Notes under the pieces: model-generated
What the model saw: only the letters and a program-made list of their open reading frames with translations
Told to the model about the DNA's origin: nothing
The model's database searches: none
Part shown: positions 1 to 64,000 of the stretch, one piece after another
Numbering within the stretch: position 1 is the first letter of the stretch
How the letters are laid out: the number at the start of each line of letters is the position of its first letter
Assembly (NCBI GenBank): GCA_902826245.1
Contig: CADEEA010000007.1
Location: 4,285-68,284, forward strand
DNA length: 64,000 bases
Direction: 5' to 3'
Origin: an uncultured Alphaproteobacteria bacterium
Lineage (GTDB): Bacteria; Pseudomonadota; Alphaproteobacteria; Caulobacterales; Aquidulcibacteraceae
Made by a program: the position numbers and the translations under genes

Positions 1-1283
1 GCCTCGGCTTGCACATCGTTCAGCTTGAAACGCGCGATCAGCTTGGCCTTCGGATCGTCCTCGTTGCGGATGATGCGGATCACTTCATCGAGATTGAGGA
101 AAACGATCAACAGCCCTGCCAGCACGTCGAGACGCTGGGCAATCTTCTCGAGCCGGTGCGCGGTCCGCCGCCCAAGCACGTCGCGGCGATGATCGAGGAA
201 CGCGCGCAGCACCTCCTTCAAACTCATCACCCGCGGCGCGCCGTCGGCGTCAAGCACGTTCATGTTGAGCGATATGCGCACTTCGAGTTGAGTGAGCTTG
301 AACAGGCTCTCCATCAGCATCTCGGGCTCGACCGTGCGTGATTTTGGCTCGATCACCAGGCGGATGTCTTCCGCGCTTTCATCGTTGAAATCGCCCAGCA
401 GCGGCGCTTTCTTCGATTCCAGAATTTCGCCCATGTGCTCGAGCAATTTGGTCTTCTGCACCAGATGCGGGATTTCGGTGACGACGATGCGCCACATGCC
501 GCGGCCCAGATCTTCGGTGTGCCAGCGCGCGCGCACGCGGAAGCCGCCGCGGCCGGTTTCGTAGGCTTCGCGGATATTTTCCGGCGGCTCGACGACAATG
601 CCGCCGGTGGGAAAGTCCGGACCGGGTATAATTTTTAGCAAATCGTCGGTAGTCGCTTTGGAATTATCGATCAGGAACACGCAGGCGTCGATCAACTCGG
701 CCACGTTATGCGGGGGAATGTTGGTGGCCATGCCGACGGCGATGCCTGACGAGCCGTTGGCCAGCAAATTGGGAAACGCCGCCGGCAGCACGACCGGCTC
801 TTCCTTGGTGCCGTCATAGGAGGGACGGAAATCGACCGCGTCCTCGTCGATACCTTCCAGCAGCGCTTCGGCCGCCTTGGTCATGCGGCTCTCGGTGTAA
901 CGCATGGCCGCGGGGTTATCGCCGTCGATATTGCCGAAATTGCCTTGCCCGTCGATCAGCGGATAGCGCGCGTTGAAATCCTGCGCGAGCCGCACCAATG
1001 CGTCGTAGATCGACTGGTCGCCGTGCGGGTGAAAATCGCCCATCACGTCGCCGACCACCTTCGCCGATTTTCGGAACGCGGCGTCGGCACTGAGATTGAG
1101 CCGGCGCATGGCGTACAAGACGCGCCGGTGCACGGGCTTTAGCCCATCGCGCACATCGGGCAATGCGCGGCTAGTGATGGTGGAGAGCGCGTACGCAAGG
1201 TAGCGTTTGGACAGCGCCTCCCCGATCGGCTCATCCACAATGCGCCCGCCGTGATCGGGGGGGTGAGTAATGTCGTCGGCCAT
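1..1283 (-). CDS. parC: DNA topoisomerase IV subunit A, 5' portion (runs off the window start; absent from the ORF track)
   Basis: Manual translation from ATG at 1283: [54 protein letters not shown]...[19 protein letters not shown]...AAMRYTE. The YLAYALSTI and [12 protein letters not shown] motifs are ParC-type. Confidence 0.93.
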
Positions 1284-1306
1284 GTTCTATCGCCCAAAAT
1301 ATCCAT

Positions 1307-1448
1307 CGTCATTCCGGTCGCGCCCCCGGGTCCGGCCAAAGGCCGGCCCGAGGATGAACTCCGCGCGATCCGGAGCCCGGGGATCGTCGAGCGCGGTGCT
1401 TGCGGCCCCTCGGTTCTGGGTTCCGCCTTCAGCGGCCCCGGAATGACG
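1307..1448. repeat. REP/MITE-like palindromic element
   Basis: Terminal inverted repeat CGTCATTCCGG (1307-1317) / CCGGAATGACG (1438-1448), plus internal hairpin GGGTCCGGCC-AAA-GGCCGGCCC. Intergenic between recO and parC. Confidence 0.7.
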
Positions 1449-1463
1449 GGGGTGCTTGTAGCT

Positions 1464-1606
1464 AGAGTCGCCCCGCAATGCCCAAAGGTTCGATCAGTTT
1501 GTACCGACCCCAAATGGACCTTGTAAAATAGTGAACGCCCCCAAGCCGTCCCAAAATTCTTCCGCATCCATCAGAGTCGCCCCGCAAAACCCAAGCGTTC
1601 GATCAG
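1464..1606. repeat. Imperfect direct repeat of the recO 3' end
   Basis: 1464-1497 and 1573-1606 match at 30 of 34 positions. Both copies end in an in-frame stop on the minus strand. Confidence 0.85.
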
Positions 1607-2299
1607 CCTTCGCCGCGCTTCCGGCATGCCTTCGCCCTTATGGTCGAACAGCCGGCGCTCCAGAAAATAGCCGGCCAGCGCGAATGCGTCCGCTACGTCG
1701 CCCGATTTCAGTTCCGCTTCCGCATCAACCAGAAACGGCGGCAACCTGAGGAGCACATCCGCGTGCGGCGCGCCGGCTTCAGCCGTGGCGGCGCGGCCGG
1801 TGCGCGGGGACACCCATGCCAAGCCCTCGTTCTCCCCGGTCACCGCGCAGCGTGACAGGTCGAGCCCGTAGCCCAACGCGGCCAGCAATCCCAGCTCAAA
1901 TCGCGCATAGAGAGCGGGCCAAATATCACGATGTGGCATCGCCTCGATCAGCACCATCAGGGCATCATAGAGTTGGGGATAGGCTTGCCGCTCGGGCGCG
2001 ACACCGCGAATGAGCGACACCGCGGAGGAAAGACCGGCCAGAGCCGCGGGATCGTCCAACAGGCGCGTCGCATGCGGCTCGGCCAATTCCAGCGGGTAAA
2101 AAAACCCCAATTGATCGGACAGCCGCGCCTTCCAGGTCGCATGCACAAGATTGCCCGCCTGCAGCGAAGGTGCGGCCCGCCGGCCGCCATGCACCACCCC
2201 GCCAAAGCGCCCATGCTCGCGCGAGAACACTTCCGCCACCAGCTTGCCCTCGCCAAAATGGCGCGCGCCGAGCACGATGGCGTGGTCAGTCCAGTGCAT
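1571..2299 (-). CDS. recO: DNA repair protein RecO
   Basis: MHWTDHAIVLGARHFGE N-terminus, CAVTG motif, position downstream of era. Confidence 0.95.
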   Translation of the reverse strand: MHWTDHAIVLGARHFGEGKLVAEVFSREHGRFGGVVHGGRRAAPSLQAGNLVHATWKARLSDQLGFFYPLELAEPHATRLLDDPAALAGLSSAVSLIRGVAPERQAYPQLYDALMVLIEAMPHRDIWPALYARFELGLLAALGYGLDLSRCAVTGENEGLAWVSPRTGRAATAEAGAPHADVLLRLPPFLVDAEAELKSGDVADAFALAGYFLERRLFDHKGEGMPEARRRLIERLGFAGRL

Positions 2300-2628
2300 C
2301 AGCGCACTTCAATGACGGCGCGACCGTTCTTTAGCGCCGACTCAACGCGCGACCACGATTTGTCGAGCCAAGCCAACAATTCAGGTGCGGTGGAATTGCC
2401 GATGCGTAGCCAAACGACTTGCGGACCGCTCGCAGCCGCCCCTCGCCGATCGGCGAAATCAGCGTCCTTGGTGATTATTGTGGCGCCTCGATCAAGCGCA
2501 GCACGCCAGATGTCGCCGTCCGGTGCGTCGCGCAACCCTATTTCGCGCACGTGTTCCGCGTCGTAACCGCGGGCCCTCAACCAACTCAGCAAAGCCGGTG
2601 GCAATTGCTGGTCGACTAGGAACTTCAT
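2299..2628 (-). CDS. DUF5615-family PIN-like toxin
   Basis: MKFLVDQQLP...D.DIW...IITKDADF signature; overlaps the upstream DUF433 gene. Confidence 0.85.
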   Translation of the reverse strand: MKFLVDQQLPPALLSWLRARGYDAEHVREIGLRDAPDGDIWRAALDRGATIITKDADFADRRGAAASGPQVVWLRIGNSTAPELLAWLDKSWSRVESALKNGRAVIEVR

Positions 2629-2852
2629 TCCGCTGCAATGATCACTGGGTGATTGAGTTGCACCGCGGCATAGGCGAGCGAGGCCCTGATGTCCTCTTCT
2701 TCGAGATCTGGGTAATCCGCGAGGATCTGCGCTTGAGTCGCCCCGCCTGCCAGCATCTCGAGAACGTCGGTCACGCGTATGCGCATCCTGCGAATGCAGG
2801 GGCGGCCGCCCATCTTGCCGGGCTCAATGGTGATGCGATCCAGGAGGCTCAT
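2625..2852 (-). CDS. DUF433-family antitoxin
   Basis: RITIEPGKMGGRPCIRRMRIRVTDVLEMLAGG...ILADYPDLEEEDIRASLAYAA is the DUF433 pattern. Confidence 0.9.
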   Translation of the reverse strand: MSLLDRITIEPGKMGGRPCIRRMRIRVTDVLEMLAGGATQAQILADYPDLEEEDIRASLAYAAVQLNHPVIIAAE

Positions 2853-2875
2853 GGGGGGGGTACTACACCTTCGGA

Positions 2876-2914
2876 GCGCCGGCTTCCAGCCTTATGCCGG
2901 CTGGGAGCTGGCGC
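2876..2914. repeat. GC-rich hairpin (REP-like or terminator) between era and the TA pair
   Basis: GCGCCGGCTTCCAGCC (2876-2891) pairs with GGCTGGGAGCTGGCGC (2899-2914) with wobble pairs. Confidence 0.55.
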
Positions 2915-2921
2915 GCAGGCG

Positions 2922-3848
2922 TTACGCATCCCAATCCAGCCCCAGACGCGCATACAACGCGCGCTCCTCGGTCCAGTTCTCGCGCAGTTTCACGTGCAGA
3001 AACAGATGCACGCGGCGGCCGAAGGCTCCTTCCATTTCCTTGCGCGCGAGCTCGCCTATGGTTTTGATCGACTGCCCGCCGGCGCCAATGGCGATCTTGC
3101 GTTGGCTTTCCCGGGCGACAAAAATGGTCTGGTCGATTTTCACCGAACCGTCCTTGCGCTCTTCCCAGGCTTCAGTCTCGACGATCAGTTCGTACGGCAA
3201 TTCGTCATGCAGGCGCAGGAAGGCCTTCTCGCGCGTGATTTCGGCGGCCAGCACGCGCGCGGGCGCATCCATGATCTGGTCTTCGGGAAAGAGCCACGGA
3301 CCAGCCGGCGCGCGCTCGGCCAACGTGCGCGCGAGATCGTCAACGCCATCGCCCTTCCTGGCGGAGATCATGAACACGTCAGTGTAGCGGCCCTGCTCCA
3401 CCAGCTTGCTGGTCATCGCCAGCAGCGCTGGCCGCGCAACCGCATCCACCTTGTTGAGCACTAGGATCGAGGCGATCTCGCGTTGGTCGAGCGCTTTGGT
3501 GATGCTCTCAGAATCCTCCACCGAATGCCGCTCCGCTCCGGTCGCCTGGTTTTCGTGCGCCGCCGCATCCACCACGTGCACGATCGCGTCCACGCCCTCG
3601 ATCGCGCTCCAGGCGGCCGCCACCATGGCGCGGTCGAGCCGCCGCTTCGGGGCGAACACGCCAGGCGTGTCGATCAGCACCAACTGCACCTCATCGCGCA
3701 TTGCAATCCCGCGCACGAGATTTCGCGTGGTCTGCACTTTCTGCGTCACCGCCGCCACTTTGGCGCCGACCAACGCGTTGACCAAGGTCGACTTGCCGGC
3801 ATTCGGCGCACCAATCACGGCCACTACGGCGCAACGTTGCTCAGACAT
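2922..3848 (-). CDS. era: GTPase Era
   Basis: GAPNAGKST, DTPG and NKVD motifs; C-terminal KH domain. Confidence 0.97.
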   Translation of the reverse strand: MSEQRCAVVAVIGAPNAGKSTLVNALVGAKVAAVTQKVQTTRNLVRGIAMRDEVQLVLIDTPGVFAPKRRLDRAMVAAAWSAIEGVDAIVHVVDAAAHENQATGAERHSVEDSESITKALDQREIASILVLNKVDAVARPALLAMTSKLVEQGRYTDVFMISARKGDGVDDLARTLAERAPAGPWLFPEDQIMDAPARVLAAEITREKAFLRLHDELPYELIVETEAWEERKDGSVKIDQTIFVARESQRKIAIGAGGQSIKTIGELARKEMEGAFGRRVHLFLHVKLRENWTEERALYARLGLDWDA

Positions 3849-4539
3849 CGACGCCTCGCGCCTTCAGGAACGCAGTCGCCGCCGCGCGCTGGGCCTCACG
3901 CTTGGAGCCGCCCTCGCCGCGCGACGCGGGAAACCCGTCCACCTGCGCTTCGATCACAAACACCGGCGCATGCTCGGGGCCGGTCTGTTCGATCAACGAA
4001 TAGGAGAGCCCCCGGCGCTTTGACGCCGTCCATTCCTGCAGCACCGTCTTGGCGTCGCGCGGACTGGCGTCGGCTTGCGCGAATTCTTCCGCCCAGAAAC
4101 GCGAAACGAACGCGTGCGCAGCGACGTAGCCTCCATCCAGATAGAGCGCTGCGATCACGGCCTCGCAGAGATCGGCGAGGATCGCCTCCTTATTGCGCCC
4201 ACCCTGCGCCACCTCGGACGCGGACAAATAGGCGAATTCGCCGAGACCGGCACGCCGCGCTGCGCGCGCGCAAGCGTGACGATTGACCAGCGCATTGAGA
4301 CGCGGCGCCAGTTCGCCCTCTTCCTCATCGGCGTGCGCTGCGTACAGGTGTTCGGCGATGATTAGGCCAAGCACGCGATCGCCCACGAATTCCAGGCGCT
4401 CGTAGGAGCGCTTCCTCTTGTCGCCATCAGTGGTGCTGCCGTGAGTCAGCGCCTCGCGCAACAAAGCTGGATCCTTGAATCGATGCGCCAGGACGACCTC
4501 CAGCGCCGCGAGGGACTCGTCGCGCTTTGGCCCGCTCAT
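3841..4539 (-). CDS. rnc: Ribonuclease III
   Basis: ERLEFVGDRVLGL signature and C-terminal dsRBD. Confidence 0.97.
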   Translation of the reverse strand: MSGPKRDESLAALEVVLAHRFKDPALLREALTHGSTTDGDKRKRSYERLEFVGDRVLGLIIAEHLYAAHADEEEGELAPRLNALVNRHACARAARRAGLGEFAYLSASEVAQGGRNKEAILADLCEAVIAALYLDGGYVAAHAFVSRFWAEEFAQADASPRDAKTVLQEWTASKRRGLSYSLIEQTGPEHAPVFVIEAQVDGFPASRGEGGSKREAQRAAATAFLKARGVDV

Positions 4540-4549
4540 CGCTGGCGCC

Positions 4550-5320
4550 TCATTCCACGCTCTTCATGAAGCGGTCGCCGCGAAAACCGGTGAATAGGGT
4601 CCAGGGCGCGAAGAGGTTTGTGGTGTTGTCGAAGGACACCGCCACGATTTGCGCCGGACCGACCATGTTTTCCAACGGAACAAAACCGACTTCGCTGGTG
4701 CGGCTGTCGGCGGAATTGTCCCGATCATCGCCCATCATAAAGTAGTGGCCCTCCGGCACCAGAAATTCACGGGTGTTGTCCAACCCGCTTCGGCCTTCGT
4801 CGCATGTGAAGTGCTGCACGCCATTAGGAAGCGTCTCGCGGTACAACGTAGCCTCAACAATTCCTCGCTCGGCGTTTGGGCAGTCGGGGGTGACACGCAC
4901 ACGCTCGCGCTGCACCGCCTGCCCGTTGATGTGCAACACGCCGTCGATCATCTTGATGCGGTCGCCCGGCATGCCGATCACGCGCTTGATGTAATCGGTA
5001 CCGAGATGTGGCGGCGGCCGAAACACGACCACGTCGCCTCGCTCTGGCGGGCTGGCGAACAGGCGCCCATGCGGAAACAGCGCCTCAATCGGACCAAGCG
5101 ACAGCGAATAGCGGCTATAGCCGTGGGACCATTTGGTCACGACGATATAATCGCCTACTTGCAAGGTGGGCTGCATCGAGCCGGACGGAATACGAAACGG
5201 CTGCGCGACAGCAAAGCGCAGCACCATCGCCAACGCCAACGCTTGCAATACAATTCGCACCAATTCCCATATTTCGCCCATTATCGACCTGGGCGTTGAC
5301 GTTGCAGCTGAAGTGGTCAT
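4550..5320 (-). CDS. lepB: Signal peptidase I
   Basis: IPSGSMQPTL, YIKRVIGMPGD and GDDRDNSADSR motifs. Start chosen at MTTSA (5320). Confidence 0.95.
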   Translation of the reverse strand: MTTSAATSTPRSIMGEIWELVRIVLQALALAMVLRFAVAQPFRIPSGSMQPTLQVGDYIVVTKWSHGYSRYSLSLGPIEALFPHGRLFASPPERGDVVVFRPPPHLGTDYIKRVIGMPGDRIKMIDGVLHINGQAVQRERVRVTPDCPNAERGIVEATLYRETLPNGVQHFTCDEGRSGLDNTREFLVPEGHYFMMGDDRDNSADSRTSEVGFVPLENMVGPAQIVAVSFDNTTNLFAPWTLFTGFRGDRFMKSVE

Positions 5321-5382
5321 TCGTTCTCGTTTCGGAGTGCTGGACTTCTTGATGGCGGAATATTTTAGACTGAATACGCCCC

Positions 5383-5799
5383 TCAAGGCGCCTGCATCGG
5401 GCTCAACTCTGCCGAAATAATGACAAAGGCAACAGCCAGGGGGTAGTCGTCGGTCAGGCTCAGATGCACAGACGGCTCGCGGCCTGCCGGGGTCAGCTGC
5501 GCCAATCGCGCCGCCGCGCCCCCGGTGAGGCGAAGCGTGGGCTGCCCGCTTGGCATGTTCGCCACCCCCATGTCACGCCAGAACACCCCTTTTTTCAGCC
5601 CCGTGCCCAGCGCTTTGGAGCAGGCTTCCTTGGCGGCGAAACGTTTTGCGTAGGAGGCGGCCCGCTGGCCTGGGCGGCGCTCCGCACGAGCACGCTCGGT
5701 CTCGGTAAAAATTCGCATGGTGAAGCGGTCGCCGAAGCGCTCAAGCGAACGCTCGATGCGGCGAATGTCGATCGTGTCGGTGCCGACCCCCAGAATCAT
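5383..5799 (-). CDS. acpS: Holo-ACP synthase
   Basis: MILGVGTD...[15 protein letters not shown]; start at 5799. Confidence 0.96.
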
Positions 5800-5812
5800 C
5801 AACGCGCCTCGA

Positions 5813-6562
5813 TCATACGCGAGCCTCGTCCATGAGCCGTCGCATGCGCGCGACGGCAACCTCCAACCCTGTAAAGACAGCCTCACCGATCAGGAAGTGG
5901 CCGATGTTGAGTTCCGCCACCTCCGGGATTGCCGCGATCGGCGCCACTGTCACGAAATCGATCCCATGGCCGGCATGGACTTCGAGACCGAGCCGCCCGG
6001 CCTGCGCTGCGCCGTCGCGCAACGCTTGCAACGCCGCGCGAGCGGCTTCTACACGGCCCTCGCGCACCGCGTCGCAATAGGCGCCGACATGGAACTCCGC
6101 CACTTGCGCGCCCGCATGCACCGACGCTTCGATCTGCGCAGCGTCAGCCGCGATGAACAGAGACACGCGCGATCCAGCGTCGCGCAGTTTCGCGACGAAC
6201 GGCGTGATCCAATTGTGGCCGCCGACAACGTCTAACCCGCCCTCGGTGGTGCGTTCCTCGCGCCGCTCGGGCACCAGGCACACGGCGTGCGGACGATGCT
6301 TCAGTGCGATATCGAGCATCTCGGAAGTGACCGCCATTTCGAGGTTCAACGGCCGCCCGCGCTCCCGCAACATCGATGCAAGCGCCTCAATATCGGCGTC
6401 AGAGATATGGCGGCGGTCTTCGCGCAGATGGGCGGTGATGCCGTCGGCGCCGGCTTCGAGCGCAATGATGGCGGCGCGCGCGGGATCGGGATGAGTCCCG
6501 CCGCGCGCGTTGCGAATGGTGGCGACATGATCGATGTTGACGCCGAGGCGGAGGCGATTCAT
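5813..6562 (-). CDS. pdxJ: Pyridoxine 5'-phosphate synthase
   Basis: [25 protein letters not shown] and ELNIGH motifs. Confidence 0.97.
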
Positions 6563-7140
6563 CCAAGCCCCCGGCTTCCCGGCTTCACCGCCGGCAGCGC
6601 GGCAAGTTCAGGCGGCAACCGGTCCGCTGGATATGCCGGCGCCTCCACCGACGCGAGCGACACGAGTTGCGCGCCGATATCGGCCTTGCCCCCGGAGCGA
6701 TCGATCAGACACGCCGCACCGACCAGCGTCCCCGGATGCCCACGGATCGCATCGAGACATTCGCGCGAAGACAGGCCGGTGGTGACGACATCCTCCACCA
6801 TCAGCACACGCTCGCCGGCCTTGATCTCGAACCCACGGCGCAACTGAAACTTGCCGGCCTCGCGCTCGACAAACATCGCGCGCGCGCCGAGATGGCGGGC
6901 GGTTTCGTAACCGGGAATAATCGCGCCCACTGCCGGCGACACGACGACGTCGATCTCACCGAACGCGGCGCGCGCTTTCTCCGCCAGCGCCTTGCACAAT
7001 CGTTCCGTCCGCGCCGGGTCCATGAACACGGCGTTCTTCTGGAAAAACACCGGCGAGTGCAGGCCGGAGGAAAGCACGAAATGCCCCTCCAGCAGCGCCC
7101 CGGCGGCGCGGAACTCATCGAGGACTTGTGCCTGATTCAT
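6559..7140 (-). CDS. pyrE: Orotate phosphoribosyltransferase
   Basis: [14 protein letters not shown] and the PRPP motif [10 protein letters not shown]. Confidence 0.95.
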
Positions 7141-7185
7141 GGCCGGGTTCTAGCGGCAAAGACACGGTTGGTCTAATGTGGCCCG

Positions 7186-7754
7186 ATGAACGCGCCGGCT
7201 CGCCTCACTATGAGCTTCGACCGCTACATCGAATGGGAGAAAACCCAGGAACACAAGCACGAGCTTGTGGACGGGGCGATCACCCCATGGCGGGCGGGAC
7301 TTGGGCCCATGGATTGATCGGCGCCAACGTCGCAGCCGCCCTAAACCTCCGTCTTCGGGGCAAGCCATGCCGCGCCATCGGCTCGGACTTCAAAGTGCGC
7401 ATCCCCGCCGGCAATGTGCGCTACCCCGACGTAACCGTCGATTGCGGCAAGCCCAAGCCGGGCGATCTCTGGGCCGCAGAACCGCGCGTCATCATCGAAA
7501 TACTCTCGCCCTCCACCGAATGGTTCGACCAGACCCAGAAGCTGGAGGAATGCCAGTCCATCCCGAGCGTCGCGCACGTCGCGTTCCTGTTGCAGAACCG
7601 CGCCTTTGGCCGGGTATGGACCCCTGCTGGCGGTGGGTGGGCGAGGGTTGACGCGAGCGGGATGGAGGGGGCGCTTGCGTTTGCCTCGATCGATGCAGAA
7701 TTGCCGCTGGCCGAAGTTTACGACGGCGTGGAATTTGCGGCGACGGAGGGGTGA
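7186..7754 (+). pseudogene. Uma2-family (DUF820) endonuclease gene with a one-base frameshift
   Basis: The frame from ATG 7186 gives MNAPARLTMSFDRYIEWEKTQEHKHELVDGAIT and stops at 7317. The continuation MAGGTWAH...YPDVTVDC...IIEILSPST starts at 7287 in another frame. Confidence 0.8.
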
Positions 7755-7826
7755 GAACCGCCGCGCCAACGCTCACCGCCCTCGGCATGATATCTGCCTG
7801 TCGGACCTTGCATTTGGCGTCTAACC

Positions 7827-10064
7827 CTACCCCTTAACCCGCTCCACATCCTTCACCGCTTTACTCGTCCGCAACGCAGCTAAGATGTTCGTCAGGTGCC
7901 TCGCATCGGCGACTTCGATGTCGAAGATCATGTCGAAGAAATCCACCGTGCGTTTGGCCAAGCGCAGATTGAGAATATCGCCCTCGTTCTCGGCAATCAT
8001 ACCGCAGAGTTCGGCAAGTACGCCGCGCTTGTTCTCGACCACGACGACGATACGTCCGACCGCGAGCGTCCGGTTCAGCGCCGTCGGCGTCCAGGCGAGA
8101 TCGATCCACTCGCCCTCGCCTTCCAGGGCGCCTAATTGCTCGCAGTCGATAGTATGGATCACCACGCCTTGCCCTGGCGTTTGCACGCCGATAATACGGT
8201 CGCCCGGTATCGGCGTACAACATTCGGCGAAGTGCAGCCCGACTCCCGCGGTGAGATTGCTGCCCTTGACGTAAAGCTTCGCCTTCTCCCGCTCCATGGG
8301 GCGACGGCCTTCATCCTTGCGGACCTTTTCCTCCAACCCAGGAAACGCCGCGACCACCACGGCGCTCGCTTTGAGCGCGCCGTCGCCGACAGCGATGAAT
8401 AATTCCTCTTCCTCCTGCTTGCCCAACCGCGCGGCAGCCGTCTTCAACGCGGTGTCGGCAAGTTCGTGGCCATAACGATGCAGCGCGTGCGCCACCAATT
8501 CGCGGCCGATGCGCGCGAAATCCTCGCGCTGGGCCTGGCGCTGCAGACGCCGCTGCGCTGAGCGCGCGCGCCCGGTCTTGGTCAGCGCTTCGTAGCCAGG
8601 GAGCGGCGCCACCTTGTCGCCGGTGATGATGTCGATCACGTCGCCATTGCGTAGCGCCGTGCGCAATGGGCGCTCGACCCCGTTGATCTTGGCGCCGGTG
8701 CAGCGATCGCCGATATCGGAGTGCACGGCGTAGGCGAAGTCGAGCGGCGTGGCGCCGTGCGGCAGCGGGATCAGCGCGCCCTTGGGCGTAAACGCAAACA
8801 CATGATCCTGATACATTTCGAGCTTGGCGTGCTCCATGAATTCTTCAGGATCGGCGCCGTGTTCGGCGATTTCGAGCAGCGAGCGCGTCACTTCGCGCGC
8901 GTCAAGGCCGGCGGAGGCCGCCAACTCCTCGTCATAGCCATAGGCTTCGTTCTTGTAGCGCCAGTGCGCGGCGACGCCGACTTCTGCGATCTGCTCCATA
9001 GCGTCGGTGCGGATCTGGATTTCCACGCGCACATTACCGGGACCGATCACGGTGGTGTGGATAGACCGATAACCGTTCGGCTTCGGATTGGAGATGTGGT
9101 CCTCCAACTGATCCGGCACGCACCGCCATGTCTGGTGGATGAGCCCAAGTGCGCGATAGCAATCGTCCGGCGTGTTGACGACGACCCGGAAGGCGTACAC
9201 GTCCGCGAGATCGGAAAACTCCACGCTCTTGCGCTGCAATTTGCGCCAGATTGAGTATGGCTGCTTTTCACGCCCATAGACGCGCGCATCGACGCCGGCG
9301 AATTCGAACACCTCCATGATCGTCTGCACGATGATGGCGACGTTGGCGCCCTTCTCGATGCGTAATTGCTCGAGCCGCGCATTGATGGCGGATTCGGCGT
9401 CCGGGAAGGCCTCGTGGAAAGCGAGACTCTCCAGTTCACGCGCCATCCGCTCCATGCCAATGCGGCGCGCCAGCGGCCCGTATATCTCCAGCGTCTCCAA
9501 AGCGATGCGCCGGCGTTTCCCGGGCTCCGGCAGGTGCGAGAGCGTGCGCATATTGTGCAGGCGGTCGGCAAGCTTCACCAGCAGCACACGAACGTCGCGC
9601 GACATGGCGAGAATGAATTTCTGCAGGTTCTGCGCTTGCTTGTTTTCTTCCGACAGCACTTCGAGTTTGGATAATTTGGTGACGCCTTCGACCAAGTCGG
9701 TCACTTCGTCGCCGAACTTTTCGCGGAGCTCCTCAGGCGTGGCGTCGGTGTCCTCGAGGGTGTCGTGCAGTAGGCCCGCGATAATGGTGGTGGTGTCGAG
9801 TTTGTACTCAGTGAGCAGCCCCGCCACCTCGATGGGATGCGCGAAATACGGGTCGCCGGAATGGCGCACCTGGCTGCCATGCTTCAGCGTGGTGAACACG
9901 TAGGCGCGATTGATCAGCTGGTCGTCGATCGAGGGGTCGTAGGCGCGCATGCGATCGACCAGTTCGAACTGGCGTAGATAGGGCGCACGCGTGAGCGCGT
10001 CACCCGCGCCAGCCTGATTTTGACCGGCAGGGCCTTTGCCAAGGACGACGTCGCCGTCGTCCAT
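7827..10064 (-). CDS. spoT: Bifunctional (p)ppGpp synthetase/hydrolase
   Basis: HD domain (LLHDTLED), synthetase (GYRSIHT), TGS and ACT domains. Confidence 0.97.
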   Translation of the reverse strand: MDDGDVVLGKGPAGQNQAGAGDALTRAPYLRQFELVDRMRAYDPSIDDQLINRAYVFTTLKHGSQVRHSGDPYFAHPIEVAGLLTEYKLDTTTIIAGLLHDTLEDTDATPEELREKFGDEVTDLVEGVTKLSKLEVLSEENKQAQNLQKFILAMSRDVRVLLVKLADRLHNMRTLSHLPEPGKRRRIALETLEIYGPLARRIGMERMARELESLAFHEAFPDAESAINARLEQLRIEKGANVAIIVQTIMEVFEFAGVDARVYGREKQPYSIWRKLQRKSVEFSDLADVYAFRVVVNTPDDCYRALGLIHQTWRCVPDQLEDHISNPKPNGYRSIHTTVIGPGNVRVEIQIRTDAMEQIAEVGVAAHWRYKNEAYGYDEELAASAGLDAREVTRSLLEIAEHGADPEEFMEHAKLEMYQDHVFAFTPKGALIPLPHGATPLDFAYAVHSDIGDRCTGAKINGVERPLRTALRNGDVIDIITGDKVAPLPGYEALTKTGRARSAQRRLQRQAQREDFARIGRELVAHALHRYGHELADTALKTAAARLGKQEEEELFIAVGDGALKASAVVVAAFPGLEEKVRKDEGRRPMEREKAKLYVKGSNLTAGVGLHFAECCTPIPGDRIIGVQTPGQGVVIHTIDCEQLGALEGEGEWIDLAWTPTALNRTLAVGRIVVVVENKRGVLAELCGMIAENEGDILNLRLAKRTVDFFDMIFDIEVADARHLTNILAALRTSKAVKDVERVKG

Positions 10065-10068
10065 CGGC

Positions 10069-10419
10069 CTAGTACCGTTCGTCGCGCTGAGCTTCGGCCT
10101 CTTGCTGCAGAGCGCGCAGCACGTCCTCTTCGCTGGTTTCCACCGGCGCTGCGAGCGCCTTGCGGTCCTGCTCGTCCTCGGCCTGGGCCGCTGGCTGCAC
10201 GTCCTGGTAGAGCGTGACGAAGCTGTCCCTCAAATCGGCAGGGGTCACCGCCGCATCGGCGATTTCGCGCAGCGCCACCACCGGATCTTTGTCCCGGTCA
10301 CGATCCACCAATGGCTCGGCGCCTGAAGAAATGTTGCGGGCGCGATGGGCCGCGAGCAGCACCAGCGAGAACCGGTTGGGTATCTTATCGACGCAATCTT
10401 CTACGGTTACGCGAGCCAA
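10069..10419 (-). CDS. rpoZ: RNA polymerase omega subunit (TTG start)
   Basis: [27 protein letters not shown]; TTG at 10419 preceded by an AGAAGGA SD-like sequence. Confidence 0.95.
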
Positions 10420-10526
10420 GGCGTGTCCTTCTCGAGGCTGGTGGGGCGGGACGAACAAACAGCCTAAAGCGGCTCGCGCCATTTCGCAATGCGCGAAGGA
10501 CTGCCGCACCTGCGAAATATGCCGCC

Positions 10527-11033
10527 TCAGCCGAGCTTGGCGACCACCCAAGGTCGGGTTTCCGGGGGCAAAATAGCCAGCATCTCCGCGGGAGTCTGTC
10601 CCAAAACTGGGTGAACCCAATCGGCAGCGACCTCCGCGAGCGGCAGCAGCACAAAGGACCGCTCGTGCATGCGCGGGTGAGGGAGCGTAATGTCGCCAAA
10701 CCCGCCCACCGCCCCCTCCATCGCCAAGAGGTCCAAATCCAGCGTCCGCGGCCCCCAGCGCTCGCCTCGCTCCCGCCCGAACGCGGCCTCTATCGCGAGC
10801 AATTGCTGAAACAGAGTCTCCGGCGCTCGCCCACCGGCGTCCACTGCTACTACCGCATTGAAATAGTTCGGCTGTCGGCTGCCGGACGGCCAAGCCTCGC
10901 TCTCCCAGACAGAAGAGCAGGCTGAGACCGGAAGGCCGCCCTTGGCGAGCGCCGCGACTGCCTGCATCAGAAGCTCCGCTCCGCCATTGCCTTGGAAGGG
11001 CAGATTGGTTCCCAAGGCGATCAGCGCGAGCAT
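10527..11033 (-). CDS. folK: 2-amino-4-hydroxy-6-hydroxymethyldihydropteridine diphosphokinase
   Basis: [24 protein letters not shown] and [13 protein letters not shown] motifs. Confidence 0.96.
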
Positions 11034-11096
11034 ATTTGTTTGACCCCATGGCGTCGGCCGCGATTTGGCTGGCCGACCACATTACGATGAGGAAGC

Positions 11097-11735
11097 GTGA
11101 GCACGCCAGAAGCCCCCAGAAACTGCGCCTTGTGTCCACGACTCGTGGACTACCGGCGCGCTAACGCGCGCGCAGAACCGGATTGGTTCAACGGCCCCGC
11201 GCCCTCTTTCGGCGATCCTCAAGCTCGTCTGGTCATTGTCGGCCTCGCGCCGGGTCGCACCGGGGCCAATCGCACCGGGCGACCTTTCACCGGCGATTAT
11301 GCCGGGGATCTTCTCTACGGCACTCTAAAAAAGCTTGGCCTTGCCGCTGGCGAGTACCGCGCCGACCCCGCGGACGGCTTCACGCTCAAGGACGCCATGA
11401 TTACCAATGCCGTTCGCTGCGCCCCACCGGAGAACAAACCTACGCCCGCAGAAATCACCCAGTGCCGGCCCTACCTTGTCGCGCGCCTGGCGGCGCTGCC
11501 GCGATTGCGCGCGATCCTGGCGCTGGGCTCTATCGCGCACGAGAGCGTGCTGCGGGCCTATGATCTGAAACCATCGCACGCGAAATTCGCGCACGGTGCG
11601 GAAGTGGAACTCACGCCGGGGCGCACCTTGGTCTCAAGCTATCATTGCTCGCGCTACAACACGCAGACACGTCGGCTGACGACTGAAATGTTCGAAACCG
11701 TGATGGCGCGCGCTAAGGAAATCGCAGGTATCTAA
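11097..11735 (+). CDS. udg: Uracil-DNA glycosylase, Fe-S type (family 5-like)
   Basis: CxxC N-terminus, [19 protein letters not shown] and HCSRYN motifs. Confidence 0.88.
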
Positions 11736-12571
11736 GACGCACCCACCCCGTAGCGCCTGAAGGTCCGCGAGATGTTTGGCGCCGCCGCTTCGCCGGCTTC
11801 GAGATTTGCTTTCGCTTCCGCGCTTCTGCCGAGCCCGACTTGCGCCAGCCCGCGCCCGTAGACATAGCGCCCGCTCCCCGGCGCCAACGCGAGCGCCGAC
11901 TCATAATCGGCGAGCGCGTAGGCGAACTCGCCCCGCTTGAGATGCACAAGCGCGCGACTATCGAGCGTATTGGCGTCGTCCGGACGGGCGCGCAGCGATC
12001 GGTCGCAATCCTCGAGCGCCTGGTCCAACTCCTCCCCGGCGACCGCCCGCAGCCAGCAGCGCTCGTTCAGGAAACTGGGATTGTCGGGCGCGACTGCTAG
12101 CCCTTCCTCTACCTGATCAAGTCGGTCATAATAAGCGTCCTCGCGCCAGATCATGGCGCGTTCACGTTCGCGCAGCGCATCGCTCCAATCAGGTGCGAGC
12201 GCCAAGGCAGCGTCAAAATCGGCGATCGCTTCGTCAAAGGCGTCGCGACTGAGGTGAAGGACGCCGCGTGCAAGAAAGGCCTGAGCGTCGGCGCCGCCTA
12301 GCCGCAACGCACGGCCGAAATCGGCGAGAGCGCGCGCGTCCTGCATCTGGTTTCCCCGCAGCACGCCGCGATTGACATAAGCCGCCGCGCGCTCCCCGGC
12401 GAGCCGATCCATATCTGCGATGACCGCGTTGCACGCCTCCTCCTTGGATGCCGCGTCGCCTTCAACCACATCGCACAGGAACCAGTCCCGGTCCGTGTTG
12501 CGCGCGGATTGAGCGGTTGGTCCGCAGGCCGCCGCTATGACGCAAAACACGAAGAAAAAAGCGCGCCTCAT
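11732..12571 (-). CDS. Tetratricopeptide-repeat protein, probable lipoprotein
   Basis: Multiple TPR helices (AYVNRG...[20 protein letters not shown]). The N-terminus [16 protein letters not shown] looks like a lipobox. ATGA overlap with smpB. Confidence 0.8.
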
Positions 12572-13041
12572 CCCTTGTCCCGCATCAGCCGCCCTTGTTG
12601 CCGTTTCCATTCACGGTCTTTGGTCGCCTCGCGTTTATCGGGCGCCTTCTTGCCTTTCGCCAGCGCGATCTGGAGCTTCGCGATCCCGCGGTCGTTGAAA
12701 TAGAGTTTCAGGGGCGCGAGCGTGCGGCCTTCGCGGTTGACCGCGCTCGCCAGCTTCTTCAGCTCGCGCTGGCGCACCAACAGCTTTCGCGGCCGCGTCG
12801 GTTCGTGGTTGAACTGCCCCGCGGGAGGATAGACCGGGATCGTCGCATTGATCAGCCAGAGTTCGCCTTTCTCGGCGCTGGCGTAGCTTTCGGCGATATT
12901 GGCCCGGCCGGCGCGGAGCGATTTCACCTCCGTACCCAGCAATTGAATGCCGGCCTCGAGCGTGTCCTCGACATAATAATCGAAGCGCGCGCGGCGGTTT
13001 TCCGCGATCAGCTTACGGTCGGGTTCAGGTTTCTTGGCCAT
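12568..13041 (-). CDS. smpB: SsrA-binding protein
   Basis: [21 protein letters not shown] and GKKAPDKR motifs. Confidence 0.97.
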
Positions 13042-13042
13042 C

Positions 13043-13912
13043 TCAGAGTAGGCCCGCTTCCGTCATCGCCGCACGCACGACCGCTTTGGCGGCGTCCGTG
13101 CACGAAAGCAGAGGCAACCTCACTTCCTCGCCGCCTTTGCCAAGCAGTGAGCACGCATATTTGGTCGGCGCCGGCGAAGGCTCGACGAACAGCGCTTTGT
13201 GCAACGCCGCCAATTTCGCATCGAGGACGCGCGCCCTTTCGAAATCGCCTTTCAACGTCGCCTCTTGCACCTGTGCGCAAAGTTTCGGCGCCACGTTCGC
13301 GGTGACAGAGATGCATCCGCGCCCGCCATAGGCGTTGAAGCCCAGCGCGCTGGGATCGTCGCCTGAGAGCAAAACGAATTTATCACCGCACAATGCACGG
13401 TGACGCGCGACCCGCGTCAGGTCCCCGGTTGCATCCTTTACACCCACAAGGTTTGGCAGCGCCGCGATACGGCCTAGGGTCTCGACGCTGATATCGACGA
13501 TGGTGCGCCCCGGCACGTTGTAGGCGACGACCGGGATTCCCACCGCGCCGACGGCCCTGAAATGCGCCAGCATGCCCTCCTGGCTCGGCTTGTTGTAATA
13601 GGGCGCAACCACGAGGATCGCGTCGGCGCCGGCTTGTTTGCAGGCTTTGGCGAGTTCGACTGCGTGAGCCGTGCTGTTGGAGCCGGCCCCGGCAATTACC
13701 GGCACACGCCCCGCCGCCGCCTCGACGCAGAGCGTGACAACGCGGACATGTTCTTCAAAGCTTAGCGTCGCGCTCTCACCAGTGGTTCCGCACGGCACGA
13801 GAGCGTGCGAACCCTCGCTTATCTGCCACGCAACAAAATTCTGGAACGCCTTTTCGTCGATTCGGCCGTCCCGGAACGGGGTGATCAAAGCCGGGATAGA
13901 ACCCTGGAACAT
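13043..13912 (-). CDS. dapA: 4-hydroxy-tetrahydrodipicolinate synthase
   Basis: GTTGES, YYNKP, YNVPGRT and GVKDATG motifs. Confidence 0.96.
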
Positions 13913-14026
13913 GGTGGTTTTCGCCTGCTACAGCCTCGGGGGCTGGTGTTGGCGCGATTCCTGCCACAGTGTCGGGGCAGATCAAAGCGCGCCGACCGAT
14001 CGGCTTGCGAAAGGCGGAACTGTCCA

Positions 14027-16075
14027 ATGTTGGGAACCTCGCTGGTCCGGATCGCGACAATGGCGCTGGCGGCGGCTGGGCTGCTGGCGGCGTCCGATGC
14101 CGGCCAAGGTGCGGCGTCAAGCCCGCAAGCGGCGACTGCGATCTCGTATACCCCGCCCCCGACCGTGGCGGCGAGTGAACGGATGCGCCTGCGCGACGGC
14201 TTCGCCGCCGCCGATAACGGCGATTGGGCGGGATTGGCGCAATTGCGCGACGGCGCCAACGACCCATTGGTGCGAGAGGTGCTGCAATGGCGCTGGGCGA
14301 TCGCCAACGACGCACCGCTTTATTTCACCGATCTCGCGCAGGCGCTTAACGAATTGCAGGGCTGGCCGGGGCGTGCGGGCATGCGCGCCCGCGCCGAACA
14401 GGCGATTTTCGACTCCCGCCTCTCGGCCTCCGATCGAGTCGATTTCCTGCGCCGGGACGGCGGGCCCGCGACTGGCGATGGGCGCATCGCACTCGCCATC
14501 GCGCTGAAGGATTTGGGCCGACGTTCCGAGGCTGAGGAGATCGCACGCGCCAGTTGGCGCGAAGATGCGCTCAACACGACGGCTGAGGCGCGCGCACTTG
14601 ATGAATTCTCGTTCTCGCAGGAGGATCACGCCGCGCGCGTGGGCGCGTTGCTGTGGCGCGACCAGCGCAGCGCAGCGCAGCGGCTCTATCCTCGCCTCTC
14701 GCCAGCCGACCGCGCCTTGGCGCAAGCGCGCATCGGCCTGCAGACCCGCCAACGTCGCGGGTTGCAAGCTCTCGTGGATTCAGTCCCAGCCTCGCGCCGC
14801 GACGATCCGGGCCTTGTCTATGACCGCGCCCAGTATCGCCGCCGCAGCGGCAGACCCGAAGAAGCGATGCCGATCGCCGCTGAGATCGACGCACGCCAGG
14901 CGCCGATGATGGCGCGCGACGACATCTTCCGCGAACGGCGCCTGTATGTGCCGCGCGCCATGCGCGCTGGGCAACATCGCCTCGCCTACAATCTGGTTTC
15001 CAACCACGGACTCACATCTGGGGAGTCTTTCGCTGACGCCGAATGGCTCTCTGGTTGGCTGCAATTGCGGTTCCTCGGCAATCCCCAACGCGCCGCCGAA
15101 CATTTCTCGCATCTGAGCGAAAACGTCTCCGCACCCGTAAGCCGCGCACGTGCGCTTTATTGGCGCGCCGAAGCCGCCCGCGCCTTGGACCAGAACGCGG
15201 AGAGCGAGCGGTTACTGAACGAAGCTGCGCGCTACAATTTCACCTATTATGGCCAGCTCGCCGCCACACGCGGCGAGCGCACGGCGATGCTGTCGCTGCC
15301 GGAGACGGCGCAGGTCAGCGACGAGGCGCGCACGCGCTTCGAGAACCGCGAACTGGTGCGGGCGCTGCGGCTGATTTCCGATTTCGGCGATCAGCGCGAT
15401 TTCGAATCCATCGCGTTCTACCTCGACGACACGCTCGACGATCCGATGGAGATCGAATTGCTGTCGCAGATGGCGCGGGAGCAATCCTATCCGCGCACGG
15501 CGTTGCGCAGCGCCAAGGCTGGCTTGTTCCGAAACGTCGTCGCCGCCAACGCCGCCTACCCCTTGCTCGACTTACCGAACGTCGTGCAAGCGCGCGGGCG
15601 TCCTGAGCCGGCCATGGTCCTAGCCATCATCCGCCAGGAAAGCGAGTTTGATGCCGGCGCGGTATCGCACGCCAACGCTCACGGCTTGATGCAGCTCATT
15701 CCCTCCACCGCGCGCGCGCAGGCGCAGCGCGAAGGCATGTCCTACCAGCGCGGCGCCCTGACCAGCGACCCGCAATACAATGTCACGCTTGGCGCCGCCC
15801 ACCTCGGCGATCTGATCGACGATTTTGGCGGCTCCTACGTACTTGCAGCCGCGGCCTATAATGCCGGCTCCCACAATGCGCGGGAATGGATCGCCGATTA
15901 TGGCGACCCACGTTCGGGCGCGACCGATGTCGTAGATTGGGTAGAACTGATCCCGTTCTCGGAGACGCGCAATTACGTCCAGCGCGTGTTGGAGAACGCG
16001 CAGGTCTACCGCCACCGCCTGGCGGGAACACCGACGCCGATTACGCTGGAAGCGGATTTGCGTCGGGGCCGTTAA
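14027..16075 (+). CDS. Soluble lytic murein transglycosylase (Slt70-like)
   Basis: Signal peptide, superhelical N-terminal region, catalytic IRQES..., GLMQL, AAYNAG and ETRNYV motifs. Confidence 0.92.
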   Translation: MLGTSLVRIATMALAAAGLLAASDAGQGAASSPQAATAISYTPPPTVAASERMRLRDGFAAADNGDWAGLAQLRDGANDPLVREVLQWRWAIANDAPLYFTDLAQALNELQGWPGRAGMRARAEQAIFDSRLSASDRVDFLRRDGGPATGDGRIALAIALKDLGRRSEAEEIARASWREDALNTTAEARALDEFSFSQEDHAARVGALLWRDQRSAAQRLYPRLSPADRALAQARIGLQTRQRRGLQALVDSVPASRRDDPGLVYDRAQYRRRSGRPEEAMPIAAEIDARQAPMMARDDIFRERRLYVPRAMRAGQHRLAYNLVSNHGLTSGESFADAEWLSGWLQLRFLGNPQRAAEHFSHLSENVSAPVSRARALYWRAEAARALDQNAESERLLNEAARYNFTYYGQLAATRGERTAMLSLPETAQVSDEARTRFENRELVRALRLISDFGDQRDFESIAFYLDDTLDDPMEIELLSQMAREQSYPRTALRSAKAGLFRNVVAANAAYPLLDLPNVVQARGRPEPAMVLAIIRQESEFDAGAVSHANAHGLMQLIPSTARAQAQREGMSYQRGALTSDPQYNVTLGAAHLGDLIDDFGGSYVLAAAAYNAGSHNAREWIADYGDPRSGATDVVDWVELIPFSETRNYVQRVLENAQVYRHRLAGTPTPITLEADLRRGR

Positions 16076-16177
16076 GCCAATGTGGACCGCCGGCGCCCGC
16101 GCCGGCCTCGTTGCCTCAATCCAATGTGCAGCACGTCAGCGGGCGCCGCCTGCCGGCGAGGGCGCCGCGGTCCATAT

Positions 16178-17125
16178 TCACACACCCAGCGCCCGCGCGA
16201 ACGTCTCGGCATCCACGTTCCCCCCGCTGGCGATCAACGCCACGCTCTTGCCGCGCGCCTCTACCCGTCCGCTCAACAACGCCGCGAGCGTGGCCGCGCC
16301 CGAAGGCTCCAGCACGATCTTCAAATTGAGGAACGCGAACTTCATCGCCCGCAGCACTTCGTCGTCTGAAACGGCGACCGCCTGATCGAACCGCTCCCGC
16401 GCAATGGCGAACGGTATCTCGCCCATCTGCTCGGTCAGCAGCCCGTCGCAAATGGAGCGCACGCCTGGCTCGTTACGCGCGATGGCGCCAGCTGCGAGGC
16501 TGCGGGCGATATCGTCATGCCCCCGCGGTTCAACCGCAACGATGCGTGCGCCCGGCAGCGCCAACGCAATGCCGCTTGCGAGCCCGCCACCGCTTGCGGG
16601 AACAAACACAATGTCAGGCGCGATCTCCACGCCGATTTCGAGGCCGCACGTGCCTTGCCCGGCGATCACGTTTGGATCGTCGAACGGTTTGATCAGCGCG
16701 CCGCCGCGTTCAGTTGATAGTCGCGCGCCGATTTCTTCCCGGCTTTCCCCTTCGCGGTCGTATGTGATCACCTCCGCGCCCATGGCGCGAGTGCGATCGA
16801 GTTTAATCTTGGGTGCATCCGCAGGCATGACGATAGTTGCGCCTATGCCGAAATGCCTCGCCGCGGTCGCTACCGCGATGGCGTGGTTGCCAGATGAGAA
16901 CGCAATTACACCCCGCGCGCGCAGCTCTGGCGCAAGCGCTGCTATGGCGTTGGTCGCGCCGCGCATCTTGAATGCGCCGCCGCGCTGCAGGCACTCAGCT
17001 TTCACGAACACGCGCGCGCCGGTCGCTTCGTCGAGCGTGTCGCTGCACAACAGCGGCGTTCTCACGGCAATGCCGGCAATGCGCGCGGCGGCGAGCTTGA
17101 CGTCTTCGATGGTGGGAATGTGCAT
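16178..17125 (-). CDS. PLP-dependent threonine/serine dehydratase family protein
   Basis: GAFKMRG, SSGNHA, GGGLASG and LEPSGA motifs. Confidence 0.9.
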   Translation of the reverse strand: MHIPTIEDVKLAAARIAGIAVRTPLLCSDTLDEATGARVFVKAECLQRGGAFKMRGATNAIAALAPELRARGVIAFSSGNHAIAVATAARHFGIGATIVMPADAPKIKLDRTRAMGAEVITYDREGESREEIGARLSTERGGALIKPFDDPNVIAGQGTCGLEIGVEIAPDIVFVPASGGGLASGIALALPGARIVAVEPRGHDDIARSLAAGAIARNEPGVRSICDGLLTEQMGEIPFAIARERFDQAVAVSDDEVLRAMKFAFLNLKIVLEPSGAATLAALLSGRVEARGKSVALIASGGNVDAETFARALGV

Positions 17126-19539
17126 TATGAGCCTCGTGGTTTGGCGCGCCGGGTGGGCGGCGCGCTTAGCGGGTCTTCCGGCCAGGGGTGTTTTGGATAG
17201 CGCCCGCGCAAATCCTTGCGCACGGCCGCGTACGATCCACGCCAGAACCCAGGCAAGTCTTTGGTTGTCTGAACCGGCCGTTGCGCCGGCGAAAGCAGAA
17301 ACAACGTAAGCGGCGCCCGCCCGCCCGCGATGCTCGGATGCCGGTCCAGGCCGAACATCTCCTGCAACCGCACAGCCAAAGCGGGGCCGCCTTCGGCTGT
17401 GTAATCGATCTGCAAAGCTGACCCGGCAGGGGTCTCAAATCGTGCGGGCGCCTCCTGATCCAAGCGGCGACGTCGATCATAGGGCAGTGAATCCAACAAG
17501 ACGCCAGCGACGTCGACACTCCGCAGACTCTGCACACTCGTCAAAGCTGGCGCCAGCCACAGGTCAATGCTCCCTAGCAGACTCTCGTCGCTCCAGTCGG
17601 GCCAAGTCTCGCCCTCGATCCCACGCAGCAACGCGATGCGGGCGCACAATTGGCGCGCACCTTCGCTCCAATCCAGAAGCCCCAGCCCATCCGTCCTAAT
17701 CGCGTCTAACAGCACCTGTTGCAGATCAATACCGCGGAGGCTTTCCAATGGCCCTTCAGAAAGCACCACCCGCCCGTATGCGCGTGTGCGTCGGCCGCGC
17801 GGCGCGCCAGTGTCCGGATCGATGGTCACCGAATTTCTCGTCTCGATCTTGTCAGCGAACATCGTCTCGATTTGCTCAACCGTGATCGGCGCAGCCAGCA
17901 GAATTTGCGCACGCCCCGCCGCACCGGCGATATCGGCGATGACAAGGAAGGGTTCGCGCGCCAGCGCCGAGGCTTCATCAATCGCAGCCGCACGACCGTT
18001 CGCCATCGTGTAGAGCGCGCCGCGCGCCTTGGCGACGCGGTCAGGGTAGGCGAGCGCCAACACAGCGCCGGCTCTATTCTCGTCGATGTCGCCGCCTTTC
18101 GCCAAACGCCGCGCCAAATTGCGCGCGGCGTCGGCGCGCTGCCCGCGCTCGCTGGAAAAGCGCCGCAGCCGCTCGCGCAGATCGGGACTGCGCCCGCCCA
18201 ATCCCTGCTCAGTGAGCAACACAGCGATGCGCGCAGCGAGCGGCGCGTCCGCATGGGCCGCCAAGACCATGTGCGCGAGACGGGGTGGTAGCGGCATGGA
18301 AGCGACCGCCGCGCCGTGATTTGTCAGCCGGCTCGAAGCATCCAGCGCACCCAGACGCTGCAACAGCGCGACAGCCTCGTTCCAGGCCGGTCTCGGCGGC
18401 GGGTCGAGCCAAGCTAGCGAACCGGGATCGCTCACGCCCCAAGCGGCGAGATCAAGCGCAAGGCCCGCGAGATCGGAATCGAATATTTCCGGACGGTCGA
18501 ATTCCGGCAGCGCGCGCGTCTCGCCTTCGCCCCACAAGCGCCAACACACGCCCGGCGACAGCCGGCCGGCGCGGCCGGCGCGCTGGGTGACGGAGGCTTT
18601 GCTCGCGCGCACGGTTTCCAGACGCGACAGACCCAGAGCCGGTTCGTACCGCGGCCGTCGCGCCAGGCCGGAATCAACGACTATGCTCACGCCATCAATT
18701 GTCAGGCTGGTTTCTGCGATGGAGGTGGCGAGCACCACTTTGCGCCGTCCCGCAGGAGCGGCGGCGATGGCGGCGTCCTGGTCGGCGGGGCTCATGGCGC
18801 CATAGAGCGGGCGGATGTCTACCGACGGGTCGATCAGCGTCGCACGCAGGGCCTCTGCGGCCCGCTCAATTTCACGCACCCCCGGCAGGAACACCAGCGC
18901 GCTGCCGGGATCGCCCGCAAGCGCGACGCGCACGGCGCTGGCGACCTGCTCCTCCAGCTGCGCTCGCGGATCGCGCTCGCGGTAGACCATGCGTATTGGA
19001 AACAGCCGCCCTTCGCTCACGATCACAGGCGCTTCCCCCAAAAGAGTCGCAACCCGAGCCGCATCGAGCGTCGCCGACATGACCACGATTTTGAGCTCCG
19101 GCCGCAAGCCGCTCTGCGCATCCCGCGCCAACGCCAGGCCGAGATCGCCCTCGAGGCTGCGTTCGTGGAATTCGTCGAACAGCACCGCGCACACGCCAGG
19201 CAGTTCCGGATTGTCGAGGATCATACGCGTAAACACACCCTCAGTGACCACCTCGATGCGGGTGTTGGGCCCAATTCTGGAATCGAGCCGCACGCGATAA
19301 CCGATGGTCTCCCCAACCCGCTCGCCGCGCTCGGCGGCCATCCGGGCCGCGGCGGCGCGCGCAGCGATGCGTCGGGGCGACAGTAGCACGATCTTGCCTG
19401 CCCGGGCCCACGGCTCGCCGAGCAGCGCGGGAGGGACACGCGTGGTCTTGCCCGCACCCGGCGGGGCGACAAGCACCGCCTCCGAGCGCTGCATAAGCGC
19501 TTCGCGCAATTGGGGCAAAACGACCTCGACCGGAAGCAT
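17125..19539 (-). CDS. hrpB: ATP-dependent helicase HrpB
   Basis: APPGAGKTT, DEFHERS, MSAT and QRAGRAGR motifs; C-terminal YPKHPWPEDP. Confidence 0.95.
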   Translation of the reverse strand: MLPVEVVLPQLREALMQRSEAVLVAPPGAGKTTRVPPALLGEPWARAGKIVLLSPRRIAARAAAARMAAERGERVGETIGYRVRLDSRIGPNTRIEVVTEGVFTRMILDNPELPGVCAVLFDEFHERSLEGDLGLALARDAQSGLRPELKIVVMSATLDAARVATLLGEAPVIVSEGRLFPIRMVYRERDPRAQLEEQVASAVRVALAGDPGSALVFLPGVREIERAAEALRATLIDPSVDIRPLYGAMSPADQDAAIAAAPAGRRKVVLATSIAETSLTIDGVSIVVDSGLARRPRYEPALGLSRLETVRASKASVTQRAGRAGRLSPGVCWRLWGEGETRALPEFDRPEIFDSDLAGLALDLAAWGVSDPGSLAWLDPPPRPAWNEAVALLQRLGALDASSRLTNHGAAVASMPLPPRLAHMVLAAHADAPLAARIAVLLTEQGLGGRSPDLRERLRRFSSERGQRADAARNLARRLAKGGDIDENRAGAVLALAYPDRVAKARGALYTMANGRAAAIDEASALAREPFLVIADIAGAAGRAQILLAAPITVEQIETMFADKIETRNSVTIDPDTGAPRGRRTRAYGRVVLSEGPLESLRGIDLQQVLLDAIRTDGLGLLDWSEGARQLCARIALLRGIEGETWPDWSDESLLGSIDLWLAPALTSVQSLRSVDVAGVLLDSLPYDRRRRLDQEAPARFETPAGSALQIDYTAEGGPALAVRLQEMFGLDRHPSIAGGRAPLTLFLLSPAQRPVQTTKDLPGFWRGSYAAVRKDLRGRYPKHPWPEDPLSAPPTRRAKPRGS

Positions 19540-19645
19540 GAGCCACGACCTAGCCGCTCGTCGCGTCGCTGTCTTGCGGCATTGGCCACATTGGCGCGGC
19601 TGGGTCGGAAGGGTATAGCCAGCATTGAACCGTAGGGAGCAGGTC

Positions 19646-20197
19646 ATGCACGCAAAGGGTAAAACCATCGCCGCCATAGGACTGAGCCTCGCCCTGGCGC
19701 TCGGCGCTTGCTCGACTGGGCGCACCGCCGACACTCGCCGGGGCGTAGGCGGCGCAGCCTCAATCCCGTTTCGCGATGTCGGCCTGATCCGCCCAGAAAT
19801 CCCGCTGCTGCTGCGCAATCTGCAATATCCGTACTCCACCGCCACGCTGACCAATTGCGCAGCTGTCGCGCAGGAGATTGCCCAGTTTGACGCGGTGCTG
19901 GGCCCTGAAAGCTACCAGCAGGGGCCCAATCGCAACGCCTGGGACCGCTCCGGCGATTTCGTCGAGGACCAGACCATCGAGGCCGCCGAGAGTACGGCTC
20001 AGGACCTGATCCCGTTCCGCTCCTGGGTGCGGCGGCTCTCGGGCGCCAGCCGCGCTGAGCGCGATGCCCTGCGCGCGGTCGCCAACGGACAACAGCGGCG
20101 GACTTTCCTGCGCGGCTACGGCGCATCGCTCGGATGCCCCAACATGATCCCAGCCCCGCCGGCGCCGCAACCGCCGCCTCAGCAACCCCGCCGTTAG
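19646..20197 (+). CDS. Hypothetical lipoprotein
   Basis: Lipobox LGAC after a hydrophobic signal; two more cysteines; Pro-rich C-terminus. Confidence 0.75.
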
Positions 20198-21294
20198 CGG
20201 CAAAAACGCGCGCGAAATGCGTCGAGTTCTCCGGCGGAAATCGCCGCGCGCAGCCGCGCCATCAGCGCATGGTAATAAGCGAGATTGTGCCACGAAAGCA
20301 GCACCTGGCCCAGAATCTCGCCGGACTTGAACAGATGGTGCAGATAAGCCTTCGAATACGCAGCGCTTGCCGGGCATTCGAGGCTTTCATCCAGCGGAGA
20401 GATGTCCTCCGCGAAGCGGGCGTTCGTGATGTTGAGCGGCCCTTCGTCGGTCCAGGCCTGGCCGTGGCGACCCGATCGCGTCGGCAGCACACAATCGAAC
20501 ATGTCGATCCCACGCGCCACGGCCTCGACGATATCGATTGGCTTGCCAACGCCCATCAAATAACGCGGACGATCAGTCGGCAGCAGCGGCGTAACGACAT
20601 CGAGCGCACCCAGCATCGCCTCATGCCCTTCGCCGACCGCTAGTCCCCCCACGGCATAACCGTCGAAGCCATCGCTCACCAAAGCTTGCGCCGACTGCCG
20701 CCGCAGCTCCGGATCGATGCCGCCTTGCACGATGGCGAACAGATTTTGCCGTTCGCGGGTCCCGAATGCGCGCTTGCTGCGCTCGGCCCAGGTCAGCGAC
20801 AATTCCATCGCCTTCTGCACGGTTTCGCGCGGCGCCGGCAGCGCCGGACACTCGTCCAGCTGCATAACGATGTCGGCGCCGATCATATCGGCTTGCAGCG
20901 CCACGGAGCGCTCCGGCGTCAATCTGTGCTCGCTGCCGTCAATATGGCTTCTGAAAGTCACCCCGTCCGGGTCCAGCTTTCTCAGCTGCGATAGCGACAT
21001 GACTTGATACCCGCCGGAATCGGTCAGGATCGGGCCATCCCAGCGCATGAAATGGTGCAGGCCGCCCAGTTTTTGCAAACGCTCCCCGCCAGGGCGCAGC
21101 ATCAAATGATAGGTGTTGCCCAGGATGATGTGGGCGCCAGCGGCGGCGATCTGCTCCACGGTGAGCGCCTTCACCGTGCCAGCGGTGCCCACCGGCATAA
21201 AGGCGGGTGTGGCGACATCCCCGCGCGGCGTCCGCAGCACGCCCACGCGCGCCGCGCCATCCCTGGCGCTGATTTCGAAAGCGAAGGCGTTCAT
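20194..21294 (-). CDS. tgt: tRNA-guanine transglycosylase
   Basis: [18 protein letters not shown] and [10 protein letters not shown] motifs. Confidence 0.96.
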
Positions 21295-21408
21295 ACCGCC
21301 GATCAAGCGCATCGGGAGCCGGCGCACAACCCGCGAACAGGCGCATATGCTTCACCCGCGGCGGATTCAAAGATATCCAGGGCCCCGGCTCGATTCGAGG
21401 GGACCGCA

Positions 21409-21996
21409 ATGTCGGCAGCGACCCGCAAGCGCGTGGCGGCCCTGGTCTCAGGCCGCGGCAGTAATTTGCAGGCGCTGCTGGCCGCCAAGCAGGACAGTTA
21501 CGAAATTGCGCTCGTCATCTCCAATCGCCCGGATGCGGGCGGTCTTGAGATAGCGCGCGGCGCAGGCGTTGAAGCGCTGATCGTCGACCACAAAGATTAT
21601 GGCAAGGATCGCGAGGCTTTCGAACGCACGATGGACGCAGCGCTGCGCGAGCGAAATATCGAGATCGTCGCGCTAGCCGGTTTCATGCGCGTGCTGACGC
21701 CGTTCTTCGTAAGCGCCTGGGCGGGGCGGCTCCTCAACATCCACCCGTCGCTGCTGCCAAAATATCCGGGCGTCGACACCCACGCTCGCGTATTGGCGGC
21801 AAACGAATCCATGCACGGCTGCACCGTGCATCTGGTTGTGGATAAGGTAGACGCAGGCGAAATCCTCGGCCAAGCGCGGCTGGCGATCCTTCCCGGCGAC
21901 ACACCAGAAACCCTCGCCGCGCGCGTGCTGGAATTGGAGCACGCGCTTTACCCACCATGTTTGGCGCGGCTGGCCTTAGCCCTCAGCCCTCGCTGA
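21409..21996 (+). CDS. purN: Phosphoribosylglycinamide formyltransferase
   Basis: SGRGSNLQAL, LAGFMRVL, NIHPSLLP and HGCTVH motifs. Confidence 0.96.
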   Translation: MSAATRKRVAALVSGRGSNLQALLAAKQDSYEIALVISNRPDAGGLEIARGAGVEALIVDHKDYGKDREAFERTMDAALRERNIEIVALAGFMRVLTPFFVSAWAGRLLNIHPSLLPKYPGVDTHARVLAANESMHGCTVHLVVDKVDAGEILGQARLAILPGDTPETLAARVLELEHALYPPCLARLALALSPR

Positions 21997-22278
21997 CAAC
22001 GCGCCCCAACGCGCAGCGATGGTCGCGACAGCAGTACTGAGCGCGACCAGATCGTCGCCATAACCCAGGCCTGGAATGAAATCGCCCACCACGTCCGTTG
22101 GCAAGATCAGGTAACCCAGGGCTGCCACACAAATGCCCTTCACCCAGACCGGCGTTGCGGGGTCACGAAGCAGCGTGTGCAGCTCACAGGCCGCAATCCA
22201 CACGTCTTTCAATCCAGCAAGCGCGCCAAGTTTTGACTTGAATGCGGCCTCTGAATACGCGCGGGAAAATCCTGGCAT
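21976..22278 (-). CDS. YkvA/DUF1232-family protein
   Basis: ALGYLILPTDVVGDFIPGLGYGDDL motif. Confidence 0.85.
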   Translation of the reverse strand: MPGFSRAYSEAAFKSKLGALAGLKDVWIAACELHTLLRDPATPVWVKGICVAALGYLILPTDVVGDFIPGLGYGDDLVALSTAVATIAARWGALSARAEG

Positions 22279-22375
22279 CGACTCTGCTCCGGTCTTTGGC
22301 GGCAATCTAGTCCCAAAACGGCGAGACGCACCGGTTCGTCGCAGCTATAGGGAGGAATAGAGGAGCCCACTAAAC

Positions 22376-23185
22376 ATGGCGGACCGCGACTACGTGCTTG
22401 GCACTCACGACGACGAAATCTACCGGCTAGGCCTGCAGCACCGGGTCTGGCGGCCACGCGTGCTTGATGCATGGTCGCGCGCGCGCATCGGCGAGGGAGC
22501 GACAGTCATCGATTTTGGCGCTGGGCCAGGGTTCGCCACAATGGACCTGGCTGAGATCGTCGGCCCACAGGGCAAAGTCATCGCACTCGAACGCTCGCGG
22601 CGCTTTCTCGACGTGTTGGCGGCGCAGGCCGCTGCGCGCGGCCTCTCCAATATTCAAGCTAATGAGCTCGATCTCGCTACCGACGCGCTGCCCGCAGCCA
22701 ACGCCGACGCAGCCTGGGTGCGCTGGGTGTTTGCGTTTCTGCCCGATCCCAAACCGGCGTTACGAAAACTGGTCGACGCGCTCAAGCCCGGCGGCGTGCT
22801 CGTGATCTACGAATATTTCCACTACCGTTCGCTCGGCCTGACGCCGGCATCCGAGAGTTTCGATCGCTTCGTCGACGAAGTGGTGGCGAATTGGAAGGGC
22901 TCAGGCGGCGACCCCGATGTCGGACGCTTCATTCCAAACTGGCTCTGCGAGATGGGCCTCACACTTGAAAGCACGCGCCCGCACATCGATCTCCTGTCCC
23001 CGCGCGACCCTATGTGGCGCTGGCCGGAAAGCTTCTTCCATCTCCACATCGACCGCCTGCTCGAACTCGGCCGCATCGATACGGAAGCCGCGGCCGCCAT
23101 GCGCGAGCAATTCGCGCGCGACGCCGCCCAACCCGGTGCGCTGATGGCGACGCCGCTGGTGATGGAGATCGTGGCGCGGAAATAG
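22376..23185 (+). CDS. Class I SAM-dependent methyltransferase
   Basis: VIDFGAGPGF motif I and LKPGG motif. Confidence 0.88.
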   Translation: MADRDYVLGTHDDEIYRLGLQHRVWRPRVLDAWSRARIGEGATVIDFGAGPGFATMDLAEIVGPQGKVIALERSRRFLDVLAAQAAARGLSNIQANELDLATDALPAANADAAWVRWVFAFLPDPKPALRKLVDALKPGGVLVIYEYFHYRSLGLTPASESFDRFVDEVVANWKGSGGDPDVGRFIPNWLCEMGLTLESTRPHIDLLSPRDPMWRWPESFFHLHIDRLLELGRIDTEAAAAMREQFARDAAQPGALMATPLVMEIVARK

Positions 23186-23191
23186 CGGCCG

Positions 23192-23222
23192 GCGTGCATC
23201 CCCGTACGACAGGGATGCACGC
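23192..23222. terminator. Hairpin between convergent genes (probable bidirectional terminator)
   Basis: 11-bp stem GCGTGCATCCC / GGGATGCACGC. Confidence 0.6.
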
Positions 23223-23232
23223 TCACGATGGT

Positions 23233-25245
23233 TCAGAACGATGCCGCCACCGAGAAGCGGATATTGCGGCCCGGGAGCGGCAGGTCGTCTTTCAGGAACG
23301 AGGCGTGCACGCGACCCAATTCATCGGTGAGATTGCGCCCGTCGAGGCGCAACGTGAATGCGCCGTCCTCGCCGTCAGGCCGGAACGCGATCCCGGCATT
23401 GAGGAAAGTGTATCCTTCTGTGCGCGTCTCGAACGCGGCCAGGCGCTCCTGCTCGCCGGTGCGAACCGCCGCGACATGGCCCCGCCAGTGCGCATTCTCC
23501 GCGTCCAGGCCGATCGTCAGAGAGGTCGGCGGAATCCGCGGCGGCCGGCCTCCGGCATCGAAGTCCGCGCGCACCAAATCATAGGCGACGTCACCCGAAA
23601 CCTGGAATCCGCCTATCTCAAACAAGGGCGCCCGCACGGAAATTTCGCCGCCCGTGAACGTCGCGTCCTGCTGCGTGAACACGAACACCGGCAGCACCGC
23701 AGCGCCCGCAGGGATCGAAGGGTCGCTCCCGTCCGGCGCAAAGCCGCTCGTCTCGGTCGCTTCATCGAGCCAGAACACATCGCCACGCTGAACCAGCGCA
23801 ACGTAATCTTCGAAATTGATGCGATAGAGGTTCGCCTCGAGACGGAAGCGTCCGGATTCGTGACGCGCCGAAATTTCGAACGAAGTCGCCGTCTCCTGAT
23901 CGAGCGTCGGGTCGCCGATTTCATAATTGGCGGTGGCCAGGTGAGGCCCATCGGCAAAAAGCTCTATCGCAGTTGGCGCGCGCTGCGTGCGCGCCAAAGT
24001 AGCCCCGACAAACCAATTCTCCGCGGGGCGGAAGAAGACGCCGGCCGACCCACTCGCATTTTCAAACTCACGAGCACCGCCGCCAACGTTGTCGATTTCA
24101 CGCCGTTCGATGCGCGCGCCGCCTTCGAGCCCCCAGGCGCCGAGATCCAGGCGTTCAACGATGAACGCACCCAAATCTTGAGTGTTGGATGGCGTAATGA
24201 ACGCCTCTTCGCCTTCCGCAGCGAAGTCGGCGTTCGTGTACTGCACCCCAAACGCGCCTCGCAGGCGTTCCCCGCGGTGATGCGCCTCCACGCGTCCTTC
24301 CCAACCGGTGACGACAAAACGCGTGCCGGCGGCGCCGTCGCCTTCAAACTCCGTGTGTTCGTAATCTGAATGCTGTGCGCCGAAATCGAGCCGATCGAAC
24401 GGCCCGAAATCCACCCTCGCATCGCCGCGCGCTTCGACGCGGGTTTGTTCGAGTTCGATATGCCCGCCGGGCTCGCTTGGGTCTCCGGGCGGCAGGCCGT
24501 ATTCATTCTCCGTGCGCTTGATCGCGAGCCCAGCGAAGCCGGGTTCGCCTACCAGCGCACCGCCGGCGGAATAGGCGCGGAAGCTGGTCCAGGAATTCAG
24601 CGCCGCCCCAATCGGGGTGTCGTAATCGTCAGTTTCGCGCGCGGCGGCGCTGGCTGTGAACGCAAACGGCCCGGCCCCGCCGGTGACAGAGCCGAAACCC
24701 TGGCGACCTTCGTCAACGTCCGAAAATGCGGCGAATCCCTCGAAGCTCAGCGCGGCCGCCGCTCGCGTCGGTATGCTCTCGTCGATGACATTCACCACCC
24801 CGCCGATAGCGTTGCCGCCATAAGCCAGAGCGGCTGCTCCGCGCAGCACTTCTATGCGATGCGCGTCGAGACCATCGGCGGTGACCGCATGGTCAGGACT
24901 GGCCGATGACGCGTCGATAGCGCCGATGCCGTTTTCCAGCACGCGCACACGGTCTTCGCCGAGCCCGCGGATAATGGGGCGGCTGGCGCCGGCGCCGAAA
25001 AACGTGGTGGTGACGCCTGGCTGTGCGTCAAGCGTGTCGCCCAAGCCGCCGTTCAGGCTCTCAACGATATCGTCGCGGCTAAGCACGGTCGCGCCCTGCA
25101 GGCTCTCGATGCGCGACCCTTCGATCGGGGCAGTGACGACGATCTCGTCTTCCTGGTTAGTTTGAGCGGTTGCAAGCGCCGGCAACATCGAGCCGACGAA
25201 AGCAGCGGCCACGAGCGCCGCGCGGTCTTTTGAATTGGTAGCCAT
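23233..25245 (-). CDS. TonB-dependent receptor (ZnuD-like metal receptor style)
   Basis: Signal peptide, TonB box EIVVTA, plug GASRPIIRG...DHAV...IEVLRG, C-terminal Phe. Confidence 0.9.
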   Translation of the reverse strand: MATNSKDRAALVAAAFVGSMLPALATAQTNQEDEIVVTAPIEGSRIESLQGATVLSRDDIVESLNGGLGDTLDAQPGVTTTFFGAGASRPIIRGLGEDRVRVLENGIGAIDASSASPDHAVTADGLDAHRIEVLRGAAALAYGGNAIGGVVNVIDESIPTRAAAALSFEGFAAFSDVDEGRQGFGSVTGGAGPFAFTASAAARETDDYDTPIGAALNSWTSFRAYSAGGALVGEPGFAGLAIKRTENEYGLPPGDPSEPGGHIELEQTRVEARGDARVDFGPFDRLDFGAQHSDYEHTEFEGDGAAGTRFVVTGWEGRVEAHHRGERLRGAFGVQYTNADFAAEGEEAFITPSNTQDLGAFIVERLDLGAWGLEGGARIERREIDNVGGGAREFENASGSAGVFFRPAENWFVGATLARTQRAPTAIELFADGPHLATANYEIGDPTLDQETATSFEISARHESGRFRLEANLYRINFEDYVALVQRGDVFWLDEATETSGFAPDGSDPSIPAGAAVLPVFVFTQQDATFTGGEISVRAPLFEIGGFQVSGDVAYDLVRADFDAGGRPPRIPPTSLTIGLDAENAHWRGHVAAVRTGEQERLAAFETRTEGYTFLNAGIAFRPDGEDGAFTLRLDGRNLTDELGRVHASFLKDDLPLPGRNIRFSVAASF

Positions 25246-25336
25246 CGAAAATCTTCCTCGTCTATTCGTTCACAGCTGGATCGGCGCACGCACGGGCGGC
25301 CGGCGCCGCTGACGCGGCGCATGATTTCAGTGAGCT

Positions 25337-25717
25337 TCAGACGAGGGAGGGAGGCGCGCGGCTTCGCCAGTGGTGCGACCAGCGCAGACTTGGGGCAGGG
25401 GCGTCGGCCGGCGACGCAATCTGGGTCCCGCTTAATGTTGGCGGCCGAAGCGCAGCACCTGTGGCAAGTCCAAAGCCCCGGGCGGAGGCTGCGACCTGGC
25501 AGATCTGGCATACGCCCTGTTCGAGTGCGTCCGAGCCGTCGGGTTGCGCCGCCGAAGCGAACCCGGCCAAAGCCGAAGGCGCGCCTGATGTCCACACATC
25601 GACGTGGGTCTGAACAAACAAGCCGTTGAGCAGAAGCGCGGCAACGGCCAAAAGCGCCGTCAACCGACGTGCGGTCTCGCGAGACGCCCGCGACAAAGTG
25701 CTGGTGAGCAACTTCAC
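25337..25717 (-). CDS. DUF2946-like leader protein with CxxC and C-terminal RAPP motif
   Basis: Hydrophobic N-terminal segment, CQIC (25499-25510) and RAPP (25349-25360) three residues before the stop. Directly upstream of the TonB receptor on the same strand. Confidence 0.8.
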   Translation of the reverse strand: MKLLTSTLSRASRETARRLTALLAVAALLLNGLFVQTHVDVWTSGAPSALAGFASAAQPDGSDALEQGVCQICQVAASARGFGLATGAALRPPTLSGTQIASPADAPAPSLRWSHHWRSRAPPSLV

Positions 25718-25740
25718 CCGCCGCTTCTACAACGGGCGGG

Positions 25741-25755
25741 TGTTATTGTATAGCG
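25741..25755. promoter_or_regulatory. Possible Zur-like box
   Basis: TGTTATTGTATAGCG compared with the palindrome TGTTATNNNATAACA (2 mismatches), just upstream of the DUF2946-receptor unit. Confidence 0.35.
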
Positions 25756-25811
25756 TTGTAGCGACGAACCGTCTGAAATCGCAGGCGGAACACCTGCCCT
25801 GGGGCTCCCGC

Positions 25812-26234
25812 TTAGCCCACAATCTCTTGATCGGCGAAAAAGAACTCGATTTCGCGCGCGGCGTTCTCAAGCGAGTCCGAACCGTGCACGGAATTGGCCT
25901 CGATCGATTCCGCGAATTGCTTGCGGATGGTGCCCTCAGCAGCATTGGCGGGATTGGTCGCCCCCATCACGTCGCGATATTTCGTCACCGCGCCTTCGGC
26001 CTCCAACACCTGCACCACGACTGGGCCGGAGATCATGAAAGTCACCAGGTCGCGGAAGAAGGGCCGCTCCTTGTGCACCGCATAGAAACCTTCAGCCTGC
26101 CCCTCTGAAAGCCATATGCGCTTCTGAGCGACGATCCGCAGACCCGCGCTTTCTATGACCGCGTTGATGGCGCCGGTCAGATTGCGCGCCGTCGCGTCCG
26201 GCTTGATGATTGAGAGTGTGCGTTCGGCGGGCAT
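25812..26234 (-). CDS. ndk: Nucleoside diphosphate kinase
   Basis: [11 protein letters not shown] and NSVHGSDS motifs. Confidence 0.97.
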
Positions 26235-26303
26235 GGGGGCTCCAGCGGGTCGGGGCAGATGGAGTGGGGTCTATAGCGGTCGAGCACGCGACCGCCAAGT
26301 GCG

Positions 26304-26612
26304 TCAGAAGCACCCGATTGCCGCGATGCGGCCGCTACTGTCCAACACGACATTGAGCCGTTGCGGCTCGAACTCGAGGGTCAACGCCCTGACATGAGTT
26401 TGCACCTGCGCATCCTGGAAATGACTTGCCTGGCGCACTGTCGCAAATTCTTCGCCAACGAGGTGCTGCAACCCGCTTGCGCCACAGGCGTCGCCGCCAA
26501 GGACAATCTTGGGGTTGGCGGACATACTGCCGCCCGGCGCCATGGCGTTCGTGCATCCGACCAACGCCAGAAGCCCGATCGTCGCTATTCTAAGACCAAT
26601 TCCTGTCACCAT
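26304..26612 (-). CDS. Peptidase inhibitor I78-family lipoprotein (copy 3)
   Basis: Lipobox LVGC; DACGASGLQHLVG...TLEFEPQRLNV...IGCF. Confidence 0.8.
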   Translation of the reverse strand: MVTGIGLRIATIGLLALVGCTNAMAPGGSMSANPKIVLGGDACGASGLQHLVGEEFATVRQASHFQDAQVQTHVRALTLEFEPQRLNVVLDSSGRIAAIGCF

Positions 26613-26649
26613 GAGACGCCGCTCGTTGCATGGGGTTCAGAGAATGACT

Positions 26650-26985
26650 CTAAAAACACTGAAGCGACCCAATCATGCCGTCGCTGCCTACTATGACGTT
26701 GAGCCGATTGGGGGAGAAATCCTGAGTCACCATCATGTCGGGGGTGATGACGCGCGCGCCCGCAGGCAGCCGCGCACGCTCGATCTCCGCCGCCGGTCGC
26801 CCGACCAGCGTGCGAAATGCGCTCGCGCCGCACGTGTCGCGCCGTGTCGCCTCCGCCGCGCTCTGTGGCGCGGTCGCGACCTCCCGCTGATAATCGCGTC
26901 CGATCCGGTCGAGATCGCGATAGGTCTGAGGCGTCTGCGTACATGCGACGGCCATGAACAACGCGGCGATGGGAAGTGCTTTCAT
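26650..26985 (-). CDS. Peptidase inhibitor I78-family lipoprotein (copy 2)
   Basis: Lipobox AVAC; DTCGASAFRTLVG...VTQDFSPNRLNV...LQCF. Confidence 0.85.
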   Translation of the reverse strand: MKALPIAALFMAVACTQTPQTYRDLDRIGRDYQREVATAPQSAAEATRRDTCGASAFRTLVGRPAAEIERARLPAGARVITPDMMVTQDFSPNRLNVIVGSDGMIGSLQCF

Positions 26986-27257
26986 CAGTAACACCCAAAT
27001 CCAGTGATATTCCCATTGGCGTCAACCAGGACGTTGAGCCGATCAGGGCGGAAATCCTCGGTCACTATGACGCCGGGCCCGATCACACGCGTGCCGGCTG
27101 GGAAAGTAGCCGCCGCAATACTGACGCCGACCATCCCGCCCATCGCGTGCGCGCCGCAAGCGTCCGCGGCATCCGCCTCCGCGCGCGTGCCCGGCGATGC
27201 CGCAGGCTGCGGCGCGCATGCCGAGGCCAACAAAGCAAGCGCCGCCAACAGCCTCAT
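26985..27257 (-). CDS. Peptidase inhibitor I78-family lipoprotein (copy 1)
   Basis: Lipobox ASAC; DACGA...VTEDFRPDRLNVLVD...FGCY. ATGA overlap with holC. Confidence 0.85.
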   Translation of the reverse strand: MRLLAALALLASACAPQPAASPGTRAEADAADACGAHAMGGMVGVSIAAATFPAGTRVIGPGVIVTEDFRPDRLNVLVDANGNITGFGCY

Positions 27258-27715
27258 GCTTGCTTCTCCCACTTTCCCGAGGCGCCTTCGCGCCAGTAGA
27301 CCGTGAGTAACTCCGCTTCCTTGGCGGCTTTCCAGCGAGAACGCGCCAAATCCAAGGCAGCCTCGTCGCGTCCATCGAACACCACGCAAGCGCGCTCGAA
27401 AGCGGCAATGTCGCCCGGTTCGGCGCCGTCGATCAGAAACAGAACCTGCGCCGCGTTGGGATTACCCGGCGCTGCTGTTAGCCATACGGGCTGTCGCGCG
27501 GGATCGCCCTCTTGCGAATGCGGCAAGAAACTGTCCTCGCGAAATGTCCACAACGCCATATCAAGCGCATCCAGGCGCTCGGCGTTGCCGCCACGCACCA
27601 GCGCCCGCCATCCGCGTTGCAGACATTTTTCCAAAAGCGGCGGCAGGGCGCGCTCGAGCTCGCTGCGTTCAAGGTGGTAGAACCAGAGTTCGGGCATTGC
27701 CGCCTTCGCCGTCAT
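27254..27715 (-). CDS. holC: DNA polymerase III chi subunit
   Basis: ELWFYHL, LWTFREDSFLPH and ARSRWK motifs; follows pepA. Confidence 0.93.
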   Translation of the reverse strand: MTAKAAMPELWFYHLERSELERALPPLLEKCLQRGWRALVRGGNAERLDALDMALWTFREDSFLPHSQEGDPARQPVWLTAAPGNPNAAQVLFLIDGAEPGDIAAFERACVVFDGRDEAALDLARSRWKAAKEAELLTVYWREGASGKWEKQA

Positions 27716-29205
27716 TCCTCGAACTTGTTCGCCACCAAACGGTTCAACAGCCGCACGCCGTAGCCGGTGGCCCAGGATGGCGAGAGCGGGTCTTCGTAGG
27801 GGCCTGGTTTCCAGGCGGTGCCGGCGATGTCGATGTGGGCCCAGTGGACGCCGTCCTTGATGAAGCGCTTGATAAACTGGGCGCCAACGATCGAGCCTGC
27901 CGCTGGTTTGCCGGAGATGTTCTTCATGTCGGCGGTGGGACTGTCGATCATCTTGTCGTAGCCGGCGCCGAGCGGCATCCGCCACACCGCCTCGCCTTCA
28001 GCGTTTGCAGCAATCGTGATCGCGTGGGCGAGGTCATCGTCGTTGCAATAAAGCCCCGCGTGCTCGTGCCCCAGCGCGACAATCACGGCGCCTGTCAGCG
28101 TGGCTAAATCGATAACAGCGGTTGGGTTGAACTTGTCCTGCGCGTACCAAACTGCGTCGGCCAGAATGAGCCGCCCCTCCGCGTCGGTGTTCAACACTTC
28201 GATGGTCTGGCCGGACATGGTGGTGACAATGTCGCCCGGGCGCTGCGCATTAGCGCCCGGCATGTTCTCCACCAGCGCCACGACGCCCACGACATTCGCC
28301 TTCGCCTTGCGCAGCGCGATCGCTTTCATGGCGCCGGCGACAGCGGCTGCCCCGCCCATGTCGCCCTTCATCTCCTCCATGCCCGCCGCTGGCTTGATCG
28401 AGATCCCGCCGGTGTCGAAGGTGACGCCCTTGCCCACGAGCGCCAGTGGGCGCGTCCCCTTGGTGCGCGCGCCGTTCCACGACATGGCCACCAGCCGCGC
28501 CGGATTGGCGCTGCCTTGGGCGACGCCAAGCAGGGCGCCCATGCCGAGTTTTTCCATCGTCGCCGGCTCGATAATGTCGACCTCAACGCCCAGTGTTTCG
28601 AGATCGCGCAGGCGCTCGGCAAAGCTCGCGGGGTAAAGGACGTTCGAGGGCTCGTTGACCAGATCGCGGGCAAAGAACACGCCTTCAGCGAGCGCTGCGT
28701 CCTTGTCGGCGCGCGCCCGCGCCGGCGCCGGCGCCTCCATGACAATTTCCACCGACTTGAGCGAGGGCGTCTGGTCGGGCTTCAATTTGGTGCGGTAGGC
28801 GTCGAAGCGATACGAGGCCAACCGCGCCCCCAAAGCGGCATGAGCGCCGGCTTCCGCCTTGGATACGCCAGGAAGTGCGTCCGGCTGAAGCACCAGTTTC
28901 TCCGCTCCCGATGTGAGGACACGGCGTATGGCGTGGCCAGCCCATCGCTCCACCGCCATCCCGTCAGCGGTTTCAGCCTTGCCGACGCCGATTACGAGCA
29001 CGCGCGCATAATCCACACCCTCAGGCGCCAATAGGTCCAGCACCGAGCCAGCGCCGCCGGTGAAGCGGGCAGCGCCCATGGCCTTGCTCAACCGCCCGCC
29101 GCCGGCGGCGTCCACAGACTGGGCTGAGGCCGACAATTGCCCCCCTTCGCTCGCCATCACCGCCAATACGTCGCCGCCGCCTGCGGTTACAAAACGAATG
29201 TCCAT
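27712..29205 (-). CDS. pepA: Leucyl aminopeptidase
   Basis: GKGVTFDTGG, MKGDMGGAA and NTDAEGRL motifs. Confidence 0.96.
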   Translation of the reverse strand: MDIRFVTAGGGDVLAVMASEGGQLSASAQSVDAAGGGRLSKAMGAARFTGGAGSVLDLLAPEGVDYARVLVIGVGKAETADGMAVERWAGHAIRRVLTSGAEKLVLQPDALPGVSKAEAGAHAALGARLASYRFDAYRTKLKPDQTPSLKSVEIVMEAPAPARARADKDAALAEGVFFARDLVNEPSNVLYPASFAERLRDLETLGVEVDIIEPATMEKLGMGALLGVAQGSANPARLVAMSWNGARTKGTRPLALVGKGVTFDTGGISIKPAAGMEEMKGDMGGAAAVAGAMKAIALRKAKANVVGVVALVENMPGANAQRPGDIVTTMSGQTIEVLNTDAEGRLILADAVWYAQDKFNPTAVIDLATLTGAVIVALGHEHAGLYCNDDDLAHAITIAANAEGEAVWRMPLGAGYDKMIDSPTADMKNISGKPAAGSIVGAQFIKRFIKDGVHWAHIDIAGTAWKPGPYEDPLSPSWATGYGVRLLNRLVANKFEE

Positions 29206-29370
29206 GCCATCCTCAAATTGTAGGGCCTGAGCCGCCGGCCTAACGATGCAGACCCCGGTTGAAAAGCCATCGAACGGCCCTGCGCTAACCCAGTTTCCTC
29301 CCAAAGGGAAACCAGTCTAGTAAACCGCGTTACGCCTCTCGGTCCCGCCGGCGAGCGTCAAGGGAGCGCA

Positions 29371-30513
29371 ATGGACACCATCTCGGCCTACGTTTTCCGA
29401 CAGGCGCTGGGTCCGCTCTTGGCGATCCTGGGCGCACTCGCAGCTATTGCGATCCTCACCCAAGGCCTCAATCAGCTCGATTTGATCATCACCAACCGCA
29501 ACGCTGGCCTGGCCTTCGCCTGGGTGACCCTACTGGCCTTGCCGCAACTGATCTCGCTCATTTTGCCGATGGCCGTGTTCATCGCCGTCATCTACGCGCT
29601 GAACCGGATGCAGGGCGACAGTGAGATCGCGGTGCTCTACGGCGCCGGCGTTTCACGACGCGCCATCGGCCGGCCTGTGATCCAATTGGCCACCCTGGCC
29701 GCGCTTGCTCACCTTGCGATCAATCTTGTGATCCAACCAGCCGCGCTCGAGCAACGCAGAACTGTGCTCTACGGGCTACGTAACGATGTCGCCTCAAGCA
29801 TGGTGGAGGAAGGCGCATTCACCTTTCCGACCGACGATCTCACGCTCTATGCCAGCGGCCGCGGCGGCGGCGGCGAGCTGCAGAACCTGCTCATCAACGA
29901 TGCACGCCCGCGCCTGCCGATCACCTACACGGCGCGCGCTGGCGCGATCGCTTCGATTGAAGTTGACGGCGCCCGGCGCCCGGCGATCATCATGCGCGAC
30001 GGCCAGATTCAGCGTCAAACCGACGAAGGCGCGGTCGAGGTGCTCGATTTCGACCGCTACGTGTTGCAGCTCGGCGACGGATTCGACGAACCGAGCCTAT
30101 TTTTCCTGAAGGCTTCAGACCGTACTTTGTTTGAACTGTTCTTCCCCGACCGCACTGCCCATTTCGACCAACGCAACATCGAGAAATTCCTTGCCGAAGC
30201 GCATGCAAGGCTGTCTTCGCCGCTTCTAAATCTAGCCTTGGCGGCGATTGCGCTGGCAGGCGTGCTGGTTGGCGAATTCAGCCGGCGCGGCTATGGGCGG
30301 CGCATCGCCTGGGCTGCGGTGGCGGCCCTTCTCGTCCGGCTTTTCGCGCTCGCGATCACTGCCGCCGCCGCCGACGAACCTGAGCTTAACGCGATTCAGT
30401 ATGCGCTGCCGGTTGTGGTCATCCTGGTGTGCTCGGCCCTGCTAGGCGGCAAGCGCCCACGGCGGCGACGCGCGCATGACGGCCCCTCCGCAATCGCGGG
30501 AGCGGCCCCATGA
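29371..30513 (+). CDS. lptF: LPS export ABC permease LptF
   Basis: YjgP/YjgQ topology with SEIAVLYGAGVS; first of the permease pair. Confidence 0.9.
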   Translation: MDTISAYVFRQALGPLLAILGALAAIAILTQGLNQLDLIITNRNAGLAFAWVTLLALPQLISLILPMAVFIAVIYALNRMQGDSEIAVLYGAGVSRRAIGRPVIQLATLAALAHLAINLVIQPAALEQRRTVLYGLRNDVASSMVEEGAFTFPTDDLTLYASGRGGGGELQNLLINDARPRLPITYTARAGAIASIEVDGARRPAIIMRDGQIQRQTDEGAVEVLDFDRYVLQLGDGFDEPSLFFLKASDRTLFELFFPDRTAHFDQRNIEKFLAEAHARLSSPLLNLALAAIALAGVLVGEFSRRGYGRRIAWAAVAALLVRLFALAITAAAADEPELNAIQYALPVVVILVCSALLGGKRPRRRRAHDGPSAIAGAAP

Positions 30514-31613
30514 GCTTTCTTGGGTCGCGTCTTGGTGTTTACATCATTGGGCGGATTCTCGGCGGCGTTACGATCGCGTTGGCGGGGGTGCTCGCCTCAA
30601 TCCTGTTGATCGATCTCGTCGAACAGATGCGCACCGTTGGAACGCGCGCCGACCTAACTTTGCTGGAAGCGGCGCGGCTGACCTTACTCAAGGCGCCGAT
30701 GCTGGTGGAGCAGACGCTGCCGTTTGTCGTGCTAGCCGGGACGATGATGGCTGTGATCGGGCTAAACCGTTCCTCCGAGCTTGTGGCCATGCGCGCGGCA
30801 GGCGTTTCGGCCTGGCGTTTTCTTGCTCCAGCGGCGTTGACGGGCGCCGTACTTGGGGCGCTGGCGGTAGTCGCGCTCAACCCATTGGGCGCACATCTCT
30901 ATGCGCAATTCGAGGCCGGGAAGGCGGATGCAATTTCAGGTCCGCGGGGCCAGAACGCAGGCGCCAACGGCATCTGGATTCGCGAGGGCAATCGCGATGA
31001 ACAGATTGTCATCCAAGCCGCCGGCGTCGATGCCTCCGGCGCCACCCTGCAACAGGCGACCTTCATGTTCTTCGAGCAGCGCCAGGGCGCACTCCGTTTC
31101 ACGCACCGCCTTCGCGCCAGGGTGGCCCAGCTCCTGCCCGGCCATTGGCAACTCACGGATGTGGTGGAGGCCGCCCCTGGTTCGCCACCGACAGCGCAGC
31201 CTTACCTGGCGATAGAATCGTCGCTGGATTCATCAGAACTCATCAATCGTTTCGTTAACCCAGCGACACTCTCTTTTTGGGCGCTGCCGGCTTTTGTGCA
31301 CGAAGCCAGGGCGGCCGGGTTCGCACCAACGCGTTACGAACTAAAACTCCAGACCCTGTTGGCCTATCCCCTGCTTTTGGCGGCTATGGCGAGCCTTGGC
31401 GCGGCCTTTTCGCTGCAATTGCAGCGCCTTGGCAACTTGGCCAGGTGGGGGGCGACCGGGGTGGGAATTGGGCTATTTCTGTTTTTCTACAGCCAATTGG
31501 CGGGCGCTTTCGCGATTACTCAGACAGTGCCCACCGCGGTGGCGGCCTGGAGCGCCCCCTTTGCAGGCATGTTCATTGCGCTCGCCATGATCGCCTTTAT
31601 GGAGGATGGCTGA
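30510..31613 (+). CDS. lptG: LPS export ABC permease LptG
   Basis: SELVAMRAAGVSAWRF motif; second permease. Confidence 0.9.
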   Translation: MSFLGSRLGVYIIGRILGGVTIALAGVLASILLIDLVEQMRTVGTRADLTLLEAARLTLLKAPMLVEQTLPFVVLAGTMMAVIGLNRSSELVAMRAAGVSAWRFLAPAALTGAVLGALAVVALNPLGAHLYAQFEAGKADAISGPRGQNAGANGIWIREGNRDEQIVIQAAGVDASGATLQQATFMFFEQRQGALRFTHRLRARVAQLLPGHWQLTDVVEAAPGSPPTAQPYLAIESSLDSSELINRFVNPATLSFWALPAFVHEARAAGFAPTRYELKLQTLLAYPLLLAAMASLGAAFSLQLQRLGNLARWGATGVGIGLFLFFYSQLAGAFAITQTVPTAVAAWSAPFAGMFIALAMIAFMEDG

Positions 31614-31723
31614 GCAGCGCCCGGTTCGCCCAGCGGCGGCGAGCGCTGGACGGCCCCGGTCCGAGGGGATTAGGTATTCAGGGGAGTCGCATTAGGGATG
31701 TGCGAATGAGCCGCGTGGGGGAA

Positions 31724-33934
31724 ATGGCCAACAGGCCGGCTGAGCGGACGCCGTTCGGCTGGGCCGCGGTCGCGGCGGCGCTTGCCGTTTGCGCCAGCCC
31801 CAACGCTATTGCACAAACCCCCGCGAGCGCATCCACAGCAGACCGCACCCCTGTTCTGCTCGAGGCCGACCAGATCATCGACGATCAGGCCGCCCGCACG
31901 GTGACCGCCGAAGGCGATGTACAAGTTCGCTACGATGGGAGAACCCTTCGGTCCGACAGCCTGGTCTATGATCTCAACACCGGCGCTATCCGCGCCATCG
32001 GCAATGTCCAGGTGGTGCTGCCCGACGGTTCGACAACCTACGCCGAAGAAATCGAAGCCGACGAAGCGCTCAATGTTGGCGCAGCGCGCGAGTTGCGCGC
32101 GCGGCTGGGCGAGACCGGCACATTGGCGGCGCGCGCCGCGCTCCGCCACGGCGAAGGCGAGAACGAACTTCGCAATGTCATCTACACTTCCTGCCCAGTT
32201 TGCGAGACGGGCGAGCGCCCTCCGACCTGGGCGCTGCGTGCGCGGCGCGCCATCCAAGATCACGACACCCGGACTGTCTCCTATCAAAACGCCGTCGTCG
32301 AAGTGGCTGGCGTGCCGGTCTTGTACTTCCCATATTTCGCCCACCCCGATCCGACCGTTGAACGCGCCTCGGGCCTGCTGCCCCCAGGCATCGGCCGCAA
32401 CCGTCCGCTCGGAACATTCTATGAGCAGCCCTATTATTGGGCCATCTCCCCGTCCCAGGACCTGACAACGTCGCTGCGTGTGCACGGCAACGTCAACCCA
32501 ATGGTGTCGCTGGATTATCGCAAGCGATTTTGGTCAGGCGAGTTGTCTGCCCAGACCACCTTCACCCAGGAGCGCTTGTTCAACAATGACGGCGAACTTC
32601 TAGGCGAAGAGCGATTCCGGTTCAGCGCCTTCGCACAAGGCCAGTTCAAAATCAGCGATTACTGGGATTGGGGCTTCGGCGTCGAGCACATCTACGATGA
32701 CGATTACCTGCGCCGCTACGGCGTCCGCGGGGCGGGCGAGCGCCACGGGCCATACATTGGGCAATACACGCGGCTGATTTCGCAATTGTTCGCGATCGGC
32801 CAGAACGCCGATTCCTACACCTCGGTTTCGTTTGTCGATTTCCAAGGTTTACGCGAAACCGATAGCTCCGACCTGCTGCCGGTTATTTTGCCGTTCGCTG
32901 AGACCGAGCGCGTGCTGCCGCTACTGGGCGGCCAGATGCGTTTGCAAGCGAACGCCGCCGTCCTTTCGCGCAGCGACAATCCCGCTACCCTTCCATTTGA
33001 GGGCGACGACGCGCGTTTGTCGCTGTCAGCGACTTGGCGTCGCGACACGGTGTTTGGACCGGGTATGGTGCTGTCTCCGTTCGCCCAGGCGCGAGGCGAC
33101 CTCTACGGGGTGGAAACCAGCCAGAGCGATGTCGAGAGTTTCACGCGCGGGTTGGGGCTTGCGGGCGTCGAGGTCAGCTGGCCGTTCATGCGCCCGGGCG
33201 AAAGGTTCGACCTGATCGTAGAACCGGTGGCGATGGCCGCCTATGCGAGCAACGCCACGCCCGATCCGCGCATCGTCAACGAAGATAGCCTCGCCTTCGA
33301 ACTAGACGATTCAAACCTGTTCCGCCCCAATGGCGCTCCCAATTACGATCTCTGGGAGCCAGGCTCGCGCGTCAGCCTGGGCGTTCGCGCCACCGCCCGC
33401 GCCCATAGCGGAGAAAGCGCGACTCTGTTGTTTGGTAGACGTTGGCGCGAGCAGCAGGCGCCAGGTTTCACCCAGCAGAACAATATGGACGGGCGGGCGA
33501 GCGATTGGGTCGGCGCGTTCCAAGCCGACCTTGGGCCTAAATTGGGGGCCGAAGCCCGCATCCGCCTGGATGACGAGACCCTCGAACTCAACCGCATCGA
33601 TCTCGGCGTGCGCGCCTCGGCGGGACGTTTTTCGGCTCAAGCGCGATATTTTAGCGTCGCAGACACTCTGTCGCCAGGCGACCCTGGCGAAGAAATCACC
33701 GCCCAGGCCGGAATCAATCTGGCGGGAGGGTGGCGAATGCAGCTCGGACTGACACGCGACCTCGATTCAGACATAAATCTGCGCCAGGACATCCGCGCCA
33801 TCTACGAGGATGATTGCACGTTTCTAGAGATCGCCTACACCCGCTCGGAGACTCAGCGCGGCACCATCGGTCCCGACGAGGGCCTGCAGATCAAGATCGG
33901 TCTGCGTTCGCTTGGGGTGTTCGGCGGAAGCTGA
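31724..33934 (+). CDS. lptD: LPS assembly protein LptD
   Basis: OstA-like N-terminus, YTSCPVC, beta-barrel and YEDDCT motif. Start uncertain (31706 or 31724). Confidence 0.92.
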   Translation: MANRPAERTPFGWAAVAAALAVCASPNAIAQTPASASTADRTPVLLEADQIIDDQAARTVTAEGDVQVRYDGRTLRSDSLVYDLNTGAIRAIGNVQVVLPDGSTTYAEEIEADEALNVGAARELRARLGETGTLAARAALRHGEGENELRNVIYTSCPVCETGERPPTWALRARRAIQDHDTRTVSYQNAVVEVAGVPVLYFPYFAHPDPTVERASGLLPPGIGRNRPLGTFYEQPYYWAISPSQDLTTSLRVHGNVNPMVSLDYRKRFWSGELSAQTTFTQERLFNNDGELLGEERFRFSAFAQGQFKISDYWDWGFGVEHIYDDDYLRRYGVRGAGERHGPYIGQYTRLISQLFAIGQNADSYTSVSFVDFQGLRETDSSDLLPVILPFAETERVLPLLGGQMRLQANAAVLSRSDNPATLPFEGDDARLSLSATWRRDTVFGPGMVLSPFAQARGDLYGVETSQSDVESFTRGLGLAGVEVSWPFMRPGERFDLIVEPVAMAAYASNATPDPRIVNEDSLAFELDDSNLFRPNGAPNYDLWEPGSRVSLGVRATARAHSGESATLLFGRRWREQQAPGFTQQNNMDGRASDWVGAFQADLGPKLGAEARIRLDDETLELNRIDLGVRASAGRFSAQARYFSVADTLSPGDPGEEITAQAGINLAGGWRMQLGLTRDLDSDINLRQDIRAIYEDDCTFLEIAYTRSETQRGTIGPDEGLQIKIGLRSLGVFGGS

Positions 33935-33951
33935 GGTCGGAGCCAAGACTT

Positions 33952-35187
33952 ATGAGACAAATGAAACAAGTCGCCGCGGCGGCATTGTTCGCAGGGATTG
34001 TCGGCTTGTCCGCGCCAGCTTCGGCGCAATTGGCGGAGGGTGTGGCGGCGATCGTCAACGACACCGTTATTTCGACATTCGACGTGCGCCAGCGAGCGAA
34101 CTTGCTGCTGGTGTCGGCAGGCATCCAGTCGACACCGGAGATGGAGCAACGCGCCCGCGCGCAGGCACTGCGCGATCTGGTGGACGAACACCTACAGCTG
34201 GCGGAGGCCAAACACTTCGAGATTGAAGTCTCTGACGAACAGGTCGAACGACGCATCGCCGACATCGCCCGCCAAAACCAGACGGATCTGGCGGGGCTTG
34301 CCCAGCAGCTCGCAAGCCAGGGCATTTCGATTTCAACGTTGCGCACGCAACTCCGCGCCGACATTGCCTGGCAAAGGCTGATGTCGGGAATGTATGGCAG
34401 CCGAGTCCGCGTTTCAGAGGTGGAGGTCCGCGAGACGCAAGAGCGCATCGCCGCCAGCGCCACGCAGACCCAGTACCAATTGTCGGAAATCTTCCTCCCC
34501 GCCGAGACTGAAGCCGAGTTCGCCGAGATGGAACAAGGCGCCATGCGGCTGCTGCAGGAGATGCAGCGCGGCGCTCCCTTTCCCCTGGTTGCGCGCCAGT
34601 TCTCGCGGTCCGCGTCGGCGGCCGCAGGCGGCGACATCGGCTGGATTTCGGCGCCGGAATTGGCGCCGGAACTACAGCCCGTGGCCGACCAATTGCAGCA
34701 AGGCCAGGTTTCATTGCCAATCCGCACGCCGAATGGCGTCTACCTCCTCGCGATGCGCGAACGGCGCGCTGGCGCGCCCGCGGGCGCGACCTCGCTGGTG
34801 CGTTTGCGCCAGATCACCGCGCCTGCTGGACGTGAAAACGCGCTAGCACGGGTGCAGCGACGGATTGCCGGCTGCGACGACCTTGAGGATGCAGTGTCGA
34901 GTGTGCCCGACGCGAGCGTCATCGACCTCGGACAAGCAGCGGAAGCTGACCTCTCGCCGGTTGTCGTTGAGCGTATTGCCGGCGTCGCTGTGGGCTCGGC
35001 GTCGCGTGTTCAGGTCGACGGCGACCTCGCCTCCAGCTTTGTCGTCTGCTCGCGCGAAGCCGGCGGTTCGGCGGTGCCTGATCGCCAGGAGATCGAAGGT
35101 CGCCTGCGTGAGCAGGAACTGACCATGCTGTCGGAGCGCTATCTGCGCAATCTGCGGCGCGAGGCCACGATCATCACGCGTCAATGA
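33952..35187 (+). CDS. surA: Peptidylprolyl isomerase/chaperone SurA
   Basis: AAIVNDTVIS N-terminus and parvulin domain (FSRSASAAAGGDIGW); lptD-surA-pdxA-rsmA synteny. Confidence 0.9.
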   Translation: MRQMKQVAAAALFAGIVGLSAPASAQLAEGVAAIVNDTVISTFDVRQRANLLLVSAGIQSTPEMEQRARAQALRDLVDEHLQLAEAKHFEIEVSDEQVERRIADIARQNQTDLAGLAQQLASQGISISTLRTQLRADIAWQRLMSGMYGSRVRVSEVEVRETQERIAASATQTQYQLSEIFLPAETEAEFAEMEQGAMRLLQEMQRGAPFPLVARQFSRSASAAAGGDIGWISAPELAPELQPVADQLQQGQVSLPIRTPNGVYLLAMRERRAGAPAGATSLVRLRQITAPAGRENALARVQRRIAGCDDLEDAVSSVPDASVIDLGQAAEADLSPVVVERIAGVAVGSASRVQVDGDLASSFVVCSREAGGSAVPDRQEIEGRLREQELTMLSERYLRNLRREATIITRQ

Positions 35188-35188
35188 G

Positions 35189-36196
35189 ATGAAGCCGCTC
35201 GCGGTTTCGATGGGCGATCCCAGCGGGATCGGACTCGAACTGGCGGCGCGCTTGTGGGCGGAACGCAAGGCGCCGCGGTTTTTTCTGGTAGGCGACCCTG
35301 GCGCATTCGAGCGCGCGAGCGCGCGGCTTGGCCTGCCGCGGCCCCAAATCCATGTCGCTTCCGACCCTACCTCGCTTTGCGAAGCCAAGCCTGACGCGCT
35401 GCCGTTTCTGGACGTGCCGCTCGCCCACGAAGAGACGCCTGGCGTTCCCAATCCTGCCAACGCGCCTGCCATTGTTTGCGCCATCGAGCGTGGGGTCGCC
35501 GCCGTGCGCTTAGGCGCCGCGTCGGCACTGGTGACCCTTCCCATCGCGAAGAGTGTGCTGCAGGAGGCCGGTTTTGTCTTTCCAGGCCACACCGAATATG
35601 TCGCCCACCTCACCGCGGGCGACACCTATGACGGCGCACGCGGGCCAGTGATGATGCTGGCAGGACCCCAGCTGAGAGTGGCCCTCGCAACCATCCACAC
35701 ACCGCTGGCCGAGGTTTCACCTCAAATCACGAGCGCCCGCATCACCCAGATCGGGCGCGTTGTGGGCGAAGCACTGCGGCGTGATTTCGGCGTCGCAAAG
35801 CCGCGCATCGCCCTATGCGGACTGAACCCGCACGCGGGAGAAAACGGCCGCATCGGCCACGAGGAACGGGAAATAATCAACCCAGCAGCCGCGATTCTGC
35901 GCAACGAAGGTTGGGACATCACCGACGCGCGCTCCGCCGACTCGCTCTTCCATGAGGGCGCGCGCGCTGGCTACGACGCAGCAATTGCGCTATACCATGA
36001 CCAGGGCCTGATCCCGATCAAGACGCTGCACTTCTGGGACGCGGTCAACGTCACGCTCGGACTGCCCATCGTGCGCACTTCGCCAGATCACGGCGTCGGC
36101 TTCGACATCGCCGGCAAGGGCGTGGCGCGCGCCGATAGTCTCCGTGCGGCGCTCAATTTGGCTACATCGATGGCGAAGCGCCGCGCCTCAGCATGA
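35189..36196 (+). CDS. pdxA: 4-hydroxythreonine-4-phosphate dehydrogenase
   Basis: GDPSGIG, GLNPHAGE, YHDQGLIP and RTSPDHG motifs. Confidence 0.97.
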   Translation: MKPLAVSMGDPSGIGLELAARLWAERKAPRFFLVGDPGAFERASARLGLPRPQIHVASDPTSLCEAKPDALPFLDVPLAHEETPGVPNPANAPAIVCAIERGVAAVRLGAASALVTLPIAKSVLQEAGFVFPGHTEYVAHLTAGDTYDGARGPVMMLAGPQLRVALATIHTPLAEVSPQITSARITQIGRVVGEALRRDFGVAKPRIALCGLNPHAGENGRIGHEEREIINPAAAILRNEGWDITDARSADSLFHEGARAGYDAAIALYHDQGLIPIKTLHFWDAVNVTLGLPIVRTSPDHGVGFDIAGKGVARADSLRAALNLATSMAKRRASA

Positions 36197-37056
36197 ATTC
36201 CGACGATCTGCCGTCACTCCGCAGTGCGCTCGAAGCGCACGGCCTGTGGGCCAACAAGGCGCTCGGCCAACATTTCCTGCTCGACATGAACATCACGCGC
36301 CGCATCGCACGCGCCGCCGGCAACATCGCTGGCAGACCAGTGATCGAGGTCGGCCCCGGTCCTGGCGGGTTGACGCGCGCACTACTCGAAGCCGGCGCCG
36401 CCCCCTTGATCGCTATCGAGAAGGACGCGCGCTTTCTGCCTCTGCTAGAGCCGCTGGCGGAGTGGAGCGGGGGACGCCTGCACATTGTGCACGGCGACGC
36501 GTTGAATTACGCGCCGCCCTACGCCGCGAGCGCCGCCGACGAAACGCCGGTCCAGATCGTCTCGAACCTCCCGTACAACATCGGCACGCCGCTGCTGGTG
36601 CAATGGCTCAAGGCTGGACCTTGGCGTGGTGATATGACGCTCATGTTCCAGAAGGAGGTAGCGCAGCGCATCGTCGCCAAGCCGGGAACGAAGGCGTACG
36701 GACGCCTCGCGGTGCTAGCCCAGGCGCGCTGCGAGTGTCGCCTCGAGTTCACGATCCCCGCGCGCGCATTCACGCCGCCGCCGAAAATCGCGTCGGCAGT
36801 CGTGCGCCTTACCAATCTCGCCGGGCCCTACCCCCACCTCGATGCACTCGAACGCGTTACTGCGGCAGCCTTCGGGCAGCGCCGCAAGATGCTCCGCAGC
36901 GCGCTGCGCGCACTGACGCCGGGGGCCGAGGATTTGCTCCGCACAGCGGGCTTATCGGCTACCGCGCGCGCGGAAAAGATCGATGGAGCAGGGTTTTGCG
37001 CGCTCGCTGACGCGTGGCGCGCGATTTGCCCAACAGAATCGACGACCAAGCCATAA
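36193..37056 (+). CDS. rsmA: 16S rRNA dimethyladenosine transferase
   Basis: LGQHFL, IEVGPGPGGLT, SNLPYNI and MFQKEVA motifs. Confidence 0.97.
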   Translation: MNSDDLPSLRSALEAHGLWANKALGQHFLLDMNITRRIARAAGNIAGRPVIEVGPGPGGLTRALLEAGAAPLIAIEKDARFLPLLEPLAEWSGGRLHIVHGDALNYAPPYAASAADETPVQIVSNLPYNIGTPLLVQWLKAGPWRGDMTLMFQKEVAQRIVAKPGTKAYGRLAVLAQARCECRLEFTIPARAFTPPPKIASAVVRLTNLAGPYPHLDALERVTAAAFGQRRKMLRSALRALTPGAEDLLRTAGLSATARAEKIDGAGFCALADAWRAICPTESTTKP

Positions 37057-37220
37057 CGCATGCGTCCGTTGATTTCGCGCGTTGACGGCGGATCGTGTTT
37101 TTCCGCTTGACTGCGAGTAGCCGCGACTGTGCGCTTCTTTGTCTCTGTCCGTGGCGATCACGCACTTGCCTGGGGCCGATCGATACAGGCGCGAATATCT
37201 CAGCACAGTGCGGTCGCGTC

Positions 37221-38030
37221 TCACGGGGCGCGGTTCGCGGCGTCTTCTATTTGCACGCGGTAGCCTGAGCGCACGTGCGGGAAATAATCCCAAATCGCCA
37301 GATGCTGAGTGCAGCGATTGTCCCAGAACGCCACCGAATGCGGCTCCCAGCGGAAGCGCATGGCGAAATACGGATCTTCGCAATGCTGGTAGAGGAACTC
37401 CAGCAAGTGCCGGCTCTCTCTCGGAGAGACTTCATTGATGTGGCTGGTAAAGCCTCGATTGACAAAAATCACCTTGCGGCCAGTCACCGGGTGAACGCGG
37501 ATAACCGGATGCACAGATTTGGGATACTTGCCTTCCGGATCGAAACGGCCAAACGCAAGGATGCCGTCATGGGTGGCCGTCAAACCCTCGAGATAAGTCT
37601 TCATCCGGTCAGAGAGCGCATCATAGGCCGCGTACATGCTGGCGAAAATCGTGTCGCCGCCTTGTGGCGGCAGCGTGTGCAGATAGAGGATGCTGCCCAT
37701 TGGCGGCACTGCGGCGCACGACATATCCGTGTGCCATTCCTCGCCGGAGACATGCTTTGAGTTTTCGTCGGCGTGCAATTTGCGCACGTCGGGATAGTCC
37801 GGCATGCCTTTCAAAGCATGGCGCTGCAGCTTGCCGAAATATTGCCCCACCCGAGACAATGAACCGGGGTCGAGCCTCTGATCCCGGAAGAAGATCACTT
37901 GGTGATCGGCCAACGCTTGGTGCAGATCGTCGACAGCTGCATTGCTCAAAGGCTGGGTCAGATCGACACCGGAAATGACCGCCCCGATCCGCGGTGTGAT
38001 GGGGGAGGCCTTGATTGTGGCGTAGCTCAT
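37221..38030 (-). CDS. TauD/TfdA-family Fe(II)/2-oxoglutarate dioxygenase
   Basis: WHTD facial-triad motif, GGDTIFA and WDNRCTQH. Confidence 0.92.
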   Translation of the reverse strand: MSYATIKASPITPRIGAVISGVDLTQPLSNAAVDDLHQALADHQVIFFRDQRLDPGSLSRVGQYFGKLQRHALKGMPDYPDVRKLHADENSKHVSGEEWHTDMSCAAVPPMGSILYLHTLPPQGGDTIFASMYAAYDALSDRMKTYLEGLTATHDGILAFGRFDPEGKYPKSVHPVIRVHPVTGRKVIFVNRGFTSHINEVSPRESRHLLEFLYQHCEDPYFAMRFRWEPHSVAFWDNRCTQHLAIWDYFPHVRSGYRVQIEDAANRAP

Positions 38031-38083
38031 GGGCGCCTCTGCATGCGTGGAATTTTGACGGCTCGATGACTATAAGTTGCCGC

Positions 38084-38100
38084 AGATTGTCTGGCAATCT
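38084..38100. promoter_or_regulatory. Operator copy 1 of the TTGTCWGACAA motif
   Basis: AGATTGTCTGGCAATCT palindrome between the divergent TauD and quinone oxidoreductase genes. Confidence 0.65.
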
Positions 38101-38127
38101 AGCGAAGCTGGGCACGTGGAGCAGGAA

Positions 38128-39135
38128 ATGGCCGAATCGATGAGGGCAATACGCTTGGACGAAACCGGGCCGCCGGCGAATTTGCGCTGCATCGAGACCG
38201 ATCGCCCGGTCTTGGCGCCAGATGGTGTGCTGATCCGCGTCGCTTATGCCGGTATCATTTATGCCGACGCCGAGGCGCGGCGCGGCACTTATTACCGGAA
38301 AACCACCCTGCCCTGGTTTCCAGGTCGCGAAGCAGCCGGGATTGTTGCTGCTATTGGATCGGCCGTGACCGGGTTCAAGCCGGGCGATCGGGTGGCGGCC
38401 CTGGTCATGGGCGGAGGCTGCTACGCCGAATACGTGCAGGCGCGCACCGCCCCGCACCAGCTTCCCAGCGGCAGCGAAGGCGCGCCCTCTGACATCATTG
38501 CGTTGCCTGATGGGGTGAGCTTCACGCGGGCCTTGGTCTATCTCGTGAACTTCCGACTGGCGCACATTTTGTTTCATGCCTGGGCACGCACGCCGCCTCA
38601 TGCGCGCATCATGGTGCATGGAGCGGCGGGCGGCATGGGCGCCATGCTCCTGCAACTGGCGGCGCAACAGGGCTGCGAAACCATCGCGATGGTGCGCAAC
38701 GAGATGGAAGCGGACTTCTGCCGCCGCCTCGGCGCCGCACACGCGATTGACGCAAGCCAACACGATTATGTCGCGGCGATCGAGGCATTGGGCGGAGGCG
38801 TGCACTTCAGCTTCAACGGCGTCGGCGGCGACACCATTAATCGCGATCCGCTTCTGCTCGCGCCTTTCGGTGAGCTGATCTGCTACGGTTATGTCGCTGG
38901 CAAACAGCCGATCGACTTCTTCGCCCTCGACCGCACGCTGAGCATAAAGTCGTTCAACGCCGACAATTTCCTGAAGACGCCCCATTTCGCTGCCGCTACT
39001 GCTGCCATGCGTGAACAATTTCACCGTGCCGCGCTTCTCGACGCGGGCCGGATATTTCCGCTGCCGCAAGCTGCGGAGGCTCACGAGGCCTTAGAATCTG
39101 GTGACTTTCTTGGGAAGATCGTGCTTCAACCGTGA
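38128..39135 (+). CDS. NADPH:quinone oxidoreductase-like MDR protein (no Zn ligands)
   Basis: PGREAAG and VHGAAGGMG motifs; GKIVL C-terminus. Confidence 0.88.
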   Translation: MAESMRAIRLDETGPPANLRCIETDRPVLAPDGVLIRVAYAGIIYADAEARRGTYYRKTTLPWFPGREAAGIVAAIGSAVTGFKPGDRVAALVMGGGCYAEYVQARTAPHQLPSGSEGAPSDIIALPDGVSFTRALVYLVNFRLAHILFHAWARTPPHARIMVHGAAGGMGAMLLQLAAQQGCETIAMVRNEMEADFCRRLGAAHAIDASQHDYVAAIEALGGGVHFSFNGVGGDTINRDPLLLAPFGELICYGYVAGKQPIDFFALDRTLSIKSFNADNFLKTPHFAAATAAMREQFHRAALLDAGRIFPLPQAAEAHEALESGDFLGKIVLQP

Positions 39136-39175
39136 CCGCCGCGGACTTGACGCCGCCGGCCGCGAGCGCGATGAT

Positions 39176-39186
39176 TTGTCTGACAA
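39176..39186. promoter_or_regulatory. Operator copy 2 (perfect TTGTCTGACAA)
   Basis: Lies 13 bp upstream of the small HTH-like gene at 39200. Confidence 0.7.
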
Positions 39187-39199
39187 TCTTAGGTGCCAC

Positions 39200-39478
39200 A
39201 TGTCCGATCTTCATGCCCGCTTGGCGCGGCAATCTCTGCGCCGACCACTCACACCCGACGAAGCGGGACTCGCTTTGGCGCTTGAGCAGATCTTTGCTGG
39301 CGGCCAGCACGACTTTGCAGGTGTCGCCAAAGCACTCGCTGACAGGGACGTGAAGCGCCCGTCCGGTGAAACAAGCGCTTGGACGCCGGAATCACTTGAA
39401 CAAGAGCTAAGACGCATCAACGCCGACTTGGATAAGGCCTACGAGACGCTCGACCTGATGCTAGCAGCAGGAGCGTGA
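39200..39478 (+). CDS. Recombinase-like helix-turn-helix domain small protein
   Basis: R.LT..E..LA.ALE.IF..G.HD...V...L...RPSG...WT pattern, recognised from Rieske-oxygenase-associated clusters; GTGA overlap with the SDR gene. Confidence 0.7.
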   Translation: MSDLHARLARQSLRRPLTPDEAGLALALEQIFAGGQHDFAGVAKALADRDVKRPSGETSAWTPESLEQELRRINADLDKAYETLDLMLAAGA

Positions 39479-40221
39479 TGCTCAAGGGGCGCACAATAGT
39501 TATCACCGGCGCCGCGCGCGGCGTAGGTTTGGCCGCCGCCAAAGCGTGCGCTCGCCATGGTGCGCGACTCGTCCTGGCTGACCTACTCATCGACCTCGGC
39601 AAGGCCGAAACCCAAAGCCTAGTCGAAGGCGGCGCCGAGGCCCGGTTCGTATCCATCGATTTAGACGCCCCCTCTTCGATTGAAGCGTTTGCGGCTGATA
39701 TCAAAGCGCACGAAGGTGGCGTCGACGGCTTAGTGAACAACGCCGCCATCGCTACCAATGTCGGCGGCGCGGGCTTTGAGGACATCGACCCAGCGCTCTG
39801 GGACAAGGTTATGCGCGTCAATGTACGCGGCACGTGGCTTGTCACACGCGCCCTTTCTCCGCTGTTCGGCAAGGACGCCCGCATCGTCAACATGGCGTCC
39901 GACACCGCGCTATGGGGACCGCAACGGCTCCTGGCCTATGTAGCGAGCAAAGGGGCGGTGATTTCCATGACCCGTTCACTGGCGCGCGAATTGGGGCCGC
40001 GCGGCATTGGCATTGTGGCGCTCGCGCCCGGGCTGATGCGCAACGAAGCCACCGAATACGTACCCGCCGAGCGCCACGCCCAAAACGAAAAGGGCCGCGC
40101 TGTACCCGGGCCGCAATTTCCCGAGGACATCGTCGACATAATCGCCTTTCTGCTGACGCCCGCAGCGCTGCCGCTAACCGGGCAAGTCATTCCCGTCGAC
40201 GCTGGCTTTGTGTTTGTTTAG
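39475..40221 (+). CDS. Short-chain dehydrogenase/reductase
   Basis: TGAARGVG, NNAA and YVASKG motifs. Confidence 0.93.
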   Translation: MMLKGRTIVITGAARGVGLAAAKACARHGARLVLADLLIDLGKAETQSLVEGGAEARFVSIDLDAPSSIEAFAADIKAHEGGVDGLVNNAAIATNVGGAGFEDIDPALWDKVMRVNVRGTWLVTRALSPLFGKDARIVNMASDTALWGPQRLLAYVASKGAVISMTRSLARELGPRGIGIVALAPGLMRNEATEYVPAERHAQNEKGRAVPGPQFPEDIVDIIAFLLTPAALPLTGQVIPVDAGFVFV

Positions 40222-40232
40222 CGAGGCGCTGC

Positions 40233-41420
40233 ATGAGCTTACGCTGCCCCATCCCATTTTCGGACCTAGCCCCCATCAATGGGGCCCCCGCACCAACGCG
40301 CTTCTTGCCGCCTGCTGCGTACAATTCGGAGGAATTTCACGCCTTTGAACTCGCTTCGGTGTGGCGCAAGGAATGGATAGCGGTGGGCCGCTGTGAGGAA
40401 ATCGCCGCGCCTGGAGATTATTTCACTGTCAGCATCGGCGAGGACCCGCTCATCGTCATCCGCGGCGACGACCAGGCGATCCACGCCATGTCAGCGGTTT
40501 GCCGCCACCGCGGCATGCTGGTCGCTGACGGCGCAGGCCATTGCAAGGGCCGGTTCGTATGCCCCTATCACAATTGGACCTATGACCGCCGCGGTAACCT
40601 CGTCGGCGCGCCTGGCATGCATGATGCACCAGGCTTTAGGCGTGAAGAAAATGGACTCCCGGCGGTTCGAACCGAGATCTGGGAAGGCGTCATCTTCGTC
40701 AACTTCGATGCGGCCGCGCCGCCCTTGGCGCCGCGGCTGGCGTCACTAGCGCCGATTGTGCGCGATTGGCGGCTGGCGGAGTTGCAAAACGAAAGCGTGG
40801 TCGATCCAACTGCGAAAATGCACTTCGATTACGATTGGAATTGGAAGATCTACGCCGAAGGGCAGAGTGAGTGCTACCATTGCGATAAGCTGCACGGCGA
40901 TACGCCCAGCATGCATGGCATCGATTTCGCCAGCATGAACATGCTAGTGAACGAACCTGACAACGGCGCCTTCGCATTCAGCCTGCGCACTAAGGCGATC
41001 GATCACACGCTAAACCACCTCGGCAAAGCGGTGCTTCCGCCGGTGCCGACTCTTTCGGAAGAACAGCGCTGGCTTTCCTATTCCATCGTCATCGCACCCA
41101 ACATCTTCATGCAATTGATGTCGGACTGCGTGATCCTGCTTTGTTGGTTCCCCAAGCGCGCGCAATCCATGCGGATGAAGCGGTTCCGCATGTACCCACA
41201 ATCAACACTGCACCTACCAGATTTTCTAGCACAGCGCGCGCCCGAAAGAGTGGCGGCACGTTATTTCGTGTCGCAGGACGATGTCGCTTTCGAGAGCGTG
41301 CAACAGGGCTTGCGCTCACATTTCGCGCCGCGCGGCCCTATCGCCTCGGGAGAGCCGATCTTGAGCGGATTCAATCGTTGGCTAATTGATCGTTACCGCG
41401 CCATGGAGCGGCAAGCCTAA
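40233..41420 (+). CDS. Rieske oxygenase alpha subunit (choline-monooxygenase-like group)
   Basis: CRHRG...CPYHNW Rieske motif; ECYHCDKLH and QDDVAFE mononuclear Fe ligands. Confidence 0.9.
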   Translation: MSLRCPIPFSDLAPINGAPAPTRFLPPAAYNSEEFHAFELASVWRKEWIAVGRCEEIAAPGDYFTVSIGEDPLIVIRGDDQAIHAMSAVCRHRGMLVADGAGHCKGRFVCPYHNWTYDRRGNLVGAPGMHDAPGFRREENGLPAVRTEIWEGVIFVNFDAAAPPLAPRLASLAPIVRDWRLAELQNESVVDPTAKMHFDYDWNWKIYAEGQSECYHCDKLHGDTPSMHGIDFASMNMLVNEPDNGAFAFSLRTKAIDHTLNHLGKAVLPPVPTLSEEQRWLSYSIVIAPNIFMQLMSDCVILLCWFPKRAQSMRMKRFRMYPQSTLHLPDFLAQRAPERVAARYFVSQDDVAFESVQQGLRSHFAPRGPIASGEPILSGFNRWLIDRYRAMERQA

Positions 41421-41421
41421 A

Positions 41422-43014
41422 TCAATTGGCCCGCGGCGCCCAAATCCAATCGTAGCGGTCGTTGAAGCGGCGGCGCGGCGGCGCCGAACGCCAATTGGCG
41501 GCGTCGTTGACATCGCCCGAGCCGTCATAGCGCGCTACATTAGGATAGGCGTAAAGCGGACGCGTGCGCACGACCGCACCGTTCTCGCTTTGCGTGGCGA
41601 TGATTCCATCCGGCTCAGCGCCCCCTTCGACCCATCGCACCAAGTGCGGCAAGAAGTCGAACGTATTGGGGGCGTTGCCACCTCGACAATGATACATGCC
41701 CGGCACCATGAACACCCGGAACCAGTTGCGCACGCTATCGAGACCGCCCTGACTTTCGGTGATATTCGCATAATAGTCGAGCGTGGCGAGCGGGGATACG
41801 CCGGGATCGGCCCAGCCATGATAGATAATGAGCTTGCCGCCTCGGCGCTCAAACCCGCTTAGGTCCGGCGTGCCCCGCGGGGGCACCGGATCAAACATCG
41901 CCGCCGACGCTTCGGTCGCCGCGACATCGGTATCGAAATTGAAATCGCGATAATTGTAATCGGGACGAGGTTCGCTGAACGCCAGGAAGCGCAGCCAAGC
42001 TTCGGCAATCGAGCGTCGCCCTGCTCCATCCCACTGCAGTTCCGCTCCAAAGGGTGAGCCACCAATCGAAAGCGCTTGGCCGCGGCTATTGCGCGCGCCG
42101 GCATAAAGACGCCGTGCGGCCTCAACTTGCGCCGGTGACAAACAGGAATCGCGGGCCTGCCCGCGGGGGCAGGCGATCGTGCGCGGGTCGAAACGGCAAT
42201 AGCGCGGATCATCGACAATGCCGTCGCGGACTCCATCCAGTTGATCGCATGCGCGCATTACTGCGGTGGCGATCGTTCGCAACGCCGCTGGCGAAAACAC
42301 GGGTTGATTGTCTGCCGTCAACAGACTTTGCGCGTCCCAATTGTTAGCCAGCGGGCCCTGGCGTCCGGGAAATGCGGGGTCCCCGGCAATAATGCCGTCA
42401 AAATCCTCAGGGAAGAACTGTGCTTCACTCAGCCCCTCGCGCCCGCCCGTGGAGCAGCCGCGGAAATAGGAATAGGCCGCCTGCGCGCCGTAATAGCGCT
42501 CAATGATCGCTTTTGCCGCTAGCGCGACGACGTGCGTAGAGCGCCGGCCGAAATCGCGGCGAAGGGCCGGCTCGCTCGCCCACAGCGCATCTCGCCAGAA
42601 ATGGCCGACATGTCCCATATTGTGCGCCGCCACCGCAAAGCCGCGCGCCTGCGCGTCAGCACAGCCTTCTATGGGAACGTTGCCGCACAGTCCCCCGCAT
42701 CCGGTCTGGAAATAGCGGCCGTTCCATCGCGTCGGCAGACGCAACTCGAACTGAATCTGCGGCTGCACGACGCCGATTACGGCGCAATAGCCGTCTGCGG
42801 CGCCGCGCGCTGGCGTTGTCCGAGCCGAGATGATCGCTGTCGGCGCATCGGCAAGCCCGGAAAAGCTCTGCTGCTCAAGCGCCGCGCACTCAATTGCGCC
42901 GGCAAGGTTCGCGTCTGTTGCGGCCCGCGTTTGCGCCATTGCAGGTGCAAGTGGCCAGCCAAAAGCCGCACTGAAAGCAGCACAGATCAAAGCTCTGCCG
43001 AGCGCCCGCAGCAT
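41422..43014 (-). CDS. Secreted tannase/feruloyl esterase-family hydrolase
   Basis: Signal peptide, GCSTGGREG, HGWAD and PGMYHC (CS-D-HC motif). Confidence 0.92.
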   Translation of the reverse strand: MLRALGRALICAAFSAAFGWPLAPAMAQTRAATDANLAGAIECAALEQQSFSGLADAPTAIISARTTPARGAADGYCAVIGVVQPQIQFELRLPTRWNGRYFQTGCGGLCGNVPIEGCADAQARGFAVAAHNMGHVGHFWRDALWASEPALRRDFGRRSTHVVALAAKAIIERYYGAQAAYSYFRGCSTGGREGLSEAQFFPEDFDGIIAGDPAFPGRQGPLANNWDAQSLLTADNQPVFSPAALRTIATAVMRACDQLDGVRDGIVDDPRYCRFDPRTIACPRGQARDSCLSPAQVEAARRLYAGARNSRGQALSIGGSPFGAELQWDGAGRRSIAEAWLRFLAFSEPRPDYNYRDFNFDTDVAATEASAAMFDPVPPRGTPDLSGFERRGGKLIIYHGWADPGVSPLATLDYYANITESQGGLDSVRNWFRVFMVPGMYHCRGGNAPNTFDFLPHLVRWVEGGAEPDGIIATQSENGAVVRTRPLYAYPNVARYDGSGDVNDAANWRSAPPRRRFNDRYDWIWAPRAN

Positions 43015-43027
43015 ACCTAACTCCTCG

Positions 43028-43059
43028 AAAAAATCCGGCGACCCAGCAGGGCCGCCGGA
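43028..43059 (-). terminator. Intrinsic terminator between the TonB receptor and esterase genes
   Basis: On the minus strand: TCCGGCGGCCC-TGCT-GGGTCGCCGGA followed by TTTTTT. Confidence 0.75.
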
Positions 43060-43067
43060 GCCTATTC

Positions 43068-45392
43068 CTAGAACTCGCTGGATAAGCGCACGCCTATGGT
43101 TCGTGGCCGTGGGGAGTAGACTCTCTGCCCATCTGGCGAGACATCAATCGCGTACTGGGCCTCTTCGTTTGTGACATTATTCACAAACAGACGCACGTCC
43201 CAATTCCCCTGCCGAAGGCCGCCAGCAATATCAACCACAACATAGGAATCCAATTCCACAAAATTGGGATCCGCTGAATTAAACGTCGTGTTCGATGAGC
43301 CACGATAGGACGCCGTCTCCTGCAAATAACCCTCAAGTGAACCGCTCAGATCAAACTCGTATTCCACGCGCTGCGATGCCGCCCATTCCGAGACGCGCGG
43401 AACGCGGTCGCCTTTGAGACCGGGCACGCCAGCCGACACCGGCAAATCCTCACTTAGGCTGGAGTCCGTGTATACCAAGCCGCCACTCAGCGTTAACCCT
43501 TCGACGGGATGCGTAGTGATCTGGAGTTCTGCGCCGTTCACATTGGTTTTGCCGGCGTTGATCGTGAAATCGAAGGCGCCGGACGCGTCAGTGGCGTTAA
43601 GCTGCTGGTCGGCCCAATCGATCCGATAGATCGAGACATCGATGAACGTGTTGCGGTTGAACAGATAAGATTTAGCCCCCAGTTCGTAAGACCACAAGCT
43701 GTCGGGGTCGTAGCTCGCCGGGATGGTGACCCCTGCGGAACCCGCCAGCAGTGTGGAATTATTCACTCCGCCCACGCGGAAACCCGAGGCGGCCCGTGCA
43801 TATAAGCTTAGATCGTCGCTCGGCTCCCAAAGCAGCGACCAATTATAGCTCACCTGCGATTCAGATCCGGTCGTCGTTCCTCGCGAATAAGGAACGGTGA
43901 CATCACCGAATGCGTAGCCGCATAAATTCGGCGGCCCGAAACCGCGATAGACATAGAAGGTTGAGCAGATCGGATCCTGAGCGAAGACGTCCTGCTGGGT
44001 AATGCCGGAATCTGTAATATCGGCGCTGTAGTAGCGCACGCCGATCGTGCCCGTGACCTGCTCGGTAAATTCGTAGTCTCCTTGCGCATAGAGCGCGTAT
44101 TGGTCGATATTGCGGAAATCCACCGTTGAAAACTCGACATTGGGTATCAAACCCGGCGTTGCGTGGCACGCAGCATAGGAAGTGCACGCCAACCTACCCG
44201 TCACGTCATCGGCAACCAGCGCATTGGTTTCCACACGAGTCTCGCTGTTCTCCTTGTAGTATCCTGCGACCAACTGGAAGGGTCCGTCGAAATCGGACGC
44301 GTAGCGAATTTCCGCCGTGCTGTTTTCGAAATCCTGGAAATTGCTCAGTGAGGTCAGGAAGGGCACGCCGAAGCTATTCGCGGTCGGCGTGGTGTCTTCG
44401 GGGCGATAATTACTCTGGGTGGTGTCAGAAATTGCTATCGTGAGTGTACCCGAGCCGAAGTCCGTCACACTTGTAAGTGAAAGGAGATCGTATTCGTCAG
44501 CGTAGGGCTCCACGGTTGGCGAAAGGCTGTTGTACGGGCCTGCTGCAAGGTGCCAATTTTGAGAACCGTCAACTGTGATTTCCTGATGGAGTGCGGCTGC
44601 CGTGAGGGTCCATGACTCCGTCGGGCGGAACGCCAACATAGCGCGAACGCCCTGTACACTCGCGTCGTTTACGTCATCGTACCGTGTAGTACCTGCTAGA
44701 CCCGCGTGTTGGTCAATGAAGCCACCGCCCTCCTCGACCCAGCCCACCGCACGAAAGGCAAGGCGATCACCAAGCGCGGCATTGATCATGCCATCGGCCA
44801 TGTAGAGTTCGTTGCCGCTGTCGATGGTGGCCCCGGACACGTTGATTCTGCCTTCGAAACCCTCGAAGTTCGGTTGTGCCGTGATGACGCGCAGGGTGCC
44901 GCTCATGGAGCCCGAACCGAAGAGAGTGCCCTGCGGCCCACGCAGTACTTCGACCCGCGCGAGATCGTGCAGCCGTATGCCAGGCTTGCCGTCGCCGCCG
45001 CCCTCGGTGCCCGATCCACCGGTCAAAGGTACTTCGTCGATGTACATCCCTACGGTAGAGCCAATGTCGGATTGAACGCCGCGGATAATGAATTGATTGA
45101 AGGCCGCACCGTAATTTTGAGCCGCGAACGTGGAGTCGATCTTGGTGATGTCCTGAAGCGAGGTGACAGCCAAATTTTCAAGTTGCTCGCCAGAAAATGA
45201 AGAAACCGCAAGCGGAATATCTACCAACGCCTGCTCACGCCGGGTCGCCGTAACGACAATTTCGTCGTCAGCGCCCGCCCCCGTTTGCGCCTGCGCCACG
45301 CCGACGCCACCAGAAAGCGCCAACATTCCTGCAGCTGCGCTGCCCGTAAGCACGCTTAGCCGCAACTGCTTCGACCATTTAGATTTCGTCAT
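43068..45392 (-). CDS. TonB-dependent receptor
   Basis: Signal peptide, DEIVVTATRR TonB box, RVEVLRGPQGTLFG plug motif, C-terminal Phe. Confidence 0.94.
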   Translation of the reverse strand: MTKSKWSKQLRLSVLTGSAAAGMLALSGGVGVAQAQTGAGADDEIVVTATRREQALVDIPLAVSSFSGEQLENLAVTSLQDITKIDSTFAAQNYGAAFNQFIIRGVQSDIGSTVGMYIDEVPLTGGSGTEGGGDGKPGIRLHDLARVEVLRGPQGTLFGSGSMSGTLRVITAQPNFEGFEGRINVSGATIDSGNELYMADGMINAALGDRLAFRAVGWVEEGGGFIDQHAGLAGTTRYDDVNDASVQGVRAMLAFRPTESWTLTAAALHQEITVDGSQNWHLAAGPYNSLSPTVEPYADEYDLLSLTSVTDFGSGTLTIAISDTTQSNYRPEDTTPTANSFGVPFLTSLSNFQDFENSTAEIRYASDFDGPFQLVAGYYKENSETRVETNALVADDVTGRLACTSYAACHATPGLIPNVEFSTVDFRNIDQYALYAQGDYEFTEQVTGTIGVRYYSADITDSGITQQDVFAQDPICSTFYVYRGFGPPNLCGYAFGDVTVPYSRGTTTGSESQVSYNWSLLWEPSDDLSLYARAASGFRVGGVNNSTLLAGSAGVTIPASYDPDSLWSYELGAKSYLFNRNTFIDVSIYRIDWADQQLNATDASGAFDFTINAGKTNVNGAELQITTHPVEGLTLSGGLVYTDSSLSEDLPVSAGVPGLKGDRVPRVSEWAASQRVEYEFDLSGSLEGYLQETASYRGSSNTTFNSADPNFVELDSYVVVDIAGGLRQGNWDVRLFVNNVTNEEAQYAIDVSPDGQRVYSPRPRTIGVRLSSEF

Positions 45393-45499
45393 TTGCGCTA
45401 ACTCCCCCGCAACTGAATTGCTTGGCTCTTTTTGCTTTGCGCGCCGACGCCGACGCCCAAACAAAGGATGCATAATGTACGGTGATGCAGTCAAGAAAA

Positions 45500-45510
45500 C
45501 TGTCTGACGA
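45500..45510. promoter_or_regulatory. Operator copy 3 (CTGTCTGACGA)
   Basis: Degenerate motif copy in the TonB receptor upstream region. Confidence 0.5.
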
Positions 45511-45695
45511 TCCTCTGACCGACCGGCCTCGCGCCTTACTCAACCGGGGCAGGCGGCACATGATATTTACAGCGGATTTAGATACACCCAAGCAAATTTT
45601 ATGCTGTCATTAAGTCACAATAAGGTGTTTTACACCCCACATTGGCCATTTTTCCCATAATCACACCTCAGTGCGAGTCTTTGGGTTTTCCAATA

Positions 45696-45706
45696 TCGTC
45701 TGACAA
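45696..45706. promoter_or_regulatory. Operator copy 4 (TCGTCTGACAA)
   Basis: One mismatch to the consensus; in the AT-rich region upstream of the TonB receptor. Confidence 0.55.
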
Positions 45707-45761
45707 AAATGCAACATGTACCTGAGATTTGTGCAGCCGCCGCTGCGGCGGCGTCAAAAGC

Positions 45762-46988
45762 TCAACCGGTAGGGCGTTTCGGTGCAAACCGCGTAGCTAT
45801 GGCAGCAATCAAACAAAGGATCGCGGCGGCTATAATCGGACCACGAAATCCCAAACTGTCAGCGCAGCCGCCAACGATGAGCGCACCGGCCGCAGGTCCG
45901 GCGCGCACCGTTATCGACCAGAGGCTCGCAACTCGCGCTTGGTAGGCAGGGTGGGCCTCTGTTTGGACCAAGATAAGTGCACCGTTGGCGGTTGAGGAAA
46001 TGAAATAGCCGAGGATCGCCGCCAGGCCGATCGCAAGCTCAGTCCAAGGCGCGAGAACGAGGGCCATAAGACTGAGCGCGCTCCCAAAGACGCCGCGCAA
46101 AACGACCGGCTGAGCCAACACGCCTTGGCGCGTCAAACCCACAGCGCCAACCAAGGCGCCGGCGCCAATAGCAGAGACCATTGCCGACAAAAGCACCGGC
46201 CCGCCATTCCATAAGCGATCCACCAATCCCGGCATCAACTCGTAAGCCGGGCGCACAAACAGACACGTGAACGCGAATAGAAGCAGCACACCGCCGATAC
46301 TGCGATGTGAGAAAGCGTAAGCGGCGCCGTCGATCAATCCCTGCACCCATGTGACCTGCGTTGTGGCTTGGGCGGTCATCGGCTCCTGGAGCTGCAACAG
46401 CCAAATGAACGGCAGCCCCATGAGTGCGGCGGCGATTAGACCGGCGCCGGGGCCCAAGGCTAGAAGCGCTGCGCCGCCAAGCGCCGGCCCGACAAAGCGC
46501 GCGATATTGAAGCAAATCGCTGAGATTGCGATCGAAGCCGCAAAGACATCAGGCTGCGCAATACGCCGTATGATTCCCAAACGCGCCGCATCCGAGAGCG
46601 TGGCGGCCGCACCCGCTATCAGCGCGAAGAAAAGCAATAGCCAAGCTTGGCCTGCACCCACTGCGACCGCGATCCCAGCGGCTACGCCACTCAAAACGAA
46701 CGCCGCTTGGCACATGGTGATAAGCCGCGCCTGATCAACGCGATCACCCAGAACTCCACCAATAGGCCCCAGTAGTAGCGCTGGCGCAAAATCGCACGAC
46801 GCCAGAAGGCCGACCCAGAGAGCCGAGTGTGTCGCATCCCAGATCAGCCAGCCAAGAATTAGCCTCTGCATCCAGGCGCCGACAAAGGCCAGAAGATTGG
46901 TCGCGGCGAAGTCCCGATAGCCGCTATCCGCCAGCGCCTTACGGAGTGGATCGAACGATGCAGCGAAGTTTCTAAGCGCTCCGAGCAC
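45762..46988 (-). CDS. MFS transporter (DHA3/MFS_3-like)
   Basis: About 12 hydrophobic segments; GGVLGDRVDQ motif A and FNIARFVGPALGG. Confidence 0.88.
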   Translation of the reverse strand: MLGALRNFAASFDPLRKALADSGYRDFAATNLLAFVGAWMQRLILGWLIWDATHSALWVGLLASCDFAPALLLGPIGGVLGDRVDQARLITMCQAAFVLSGVAAGIAVAVGAGQAWLLLFFALIAGAAATLSDAARLGIIRRIAQPDVFAASIAISAICFNIARFVGPALGGAALLALGPGAGLIAAALMGLPFIWLLQLQEPMTAQATTQVTWVQGLIDGAAYAFSHRSIGGVLLLFAFTCLFVRPAYELMPGLVDRLWNGGPVLLSAMVSAIGAGALVGAVGLTRQGVLAQPVVLRGVFGSALSLMALVLAPWTELAIGLAAILGYFISSTANGALILVQTEAHPAYQARVASLWSITVRAGPAAGALIVGGCADSLGFRGPIIAAAILCLIAAIATRFAPKRPTG

Positions 46989-46991
46989 GCG

Positions 46992-48260
46992 TCATGCACG
47001 CTTGGGACGCGGGGCCGCGTTATGCGGATAAGGACGCAATGTAAGCACAAGTGCGAGCGCGGCAAGGCAGATGGGCGCGCCCAACGCCAAGATCGCATGA
47101 TAGGAGCCGGTGGCGTCATACACGGCGCCGAACGTAACTGGGCCAAGCGCCATCCCCACCATAACGACGCCGAACATAACGCCGAAGATGCTGGCGAAAC
47201 GCCGCACTCCAAAATAGCGGCTAATCAAAAAGGCAAGCAGATCGACCTCAGCGCCGAGTGTGCCACCCAGCAATACAGCTGACGCGTAGAACGCCCACAA
47301 CGGCAAATCCGCTGCCAGCAAGGCAACGCCTGCCGCCGACAATAGAATGAAGATCGCCGCAATCCGGCGCGCGTCAAAACGATCGACAAGGGTCCCGATT
47401 AAAACGCGCCCTCCGAACGAAGCGAGGCCAAACAGAGATGCGATCGCCGCCGCAGCGCCGACCTCCACGCCCCGGCCCGTTAACATCGGTACAAGGTGCG
47501 GGATGAGCCCGTTCAGAACAAAGGACAGCGAAACAAAGATGGCGAGGATCACCCAGAACGCTGCGATCTTGGCCGCGGCGCCGACATCGACGCCCTCTTC
47601 CTGCTGCGCCGCCTCTCCTTGCCTCTTGCCGCCATCAACGGCCAAGCCAAGCTCGGCCGGCTTGTCGCGCAACACCAACGCGATCAGTGGCAGCGTCCCC
47701 AAGAGCATGATGCCGCCAAGGCCGAAATAGCCCGCTTCCCACCCATACTTCGCAACCAAGTGTTGGGTGAGTACTGGCACATAGGCAAATCCTAGTCCGG
47801 TTCCACTGCCGGCAATGCCGATGGCGAGGCCGCGCGATTTGTCGAACCACGACGCCAGCAGGCGCACATAGGCGATGCTGTTGGAGCCGATGGCGATCGT
47901 GCCCATGCCAACATAAAGCGCTATGAACACCCATAATTGCTTAGCGATCAGTGGCACGCCGATCAGGCACAAGCCAAAGATCGCAACAGAGGGCATGAGC
48001 ACAGCCTTTGGCCCGAAGCGATCGACCAGTCGGCCGGCGATGGTCATACACACCGCCGTGCACAACATCATCGCCGTGACGGCGCTGCTGATGGCGGTGA
48101 CGCTCCACCCGAATTCCTCATGCAACGGCCCGATGAAGATACCAATCGAGGCGAGACCGAACGCAGCGGGGCCCGTCGAAATACCGAAAAGGCACACCGC
48201 AACCATAGCCCAACCTGGATAGATCCCCAGGCGCGGCGCAGTTTCAACACTCTGTGTCAT
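46992..48260 (-). CDS. MFS transporter (OFA/monocarboxylate-like)
   Basis: GRLVDRFGPK and GTLVDRFDAR motif A; WFDKSRGLAIG. Confidence 0.9.
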   Translation of the reverse strand: MTQSVETAPRLGIYPGWAMVAVCLFGISTGPAAFGLASIGIFIGPLHEEFGWSVTAISSAVTAMMLCTAVCMTIAGRLVDRFGPKAVLMPSVAIFGLCLIGVPLIAKQLWVFIALYVGMGTIAIGSNSIAYVRLLASWFDKSRGLAIGIAGSGTGLGFAYVPVLTQHLVAKYGWEAGYFGLGGIMLLGTLPLIALVLRDKPAELGLAVDGGKRQGEAAQQEEGVDVGAAAKIAAFWVILAIFVSLSFVLNGLIPHLVPMLTGRGVEVGAAAAIASLFGLASFGGRVLIGTLVDRFDARRIAAIFILLSAAGVALLAADLPLWAFYASAVLLGGTLGAEVDLLAFLISRYFGVRRFASIFGVMFGVVMVGMALGPVTFGAVYDATGSYHAILALGAPICLAALALVLTLRPYPHNAAPRPKRA

Positions 48261-48381
48261 GCTTATCCGCCCCGCTCTGGACTCTCTTGGCTACCACAGC
48301 GCATTCTTCCGGTTTAAGCGAGCGCAGCACCAAGCGCGCCGGAGCCAAGGCGACTTGACCACTTCCCTAAGATAGTTTTGA

Positions 48382-48392
48382 TTGTCAGACAA
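48382..48392. promoter_or_regulatory. Operator copy 5 (perfect TTGTCAGACAA)
   Basis: Between the divergent MFS and Rieske genes; flanks extend the symmetry (TTGAT...ATCAA). Confidence 0.72.
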
Positions 48393-48431
48393 TATCAACA
48401 TCGCGGCTTTGGCCGTGCGGCCGGCAGAACC

Positions 48432-49478
48432 ATGGCGCAGGATCAAAAGGACCGCATCGACGAGCACTTGAGCAGGGGCCTTAAGGGTCTTTGGTATGTC
48501 GTTGCTAAATCTTCTGACTTGAAGACTAGCAAAGTGCTGGCGGTGCGGGCGCTCGGCCGCGAACTCGCGCTGTGGCGTGACAGCAGGGGCAAGATCGGTT
48601 GCGTAGAAGACTTCTGCCCGCACCGCGGCGCGAGATTGTCAGCTGGACGCGTAACGGACGGTCACATCGCCTGCAACTATCACGGCGTTCAGCTCGATGC
48701 GAATGGCGTGGTCGCCAAGGTGCCTGCCCTGCCGAATTGCATTCTGGAAGGCCGAAAAGCGATCGATGCCTTCAGCGTATTTGAGGCGCATGACGCGATC
48801 TTCGCCTACTTCCCGAGTGCGGATCGCCCGAGGGCTGATCCTCCAACCCTGCCATTCGAACTAACCGGCGGAGACTACTCATCCTTCCTCACAACATCGG
48901 TTTGGCGTTGCAATTATCGCTACGCACTCGAAAACGTCGCCGACCCGATGCACGGCCCCTATCTGCATGGCGATACGTTCACGCTCTCAGGCGGCGCGAA
49001 GCAGGACGAAGTGGAGCTGACAACCGTCGATGATGGGTTCACAGTCGCGCGGGTCGCCCAGCAAGGCGAGAATTTCGACTGGGCCCACGTCGTTACCGAG
49101 GCGGGCCTGTTCTACATGCGGGTCAACATCCCCTATCCACCTGCAGGCGGACCAGGGGGAATTATGCGCGTGGTCACGTGCGTTACCCCGATCGATGAAA
49201 ACTCGTGCCGAATCTTCTTCTGGCGAACCCGCAAAGTGAGCGGGCTCGCGCGCGAAGTATGGCGCTTCATGTTCCGAGCCGCGTTCGAGGAGCGCCATTG
49301 GTACGTCTTGGAGCAAGACCGGAATATGTTGGAGAGCTTGGCGCCCAACGCTCGCGACCGTGAAATGCTTTATCAGCACGATATAGGCGTAACTCGCCTG
49401 CGCCAAATGATGCGGCGTATGGCCAAAACGCAAATCGAAGCGGAGAGCCGCGACGCTCCGCGAACCGCCGCAGAATAG
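48432..49478 (+). CDS. Rieske oxygenase alpha subunit (VanA/TsaM-like, alpha-only type)
   Basis: CPHRG...CNYHG Rieske motif; ENVADPMHGPYLH and EQD ligands. Confidence 0.92.
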   Translation: MAQDQKDRIDEHLSRGLKGLWYVVAKSSDLKTSKVLAVRALGRELALWRDSRGKIGCVEDFCPHRGARLSAGRVTDGHIACNYHGVQLDANGVVAKVPALPNCILEGRKAIDAFSVFEAHDAIFAYFPSADRPRADPPTLPFELTGGDYSSFLTTSVWRCNYRYALENVADPMHGPYLHGDTFTLSGGAKQDEVELTTVDDGFTVARVAQQGENFDWAHVVTEAGLFYMRVNIPYPPAGGPGGIMRVVTCVTPIDENSCRIFFWRTRKVSGLAREVWRFMFRAAFEERHWYVLEQDRNMLESLAPNARDREMLYQHDIGVTRLRQMMRRMAKTQIEAESRDAPRTAAE

Positions 49479-49513
49479 CTCACGTCAGCTCATCGCAGAA
49501 CAGGACCTCGCAG

Positions 49514-50740
49514 ATGACCAACGCAGCCTTACCCGCGACGAAGGAGGCCGCGAATTGGCCGCTGGTGCTTTGCGCTATGTTGGGCGTGGCTGTCTGCTGT
49601 ACGCCAATCGCGATCTTGAGCCTCAGCGTGTTTTTTATCCCCCTGGGGGACGCGCTGGGATGGGGTCGCGGCGAGATCGCCGCAGCGCTTTCCATTCTGG
49701 CGCTTTCCATGGGGGTGGCGACCCCATTCGCGGGACGACTCATTGACAGGCTTGGCGTCAAGCCTGTCCTGGTTACATCCTTGTTGCTCTATGCGGGGTT
49801 CATGGCGGCTACGCCATATTTGATATCTCGCTTCGGGCTCTTGGGGTTCTACGGCGCCTATGTCGTCATCGGCATTGTCGGCGCCGGATCGAACACGGTC
49901 GCCTACACGCATGTACTCTCCGGCTGGTTCGACAAGGCGCGCGGCCTCGCGCTGGGCTTTGCGGTGAGCGGCATCGCCGTCGGCGCGGTGGTGGCGCCGG
50001 CGCTCGCGGCCTACTTGATTGAGGCCTATTCCTGGCAAGTCGGGTTTTACGGGCTGGCGGCGCTGCCGGTCCTTGTCGGCGCGCCAATTGCGTTGTTCGC
50101 CATCAGCGAGGCGCCGACGATCACCGCCGCGCATGAGAAGAAGGCTGAGGCGCCAGGCATGGATGCGGCCACCGCTTACAAAACCCGCGAATTCTTAGTG
50201 TTGTTCACGGTGTTCCTGATCGTGGCCACCTGCTTGCACGGCGTGCAAATTCACTTGCCCTCCTTGCTGGAGGATCGCGGCCTCACCACGCAAGCTGCGG
50301 TTGGCGCCTTCAGCCTACTGTTTGCGGTGACGGCGGTGACGCGCATAGCGGCGGGATTCTTGTTCGACCGCATGTTCGCGCCCATCATTGGCGGCGTCTT
50401 ATTTGTTCTTGGCGGCATCGGCATCGCCATGATGATGCCGACCTGGGCAGCGCTCTATTATTTGATCGCGGCGGCGCTGATCGGCATCGCAACTGGGGCT
50501 GAAACCGACCTTCTGGCCTATCTCACCGGGCGCTATTTTGGCTTGAAGGCGTTTGGCCAAGTTTATGGCGGCCTGTTCCTCGCCTTCATGATTGGCAGCG
50601 CCGTCGGCCCTTATGCGCTGGGCTTCGGCTTCGACGCCACCGGCAATTACGACCTCACGCTCACAGCGTGCGCAGTGGGCATGCTTATCGCGTGTGGTCT
50701 GCTTGTGACGCTGCCGCGTTATCCTAAGTTGGAGGCCTAG
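49514..50740 (+). CDS. MFS transporter (OFA/monocarboxylate-like), paralog of 46992-48260
   Basis: GRLIDRLGVK, WFDKARGLALG and AETDLLAYLTGRYFG. Confidence 0.9.
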   Translation: MTNAALPATKEAANWPLVLCAMLGVAVCCTPIAILSLSVFFIPLGDALGWGRGEIAAALSILALSMGVATPFAGRLIDRLGVKPVLVTSLLLYAGFMAATPYLISRFGLLGFYGAYVVIGIVGAGSNTVAYTHVLSGWFDKARGLALGFAVSGIAVGAVVAPALAAYLIEAYSWQVGFYGLAALPVLVGAPIALFAISEAPTITAAHEKKAEAPGMDAATAYKTREFLVLFTVFLIVATCLHGVQIHLPSLLEDRGLTTQAAVGAFSLLFAVTAVTRIAAGFLFDRMFAPIIGGVLFVLGGIGIAMMMPTWAALYYLIAAALIGIATGAETDLLAYLTGRYFGLKAFGQVYGGLFLAFMIGSAVGPYALGFGFDATGNYDLTLTACAVGMLIACGLLVTLPRYPKLEA

Positions 50741-51600
50741 CCGCCGCGGAACCAATCGGTGATTTCACTGCCGGTGGCGAACCAAACGTCCTTGTGCGCG
50801 GCGATATGAGCCAGCGCTTTATCGAGGTGTAAGGCTCGGAATGGGTGCCCGATGAGAAACGGGTGCAGGGCGATCGACATCAAGCGAGGCGTCCTCTCAC
50901 CTTCCGCGTATAATTGGTCAAACTGATCCACAATAATGTCATGGAAAGCCTTGCCCGTCCGCCCTTGGTGCAAGAACACCGGGATGTCGCCGACTTCAAG
51001 CGTGTAGGGCAAGGACAAGATCGAGCCCGCGCGCGTGCTCATCTCGTAAGGCAATTCGTCATTGGCCCAGTCCATTACATAGTCGACGCCTGCCTCTTTC
51101 AGGAGGTCCAGCGTGTTGTTGGTTTCGGTAAGCGCCGGCCCCAGCCAACCGCGCGGGCGCTTGCCACTCGCCTGCGCAATTCGATCAAGAACGCCAGCAA
51201 TAATTGGTTGTTCGGCCTCCGGCGGCATACCGGTGAACAGCATGGAATTGGTCGGCCCATGCGCAACCCATTCCCAGCCGAGCTTGTTGCCCTCTTCAAC
51301 TATGCGCGGGTACTCGTCGCAAACCTCGGAGTTAAGCGCGGCCGTGGCCTTCAGCCCGTGCTTGGCCAAAATCTCCATCACCCGCCACACACCCACCCGC
51401 GCGCCATAATCGCGCCAGGCATGGTTCAGGACGTCTGGGCTTAAGCCCGCCGTCATCGGCGTCATCGACATCGCTGGCTTGCCCCACTGGAAATGCTCGA
51501 TGTTAGGCGTGATCCACACGCCGACACGGGCGTCATTCGGCAATTTGCGAGTCGGCCGATCGACAATCGGCGAATAGTTGAATCGATTATGCCCGGTCAT
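50737..51600 (-). CDS. Polysaccharide deacetylase-family amidohydrolase (PuuE-like)
   Basis: WRDYGARVG, PRGWLGPAL, DWANDELPY and IALHPFLIG motifs. Start could also be 51615. Confidence 0.88.
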   Translation of the reverse strand: MTGHNRFNYSPIVDRPTRKLPNDARVGVWITPNIEHFQWGKPAMSMTPMTAGLSPDVLNHAWRDYGARVGVWRVMEILAKHGLKATAALNSEVCDEYPRIVEEGNKLGWEWVAHGPTNSMLFTGMPPEAEQPIIAGVLDRIAQASGKRPRGWLGPALTETNNTLDLLKEAGVDYVMDWANDELPYEMSTRAGSILSLPYTLEVGDIPVFLHQGRTGKAFHDIIVDQFDQLYAEGERTPRLMSIALHPFLIGHPFRALHLDKALAHIAAHKDVWFATGSEITDWFRGG

Positions 51601-51618
51601 GTGTGCGCTCTCCAAACC

Positions 51619-51855
51619 TTAAGCACTGGATTTTTTGATCGGCGGGAACACCTGCCCGCCTTCCCCATCAAACAGATTGATCACCCGATAGGGGCAGCTC
51701 CGCGCCGCGCGCAGCAACACATCATCCGAGGAGGCGCCGCTGTCGCCGAGCACAACCTTGCCATCCTCGCCAAGCGAGAACGTCTGCGGCGCCAGTTGCA
51801 CACACTTGCCGTGCGCCTGACACTTTTCGCGGTTGACCCGTACTTCGAACCCCAT
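51619..51855 (-). CDS. Ferredoxin, CxxHxxC...CP ([3Fe-4S]-type)
   Basis: CQAHGKC...SCPYRVI. Confidence 0.88.
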   Translation of the reverse strand: MGFEVRVNREKCQAHGKCVQLAPQTFSLGEDGKVVLGDSGASSDDVLLRAARSCPYRVINLFDGEGGQVFPPIKKSSA

Positions 51856-51864
51856 TGTGGCCTT

Positions 51865-52332
51865 TCAGATGATGAATTGCAGCAGCGGCAACTCGCGCTC
51901 GCTGTTGATCAAGAATACTGTCTTGCGGGCGATGCGAAAATCCTCGCCGGCGCGGCGCAACGCGTGCACGCTGCGGCCGATCCATAGCTGCTGCTCTGCG
52001 GTCCGCGCCACGCCAAGGATAAAGTTCGAGCCCACTTCGCACTTGTCCTCGCGATGGCTCAGAATCTCGATGTTTGACACCACGCGTCGCATGGCCCCGC
52101 GCGCGCCCTCGACAGCAAGCACCGAGCCGGATTTCAGGCGCGCGACCCTCTGTTCGATGCGCGGGTAGTCGTCATTGACGATAGATACTTTTCCTGGCTC
52201 CCCGCCGGCGCCGATCGGAACCTGGTAGACTCCGTCCTTGTCCCAAAGCGCGAGCCAGCCGGAATAATCCATCTCGTCCATCAACCGCGCCTCGCGGAAG
52301 AGGAACGCCTCGACTGCGGCCTGCTCGCTCAC
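51865..52332 (-). CDS. Aromatic ring-hydroxylating dioxygenase beta subunit
   Basis: FLFREARLMD...WLALW, RRVVSNIEI and FRIARKTVFLIN. Confidence 0.92.
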   Translation of the reverse strand: MSEQAAVEAFLFREARLMDEMDYSGWLALWDKDGVYQVPIGAGGEPGKVSIVNDDYPRIEQRVARLKSGSVLAVEGARGAMRRVVSNIEILSHREDKCEVGSNFILGVARTAEQQLWIGRSVHALRRAGEDFRIARKTVFLINSERELPLLQFII

Positions 52333-53576
52333 TCCCCGTCCTCCATGAGCGAAACATAATGCCGCCAGAAGCCACGCAAGTGCGTCTCATCGCGTGTCAT
52401 GCCGGAACGGCCTCCATCCGGCATTGAACGCTCGCGGTGCATGCCGCGGCCAATATAGAGCCGATCATCACCGCGCGCCTGCATGCCGACTTGGTTGCGC
52501 TCCATGATCTCGACATCGTCTGGCGACACAAAGCCAGCCGAGCCGAACATGAATTCGTGATCCGAGAGGCGCGCTTCGTTAATCTCGGCGGGCGCGCCCT
52601 TGAGCATGACCGGGAAATAATAGGAATGCGTTCGATCCACGCTCACCGGCTGCACAACGCGCAAATGTGTGATCACGTACATCAGGTTCGGGAATACATA
52701 GAGCAGCGGCGCCATTGTGCTCAACATGGCCGCCGCCTTGGCCTCGCCATGGCGCGCTTTCAGCTTGGCGATGTATTCGAGACGCGCCGCACTAGGTTGG
52801 CGTTTGGGCGGGTCCATGGGCGCGCCGCGATAATCTTCCACCATGTGCCCACCCGGCAGAGAACGGATCACATCAGGCACTTCGTCCGTCGCAAGCGCGG
52901 TAACGTCAAAACCGGTGCGCTTGGCGTAAAGGTCGAAAGCGACCCCGTGTATGAAGGGGCCATGATAGTCGCCCTCCATCGAGTTCTCCGGCATGTATTT
53001 CCAATTGCCGCGATAGACGACCTTCTGCTCGCCGGCGTCGACCGCAATTTCGCCCTCAGGCGAGAGATCCATGAACAGGTCGAGAAATTCTGTGACGCCG
53101 CCCAAATGCTCGGCCAAGCTCTGCCCTTCTGCAGCGACGCTGGCGAACACTAAGCCGCGATAGCTGTCCTGGCGCGGCAACGGTGTGAGGCCGAAGCGCT
53201 CCTTCTCGAGATCGTAATCATAGCCATCGTCAAAAGTCGGCGCGACAAGCTCACCGGTATTGGCATAGGTCCAGCCGTGGTAGGGACAGACAATGCTCTT
53301 CGCCACACCGCGCTCGGCGAAACACACCAAATTGGCGCGATGACGACAGCGATTGTAGAACACGCGTACCTTGTCATCGTTGCCGCGCACCATAATCACT
53401 GGCTGCAAGCCGATTTGTCTCCGCACGAAGTCGCCCGGCTTTGGCACTTCGCTTTCGTGGCCAACATATACCCACACCCTGTACCAGATGCGCTCCAGCT
53501 CGCGCTGAAACAGCCCCGGGTCGCGGTAGACGCTGCCGCGGACAACGGCGTCCTGGGCTAATGGAGCATCAGTCAT
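52329..53576 (-). CDS. Aromatic ring-hydroxylating dioxygenase alpha subunit
   Basis: NRCRHRA...CPYHGW, EGDYHGPFIH and DDVE motifs. Confidence 0.93.
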   Translation of the reverse strand: MTDAPLAQDAVVRGSVYRDPGLFQRELERIWYRVWVYVGHESEVPKPGDFVRRQIGLQPVIMVRGNDDKVRVFYNRCRHRANLVCFAERGVAKSIVCPYHGWTYANTGELVAPTFDDGYDYDLEKERFGLTPLPRQDSYRGLVFASVAAEGQSLAEHLGGVTEFLDLFMDLSPEGEIAVDAGEQKVVYRGNWKYMPENSMEGDYHGPFIHGVAFDLYAKRTGFDVTALATDEVPDVIRSLPGGHMVEDYRGAPMDPPKRQPSAARLEYIAKLKARHGEAKAAAMLSTMAPLLYVFPNLMYVITHLRVVQPVSVDRTHSYYFPVMLKGAPAEINEARLSDHEFMFGSAGFVSPDDVEIMERNQVGMQARGDDRLYIGRGMHRERSMPDGGRSGMTRDETHLRGFWRHYVSLMEDGE

Positions 53577-53579
53577 CGG

Positions 53580-54668
53580 TCAGTACGGCTCATAATCGCG
53601 AAGGTTGGGTATGACGTGTTCGCCGAAGAGGCGGATTGAACGCATCAACGCCTCCTCGGGCATGTCGCCGAAATTGAACTCGCCAAAAAACGTATTGAAA
53701 CTTCCCTCCTTGGCCCAAGCCCGCAACTTGTTCGCGACGGTGTCAGGCGCGCCGATCAACACGAGGTCCTTTTCGATCAGGTAATCAGGGTCGAGCATAT
53801 TGAGGATGATCTCGCCCGCGCCTGGATCGTTGCGGCTTTCGAAATATGCGGCGGTTTCCTTTTGCTTCTTGCGGATTTCCTCCCAGTCGTCGCCGGTCGA
53901 AAAGAACCCTTTATAAGCGTTGCCGGCGTCGGCCTTTGCGCGCGAGAGCGCGATCTCATCGGTCTCATCAACGTAGACTACCGTTGAGTAGGCGATGTTC
54001 GGAACACCAGCGTGGCCGTGCTGCTTCCAACCAGAAAGATAAGGCCCGTAGCGAGCATGAGCTTCTTTGCGCGGAAACAGCAGAAAATAGCCCGAGTGCA
54101 TGCCAAGCTCGGCACACAATTCTAGCGTCGGTGGATCACGGGTTTCCATCCACACGGGTGGACATGGTTTCTGGACTGGCCAAACGGATAGCTCTAGGTC
54201 CTTGACCTTGATCAGCGCGCCCTCCCAACTAGCCGGCGAACCTTGTTGGAACGCCGACTTCATGAAACGGGCGAACTCCTGAGTAATTTCGCGGCGTTCG
54301 GCAAAATTCGCGCCGAAATGTTTGAAATAGCTGTCCTGGATGCCTGGTACCAAGCCTACTTCTATGCGCCCGTTGGTGAGCTGATCGGTGAGCGCTATCT
54401 CCTCCAGCAAGCGGATCGGGTTATGCAAGGGCACAACATGGCCCATGGCCCCCACACGAATCCGCTTCGTCCGCGCCGCTGCCGCTACCGCGAACAGATT
54501 CGGCGACGACATCCAACTCTCGCCCGGCGTGAAATGGTGCTCGACGCTGAACGCATAGTCGAAGCCAACCTCATCGCAGAGCGCGATCTCACGCCACAAT
54601 TGCTCGTAGCGTTGGTGGGGCGTCATGCCGGCCTTGCCCCAGACATGGGCAAAATGGGCAAACCTCAT
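53580..54668 (-). CDS. Luciferase-like (LLM) flavin-dependent monooxygenase
   Basis: VEHHF, RIRVGAM, PIRLLEEIALTDQLTNGRIEVG; GGAGG SD before ATG 54668. Confidence 0.92.
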   Translation of the reverse strand: MRFAHFAHVWGKAGMTPHQRYEQLWREIALCDEVGFDYAFSVEHHFTPGESWMSSPNLFAVAAAARTKRIRVGAMGHVVPLHNPIRLLEEIALTDQLTNGRIEVGLVPGIQDSYFKHFGANFAERREITQEFARFMKSAFQQGSPASWEGALIKVKDLELSVWPVQKPCPPVWMETRDPPTLELCAELGMHSGYFLLFPRKEAHARYGPYLSGWKQHGHAGVPNIAYSTVVYVDETDEIALSRAKADAGNAYKGFFSTGDDWEEIRKKQKETAAYFESRNDPGAGEIILNMLDPDYLIEKDLVLIGAPDTVANKLRAWAKEGSFNTFFGEFNFGDMPEEALMRSIRLFGEHVIPNLRDYEPY

Positions 54669-54729
54669 CGCCTCCTCCAGACATGGCTGATGCGCCAAAC
54701 ACTAATCGCTCGAACACGAAACACAAGGA

Positions 54730-54740
54730 TTGTCTGACAT
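54730..54740. promoter_or_regulatory. Operator copy 6 (TTGTCTGACAT)
   Basis: In the 84-bp gap upstream of the LLM-alpha-beta-ferredoxin-deacetylase genes. Confidence 0.65.
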
Positions 54741-54752
54741 TTGCGGGTGAGA

Positions 54753-55604
54753 TCAAGCCCGCAAGAACGCTGCCGCCATTTCGTTGAAACGCTCGGCATG
54801 TTCGATGTGCGAGCAATGGCCCGAGCGCGCAAAAACCTCGAACCTGCCGTCGCTTAGCATGAGCCGCCCATTGTCTATCGCGCCATCTGGCTCAGCCAGT
54901 AATTTGTCGTTCTGGCCAGTGATAAGCAGCAGCGGCGTTACACAAGCGCTGTAATCAGGTTGCGGTGGCGCGCTACCCGGCCGCCCTGGCATCCGGAACC
55001 GCGCGGCTTCCACTGCTTCCCAATGGCCCGGCATCAAGGCGCTCGCCTGACGACGCGCGACATAGGCCTCATCATTGGGCCAGGAATCGCTGTGGAAGCT
55101 GGCGGCCACGATGGCGCGCATGGCCTCAAGCGTTCCGTCATAAGCATTGTGGAAGGCGCGCCCTGGCCCGGGCGTGCCGATCGAGGATGGGCTTACCAGC
55201 ACCATTTTGCGGATTGGCAAGGCGCGCCGATAATCGACGCCGCGCTCGGAAGTCCACTGCAACAGGAACGAGGCCGCACACGAATTGCCTATGAAATCGG
55301 CCTCCGCGACGGCCAGAGTCTCAAGGAAACGCTGCAATTGCCGCAATCGCGGCGCCAGCGGGCTGCGACCAAAATCGTATATCTTGTCGCTGCCGCCATA
55401 GCCCAGCCAATCGGGGGCGAGGATGTGGAAATGCTGGCTCAGCGCCCGGATATTGTATTCCCAGCTAATCTCGGCGCAGGCGCCAAACTCGCAAGAGTGC
55501 AGCAGAACGAGCTTTGGGCTCTGGCTGTCGCCGGCCTCGAGGTAGTGCGTGGTGACTCCATCAATGACGATGGCCTTGCTTGCCGCACCAGACGGGGTGT
55601 TCAT
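54753..55604 (-). CDS. Alpha/beta hydrolase (MhpC/BphD-like fold)
   Basis: APDWLGYG, nucleophile elbow GNSCA and SGHCSHIE catalytic His. Confidence 0.85.
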   Translation of the reverse strand: MNTPSGAASKAIVIDGVTTHYLEAGDSQSPKLVLLHSCEFGACAEISWEYNIRALSQHFHILAPDWLGYGGSDKIYDFGRSPLAPRLRQLQRFLETLAVAEADFIGNSCAASFLLQWTSERGVDYRRALPIRKMVLVSPSSIGTPGPGRAFHNAYDGTLEAMRAIVAASFHSDSWPNDEAYVARRQASALMPGHWEAVEAARFRMPGRPGSAPPQPDYSACVTPLLLITGQNDKLLAEPDGAIDNGRLMLSDGRFEVFARSGHCSHIEHAERFNEMAAAFLRA

Positions 55605-55616
55605 AGGCAGGTTCCC

Positions 55617-56981
55617 TCAAGGCGCCGCATTTTGGCGATCCATCAGCCAGCGCCCGATTGCCAGCATCTCGGCGTCGCGATGCTCAAATCCCATAAATTG
55701 CACGCCAAGCGGTAGGCCATCCACCGCCAACAAGGGCAGATTCATGCTCGGCGCGCCGATGGCGGAGGATGCATCATTGTACCAGGGCGTACCCAATTGC
55801 GGCTGGCCGACTTGCCCCGGGCCAACATGCGCCAGCGTGATAAAACCATCAACGGCGCCAGCCAACCCGCGATGCTGCGCGCGCAGATCTTCACGGCGCT
55901 CCATGGCTTGCTTATACCGCTCAGACGAAATCGCAATCGCGCGATCGATATGGCCATGCATGATGGCGCTGAATTTATCAGGGTGGGCGTCGCGAAGACC
56001 GCGCAGCGGCCAGACCATTTCCCGGAATAGATCAAAGAACCAGTCGAGCACAGCTGCGGTCGCGGCCTCATAAGCCGCGAATTCCGGCACAGCGTTTGGT
56101 TCGACAATCTCCACGCCCGCTGCGGAAAGTTCACTCACCCAGTCTTCGAAACAGGCTTGCGAAGCGGCGTCCGTCTTCTCCCAGCCGATCGTGTATTGCC
56201 GCGCCAGCCGCAGCGGCTTTCTCGCGGCCGGCAGCGGGCCTTCGCCGGCAAATGGCTCGCAGCCAGGGTCGCCGCCAACGCTGGCGGCTATGTGGCAGGC
56301 CGCGTCCCAGATATCTTCCAGCGTCGCGCCAATCAGCACGAGGTGATTGAGGCTTGGCGTTGGATCGACGCCGCCATGACGGTTGAGCGCCCCGAACGTC
56401 GGCTTCAATGCGGGCACGCCACAAATCGAAGCGGGACGAATGCCAGAGCCACGCACTTGGCTCCCCGTCGCCAGCGGCAGCATGCCGGCAGCCACCGCAG
56501 CCGCCGAACCCGAAGACGATCCCCCCGGCGTTCGCGTCAAATCCCACGGATTCCACGTCGGCGCCGGCAGCGCCATCGTCCATTCCGTAGTCGTGGTTTT
56601 GCCGACCACAACGCCGCCGCCCTGACGTAATGCGTCAACATGGGCTGCATCGATCTGCGCGGGCGGCGCATCATCGAAGACTGGGCTGTTCAACCGCGTC
56701 GGCCAGCCCGCAACATCGAAGCAATCCTTGACCGCGAACGGCATGCCATCGATGCGCGACAGCGGGCGTTGCTCGCGCCAGCGCTGGCCTGCCTCATCGG
56801 CGCCGCGCCGCGCGGCCTCCAAATCAGACACCACAAACGCCTTGACCGCTGGCTCCAGCGCCTCAAGCCGCTCCAAACATCCTTCTAGAAACTGCCGCGG
56901 ACTATTGTTACCCGATACAAACGTTTCGCGCGCGGCGGCGAAACTCGCGAACCGGGCCGTACGAGGGTCATAAACGCTCAT
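55617..56981 (-). CDS. Amidase-signature family enzyme
   Basis: AVKD Lys, PGGSSSGSAAAVA and GSQVRGS; ATGA overlap with the GntR gene. Confidence 0.9.
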   Translation of the reverse strand: MSVYDPRTARFASFAAARETFVSGNNSPRQFLEGCLERLEALEPAVKAFVVSDLEAARRGADEAGQRWREQRPLSRIDGMPFAVKDCFDVAGWPTRLNSPVFDDAPPAQIDAAHVDALRQGGGVVVGKTTTTEWTMALPAPTWNPWDLTRTPGGSSSGSAAAVAAGMLPLATGSQVRGSGIRPASICGVPALKPTFGALNRHGGVDPTPSLNHLVLIGATLEDIWDAACHIAASVGGDPGCEPFAGEGPLPAARKPLRLARQYTIGWEKTDAASQACFEDWVSELSAAGVEIVEPNAVPEFAAYEAATAAVLDWFFDLFREMVWPLRGLRDAHPDKFSAIMHGHIDRAIAISSERYKQAMERREDLRAQHRGLAGAVDGFITLAHVGPGQVGQPQLGTPWYNDASSAIGAPSMNLPLLAVDGLPLGVQFMGFEHRDAEMLAIGRWLMDRQNAAP

Positions 56982-57694
56982 ACGCGAGCACCCGCATGAA
57001 AACAGAGCGCCGGATGCAGCATTTGCGTTACCGCAATCGCGCGGCCCGCAGCGCAATCGGTCCACCACAGCGACAAGAGCGGCGCCCCTGGCGGCGCTTT
57101 CAGCAGCATCGCAAAACGCGGTTCCGCAGATATCGCCTCAACCCAACCATCCCTCATCGCCACGGGGGTCGCCGTCCAATCTGAAAGCGAGGAGGCAAAG
57201 CGCCGCCCGCTGGCAAGGGCATCAAGCGCCCCTGTAAATTGCGGATGCAGGTAGCGCTTCACCCCCCAACGCGGCGCATCGTTGGACACCTTGATGAAGA
57301 ATGGAATCGGGGCGTGGCTGCGCACTCCAAGCAATTCCGAAACCTGAGGCGGAGCTGGGGCGCAACCGGTGCGGACCAGACGCTGCGCTCGATCGGCGAG
57401 CGCAGAAGCCTCCCCCCAGGAACGCACTTTGCGAGCCGCCGGACGGCCCGCCCGTGCATCGCCGCGCACAAATGTTCCGCGCCCAACCTGGCGATCAATG
57501 AGGCCGTCCCTCTCCAAGGACTCCAGCGCCTGACGCACAGTGGCGCGACTTACTCCGTAGCGCAGGCGTAGTGTTTCCTCAGTCGGCACTTGATCCCCTG
57601 CCCTCAGCTCGCCATCGGCGATCTGCTCGCGCAAGATGGCCTCCATCTGTCGATAGAGACGCAAATCGCCCTGGCGGAGGGCCGCGCGCGGCAT
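56978..57694 (-). CDS. GntR-family regulator (HutC/UTRA-like C-terminus)
   Basis: PTEETLRLRYGVSRATVRQAL...GRGTFV wHTH; divergent C-terminal domain. Confidence 0.88.
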   Translation of the reverse strand: MPRAALRQGDLRLYRQMEAILREQIADGELRAGDQVPTEETLRLRYGVSRATVRQALESLERDGLIDRQVGRGTFVRGDARAGRPAARKVRSWGEASALADRAQRLVRTGCAPAPPQVSELLGVRSHAPIPFFIKVSNDAPRWGVKRYLHPQFTGALDALASGRRFASSLSDWTATPVAMRDGWVEAISAEPRFAMLLKAPPGAPLLSLWWTDCAAGRAIAVTQMLHPALCFHAGARV

Positions 57695-57703
57695 AGCTGC
57701 TCC

Positions 57704-57732
57704 TTTACATTATGTACGGTTGACCGTACAAT
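57704..57732 (+). promoter_or_regulatory. Sigma70-like promoter with an embedded 18-bp palindromic operator
   Basis: TTTACA (57704-09), a 17-nt spacer, then TACAAT (57727-32). TGTACGGT-TG-ACCGTACA at 57713-57730. Confidence 0.75.
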
Positions 57733-57761
57733 TAAACCCTCCAATCCGCAAGAGGCAGACG

Positions 57762-59471
57762 ATGTCAGGCGCCGATCCCGCCAGTACGATTTATGGCAGC
57801 GATGTCGCCGCCGACCTGCTGCGCGCCTTCGGCGTCCGCTACCTCGCCATCAACCCCGGCGCCAGTTTCCGCGGCCTGCATGACAGCATTGTCAATCGGC
57901 TCGGCAACGCTGAGCCCAAGCTGGTGCTCACTTTGCATGAAGCCCAAGCCGTGGCGATCGCGCACGGATACGCGAAGGTCACCGGCGAGCCGATGGGTGT
58001 GGTGTTGCATGCCAATGTAGGCCTAATGAACGCGGTGATGGCGATTTACAACGCGTTCACTGATCGCGTGCCGATGCTGATTCTCGGCGCCACCGGCGCG
58101 GTGGATGCGGCACGCCGCCGCCCATGGATCGAATGGATTCACACAAGCCGCGATCAGGCGGCGCTGATCCGCCCATTCGTCAAATGGGATGACCAACCCG
58201 CCTCCGTCCCTGCCATGGTGGAATCCTTGTTGCGGGCCTGGAGCTTAACGCGCGCGTCGCCGCAAGCGCCGACCTATGTGTGCCTCGATGTCCCGCTGCA
58301 GGAAGATCCCTGCGCACACCCAGGAACGCCGAACGTCGCGAGGTTTGCGCCTCAAAGCGCCGCGGCAATCGCCGAAGCCGATCTCGTGCAAGCAGCGACG
58401 CTGCTGAAAGCGGCGCGCCGTCCGCTTCTGCTCGTTGGTCGTCACCAGCGAACGCAGGCGGCCTGGGATGCGCGCGTGCGTTTGGCCGAAGCACTCGGTG
58501 CGGCAGTCATATGCGACCAGAAAGTCGGCGTTGGATTTCCGAGCGATCATCCCTTGTTTGTCGCGGCGCCAGCGCAATATCCGGACAAACGCGCAGCTGG
58601 CGTCGTGAACGAGGCTGACCTTGTGTTGAGCCTCGATTGGCCGGACCTGAAAGGATTGCTTGCACTCCGGGCGGACAAAGGCGCCGGCCTGCCGACTGTC
58701 ATCGCTTCACCTGACGAGCGGCTGCACAATGGCTGGTCGCTCGATCATTTTCCCTTTCCGGAAGCGGATTTGCGCCTGCCTGTGGCCGCTGACGCTTTTG
58801 TGACGGCGATCTTGCTGCATCTGGGAACCGCGCGCGCAAGTGAATGGTCGATCCCGCCGAAGCCCGTTCACACGCTCCCAAGTAGCGGCCCAATCACGAT
58901 CCCAGCGCTCGTGGCCGCCTTCGATAAAGCCCGCGGCACGCGCAAGGTATGCATCACACGCCTCACCTTCGGCGCGCCCGATTCAATGGTCCGCTTCACC
59001 GGCCCACTTGATTGCATTGGCATGGACGGTGGCGGCGGCATTGGCTCAACGCCGGGAATTACGGTGGGCGCGGCCTTAGCGCTGAAGGGCTCAGGCCGTT
59101 TGCCGGTCGCCATTCTCGGCGACGGCGACCTGCTGATGGGCAGTCAGGCATTATGGACCGCGGCGGCGAAGAAATTGCCCTGCCTGTTTGTCGTCAACAA
59201 CAATTCCTCGTTCTATAATGACGTCGAACACCAGGAGACTGTCGCCAAACGGCGCGGCACGCCCGTTGAGAACAAGACAGTCGGCATGGCGATCACCGAC
59301 CCGCCGGTGAACATCACAGAACTTGCACACGCCCACGGCTGCGACGTTTTCGGCCCCGTTGCTCGCGTCGAGGATCTCGACGCTGTGTTGGAGCAAGCAT
59401 TCCGCGCGGCCGAATCTGGAGCAGCCGTACTGGTGGACGTCGTGACCTTGCCACCGGCGGCGCGTACCTGA
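57762..59471 (+). CDS. Thiamine-diphosphate-binding enzyme (benzoylformate decarboxylase/ALS superfamily)
   Basis: NPGASFRGLHDS, LHEAQAV and GDGDLLMG...NN ThDP motif. Confidence 0.9.
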   Translation: MSGADPASTIYGSDVAADLLRAFGVRYLAINPGASFRGLHDSIVNRLGNAEPKLVLTLHEAQAVAIAHGYAKVTGEPMGVVLHANVGLMNAVMAIYNAFTDRVPMLILGATGAVDAARRRPWIEWIHTSRDQAALIRPFVKWDDQPASVPAMVESLLRAWSLTRASPQAPTYVCLDVPLQEDPCAHPGTPNVARFAPQSAAAIAEADLVQAATLLKAARRPLLLVGRHQRTQAAWDARVRLAEALGAAVICDQKVGVGFPSDHPLFVAAPAQYPDKRAAGVVNEADLVLSLDWPDLKGLLALRADKGAGLPTVIASPDERLHNGWSLDHFPFPEADLRLPVAADAFVTAILLHLGTARASEWSIPPKPVHTLPSSGPITIPALVAAFDKARGTRKVCITRLTFGAPDSMVRFTGPLDCIGMDGGGGIGSTPGITVGAALALKGSGRLPVAILGDGDLLMGSQALWTAAAKKLPCLFVVNNNSSFYNDVEHQETVAKRRGTPVENKTVGMAITDPPVNITELAHAHGCDVFGPVARVEDLDAVLEQAFRAAESGAAVLVDVVTLPPAART

Positions 59472-59473
59472 CG

Positions 59474-60829
59474 CTACCGCTCAGCGCGCAACGCGCCTTC
59501 CAATGCTTGAGCAATAGCGAGGAGTTCGCGATCATGCCCCCCTAACGCCGCCACCATCAGCCCCACCGGCGCCTCTCCACCCCTATGGACCGGCAACGAG
59601 ATGGAACACCCATCGATCATATTGATGACACTCGGATTGCGCAGCGCCAAGAGATTGATGCGCCCATAATCGTCATCGCCGGCAACATCTGTGAGGCGAG
59701 GTGGGGTAATGGGCGTGGTTGGCGCCAGCATCGCGTCATAACCGGCCAAAGCGTCCGTGACATCAGCGATAAGTTGCCGACGCTGAGATAGCAATTCAAT
59801 ATAGTCAACGGCGCTTTGGCTCGCCCCTCGTTTGATCCGCACGGCAACACGTGGATCGTAATCAGGCTCGTGCTCGGCCAACATATGGCGATGCCAGGCA
59901 TAACTCTCCGCTGAAGCGAAGCCGCCTTTGCTGTTGATGGCGGCGAGGCGCTCAATCGGCGCGAGCACAATGCTCTCCACTTTAGCGCCAGCCGCCTCAA
60001 GCAAGCCCACCGCACGCTCGTGAGCATCGGCAACCTCAGGCACAACGCCATCGTGAAACACGTTGAGCACTGACGCGAGGCGCAGACCACGCAGATCCTT
60101 GCGCGCGATGTCTGGATCGGCCTCGCCAGCAAGGATAGCATCTAAGGTTGCGACGCAGTCTACGCTGCGAGCGATCGGACCAACAGAATCAAGCGTAGTT
60201 GAAAGTGGCACGGCCCCCTCGCGCGGGACGCGCTTGGAGGTCGGCTTGAAGCCTACCAGACCGCACCACGCCGCCGGAATCCGGCATGAACCGCCCGTAT
60301 CGGTGCCGAGGGAGCCATGCGCCATCTCGTCAGCGACAGCCGCCGCGCCGCCCGATGTCGAACCGCCGGCCAAATGTCGTTCATCCCGGCGCCAAGGGCT
60401 GAGCGGCGTGCCGTAATGAGGATTCAAGCCCAACCCGGAGAACGCGAACTCGGTCATGTTGCTGCGGCCGATCAGGACAAACCCGGCCTTGCGCAAACGT
60501 GCAACCGCCGGCGCGTCGTGCAGAACCGGGCCGTTGTCGAGCACGCGTGAGCCAGCGCGCGTGACTTGGCCAGCAATATCGAACAGGTCCTTGATCGCAA
60601 TGGGGATGCCGGCAAACGGTGACGGCGCCCGATTTTCGGCACGCAATGCATCGGTCGCGTCAGCTGCGGCGCGCGCACCATCCTTGTCCACCGAGACAAA
60701 GGCGACACCGCCCTGCCCGCCGGGATCATCGATCTTCCCAAGGCACGCTTCCAGCAAGGCGCGCGCGCTGGTCTTGCCTGATGCAAGGTCGGCCGCCAGA
60801 GCAGCTAAAGTTGGGGTCTTCGAAGTCAC
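59474..60829 (-). CDS. Amidase-signature family enzyme
   Basis: IAIKDLFD, GGSTSGGA and GTDTGGSCRIPA; GTG start overlapping the cupin stop. Confidence 0.93.
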   Translation of the reverse strand: MTSKTPTLAALAADLASGKTSARALLEACLGKIDDPGGQGGVAFVSVDKDGARAAADATDALRAENRAPSPFAGIPIAIKDLFDIAGQVTRAGSRVLDNGPVLHDAPAVARLRKAGFVLIGRSNMTEFAFSGLGLNPHYGTPLSPWRRDERHLAGGSTSGGAAAVADEMAHGSLGTDTGGSCRIPAAWCGLVGFKPTSKRVPREGAVPLSTTLDSVGPIARSVDCVATLDAILAGEADPDIARKDLRGLRLASVLNVFHDGVVPEVADAHERAVGLLEAAGAKVESIVLAPIERLAAINSKGGFASAESYAWHRHMLAEHEPDYDPRVAVRIKRGASQSAVDYIELLSQRRQLIADVTDALAGYDAMLAPTTPITPPRLTDVAGDDDYGRINLLALRNPSVINMIDGCSISLPVHRGGEAPVGLMVAALGGHDRELLAIAQALEGALRAER

Positions 60830-61245
60830 GCCGGGTCGTAGTAATGAATTTCAAGCAACAGCGCGCCGCCAACGGACTTGAACGGCCCATGATAAACACC
60901 GGGCGGACGCACTGCATAAGTTGCGCCCTTGAAGTTCTCGCCGCCTTCGCCGTTGGCGTCATTGCCGACAGTGAGGTCGCCTGAGATCAAGAACACCTCT
61001 TCCCAATATTCATGCACGAACGGTTTCGTCGTCATGAATCCAGGCTCCATGCGCAGGAGGCGCGTGCGGCTGCCGCGCCTGTTCACCTCATCGAGGCTGC
61101 CTGACAAAACTTTCTCCGCCGCGAGCGCATCCGGCGCGTAACCGTCGGGCAGCCGCCAGCCGGATGGAAAGCCATTGCGCACGGTCCACCCTGGCGCTCC
61201 CAGATCAATGGAGCGAAACTCGTCGTGGATTTTGTTCACGGCCAT
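60826..61245 (-). CDS. Cupin-domain protein
   Basis: HEYWEEVFLISGDL and RPPGVYHGPF motifs. Confidence 0.85.
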   Translation of the reverse strand: MAVNKIHDEFRSIDLGAPGWTVRNGFPSGWRLPDGYAPDALAAEKVLSGSLDEVNRRGSRTRLLRMEPGFMTTKPFVHEYWEEVFLISGDLTVGNDANGEGGENFKGATYAVRPPGVYHGPFKSVGGALLLEIHYYDPA

Positions 61246-61256
61246 GGCGGCCTCCT

Positions 61257-62186
61257 TCAGGTCCAAAGATCGCGGTACCGTTCGGCGACGATGTCGCCGT
61301 AGCCGGGGTCGCCGGCGAGTATGCCAACGTCCCGCGAAAACGCCTTCATGCCTTCGACAAAGTCGATACCAATACGCAAATCATAGTATGGCACATCGCG
61401 GCGAATAAGTTCGCTGATCAATCCCGCTTCGCGCGGAGGGAAACGCTTATTTCCCACTTGCTTGGCTAAGGACGGATCATTTCGCAGGGCCACGTGCGCG
61501 CGGCGAATGGCGCGCACCGCGGCAGCAGCGGTCTCCGGTTCGCGCGCAATCAACTCATCGGTCGCGGCGATGGCGGCCATTGTGTAATTGAACGCAGCAC
61601 TCGGCCCGTCGCCGCGACGTACATCGAGCACCACAGCGCCGGCCCCTTCGCTAACAGCCACTTCCGCGCCCATGCCGTTCGCCCAGAAGCCGTCAATTTT
61701 GCCCTCGGCCAACGCGCGAGCTGCGGTCACGCCGAAATTGACGACTTGCCCGGGCTCTGGCTTGGCGCCGGGCACGGGTGCGATCTGCACGCCGTCGCGC
61801 TCGACATCGATGCCGCTCTCCAACAACAGGCGCCGCAACCCCATCTCCACCCACGGCGCCGCGCCTATGCGTTTGCCTTTGACGATCGAAAGATCGCCGC
61901 GCTTGGGCCCGAGATCGGCGCGCATCACCAAGAACCAGTACATGCCCTGGCCCTGCGCGCAGAGCAGCTTTACCCCGCGCCACTCGGGAAATGCCGACAC
62001 CGCCGAATGAGCAGAGCCAGCCACGAAATCGACCGCGCCGTCGCGCATGGCGCGATAGGCGGCATCGACCGGGAAAATCAGTTCAAGCGAAACATCAAGC
62101 CCTTCCTCGGCAAAACAACCGAGATCGACGGCAGCGACGGCCGGAAAATATGAATTCGAGATCAGGTCTGGAACCGCGATCTTCAC
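61257..62186 (-). CDS. NMT1/THI5-like binding-protein-fold protein lacking a signal peptide
   Basis: G.F.EEGLDV.L, DLSIVKGKRIG and type II PBP pattern. GTG start 8 nt after the DUF2848 stop. Confidence 0.8.
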   Translation of the reverse strand: MKIAVPDLISNSYFPAVAAVDLGCFAEEGLDVSLELIFPVDAAYRAMRDGAVDFVAGSAHSAVSAFPEWRGVKLLCAQGQGMYWFLVMRADLGPKRGDLSIVKGKRIGAAPWVEMGLRRLLLESGIDVERDGVQIAPVPGAKPEPGQVVNFGVTAARALAEGKIDGFWANGMGAEVAVSEGAGAVVLDVRRGDGPSAAFNYTMAAIAATDELIAREPETAAAAVRAIRRAHVALRNDPSLAKQVGNKRFPPREAGLISELIRRDVPYYDLRIGIDFVEGMKAFSRDVGILAGDPGYGDIVAERYRDLWT

Positions 62187-62194
62187 AAACTCAC

Positions 62195-62872
62195 CTATCC
62201 GAGAATTGGCAGCTCAACCACGTCATAGCCATGCTTAATGGCGCGGCCGAGCACCGGGTCGGCAAGTTCGAAGGAAAAGCGTGGCGAGGGGCGAATGCCG
62301 CCGATCGCCGCCAGCGTACCGCAGAACATCAGCGTTCCGTCCTGCAGCCCCCCCGTCCGGAAGCGCTCCATCAGATCTTCTGGCGCGCGCATCGCCGTTA
62401 CCGGCCCGTCCTGATAAAGCGCGTCGCCGGCGGCCCAAGAGCGCAAACGAAGCTGGTCCCAGTGCGCGCTCACTTCTTCCCAAGGCCACAACTCACCCGC
62501 GACCGGCTTTTCGCACATCTGTTTCGAGACGGTGACATTGTAGGTCTCAACTTTGCGGTCTGTGTGGTCGGAGCCGACGCCGACAAATAGGCGCCCTTGA
62601 TGGCGCACAAGCACGAACTCCACTTCGCCGCTGGATTCACCGCCTGCGGCTTCGATGGCGCCTGCCGTGGTGAGCCTGCTTGCGGCGACGCGATAGAAGA
62701 TCGGAGTCGATTTCGGCCGCGCCACGCCGAGTTCTTCCAACTCGCGAATGTGCTTTTCCAAAGCCGCCTGGTCGCGCCCCGTCCAACCGGCGATGACCGC
62801 GTCGTTAATCGCGATAGTTTCCGGCCGTGGACCGCTGCGCTCCTGGATTGTGAAGCTCAAACTCACGCTCAT
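62195..62872 (-). CDS. DUF2848-family protein (FAH-like)
   Basis: IAGWTGRD...HIRELEELGV, SSGEVE and GSDHTDR motifs. Confidence 0.9.
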   Translation of the reverse strand: MSVSLSFTIQERSGPRPETIAINDAVIAGWTGRDQAALEKHIRELEELGVARPKSTPIFYRVAASRLTTAGAIEAAGGESSGEVEFVLVRHQGRLFVGVGSDHTDRKVETYNVTVSKQMCEKPVAGELWPWEEVSAHWDQLRLRSWAAGDALYQDGPVTAMRAPEDLMERFRTGGLQDGTLMFCGTLAAIGGIRPSPRFSFELADPVLGRAIKHGYDVVELPILG

Positions 62873-62882
62873 CGCGACCCTC

Positions 62883-63701
62883 TCATGCGGCGGCGTCGAG
62901 GCGCATGACGCCCATGCCAGTCGCCCAACCGTGCACTGCCTCGTAGGCAAGCACTTCGCCCTTGAAGTTACCCAACGCTCCAGCCAGCGCGATCCAAGTA
63001 AGCAACTCTATCGTGCCTGCCCCGGCCTTGCCGAGCTGAGCAACAGAATATGATTTTAGAACCGCGCCGTCGCCGCGGACCATTTGATCCAGAAAACGGC
63101 GATCGAACTCGCTATCGATGTGGCCATGACCGCGCTCGCCTGGATCGTGCGACATGCCGCCGGTGGCGATAAGGCCTATGCGCTTGCCAGAGGCGCGCGC
63201 GACATCGCCAATGATCTGGCCAAACGCGTGGCAACGCGCTGGCGAGGGCTGCGGCGGCGCCAACGTGTTGAAAAACACCGGCACAACAGGAATTCGAAAA
63301 TCCGGCGTCAAGAATGAAAGCGGCACCATGGTGCCGTGATCAAGCAGCAACTCATGAGAAAATGACGGCTCAATGCCGGCGCCGTAGGCGGTGTCGATGA
63401 TTGTTTGCGCCAGAGCGGGATCACCCGGGATCGCCGTCTTCTCCATCTTCATCCACGGTTCGATTGGCCCGTGCGCGGCCTCCCCGCGCCCAACACAAAA
63501 CGCGCTCACATGGTCAAAGAAGAAATTGGCCCAATGCTCGCAAGTCAGCAGCACCAGCACGTCCGGACGCGCAGTTTCGAGCGCCCCCTTTAGCTGATTG
63601 ACGCCAACAGCCAGCGCGTCACGCTGACCAGGCGTGGCCCGCTCACTCCACGCGACCCAGCCCGGCGCGTGCCCAAGGGCTGCTGCGAACGCGATACTCA
63701 T
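62883..63701 (-). CDS. Class III extradiol ring-cleavage dioxygenase, catalytic (LigB/CarBb-like) subunit
   Basis: GHAP, RPDVLVLLTCEH, LDHG, GGMSH and E..W residues at the LigB metal and catalytic positions. Confidence 0.9.
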   Translation of the reverse strand: MSIAFAAALGHAPGWVAWSERATPGQRDALAVGVNQLKGALETARPDVLVLLTCEHWANFFFDHVSAFCVGRGEAAHGPIEPWMKMEKTAIPGDPALAQTIIDTAYGAGIEPSFSHELLLDHGTMVPLSFLTPDFRIPVVPVFFNTLAPPQPSPARCHAFGQIIGDVARASGKRIGLIATGGMSHDPGERGHGHIDSEFDRRFLDQMVRGDGAVLKSYSVAQLGKAGAGTIELLTWIALAGALGNFKGEVLAYEAVHGWATGMGVMRLDAAA

Positions 63702-63955
63702 GGCCCCTCCTGACGGATCGCGGTGAGATAATCCGGCTCGGCAACACCGTGGATGATCGAGAACGGCCGCAGCAACAAGCCATGTACGCCCATGCGGTAA
63801 AGGGCCCCGTAGTCGCGCGCGGCGAGCGCCTTGCCCTCGGTGTCCTCCAGCTTCCACTCAGCGCACAGCGCATCGGGCGTCGCCACGAAGCGCTCGCGTA
63901 CGGCGGCGTTACGATTGATCTCCCGGATCAACTTTTGCAGCTGGTAGACGCTCAT
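63698..63955 (-). CDS. Class III extradiol dioxygenase small (LigA/CarBa-like) subunit
   Basis: 85 aa, Y...KLI..., E..AL...D..ALY..GVH.LL pattern; ATGA overlap with the large subunit. Confidence 0.85.
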   Translation of the reverse strand: MSVYQLQKLIREINRNAAVRERFVATPDALCAEWKLEDTEGKALAARDYGALYRMGVHGLLLRPFSIIHGVAEPDYLTAIRQEGP

Positions 63956-64000
63956 GGCGCCTCCGCGAACACATCGTCGACCCAATGCAAAGCGGCCACC
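63952..64000 (-). CDS. 3' end of an upstream gene (VAALHWVDDVFAEAP*), function unknown
   Basis: Open frame to the window edge; its TGA overlaps the ATG of the small dioxygenase subunit. Confidence 0.5.
   Translation of the reverse strand, partial: VAALHWVDDVFAEAP

Follow-up and report, generated by a model that had tools for sequence, protein, structure and literature searches.

A nine-gene operon of two separable modules, pairing an uncharacterised LigAB-type dioxygenase with a DUF2848 protein, as a candidate route for degrading a nitrogen-containing aromatic compound

The dioxygenase of the operon described here resembles LigAB of Sphingobium sp. SYK-6 (1b4u), DesB/GalA and MhpB (8k04) in its class III extradiol type and in its LigA-family small and LigB-family catalytic subunits. 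In the amn pathway, a LigB-family dioxygenase is followed by nitrogen-removing and FAH-fold enzymes, and the same succession likens the operon to the meta-cleavage pathways for 2-aminophenol (AmnBA) and 2-amino-5-chlorophenol and to that of CarBaBb. FAH enzymes sharing the DUF2848 fold include FAHD1 (6foh), fumarylpyruvate hydrolase (4maq), HpcE (1i7o, 1wzo), 4-oxalocrotonate decarboxylase (5d2i) and KdaD (2q18); these and KpiD, put forward as the 3-formylpyruvate hydrolase in 4-hydroxypyridine breakdown (PMC7356986), act at a late step after ring cleavage, where we would also place DUF2848. Pyridine-ring pathways (NicX/NicD/NicF through maleamate; 2-oxoglutaramate with omega-amidase; PydA/PydB, the 3-hydroxy-4-pyridone route in which PydA is a LigB-family enzyme (PMC3637104)) likewise combine ring cleavage, amide hydrolysis and a small-acid step. 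Finally, Thi5 HMP synthase and DszB desulfinase are intracellular enzymes built on a periplasmic-binding-protein fold; the NMT1-like protein of the operon shares this fold and, as they do, has neither a signal peptide nor transporter partners.

The operon lies at the end of the window, the 64,000-nt stretch of alphaproteobacterial DNA that we analysed. It is a tightly packed bacterial operon of nine genes, all on the minus strand, ordered from upstream to downstream as DHDPS-like, OCD/mu-crystallin, CMD, LigA, LigB, DUF2848, NMT1/SsuA-fold, Cupin_7-like and amidase genes. The tight, co-directional packing described in the original prediction was borne out: adjoining genes overlap by 4 nt or are separated by 7–11 nt, and the junctions inside the window, from amidase/cupin up to LigA/CMD, measure −4, 11, 8, 10, −4 and −4 nt when the ATG at 62872 is taken as the DUF2848 start. 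The LigA gene overlaps both neighbours through ATGA junctions, and the GTG start of the amidase, the final gene, overlaps the cupin stop codon by 4 nt. The window closes inside the CMD-family gene, of which 16 codons at the 3′ end are included (63952–64000, minus strand). Reading past base 64000 revealed that the operon is longer than the window and continues through the full CMD gene (L002 2237–2554, equivalent to 63952–64269 in window numbering, minus strand; 105 aa; PF02627, 51 bits), the OCD/mu-crystallin gene (L002 2551–3525, minus strand; 324 aa; PF02423, 188 bits) and the DHDPS-like gene (L002 3535–4563, minus strand; 342 aa; PF00701, 42 bits), whose product keeps the Schiff-base lysine K183 when aligned with DHDPS (3cpr). 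Also outside the window, an operator-like ATTGTCAGACAT stands at L002 4580–4591, 18 nt ahead of the first start codon, and a divergent GntR/FCD regulator gene occupies about L002 4769–5464 (PF00392 and PF07729). None of the nine proteins passed an NCBIfam equivalog cut-off, with the exception of a generic amidase subfamily.

Three other assemblies (L003, L006 and L129) carry the identical nine genes in identical order, encoding proteins that are 62–85% identical, and they also share flanking genes for an ALDH, an FCD regulator, a ThDP enzyme, a HutC regulator, a second amidase and Rieske proteins. Across a wider set of loci, the operon resolves into two separable modules. Block A (DHDPS-like, OCD, CMD, LigA and LigB) recurs with and without DUF2848; together with the divergent FCD regulator it was found in L138 and L140, the latter having no DUF2848 gene within 9 kb. 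Block B (DUF2848, NMT1-like, cupin and amidase) is found again next to other ring-oxidising enzymes, or without any, and its neighbours vary by lineage, comprising two unrelated LigAB subfamilies, VOC-type dioxygenases and an FAD hydroxylase. Gene-neighbourhood analysis of 83 DUF2848 loci identified amidase and cupin genes as the most frequent partners: PRK07056-type amidase homologues of 48–62% identity adjoin DUF2848 in 52 loci, a cupin gene lies within 6.5 kb in 22, and an NMT1-like gene is nearby in 10. A LigB gene was near in only 7, such that Block B occurs mostly without LigAB. For at least 13 LigB clusters from metagenomes that belong to the operon's subfamily, the longest contig equalled in size that of a close DUF2848 cluster, which served as a proxy for a shared contig.

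Our preferred reading, to which we give about an even chance, is that the operon is controlled by the GntR/FCD regulator and that its two modules jointly degrade an aromatic vicinal diol whose nitrogen sits in an amide, in an amine or in the ring itself. The operon would probably represent a new breakdown route for a nitrogen-containing aromatic compound, built from two previously unstudied blocks. Support for a single catabolic operon did not extend to the complete meta-cleavage lower pathway originally envisaged: no canonical lower-pathway family is present, and each block occurs apart from the other. Because LigAB seldom accompanies Block B and Block A occurs in L140 without DUF2848, the blocks may serve different substrates under one regulator. 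We therefore weighed a second, rather doubtful reading, in which two independent pathways are merely co-transcribed, Block A acting on a nitrogen-free or amino-substituted aromatic diol and Block B on a small amide or lactam acid that occurs free and is not a LigAB product; examples would be 2-oxoglutaramate, open or cyclised, and compounds resembling maleamate or succinamate. Consistent with independence, Block B, or the amidase and DUF2848 alone, is what most genomes conserve, and it occurs with no dioxygenase at all, as in Bradyrhizobium, where the amidase and DUF2848 genes overlap by 8 nt; in addition, one deep DUF2848 clade adjoins a TRAP importer, D-Glu cyclase, OYE and the 5-oxoprolinase PxpABC. 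Such TRAP/Pxp settings, however, belong mainly to the other deep clade of the family. Here, both blocks share one operon with a 10-nt spacing in four assemblies and one island, arranged differently, in a fifth, a Steroidobacteraceae MAG. Moreover, another, independent LigAB subfamily is also joined to DUF2848 and a cupin; this second cluster type carries RidA and GGT. Nitrogen-handling enzymes stand beside the dioxygenase in every architecture seen, as OCD and two amidases here and as RidA and GGT in the second type. The proposed amino- or aza-aromatic diol is a plausible candidate substrate.

The catalytic subunit, LigB (62883–63701, minus strand; 272 aa; PF02900, 127 bits), retains the predicted metal site: H56, H122, H185 and E232 align with H61, H127, H195 and E242 of LigB (1b4u), the iron ligands and catalytic histidine of that enzyme. 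Its partner is an 85-aa LigA-family small subunit (63698–63955, minus strand; PF07746, 43.6 bits, cut-off 25.3). Both domains, and the presence of LigB (1b4u) and gallate dioxygenase DesB among the best solved relatives, would fit a standard protocatechuate 4,5-cleavage or gallate pathway with accessory or dispensable neighbours. We nevertheless regard this explanation as highly improbable. The dioxygenase scored 80–134 bits against NCBIfam cut-offs of 290–837 (80 against 837 for the protocatechuate 4,5-dioxygenase alpha/beta model; 93 against 412 for gallate dioxygenase), and the LigA model gave 19 bits against 108.6. The scores support its being neither a standard protocatechuate 4,5-dioxygenase nor a standard gallate dioxygenase. 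The top NCBIfam match of the small subunit, the C-terminal LigA-like part of gallate dioxygenase, reached 28.6 bits, far under the cut-off. Homologues of LigB in 400 sampled Pseudomonadota species genomes were at most 35–37% identical, and at least 120 metagenomic clusters matched it at 57–75% identity. Furthermore, the partner genes are kept gene for gene; they encode DHDPS-like, OCD and CMD proteins, and LigC/I/U/J/K or MhpCDEF types are not among them. These comparisons indicate that LigB, as catalytic subunit, represents an uncharacterised subfamily of the class III extradiol dioxygenases.

Similarity to LigAB, DesB, GalA and MhpB is distant (E 1e-17 to 1e-22), and that to AmnB (8ihg) and CnbCb (3vsg) is weaker still (E 1e-4 to 5e-4); LigB also scored far under the aminophenol dioxygenase models. 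Since it is nearer to MhpB, LigB and DesB than to the aminophenol enzymes, the CarBaBb analogy drawn earlier serves as a lead only, and the dioxygenase itself gives no indication of nitrogen, whether in the ring or exocyclic, at the cleavage step. In contrast to amn-type systems, the small subunit is LigA-type and not a degenerate, beta-like AmnA, and the set of 2-aminomuconate semialdehyde dehydrogenase, deaminase, 4-OD and hydratase is absent. Neither the operon LigB nor the type II LigB carries DDHFENH or EWICGM, the motifs that mark PydA.

The DUF2848 protein (62195–62872, minus strand; 225 aa; PF11010, 272 bits) had been described as FAH-like and uncharacterised, and structural and profile comparisons agree. 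In a Foldseek search of its AlphaFold model (pLDDT 93.2) against the PDB at E ≤ 1e-3, all 46 matches were FAH proteins, with TM scores of about 0.6–0.67, and hhalign against four FAH paralogues gave a probability of 94% and an E value of 1.8e-8. In the latter alignment (225-aa numbering), H41/E44 pair with the FAH His/Glu dyad, E83/E85 and D102 with the Glu-Glu-Asp metal triad, and R106, K117, Q154 and G185-T186 with the Arg, Lys, Gln and TGTP motif; across 47 diverse homologues they show little or no variation. The protein is thus a divergent member of the FAH superfamily and a predicted metalloenzyme. Unlike the FAH enzymes, to which it is 15–18% identical, it forms a separate Pfam family, had no PF01557 match in the Pfam search, and usually has an amidase and a small cupin as partners. 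The searched literature yielded no mention of DUF2848, and LigAB-linked members do not form one supported clade in its tree.

The amidase (59474–60829, minus strand; 451 aa; PF01425, 277 bits) passes the PRK07056 subfamily cut-off (653 bits against 447) and carries the triad K80/S157/S181 within the motifs IKDLF, GGSTSGG and GGSCRIPA. Its top solved relative is 2dc0, an uncharacterised T. thermophilus amidase, and it is of the amidase-signature type, not the isochorismatase or nitrilase type of the pyridine-ring pathways. The cupin (60826–61245, minus strand; 139 aa) is Cupin_7/ChrR-like, with a weak PF12973 match (21 bits, under cut-off), the motifs H78-x3-E82-E83 and PPGxxH119, and an N-terminus, MAVNK.HDEF, kept in about 30 homologues; in a natural Cupin_7-DUF2848 fusion, P0248, the cupin part is 33% identical to it (E 1e-17). 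The NMT1-like protein (61257–62186, minus strand; 309 aa; PF09084, 40 bits) has a type II binding-protein fold (NMT1/THI5/SsuA) without ABC partners. In agreement with the signal-less gene first described, 9 of 9 homologues lack a signal peptide and begin directly at MK(I/L)AVPD (mean column identity 78%), indicating a cytoplasmic protein. The folds nearest its AlphaFold model (pLDDT 81) are SsuA-like proteins, Thi5, ThiY, PqqT, TauA and DszB; it is 14–16% identical to Thi5 and DszB with none of their catalytic residues matched, and may simply be a ligand binder.

The present analysis shows how the operon is built, how widely it is conserved, that it is modular, which folds its proteins adopt and that catalytic residues are preserved. 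Returning to joint degradation by the two modules, we infer the order of steps, the substrate nitrogen and each individual reaction as follows. Rieske and VanA-type oxygenases and dehydrogenases of the island would supply the diol, and LigAB, taken to be a catalytically active Fe(II) extradiol dioxygenase from an orphan subfamily, would open its ring. The CMD-family protein could then decarboxylate or tautomerise the intermediate, the OCD-family enzyme could reduce or deaminate an imine or amine intermediate, and the DHDPS-like Schiff-base lyase could release pyruvate. In Block B, the amidase would free ammonia from an amide-bearing cleavage product, and the metal-dependent, FAH-type DUF2848 protein and the small cupin may act on the resulting 2-oxo or 2,4-dioxo acid by C–C hydrolysis, decarboxylation, hydration or tautomerisation; the NMT1-fold protein may bind or convert a heteroaromatic or anionic intermediate in the cytoplasm.

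DOPA dioxygenases belong among the LigB-family enzymes, and with LigAB flanked here by an OCD-type imine reductase or cyclodeaminase and a lyase, a biosynthetic cluster is conceivable in which extradiol cleavage of a DOPA-like amino acid precedes cyclisation and imine reduction (4-alkylproline/betalamic-acid-type chemistry), but we give it very little credence, as the surroundings are catabolic (GntR/FCD and HutC regulators, a TonB receptor, a tannase-family esterase, MFS importers, Rieske oxygenases and aldehyde dehydrogenases) and the operon's context showed no genes for an NRPS, a PKS, a methyltransferase or export. Convergent with the operon lies a gene for a ThDP-dependent, benzoylformate-decarboxylase-like enzyme (57720–59471, plus strand; PF02776, PF00205 and PF02775), which matched PRK08327 at 215 bits, under the cut-off. 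Homologues 73–76% identical occupy the same position in L003, L006 and L129, and ThDP enzymes also occur near DUF2848 in L135, L137 and L131, making this enzyme a recurrent neighbour of the DUF2848 module.

Six genes lie entirely within 59474-64000 on the minus strand, along with the end of a seventh. These encode an amidase (59474-60829; PF01425, 277 bits), a cupin (60826-61245; weak Cupin_7 match, PF12973), an NMT1/THI5-like protein (61257-62186; PF09084), a DUF2848 protein (62195-62872; PF11010, 272 bits), the dioxygenase subunits LigB (62883-63701; PF02900, 127 bits against a cut-off of 26.3) and LigA (63698-63955; PF07746, 43.6 bits against a cut-off of 25.3), and a 105-aa CMD-family protein (PF02627) whose gene crosses the window end. 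All in-window junctions are overlaps of 4 nt or gaps of 8-11 nt, and the ligA gene overlaps ligB by 4 nt. The original prediction of at least seven tightly packed co-directional genes was confirmed and enlarged to nine by reading past base 64000: the CMD gene overlaps its neighbour by 4 nt, and further upstream on the same strand lie an OCD/mu-crystallin gene (324 aa, PF02423; 4-nt overlap) and, after a 9-nt gap, a DHDPS-like gene (342 aa, PF00701), followed by a divergent GntR/FCD regulator gene.

The first start codon of the operon is preceded, at a distance of 18 nt, by an operator-like site, ATTGTCAGACAT, which matches TTGTCWGACAA sites elsewhere in the window; ATTGTCWGACAAT may be put forward as a candidate operator of the GntR/FCD regulator. 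Promoter and terminator consensus scans of the operon returned no more sites than in shuffled sequence, which leaves internal promoter or terminator signals without evidence. A second operator-like site, TTGTCCGACAA, was observed about 4.7 kb past the window end (6983-6993 of L002, the contig stretch that continues there); an aldehyde dehydrogenase gene on the minus strand (L002 5468-6976) flanks it on one side and a divergent SDR / ALDH / SDR unit on the other. From this position, the flanking ALDH and SDR / ALDH / SDR genes probably belong to the same FCD regulon.

The identical nine-gene order recurs in two metagenome contigs and one Sphingomonadales MAG (L003, L006 and L129), with operon proteins 62-85% identical to those of the window. 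These loci and the window also have flanking genes in common, namely those for an ALDH, the FCD regulator, a ThDP enzyme, a HutC-type regulator, a second amidase, Rieske alpha and beta subunits and a PuuE-like deacetylase. The operon is real and conserved, an uncharacterised extradiol aromatic catabolic cluster. In all three related loci the amidase gene is separated from the convergent ThDP gene by a Fer2 ferredoxin gene (roughly 105 aa); it is missing at 59471-59474 of the window, where only 2 nt part the amidase and ThDP stop codons.

The dioxygenase has the composition of a class III enzyme, with a LigB catalytic domain above the Pfam threshold and a LigA-family small subunit encoded by a separate gene. 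Alignment to Sphingobium LigB (1b4u) placed H56, H122, H185 and E232 of the window's LigB on H61, H127, H195 and E242. We take the 2-His-1-carboxylate Fe(II) site of LigB to be H12, H61 and E242, with H195 as the catalytic histidine. The proposed retention of the metal ligands was thus borne out for H56 and E232, along with the catalytic H185, whereas H11, which lies in a GHAPG motif at the expected N-terminal position, beyond the printed 1b4u alignment, would be the third Fe-site residue. The best PDB matches were MhpB (1e-22), LigB (2e-20) and DesB (1e-17). By sequence comparison, LigB is remote from every characterised enzyme: its closest homologue among 400 sampled Pseudomonadota species genomes was 35% identical, and metagenomes yielded at least 120 LigB clusters at 57-75% identity.

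We considered whether the enzyme could belong to a known dioxygenase type. A 2-aminophenol 1,6-dioxygenase matched below MhpB and LigB (AmnB, 8ihg, E 1.4e-4; CnbCb, 3vsg, E 5e-4); moreover, AmnAB and CnbC have a beta-derived non-catalytic partner, whereas the partner here is LigA-type. The NCBIfam equivalogs for protocatechuate 4,5- and gallate dioxygenases were missed widely (PRK13372, 80 versus 837; PRK13367, 93 versus 412), and the small subunit scored 19 against the cut-off of 108.6 for TIGR02792 (LigA). This shortfall and the remoteness of its relatives together argue that the dioxygenase differs from the standard protocatechuate 4,5- and gallate enzymes. The CarBa-like pattern of the small subunit, named in the original prediction, would be a tentative analogy to the 2'-aminobiphenyl-2,3-diol dioxygenase CarBaBb. 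LigC-, LigI-, LigU-, LigJ- and LigK-type lower-pathway genes are absent among the nine operon genes. [quoted passage not shown]

DUF2848 is a family of 1,540 representatives at 50% clustering, present in 22 of 401 sampled Pseudomonadota genomes (roughly 5%) and in none of those sampled from the window's own order. No relevant paper on it was found in the literature searched, the matches to PF11010 being Plasmodium gene names, and neither single-sequence nor profile searches of the PDB found a solved structure. Sequence searches against the PDB gave only marginal C-terminal FAH matches (E 0.36-1.1), and the assignment to FAH therefore needed a fold search and hhalign. In an AlphaFold model built from 54 homologues (mean pLDDT 93.2), all 46 Foldseek PDB matches at E<=1e-3 were FAH-superfamily proteins, among them FAHD1, fumarylpyruvate hydrolase, HpcE, KdaD and 4-oxalocrotonate decarboxylase. 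Aligning the DUF2848 profile by hhalign gave a probability of 94% (E 1.8e-8) with four FAH paralogues, compared to 6% with a single FAH protein. In this alignment (225-aa numbering), H41/E44 fall on the FAH His/Glu dyad, E83/E85 and D102 on the Glu-Glu-Asp metal triad, and R106, K117, Q154 and G185-T186 on the conserved FAH Arg, Lys, Gln and TGTP motifs; these positions show little or no variation across 47 diverse homologues. The window's DUF2848 has no PF01557 match at E<=0.01, and some homologues carry a precomputed one. Judged from these alignments, DUF2848 is a separate family inside the FAH superfamily, as the original prediction of an FAH-like protein had it, and the fold and conserved catalytic set make an active FAH-type enzyme that depends on metal very probable. 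Two library representatives (P0128 and P0135; 420-439 aa) are fusions in which DUF2848 is joined to DUF2390 (PF09523), a further partner domain without a characterised function.

To describe its neighbours, we collected 105 DUF2848 loci from 20 sampled genomes, 80 GTDB species genomes and contigs retrieved by exact protein look-up, and counted over the 83 loci with at least 3 kb on both sides, which form 42 clusters at 80% identity. An adjacent PRK07056-subfamily amidase was found at 52 of the 83 loci (18 of the 42 clusters), and a cupin within 6.5 kb at 22 (18 clusters). Less frequent were a TRAP transporter (12 loci, 9 clusters), an NMT1-like gene with a product 67-80% identical to that of the window (10 loci, 9 clusters) and a LigB gene (7 loci, 6 clusters). 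A natural Cupin_7-DUF2848 fusion also exists, its cupin 33% identical to the window's (E 1e-17). The steady partners of DUF2848 are thus one amidase subfamily and one cupin.

Beyond these partners, DUF2848 plugs into several different ring-oxidising systems. In a Lake Baikal MAG, Block B (DUF2848, NMT1-like, cupin and amidase), whole or in part, is found with VOC-type dioxygenases and a pair of ThDP enzymes; it also stands beside an FAD hydroxylase in Novosphingobium album, whose island has TonB receptor, tannase, VanA/HTH_62, ThDP and ALDH genes in common with that of the window. The type II LigAB is unrelated to the window's LigAB (27-29% identity), and its cluster ends with DUF2848 and Cupin_7. 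This second conserved architecture (L005 2379-11092; also L130, L049 and L051) runs from a LysR gene through LigA-like, ABC permease, LigB (277 aa), NMT1 binding protein (341 aa), ABC ATPase, GGT, Amidohydro_2, HbpS-like and RidA genes to the DUF2848 and Cupin_7 genes. Genes for hydantoinase A/B, an isochorismatase, a molybdenum hydroxylase and a LigXa-type Rieske protein are often close by, and they suggest that an N-heterocycle is the target of the pathway. A single clade of LigAB-linked DUF2848 proteins was unsupported: two changes are required for type I, and both types fall in an open polytomy. TRAP, D-Glu cyclase, OYE and PxpABC genes are the neighbours of a deep sister clade and point to a lactam-type substrate for its members. 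One such cluster (L038 5033-15648, genome G107; relatives in L040, L048 and L042) has the order LysR, D-Glu cyclase (PF07286), TRAP DctPQM, DUF2848, amidase, OYE flavoprotein and PxpA/PxpB/PxpC (5-oxoprolinase). In Bradyrhizobium lupini BA2 (L131 10001-12029), an amidase gene and a DUF2848 gene with an 8-nt overlap form a unit of their own. A thiolase/DUF35 pair borders this unit on one side and Oxygenase-NA and 2OG-Fe(II) genes on the other, and a meta-cleavage cluster of the homoprotocatechuate type (ThDP enzyme, FAH, VOC dioxygenase, ALDH, CHMI and HpcH) is 2 kb away.

The other half of the operon, Block A (DHDPS-like-OCD-CMD-LigA-LigB), has varied neighbourhoods of its own. In a Steroidobacteraceae MAG (L138), the block is intact beside an FCD gene, and a deacetylase, two amidases and DUF2848-Cupin_7 follow in other transcription units. 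At a second locus (L140), the five genes precede a Liv-type ABC transporter and DUF2848 is absent within 9 kb; at a third (L139), LigA-LigB is all that remains of Block A. At least 13 LigB-subfamily clusters equal a close DUF2848 cluster in longest-contig size, a proxy for location on the same contig. From these varied neighbourhoods, the window operon joins two modules that commonly, but not invariably, occur together. This separability favours the main rival explanation, in which Block B would handle a small amide or lactam of its own and share no more than its regulation with Block A; however, DUF2848-cupin has been fused to LigAB systems repeatedly and independently, which speaks against it.

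The amidase has both the PF01425 domain and the Lys-cisSer-Ser motifs of the amidase-signature family (K80, S157 in GGSTSGG and S181 in GGSCRIPA, read from the sequence), with FAAH-like spacing; no close characterised relative of it was found. The NMT1-like protein is very conserved and starts at MKIAVPD, as do all nine homologues, none of which has a signal peptide, in agreement with its earlier description as a signal-less binding protein. Its model (pLDDT 81) matched SsuA, TauA and ThiY in Foldseek (E 1e-12 to 1e-14), and it resembles Thi5 and DszB, which are intracellular enzymes, as well as binding proteins of the SsuA type. A role as a periplasmic ABC binding protein fits the fold but not the missing signal peptide, nor the operon and its flanks, which contain no ABC permease or ATPase genes. 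The DHDPS-like protein retains the Schiff-base lysine. For the OCD protein, the nearest NCBIfam models are those for the generic OCD family, alanine dehydrogenase and ketimine reductase, all below cut-off. Scanned against NCBIfam for an equivalog that would name the substrate, none of the oxygenases, hydrolases, DHDPS-like and OCD proteins of the island reached a cut-off.

Operons for extradiol (meta-) cleavage are well known from textbooks, and the original prediction assigned a complete lower pathway of this kind to the cluster. That part was not demonstrated: the canonical families, namely HMS dehydrogenase or hydrolase, 4-OT, 4-OD, MhpD-type hydratase and HOA aldolase, are absent from the operon, and the only analogues are DUF2848 (FAH-like), the DHDPS-like lyase and the ALDH of the divergent unit. 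A literature search on LigB, OCD and amidase together with extradiol cleavage found nothing relevant. The idea is partly supported, and the best-supported reading is that of a catabolic operon for an aromatic vicinal diol in which non-canonical enzymes process the ring-fission product and nitrogen is removed. The nitrogen theme derives from the OCD protein and two amidases here and from RidA and GGT in the type II architecture, and we infer the reaction step of each protein from family chemistry.

A more specific scheme, which we consider rather improbable, would have Block A finish meta-cleavage in a new way, via a cyclic imine and the DHDPS-like lyase, while Block B acts through DUF2848 and the cupin on an oxo-acid amide or lactam. 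Ring fission of an aminated or aza diol would give a product that closes to a cyclic imine dicarboxylate, the substrate of an OCD-type imine reductase; the DHDPS-like lyase would then release pyruvate and an amino-aldehyde, in effect running the dihydrodipicolinate steps backwards. DUF2848, as an FAH-type enzyme with a dedicated cupin partner, would act on a 2-oxo-acid amide or its lactam, either upstream or downstream of the amidase, and would thereby gain its first defined function.

Under the best-supported reading, of an aromatic-diol operon with nitrogen removal, the whole canonical lower pathway is exchanged for families without an assigned role there: a DHDPS-like lyase, an OCD-type enzyme, CMD, DUF2848, a cytoplasmic protein of binding-protein fold and a small cupin. 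The chief value of the operon is the access that it gives to DUF2848 with its amidase and cupin partners, and to the orphan LigAB subfamily. For DUF2848, concrete assays follow from its FAH catalytic set, its amidase and cupin partners and its several ring-oxidising hosts. The LigAB subfamily is abundant in metagenomes and was not found in the 400 sampled species genomes, and thus its aromatic substrate may be one that is common in the environment; if that substrate is found, up to nine proteins would gain functions together.

At the edge of the catabolic island, the window also contains a 487-aa ORF (37621-39084, minus strand) with no Pfam match at E<=0.001. Furthermore, a small HTH_62 protein and a VanA-like Rieske oxygenase, usually with an SDR, recur beside Block A or Block B in N. 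album (L137 103-333), the Steroidobacteraceae MAG (L138 391-1744) and a JGI contig (L140 1431-2823), and are present in the window at 39101-39478 and 48378-49478.

Follow-up and report, generated by a model that had tools for sequence, protein, structure and literature searches.

The gene at positions 61257 to 62186 on the minus strand of the window (the whole stretch of 64,000 nucleotides that was analysed) encodes a 309-residue protein that has the NMT1/SsuA class II solute-binding fold and that, as read from its sequence, is a soluble, cytoplasmic protein no longer serving a transporter. It represents a distinct, strongly conserved and horizontally mobile family, whose tie to aromatic and N-heteroaromatic catabolism is firmly supported, as is the conclusion that the family is mis-annotated as an ABC transporter subunit.

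Gene, operon and fold

The open reading frame, which begins GTG-MKIAVPDLISNSYFP and was assigned from the ORF, Pfam, a structural model, Foldseek and a family alignment, is the third gene in a minus-strand unit of five in the order LigB, DUF2848, binding-fold protein, cupin and amidase. Upstream lie a LigB-family class III extradiol dioxygenase (62883 to 63701, minus strand; Pfam LigB, E 1.3e-36), whose probable start is MSIAF at 63701 and whose longest open reading frame extends to 63857, and a DUF2848 protein of 225 residues with its ATG at 62872 (62195 to 62872, minus strand; Pfam PF11010, E 3.5e-81, together with alignment, model and Foldseek). Downstream follow a small cupin of 139 residues (60826 to 61245, minus strand), identified from its sequence, a weak Pfam Cupin_7 match and an alignment, and an amidase-signature (AS) enzyme of 451 residues (59474 to 60829, minus strand; Pfam Amidase, E 4e-82). 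The unit is translationally packed: the gaps behind the LigB, DUF2848 and binding-fold genes are 10, 8 and 11 nt, respectively, and the amidase start and cupin stop overlap as GTGA.

At the junction in front of the binding-fold gene (TAG-GTGAGTTT-GTG, 62187 to 62197, minus strand, read from the sequence), the DUF2848 stop codon TAG at 62195 to 62197 is followed by an 8-nt spacer (62187 to 62194) and then by the GTG at 62186. Since the junction reads TAGGTGAGTTTGTG, the AGGTGA Shine-Dalgarno sequence of the binding-fold gene overlaps the DUF2848 stop codon. An AGGAGG Shine-Dalgarno sequence stands right behind the stop codon of the binding-fold gene itself, and the cupin ATG lies 11 nt past that stop. 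The original prediction of a gene embedded among enzymes, with a GTG start 8 nt behind the DUF2848 stop and a Shine-Dalgarno sequence of its own, is thus borne out by the layout of the unit and by the junction.

The protein matches the Pfam NMT1/THI5 family (PF09084) at 40.4 bits, above the cut-off of 20.5 (E 3.9e-10). The AlphaFold model, built on 28 homologues, has a mean pLDDT of 95, with residues 2-5 as the first strand and residues 14-21 as the first helix. Foldseek matches to the PDB all belong to the NMT1-type cluster (TM 0.6-0.76, identity 12-20%) and comprise 3qsl, Thi5, ThiY, SsuA, TauA, PqqT, CmpA, the CmpC regulatory domain and DszB. Given that only this cluster is returned, and at such low identity, we regard the two-lobed alpha/beta fold as real and the protein as having no close characterised relative.

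Modelling of the DUF2848 partner (pLDDT 91) indicates the fold of the fumarylacetoacetate hydrolase (FAH) superfamily, with Foldseek matches to FAHD1, fumarylpyruvate hydrolase, HpcE and 4-oxalocrotonate decarboxylase at a TM of ~0.65; a sequence search of the PDB found no relative. In its alignment E83, E85 and D102 are invariant, an E83-x-E85...D102 pattern that we take to be the metal triad of the FAH superfamily. The cupin alignment has invariant H78, E82/E83, H119 and H134, a His/Glu set that could form a metal site. For the amidase, the closest relatives in the PDB are 2dc0 and AtzE. From the identities of these partners, the local operon reads as ring cleavage, product processing and C-N hydrolysis of an N-containing aromatic compound. 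We also considered an aminophenol-type pathway. The amidase is 34% identical to CnbZ, the aminomuconate deaminase of pCNB1, which is no closer than it is to other AS amidases; LigB is 22% identical to CnbCb, and all its NCBIfam matches fall under their cut-offs. We therefore treat this resemblance as suggestive only and did not adopt the assignment.

Family, conservation and genomic neighbourhood

A word-indexed protein search returned at least 8,000 relatives, the best 120 of which are all at least 70% identical to the query and 300-339 residues long, many of them named as ABC or NitT/TauT substrate-binding proteins (SBPs). The typical length in the family is 306-315 residues, and 191 representatives below 1e-30 at 50% clustering mark it as one compact family. 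Relatives are encoded in at least 553 stretches of species-representative genomes. For comparison we used the window locus and the best 80 of these matches (at least 65% identity), 81 loci in all. These best 80 relatives are all 65-73% identical to the window protein and come from several bacterial orders and classes, their sources including Xanthobacteraceae, Bradyrhizobium, Pseudolabrys, Stellaceae, Micropepsaceae, Beijerinckiaceae, Reyranella, Sphingomonas, Burkholderiales and Binatia. A search of a plasmid collection gave one relative, on Skermanella pTT6-1. Closer to the window genome, the gene is absent from all 40 related genomes searched (24 of the same genus and 16 of the same order), which indicates that it belongs to an acquired, accessory island. 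In the literature, including that on DUF2848 and on cytoplasmic SBPs in catabolic clusters, we found neither a paper nor any biochemical datum on a member of the family.

Among the best loci the binding-fold protein is the most conserved product of the module, with 65-73% identity, whereas the cupin reaches 49-62%, DUF2848 49-65% and the amidase 27-56%. In an alignment of 78 sequences, 74 of the 309 positions are invariant, among them D7, S10, S12, Y13, F14, G57, S58, H60, W84 and W112 as well as D165, F167, W168, N170, D188, R190, R191, D193 and T202, and these conserved positions are identical in every class of genomic context. The loop behind the first strand reads PDLxSxSYFP. The family alignment contains no conserved Cys or Lys, and in 3 of 28 more distant members H60 is replaced by Tyr or Phe. 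Going by the fold topology of the model, the invariant residues would lie at strand ends, at helix N-termini and on the two crossover strands, which is where the ligand site of a class II binding protein is expected. The longer representatives (P0159, P0233, P0173 and others) contain no second Pfam domain, and hence no fusions.

Genes in the 81 loci were called heuristically with a codon-position GC filter, clustered, and named from representatives and Pfam; neighbours were counted as loci containing them within ~8 kb. At least one catabolic enzyme family is present in 73 of the 81 loci. The recurrent partners are the AS amidase (34 loci), a small cupin with a 2-His/Glu set (30), DUF2848 (21), the flavin hydroxylases, namely FAD monooxygenase (19) and HpaB-type hydroxylase (16), UbiD (19) and CoxL-type Mo-hydroxylases (12). 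TctC is found in 18 loci and an ABC ATPase or permease in 13. FAD monooxygenase and HpaB each co-occur with UbiD and are together in no locus, so that they look like alternative enzymes within one type of pathway. The start of the family gene overlaps by 1-4 nt the stop codon of an amidase in five loci, of a FAD monooxygenase in three and of an SDR in one, and on Skermanella pTT6-1 it overlaps that of a Mo-hydroxylase large subunit, likewise by 1-4 nt. Since the set of partners varies, no single enzyme partnership is obligatory. A LigB gene is adjacent in only two of the 81 loci, the window and L023; the assignment of the protein to a ring-cleavage pathway, which had been made from the window, is therefore a local link rather than a property of the family.

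The regulators among the neighbours are GntR, MarR and PadR. In 11 of 78 loci a gene for a regulator, PadR or GntR, immediately precedes the family gene, and in the tree of the 78 sequences, whose branches are short, context is partly clustered into a PadR clade and a GntR/HpaB clade. One clade comprises 13 loci, 10 of them labelled as PadR context, and in six of the 13 the family gene is directly downstream of PadR; in another clade of six it stands behind GntR. The gaps between PadR and the family gene are 96-142 nt, too wide for the two to be coupled. The recurrent neighbours of the 81 loci include no response-regulator or ANTAR cluster, the singleton neighbours being partly annotated, and a Pfam census of 42 adjacent singleton genes revealed no hidden dominant partner.

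Export signals and transporter partners

The fold of the 309-residue protein already begins at residue 2, with the Asp at position 7, and neither this protein nor any of ~100 aligned homologues has a leader. Full-length relatives down to 37% identity share the start M-[KR]-[ILV]-A-[IV]-P-D and a length of ~300-318 residues; the family start sequence is MKLAVPDLISNSYFP. At the position of residue 1, 69 of the 81 loci have an ATG and 9 have a GTG or TTG, and in 54 an in-frame stop codon occurs less than 18 codons upstream of the family start. Where the upstream frame is open, as it is in the rest of the loci, the read-through is Arg-rich and not hydrophobic. The N-terminal maximum of Kyte-Doolittle hydrophobicity (12-residue window) has a family median of 1.7, compared with 2.1-2.9 for six true leader-bearing periplasmic SBPs of neighbouring ABC operons. 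The tripeptide LGC at residues 22-24 is no lipobox, because position -3 is an Asp and the Cys varies within the family. The 309-residue protein thus has neither the Sec or Tat signal peptide nor the lipobox of an ABC-importer SBP.

The surroundings are equally devoid of a transporter to be served. There is no ABC ATPase on the whole 77.7-kb contig, and no NitT/TauT-type permease or leader-bearing SBP was detected in the assembly (93.6% complete) at E<=1e-3, so the window genome offers no cognate pair of permease and ATPase. The 309-residue protein is the sole PF09084 match of the assembly, which has no other NMT1-family protein. Elsewhere in the assembly, the best ATPase match belongs to an operon whose open reading frames, inspected by eye, look like those of a polyamine-type ABC system.

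These results accord with the original prediction on the missing signal peptide, on the missing ABC partners and on a label as transporter subunit that would be wrong. Two of the observations named there as fatal to it, an upstream in-frame signal peptide in homologues and ABC genes cognate to the protein, were looked for, the former in the 81 loci, and neither was found.

Could the protein nevertheless be a true ABC-importer SBP with an unusual mode of export or a mis-called start, serving a NitT/TauT transporter encoded elsewhere? In public sources homologues do go under the names 'NitT/TauT' or 'ABC transporter substrate-binding protein', the 13 loci with ABC ATPase or permease genes would fit such a role, and in Pseudolabrys and one metagenome contig the family gene is near a complete NitT/TauT system. 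However, every periplasmic binding protein identified in these adjacent systems is a protein of its own, with a leader and without BLAST similarity to the binding-fold family. The leader is missing family-wide, with the upstream stop codons closing the frame in most loci, the window genome has neither the permease nor another NMT1 protein, and the NCBIfam SsuA_fam model (TIGR01728) gives the protein 17.3 bits, far under its cut-off of 163.5. Its nearest solved relatives in sequence and structure, 3QSL (Bordetella bronchiseptica CAE31940, 'putative exported protein'; profile E-value 2.7e-16, TM 0.76), SsuA, TauA and ThiY, differ in having N-terminal export sequences and serving ABC importers, 3qsl being without a known ligand; the match to 3qsl begins at its residue 47 and at residue 14 of the query. 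We consider it very unlikely that the protein is an importer subunit, and regard that reading as close to refuted. A separate idea, that the cytoplasmic protein arose recently by duplication of a neighbouring leader-bearing SBP and shares its ligand, was rejected for want of significant BLAST similarity.

Possible functions on a binding-protein scaffold

THI5 and DszB had been cited in the original prediction as examples of this fold turned enzyme, and the analogy holds for the fold and fails at the catalytic residues. Thi5/NMT1, the HMP-P synthase (PDB 4h67, 4esx), is a cytoplasmic enzyme on a binding-protein scaffold and the namesake of the Pfam family that our protein matches (Foldseek E ~1e-12, TM ~0.73, identity ~17%); however, the 309-residue protein belongs to a separate clade with no thiamine context around it, and in a profile alignment to 4h65/4h67 the Thi5 segment GLKAMIH faces AGSAHSA, placing Gly57 and Ser61 where Thi5 has its PLP-binding Lys62 and its substrate His66. 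DszB, the 2'-hydroxybiphenyl-2-sulfinate desulfinase (PDB 2de2, 2de3), is likewise a cytoplasmic enzyme with the SBP fold and acts in aromatic catabolism (Foldseek E ~3e-10, TM ~0.65), but its identity to our protein is 12-13% and no sulfur-metabolism genes lie by the 309-residue protein's gene. As no Cys is invariant or near-invariant across the family, an equivalent of the catalytic Cys27, which DszB carries in the loop behind its first strand, appears to be missing. With identities to both enzymes of just 12-17%, and with thiamine or sulfur-metabolism genes not recurrent near the family, we judge an HMP-P synthase of the THI5 type or a desulfinase of the DszB type to be improbable in the extreme. 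A further enzyme of aromatic catabolism, 4,5-dihydroxyphthalate decarboxylase, may also have an NMT1/SsuA-type fold, a point on which none of our conclusions rests.

Two regulatory versions of the fold offer a different comparison. The CmpC/NrtC C-terminal regulatory domain (PDB 9uak, 9uai, 8w9m), which both Foldseek and profile searches found with our protein, is a cytoplasmic, non-transporting NrtA/CmpA fold that senses solute; there it is the fusion partner of an ABC ATPase and regulates a transporter, whereas the 309-residue protein is free-standing and without a transporter. NasS of the Paracoccus denitrificans NasS-NasT system is a leaderless, cytoplasmic, NrtA-like sensor of nitrate and nitrite (PMC3795266). 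Our protein resembles it in being a leaderless, soluble, cytoplasmic protein with an NMT1/NrtA-type fold that is prone to mis-annotation as a transporter component. NasS, however, invariably has the ANTAR antiterminator NasT as its partner and has retained the nitrate-binding residues of NrtA, whereas the family studied here has no fixed regulatory partner, no adjacent NasT-like ANTAR protein among the recurrent neighbours of the 81 loci, conserved positions rich in Asp, Trp and Arg, and a catabolic context.

Because the conserved positions do not change with context, the family probably has the same ligand or reaction whether its neighbour is an amidase, a hydroxylase, a decarboxylase or PadR, and we infer that one common small molecule may be handled in all of these clusters. 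The conserved Asp, the Trp, Tyr and Phe residues and the Arg-Arg pair suggest a polar aromatic ligand that has an acidic group as well as a nitrogen, either in an amine or in the ring. We propose, at a little under even odds, that the 309-residue protein is a catalytic component acting on such a shared pathway intermediate. It would be a non-redox enzyme of the lyase, decarboxylase, isomerase or hydrolase type, would use the invariant Asp/His/Arg set for catalysis, would act between the hydroxylase or ring-cleavage steps and those of the FAH-fold protein, cupin and amidase, and would be co-translated with the other enzymes of the five-gene unit. We favour catalysis on account of the mid-operon position, the translational coupling to enzymes and a conservation above that of the neighbours; the FAH fold of DUF2848 and the 2-His/Glu set of the cupin add a context of enzymes that metabolise ring-cleavage products. 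Counting against it are the variability of H60 in distant members and the lack of any nucleophile typical of known SBP-fold enzymes, there being no Thi5-type Lys/His, no Cys and no Lys.

The alternative is a cytoplasmic binder without catalytic activity, acting either as a sensor that controls a small regulator, in the manner of NasS-NasT or AmiC-AmiR, or as an escort or sink, holding for the enzymes next to it an intermediate that is reactive or in short supply; taking both variants jointly, we see this as a real possibility that nonetheless falls well short of an even chance. Fold, residues and neighbours all have something to say for it: the NMT1/SsuA-type fold serves for binding in the great majority of cases, the family conserves no canonical catalytic nucleophile, residues that stay invariant across differing enzyme contexts would fit a single signal molecule too, and the PadR clade (six of its 13 loci directly downstream of the regulator) and the GntR clade of six place the gene next to regulators. 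Leaderless sensors with this fold are also known, in NasS (PMC3795266) and the CmpC/NrtC domain. However, most loci, that of the window included, have the gene in mid-operon and coupled translationally to enzymes, not to a regulator; the gaps behind PadR leave it uncoupled, GntR proteins of the type found have an effector domain of their own, and no fixed regulatory partner, be it ANTAR or another, emerges from the neighbour clusters. A conservation above that of the flanking enzymes would, moreover, be unusual for a sensor.

The leaderless proteins known to be built on this fold are enzymes (Thi5, DszB) and sensors (NasS), and the present family shows the defining features of none of them. 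We tentatively suggest, with a probability that we place below one half, that it is a cytoplasmic component, so far unrecognised, of the catabolism of N-heteroaromatic and aromatic compounds, either a new class of enzyme or a metabolite escort. As an enzyme class it would have a solute-binding fold with an Asp/Arg/His site and without a Cys or Lys nucleophile; as an escort it would pass a single shared intermediate, which might be reactive, from one to another of the hydroxylases, the decarboxylases and the module of FAH-fold protein, cupin and amidase. If this is true, thousands of database genes are wrongly annotated as ABC transporter subunits, and knowing the ligand would both correct this widespread mis-annotation and help to assign DUF2848, with its FAH fold, and the small cupin. 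The positions that the family shares beside an amidase, a flavin hydroxylase, a UbiD decarboxylase or a Mo-hydroxylase point to a common intermediate or step, and such a step would belong to the breakdown of N-containing aromatic compounds by soil bacteria and would be one that current pathway maps lack.

LigB start and the DUF2848 and cupin genes

The longest LigB open reading frame (window 62883-63857, minus strand) begins with an arginine-rich N-terminal extension of 52 codons, and the true start is likely the MSIAF at 63701. The next gene upstream, which encodes an ornithine-cyclodeaminase-family protein, lies past the window end at approximately 64266-65240; the approximately 560 nt between it and the start at 63701 therefore leave room for an operon promoter.

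For the family of the DUF2848 protein (PF11010; window 62195-62872, minus strand), we sought sequence relatives in the PDB and found none. Structure prediction gives it the fold of the fumarylacetoacetate hydrolase (FAH) superfamily with a pLDDT of 91, and its invariant residues include E83, E85, D102, H103 and K117, among others. It probably works on ring-cleavage products as a metal-dependent hydrolase, decarboxylase or isomerase.

The commonest immediate neighbour of the binding-fold gene is the small cupin gene (window 60826-61245, minus strand), whose product, of approximately 126-140 residues, scores under every Pfam cut-off (21 bits for Cupin_7, versus the required 27). Its invariant residues, H78, E82/E83, H119 and H134, could constitute a metal-binding set.

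Hydroxylases near the binding-fold gene

Hydroxylase co-occurrence was counted at 81 related loci, namely the window and the best 80 of at least 553 relatives (L001-L080). An FAD monooxygenase and an HpaB-type two-component hydroxylase occur together near the binding-fold gene at none of the 81, while UbiD co-occurs with the former and, separately, with the latter. From this pattern, we suggest that the two hydroxylases are non-orthologous replacements at one hydroxylation step.

Other family loci and acquisition

At two loci (L036 and L044, approximately 8000-9900), the leaderless gene is present in two adjoining tandem copies, next to a leader-bearing NMT1-type substrate-binding protein. On the Skermanella sp. 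TT6 plasmid pTT6-1 (L087, 9704-12906), the gene for the family member shares 4 nt with the 3' end of the gene for a xanthine-dehydrogenase-family molybdenum hydroxylase large subunit, in an operon that further includes a Rieske protein, CoxM/CoxS-like subunits, an alpha/beta hydrolase and an amidohydrolase. Downstream of the binding-fold gene at L004, L010, L031, L040, L046, L055 and L065, and separated from it by a few genes, are convergently oriented EgtB-like genes of ergothioneine type, accompanied at two of these loci by EgtD-like (Methyltransf_33) genes; they are probably unrelated neighbours.

The binding-fold gene was not found in any of the 24 same-genus or 16 same-order genomes searched; therefore, at least the part of the window on contig C7 that contains it is an acquired accessory island.
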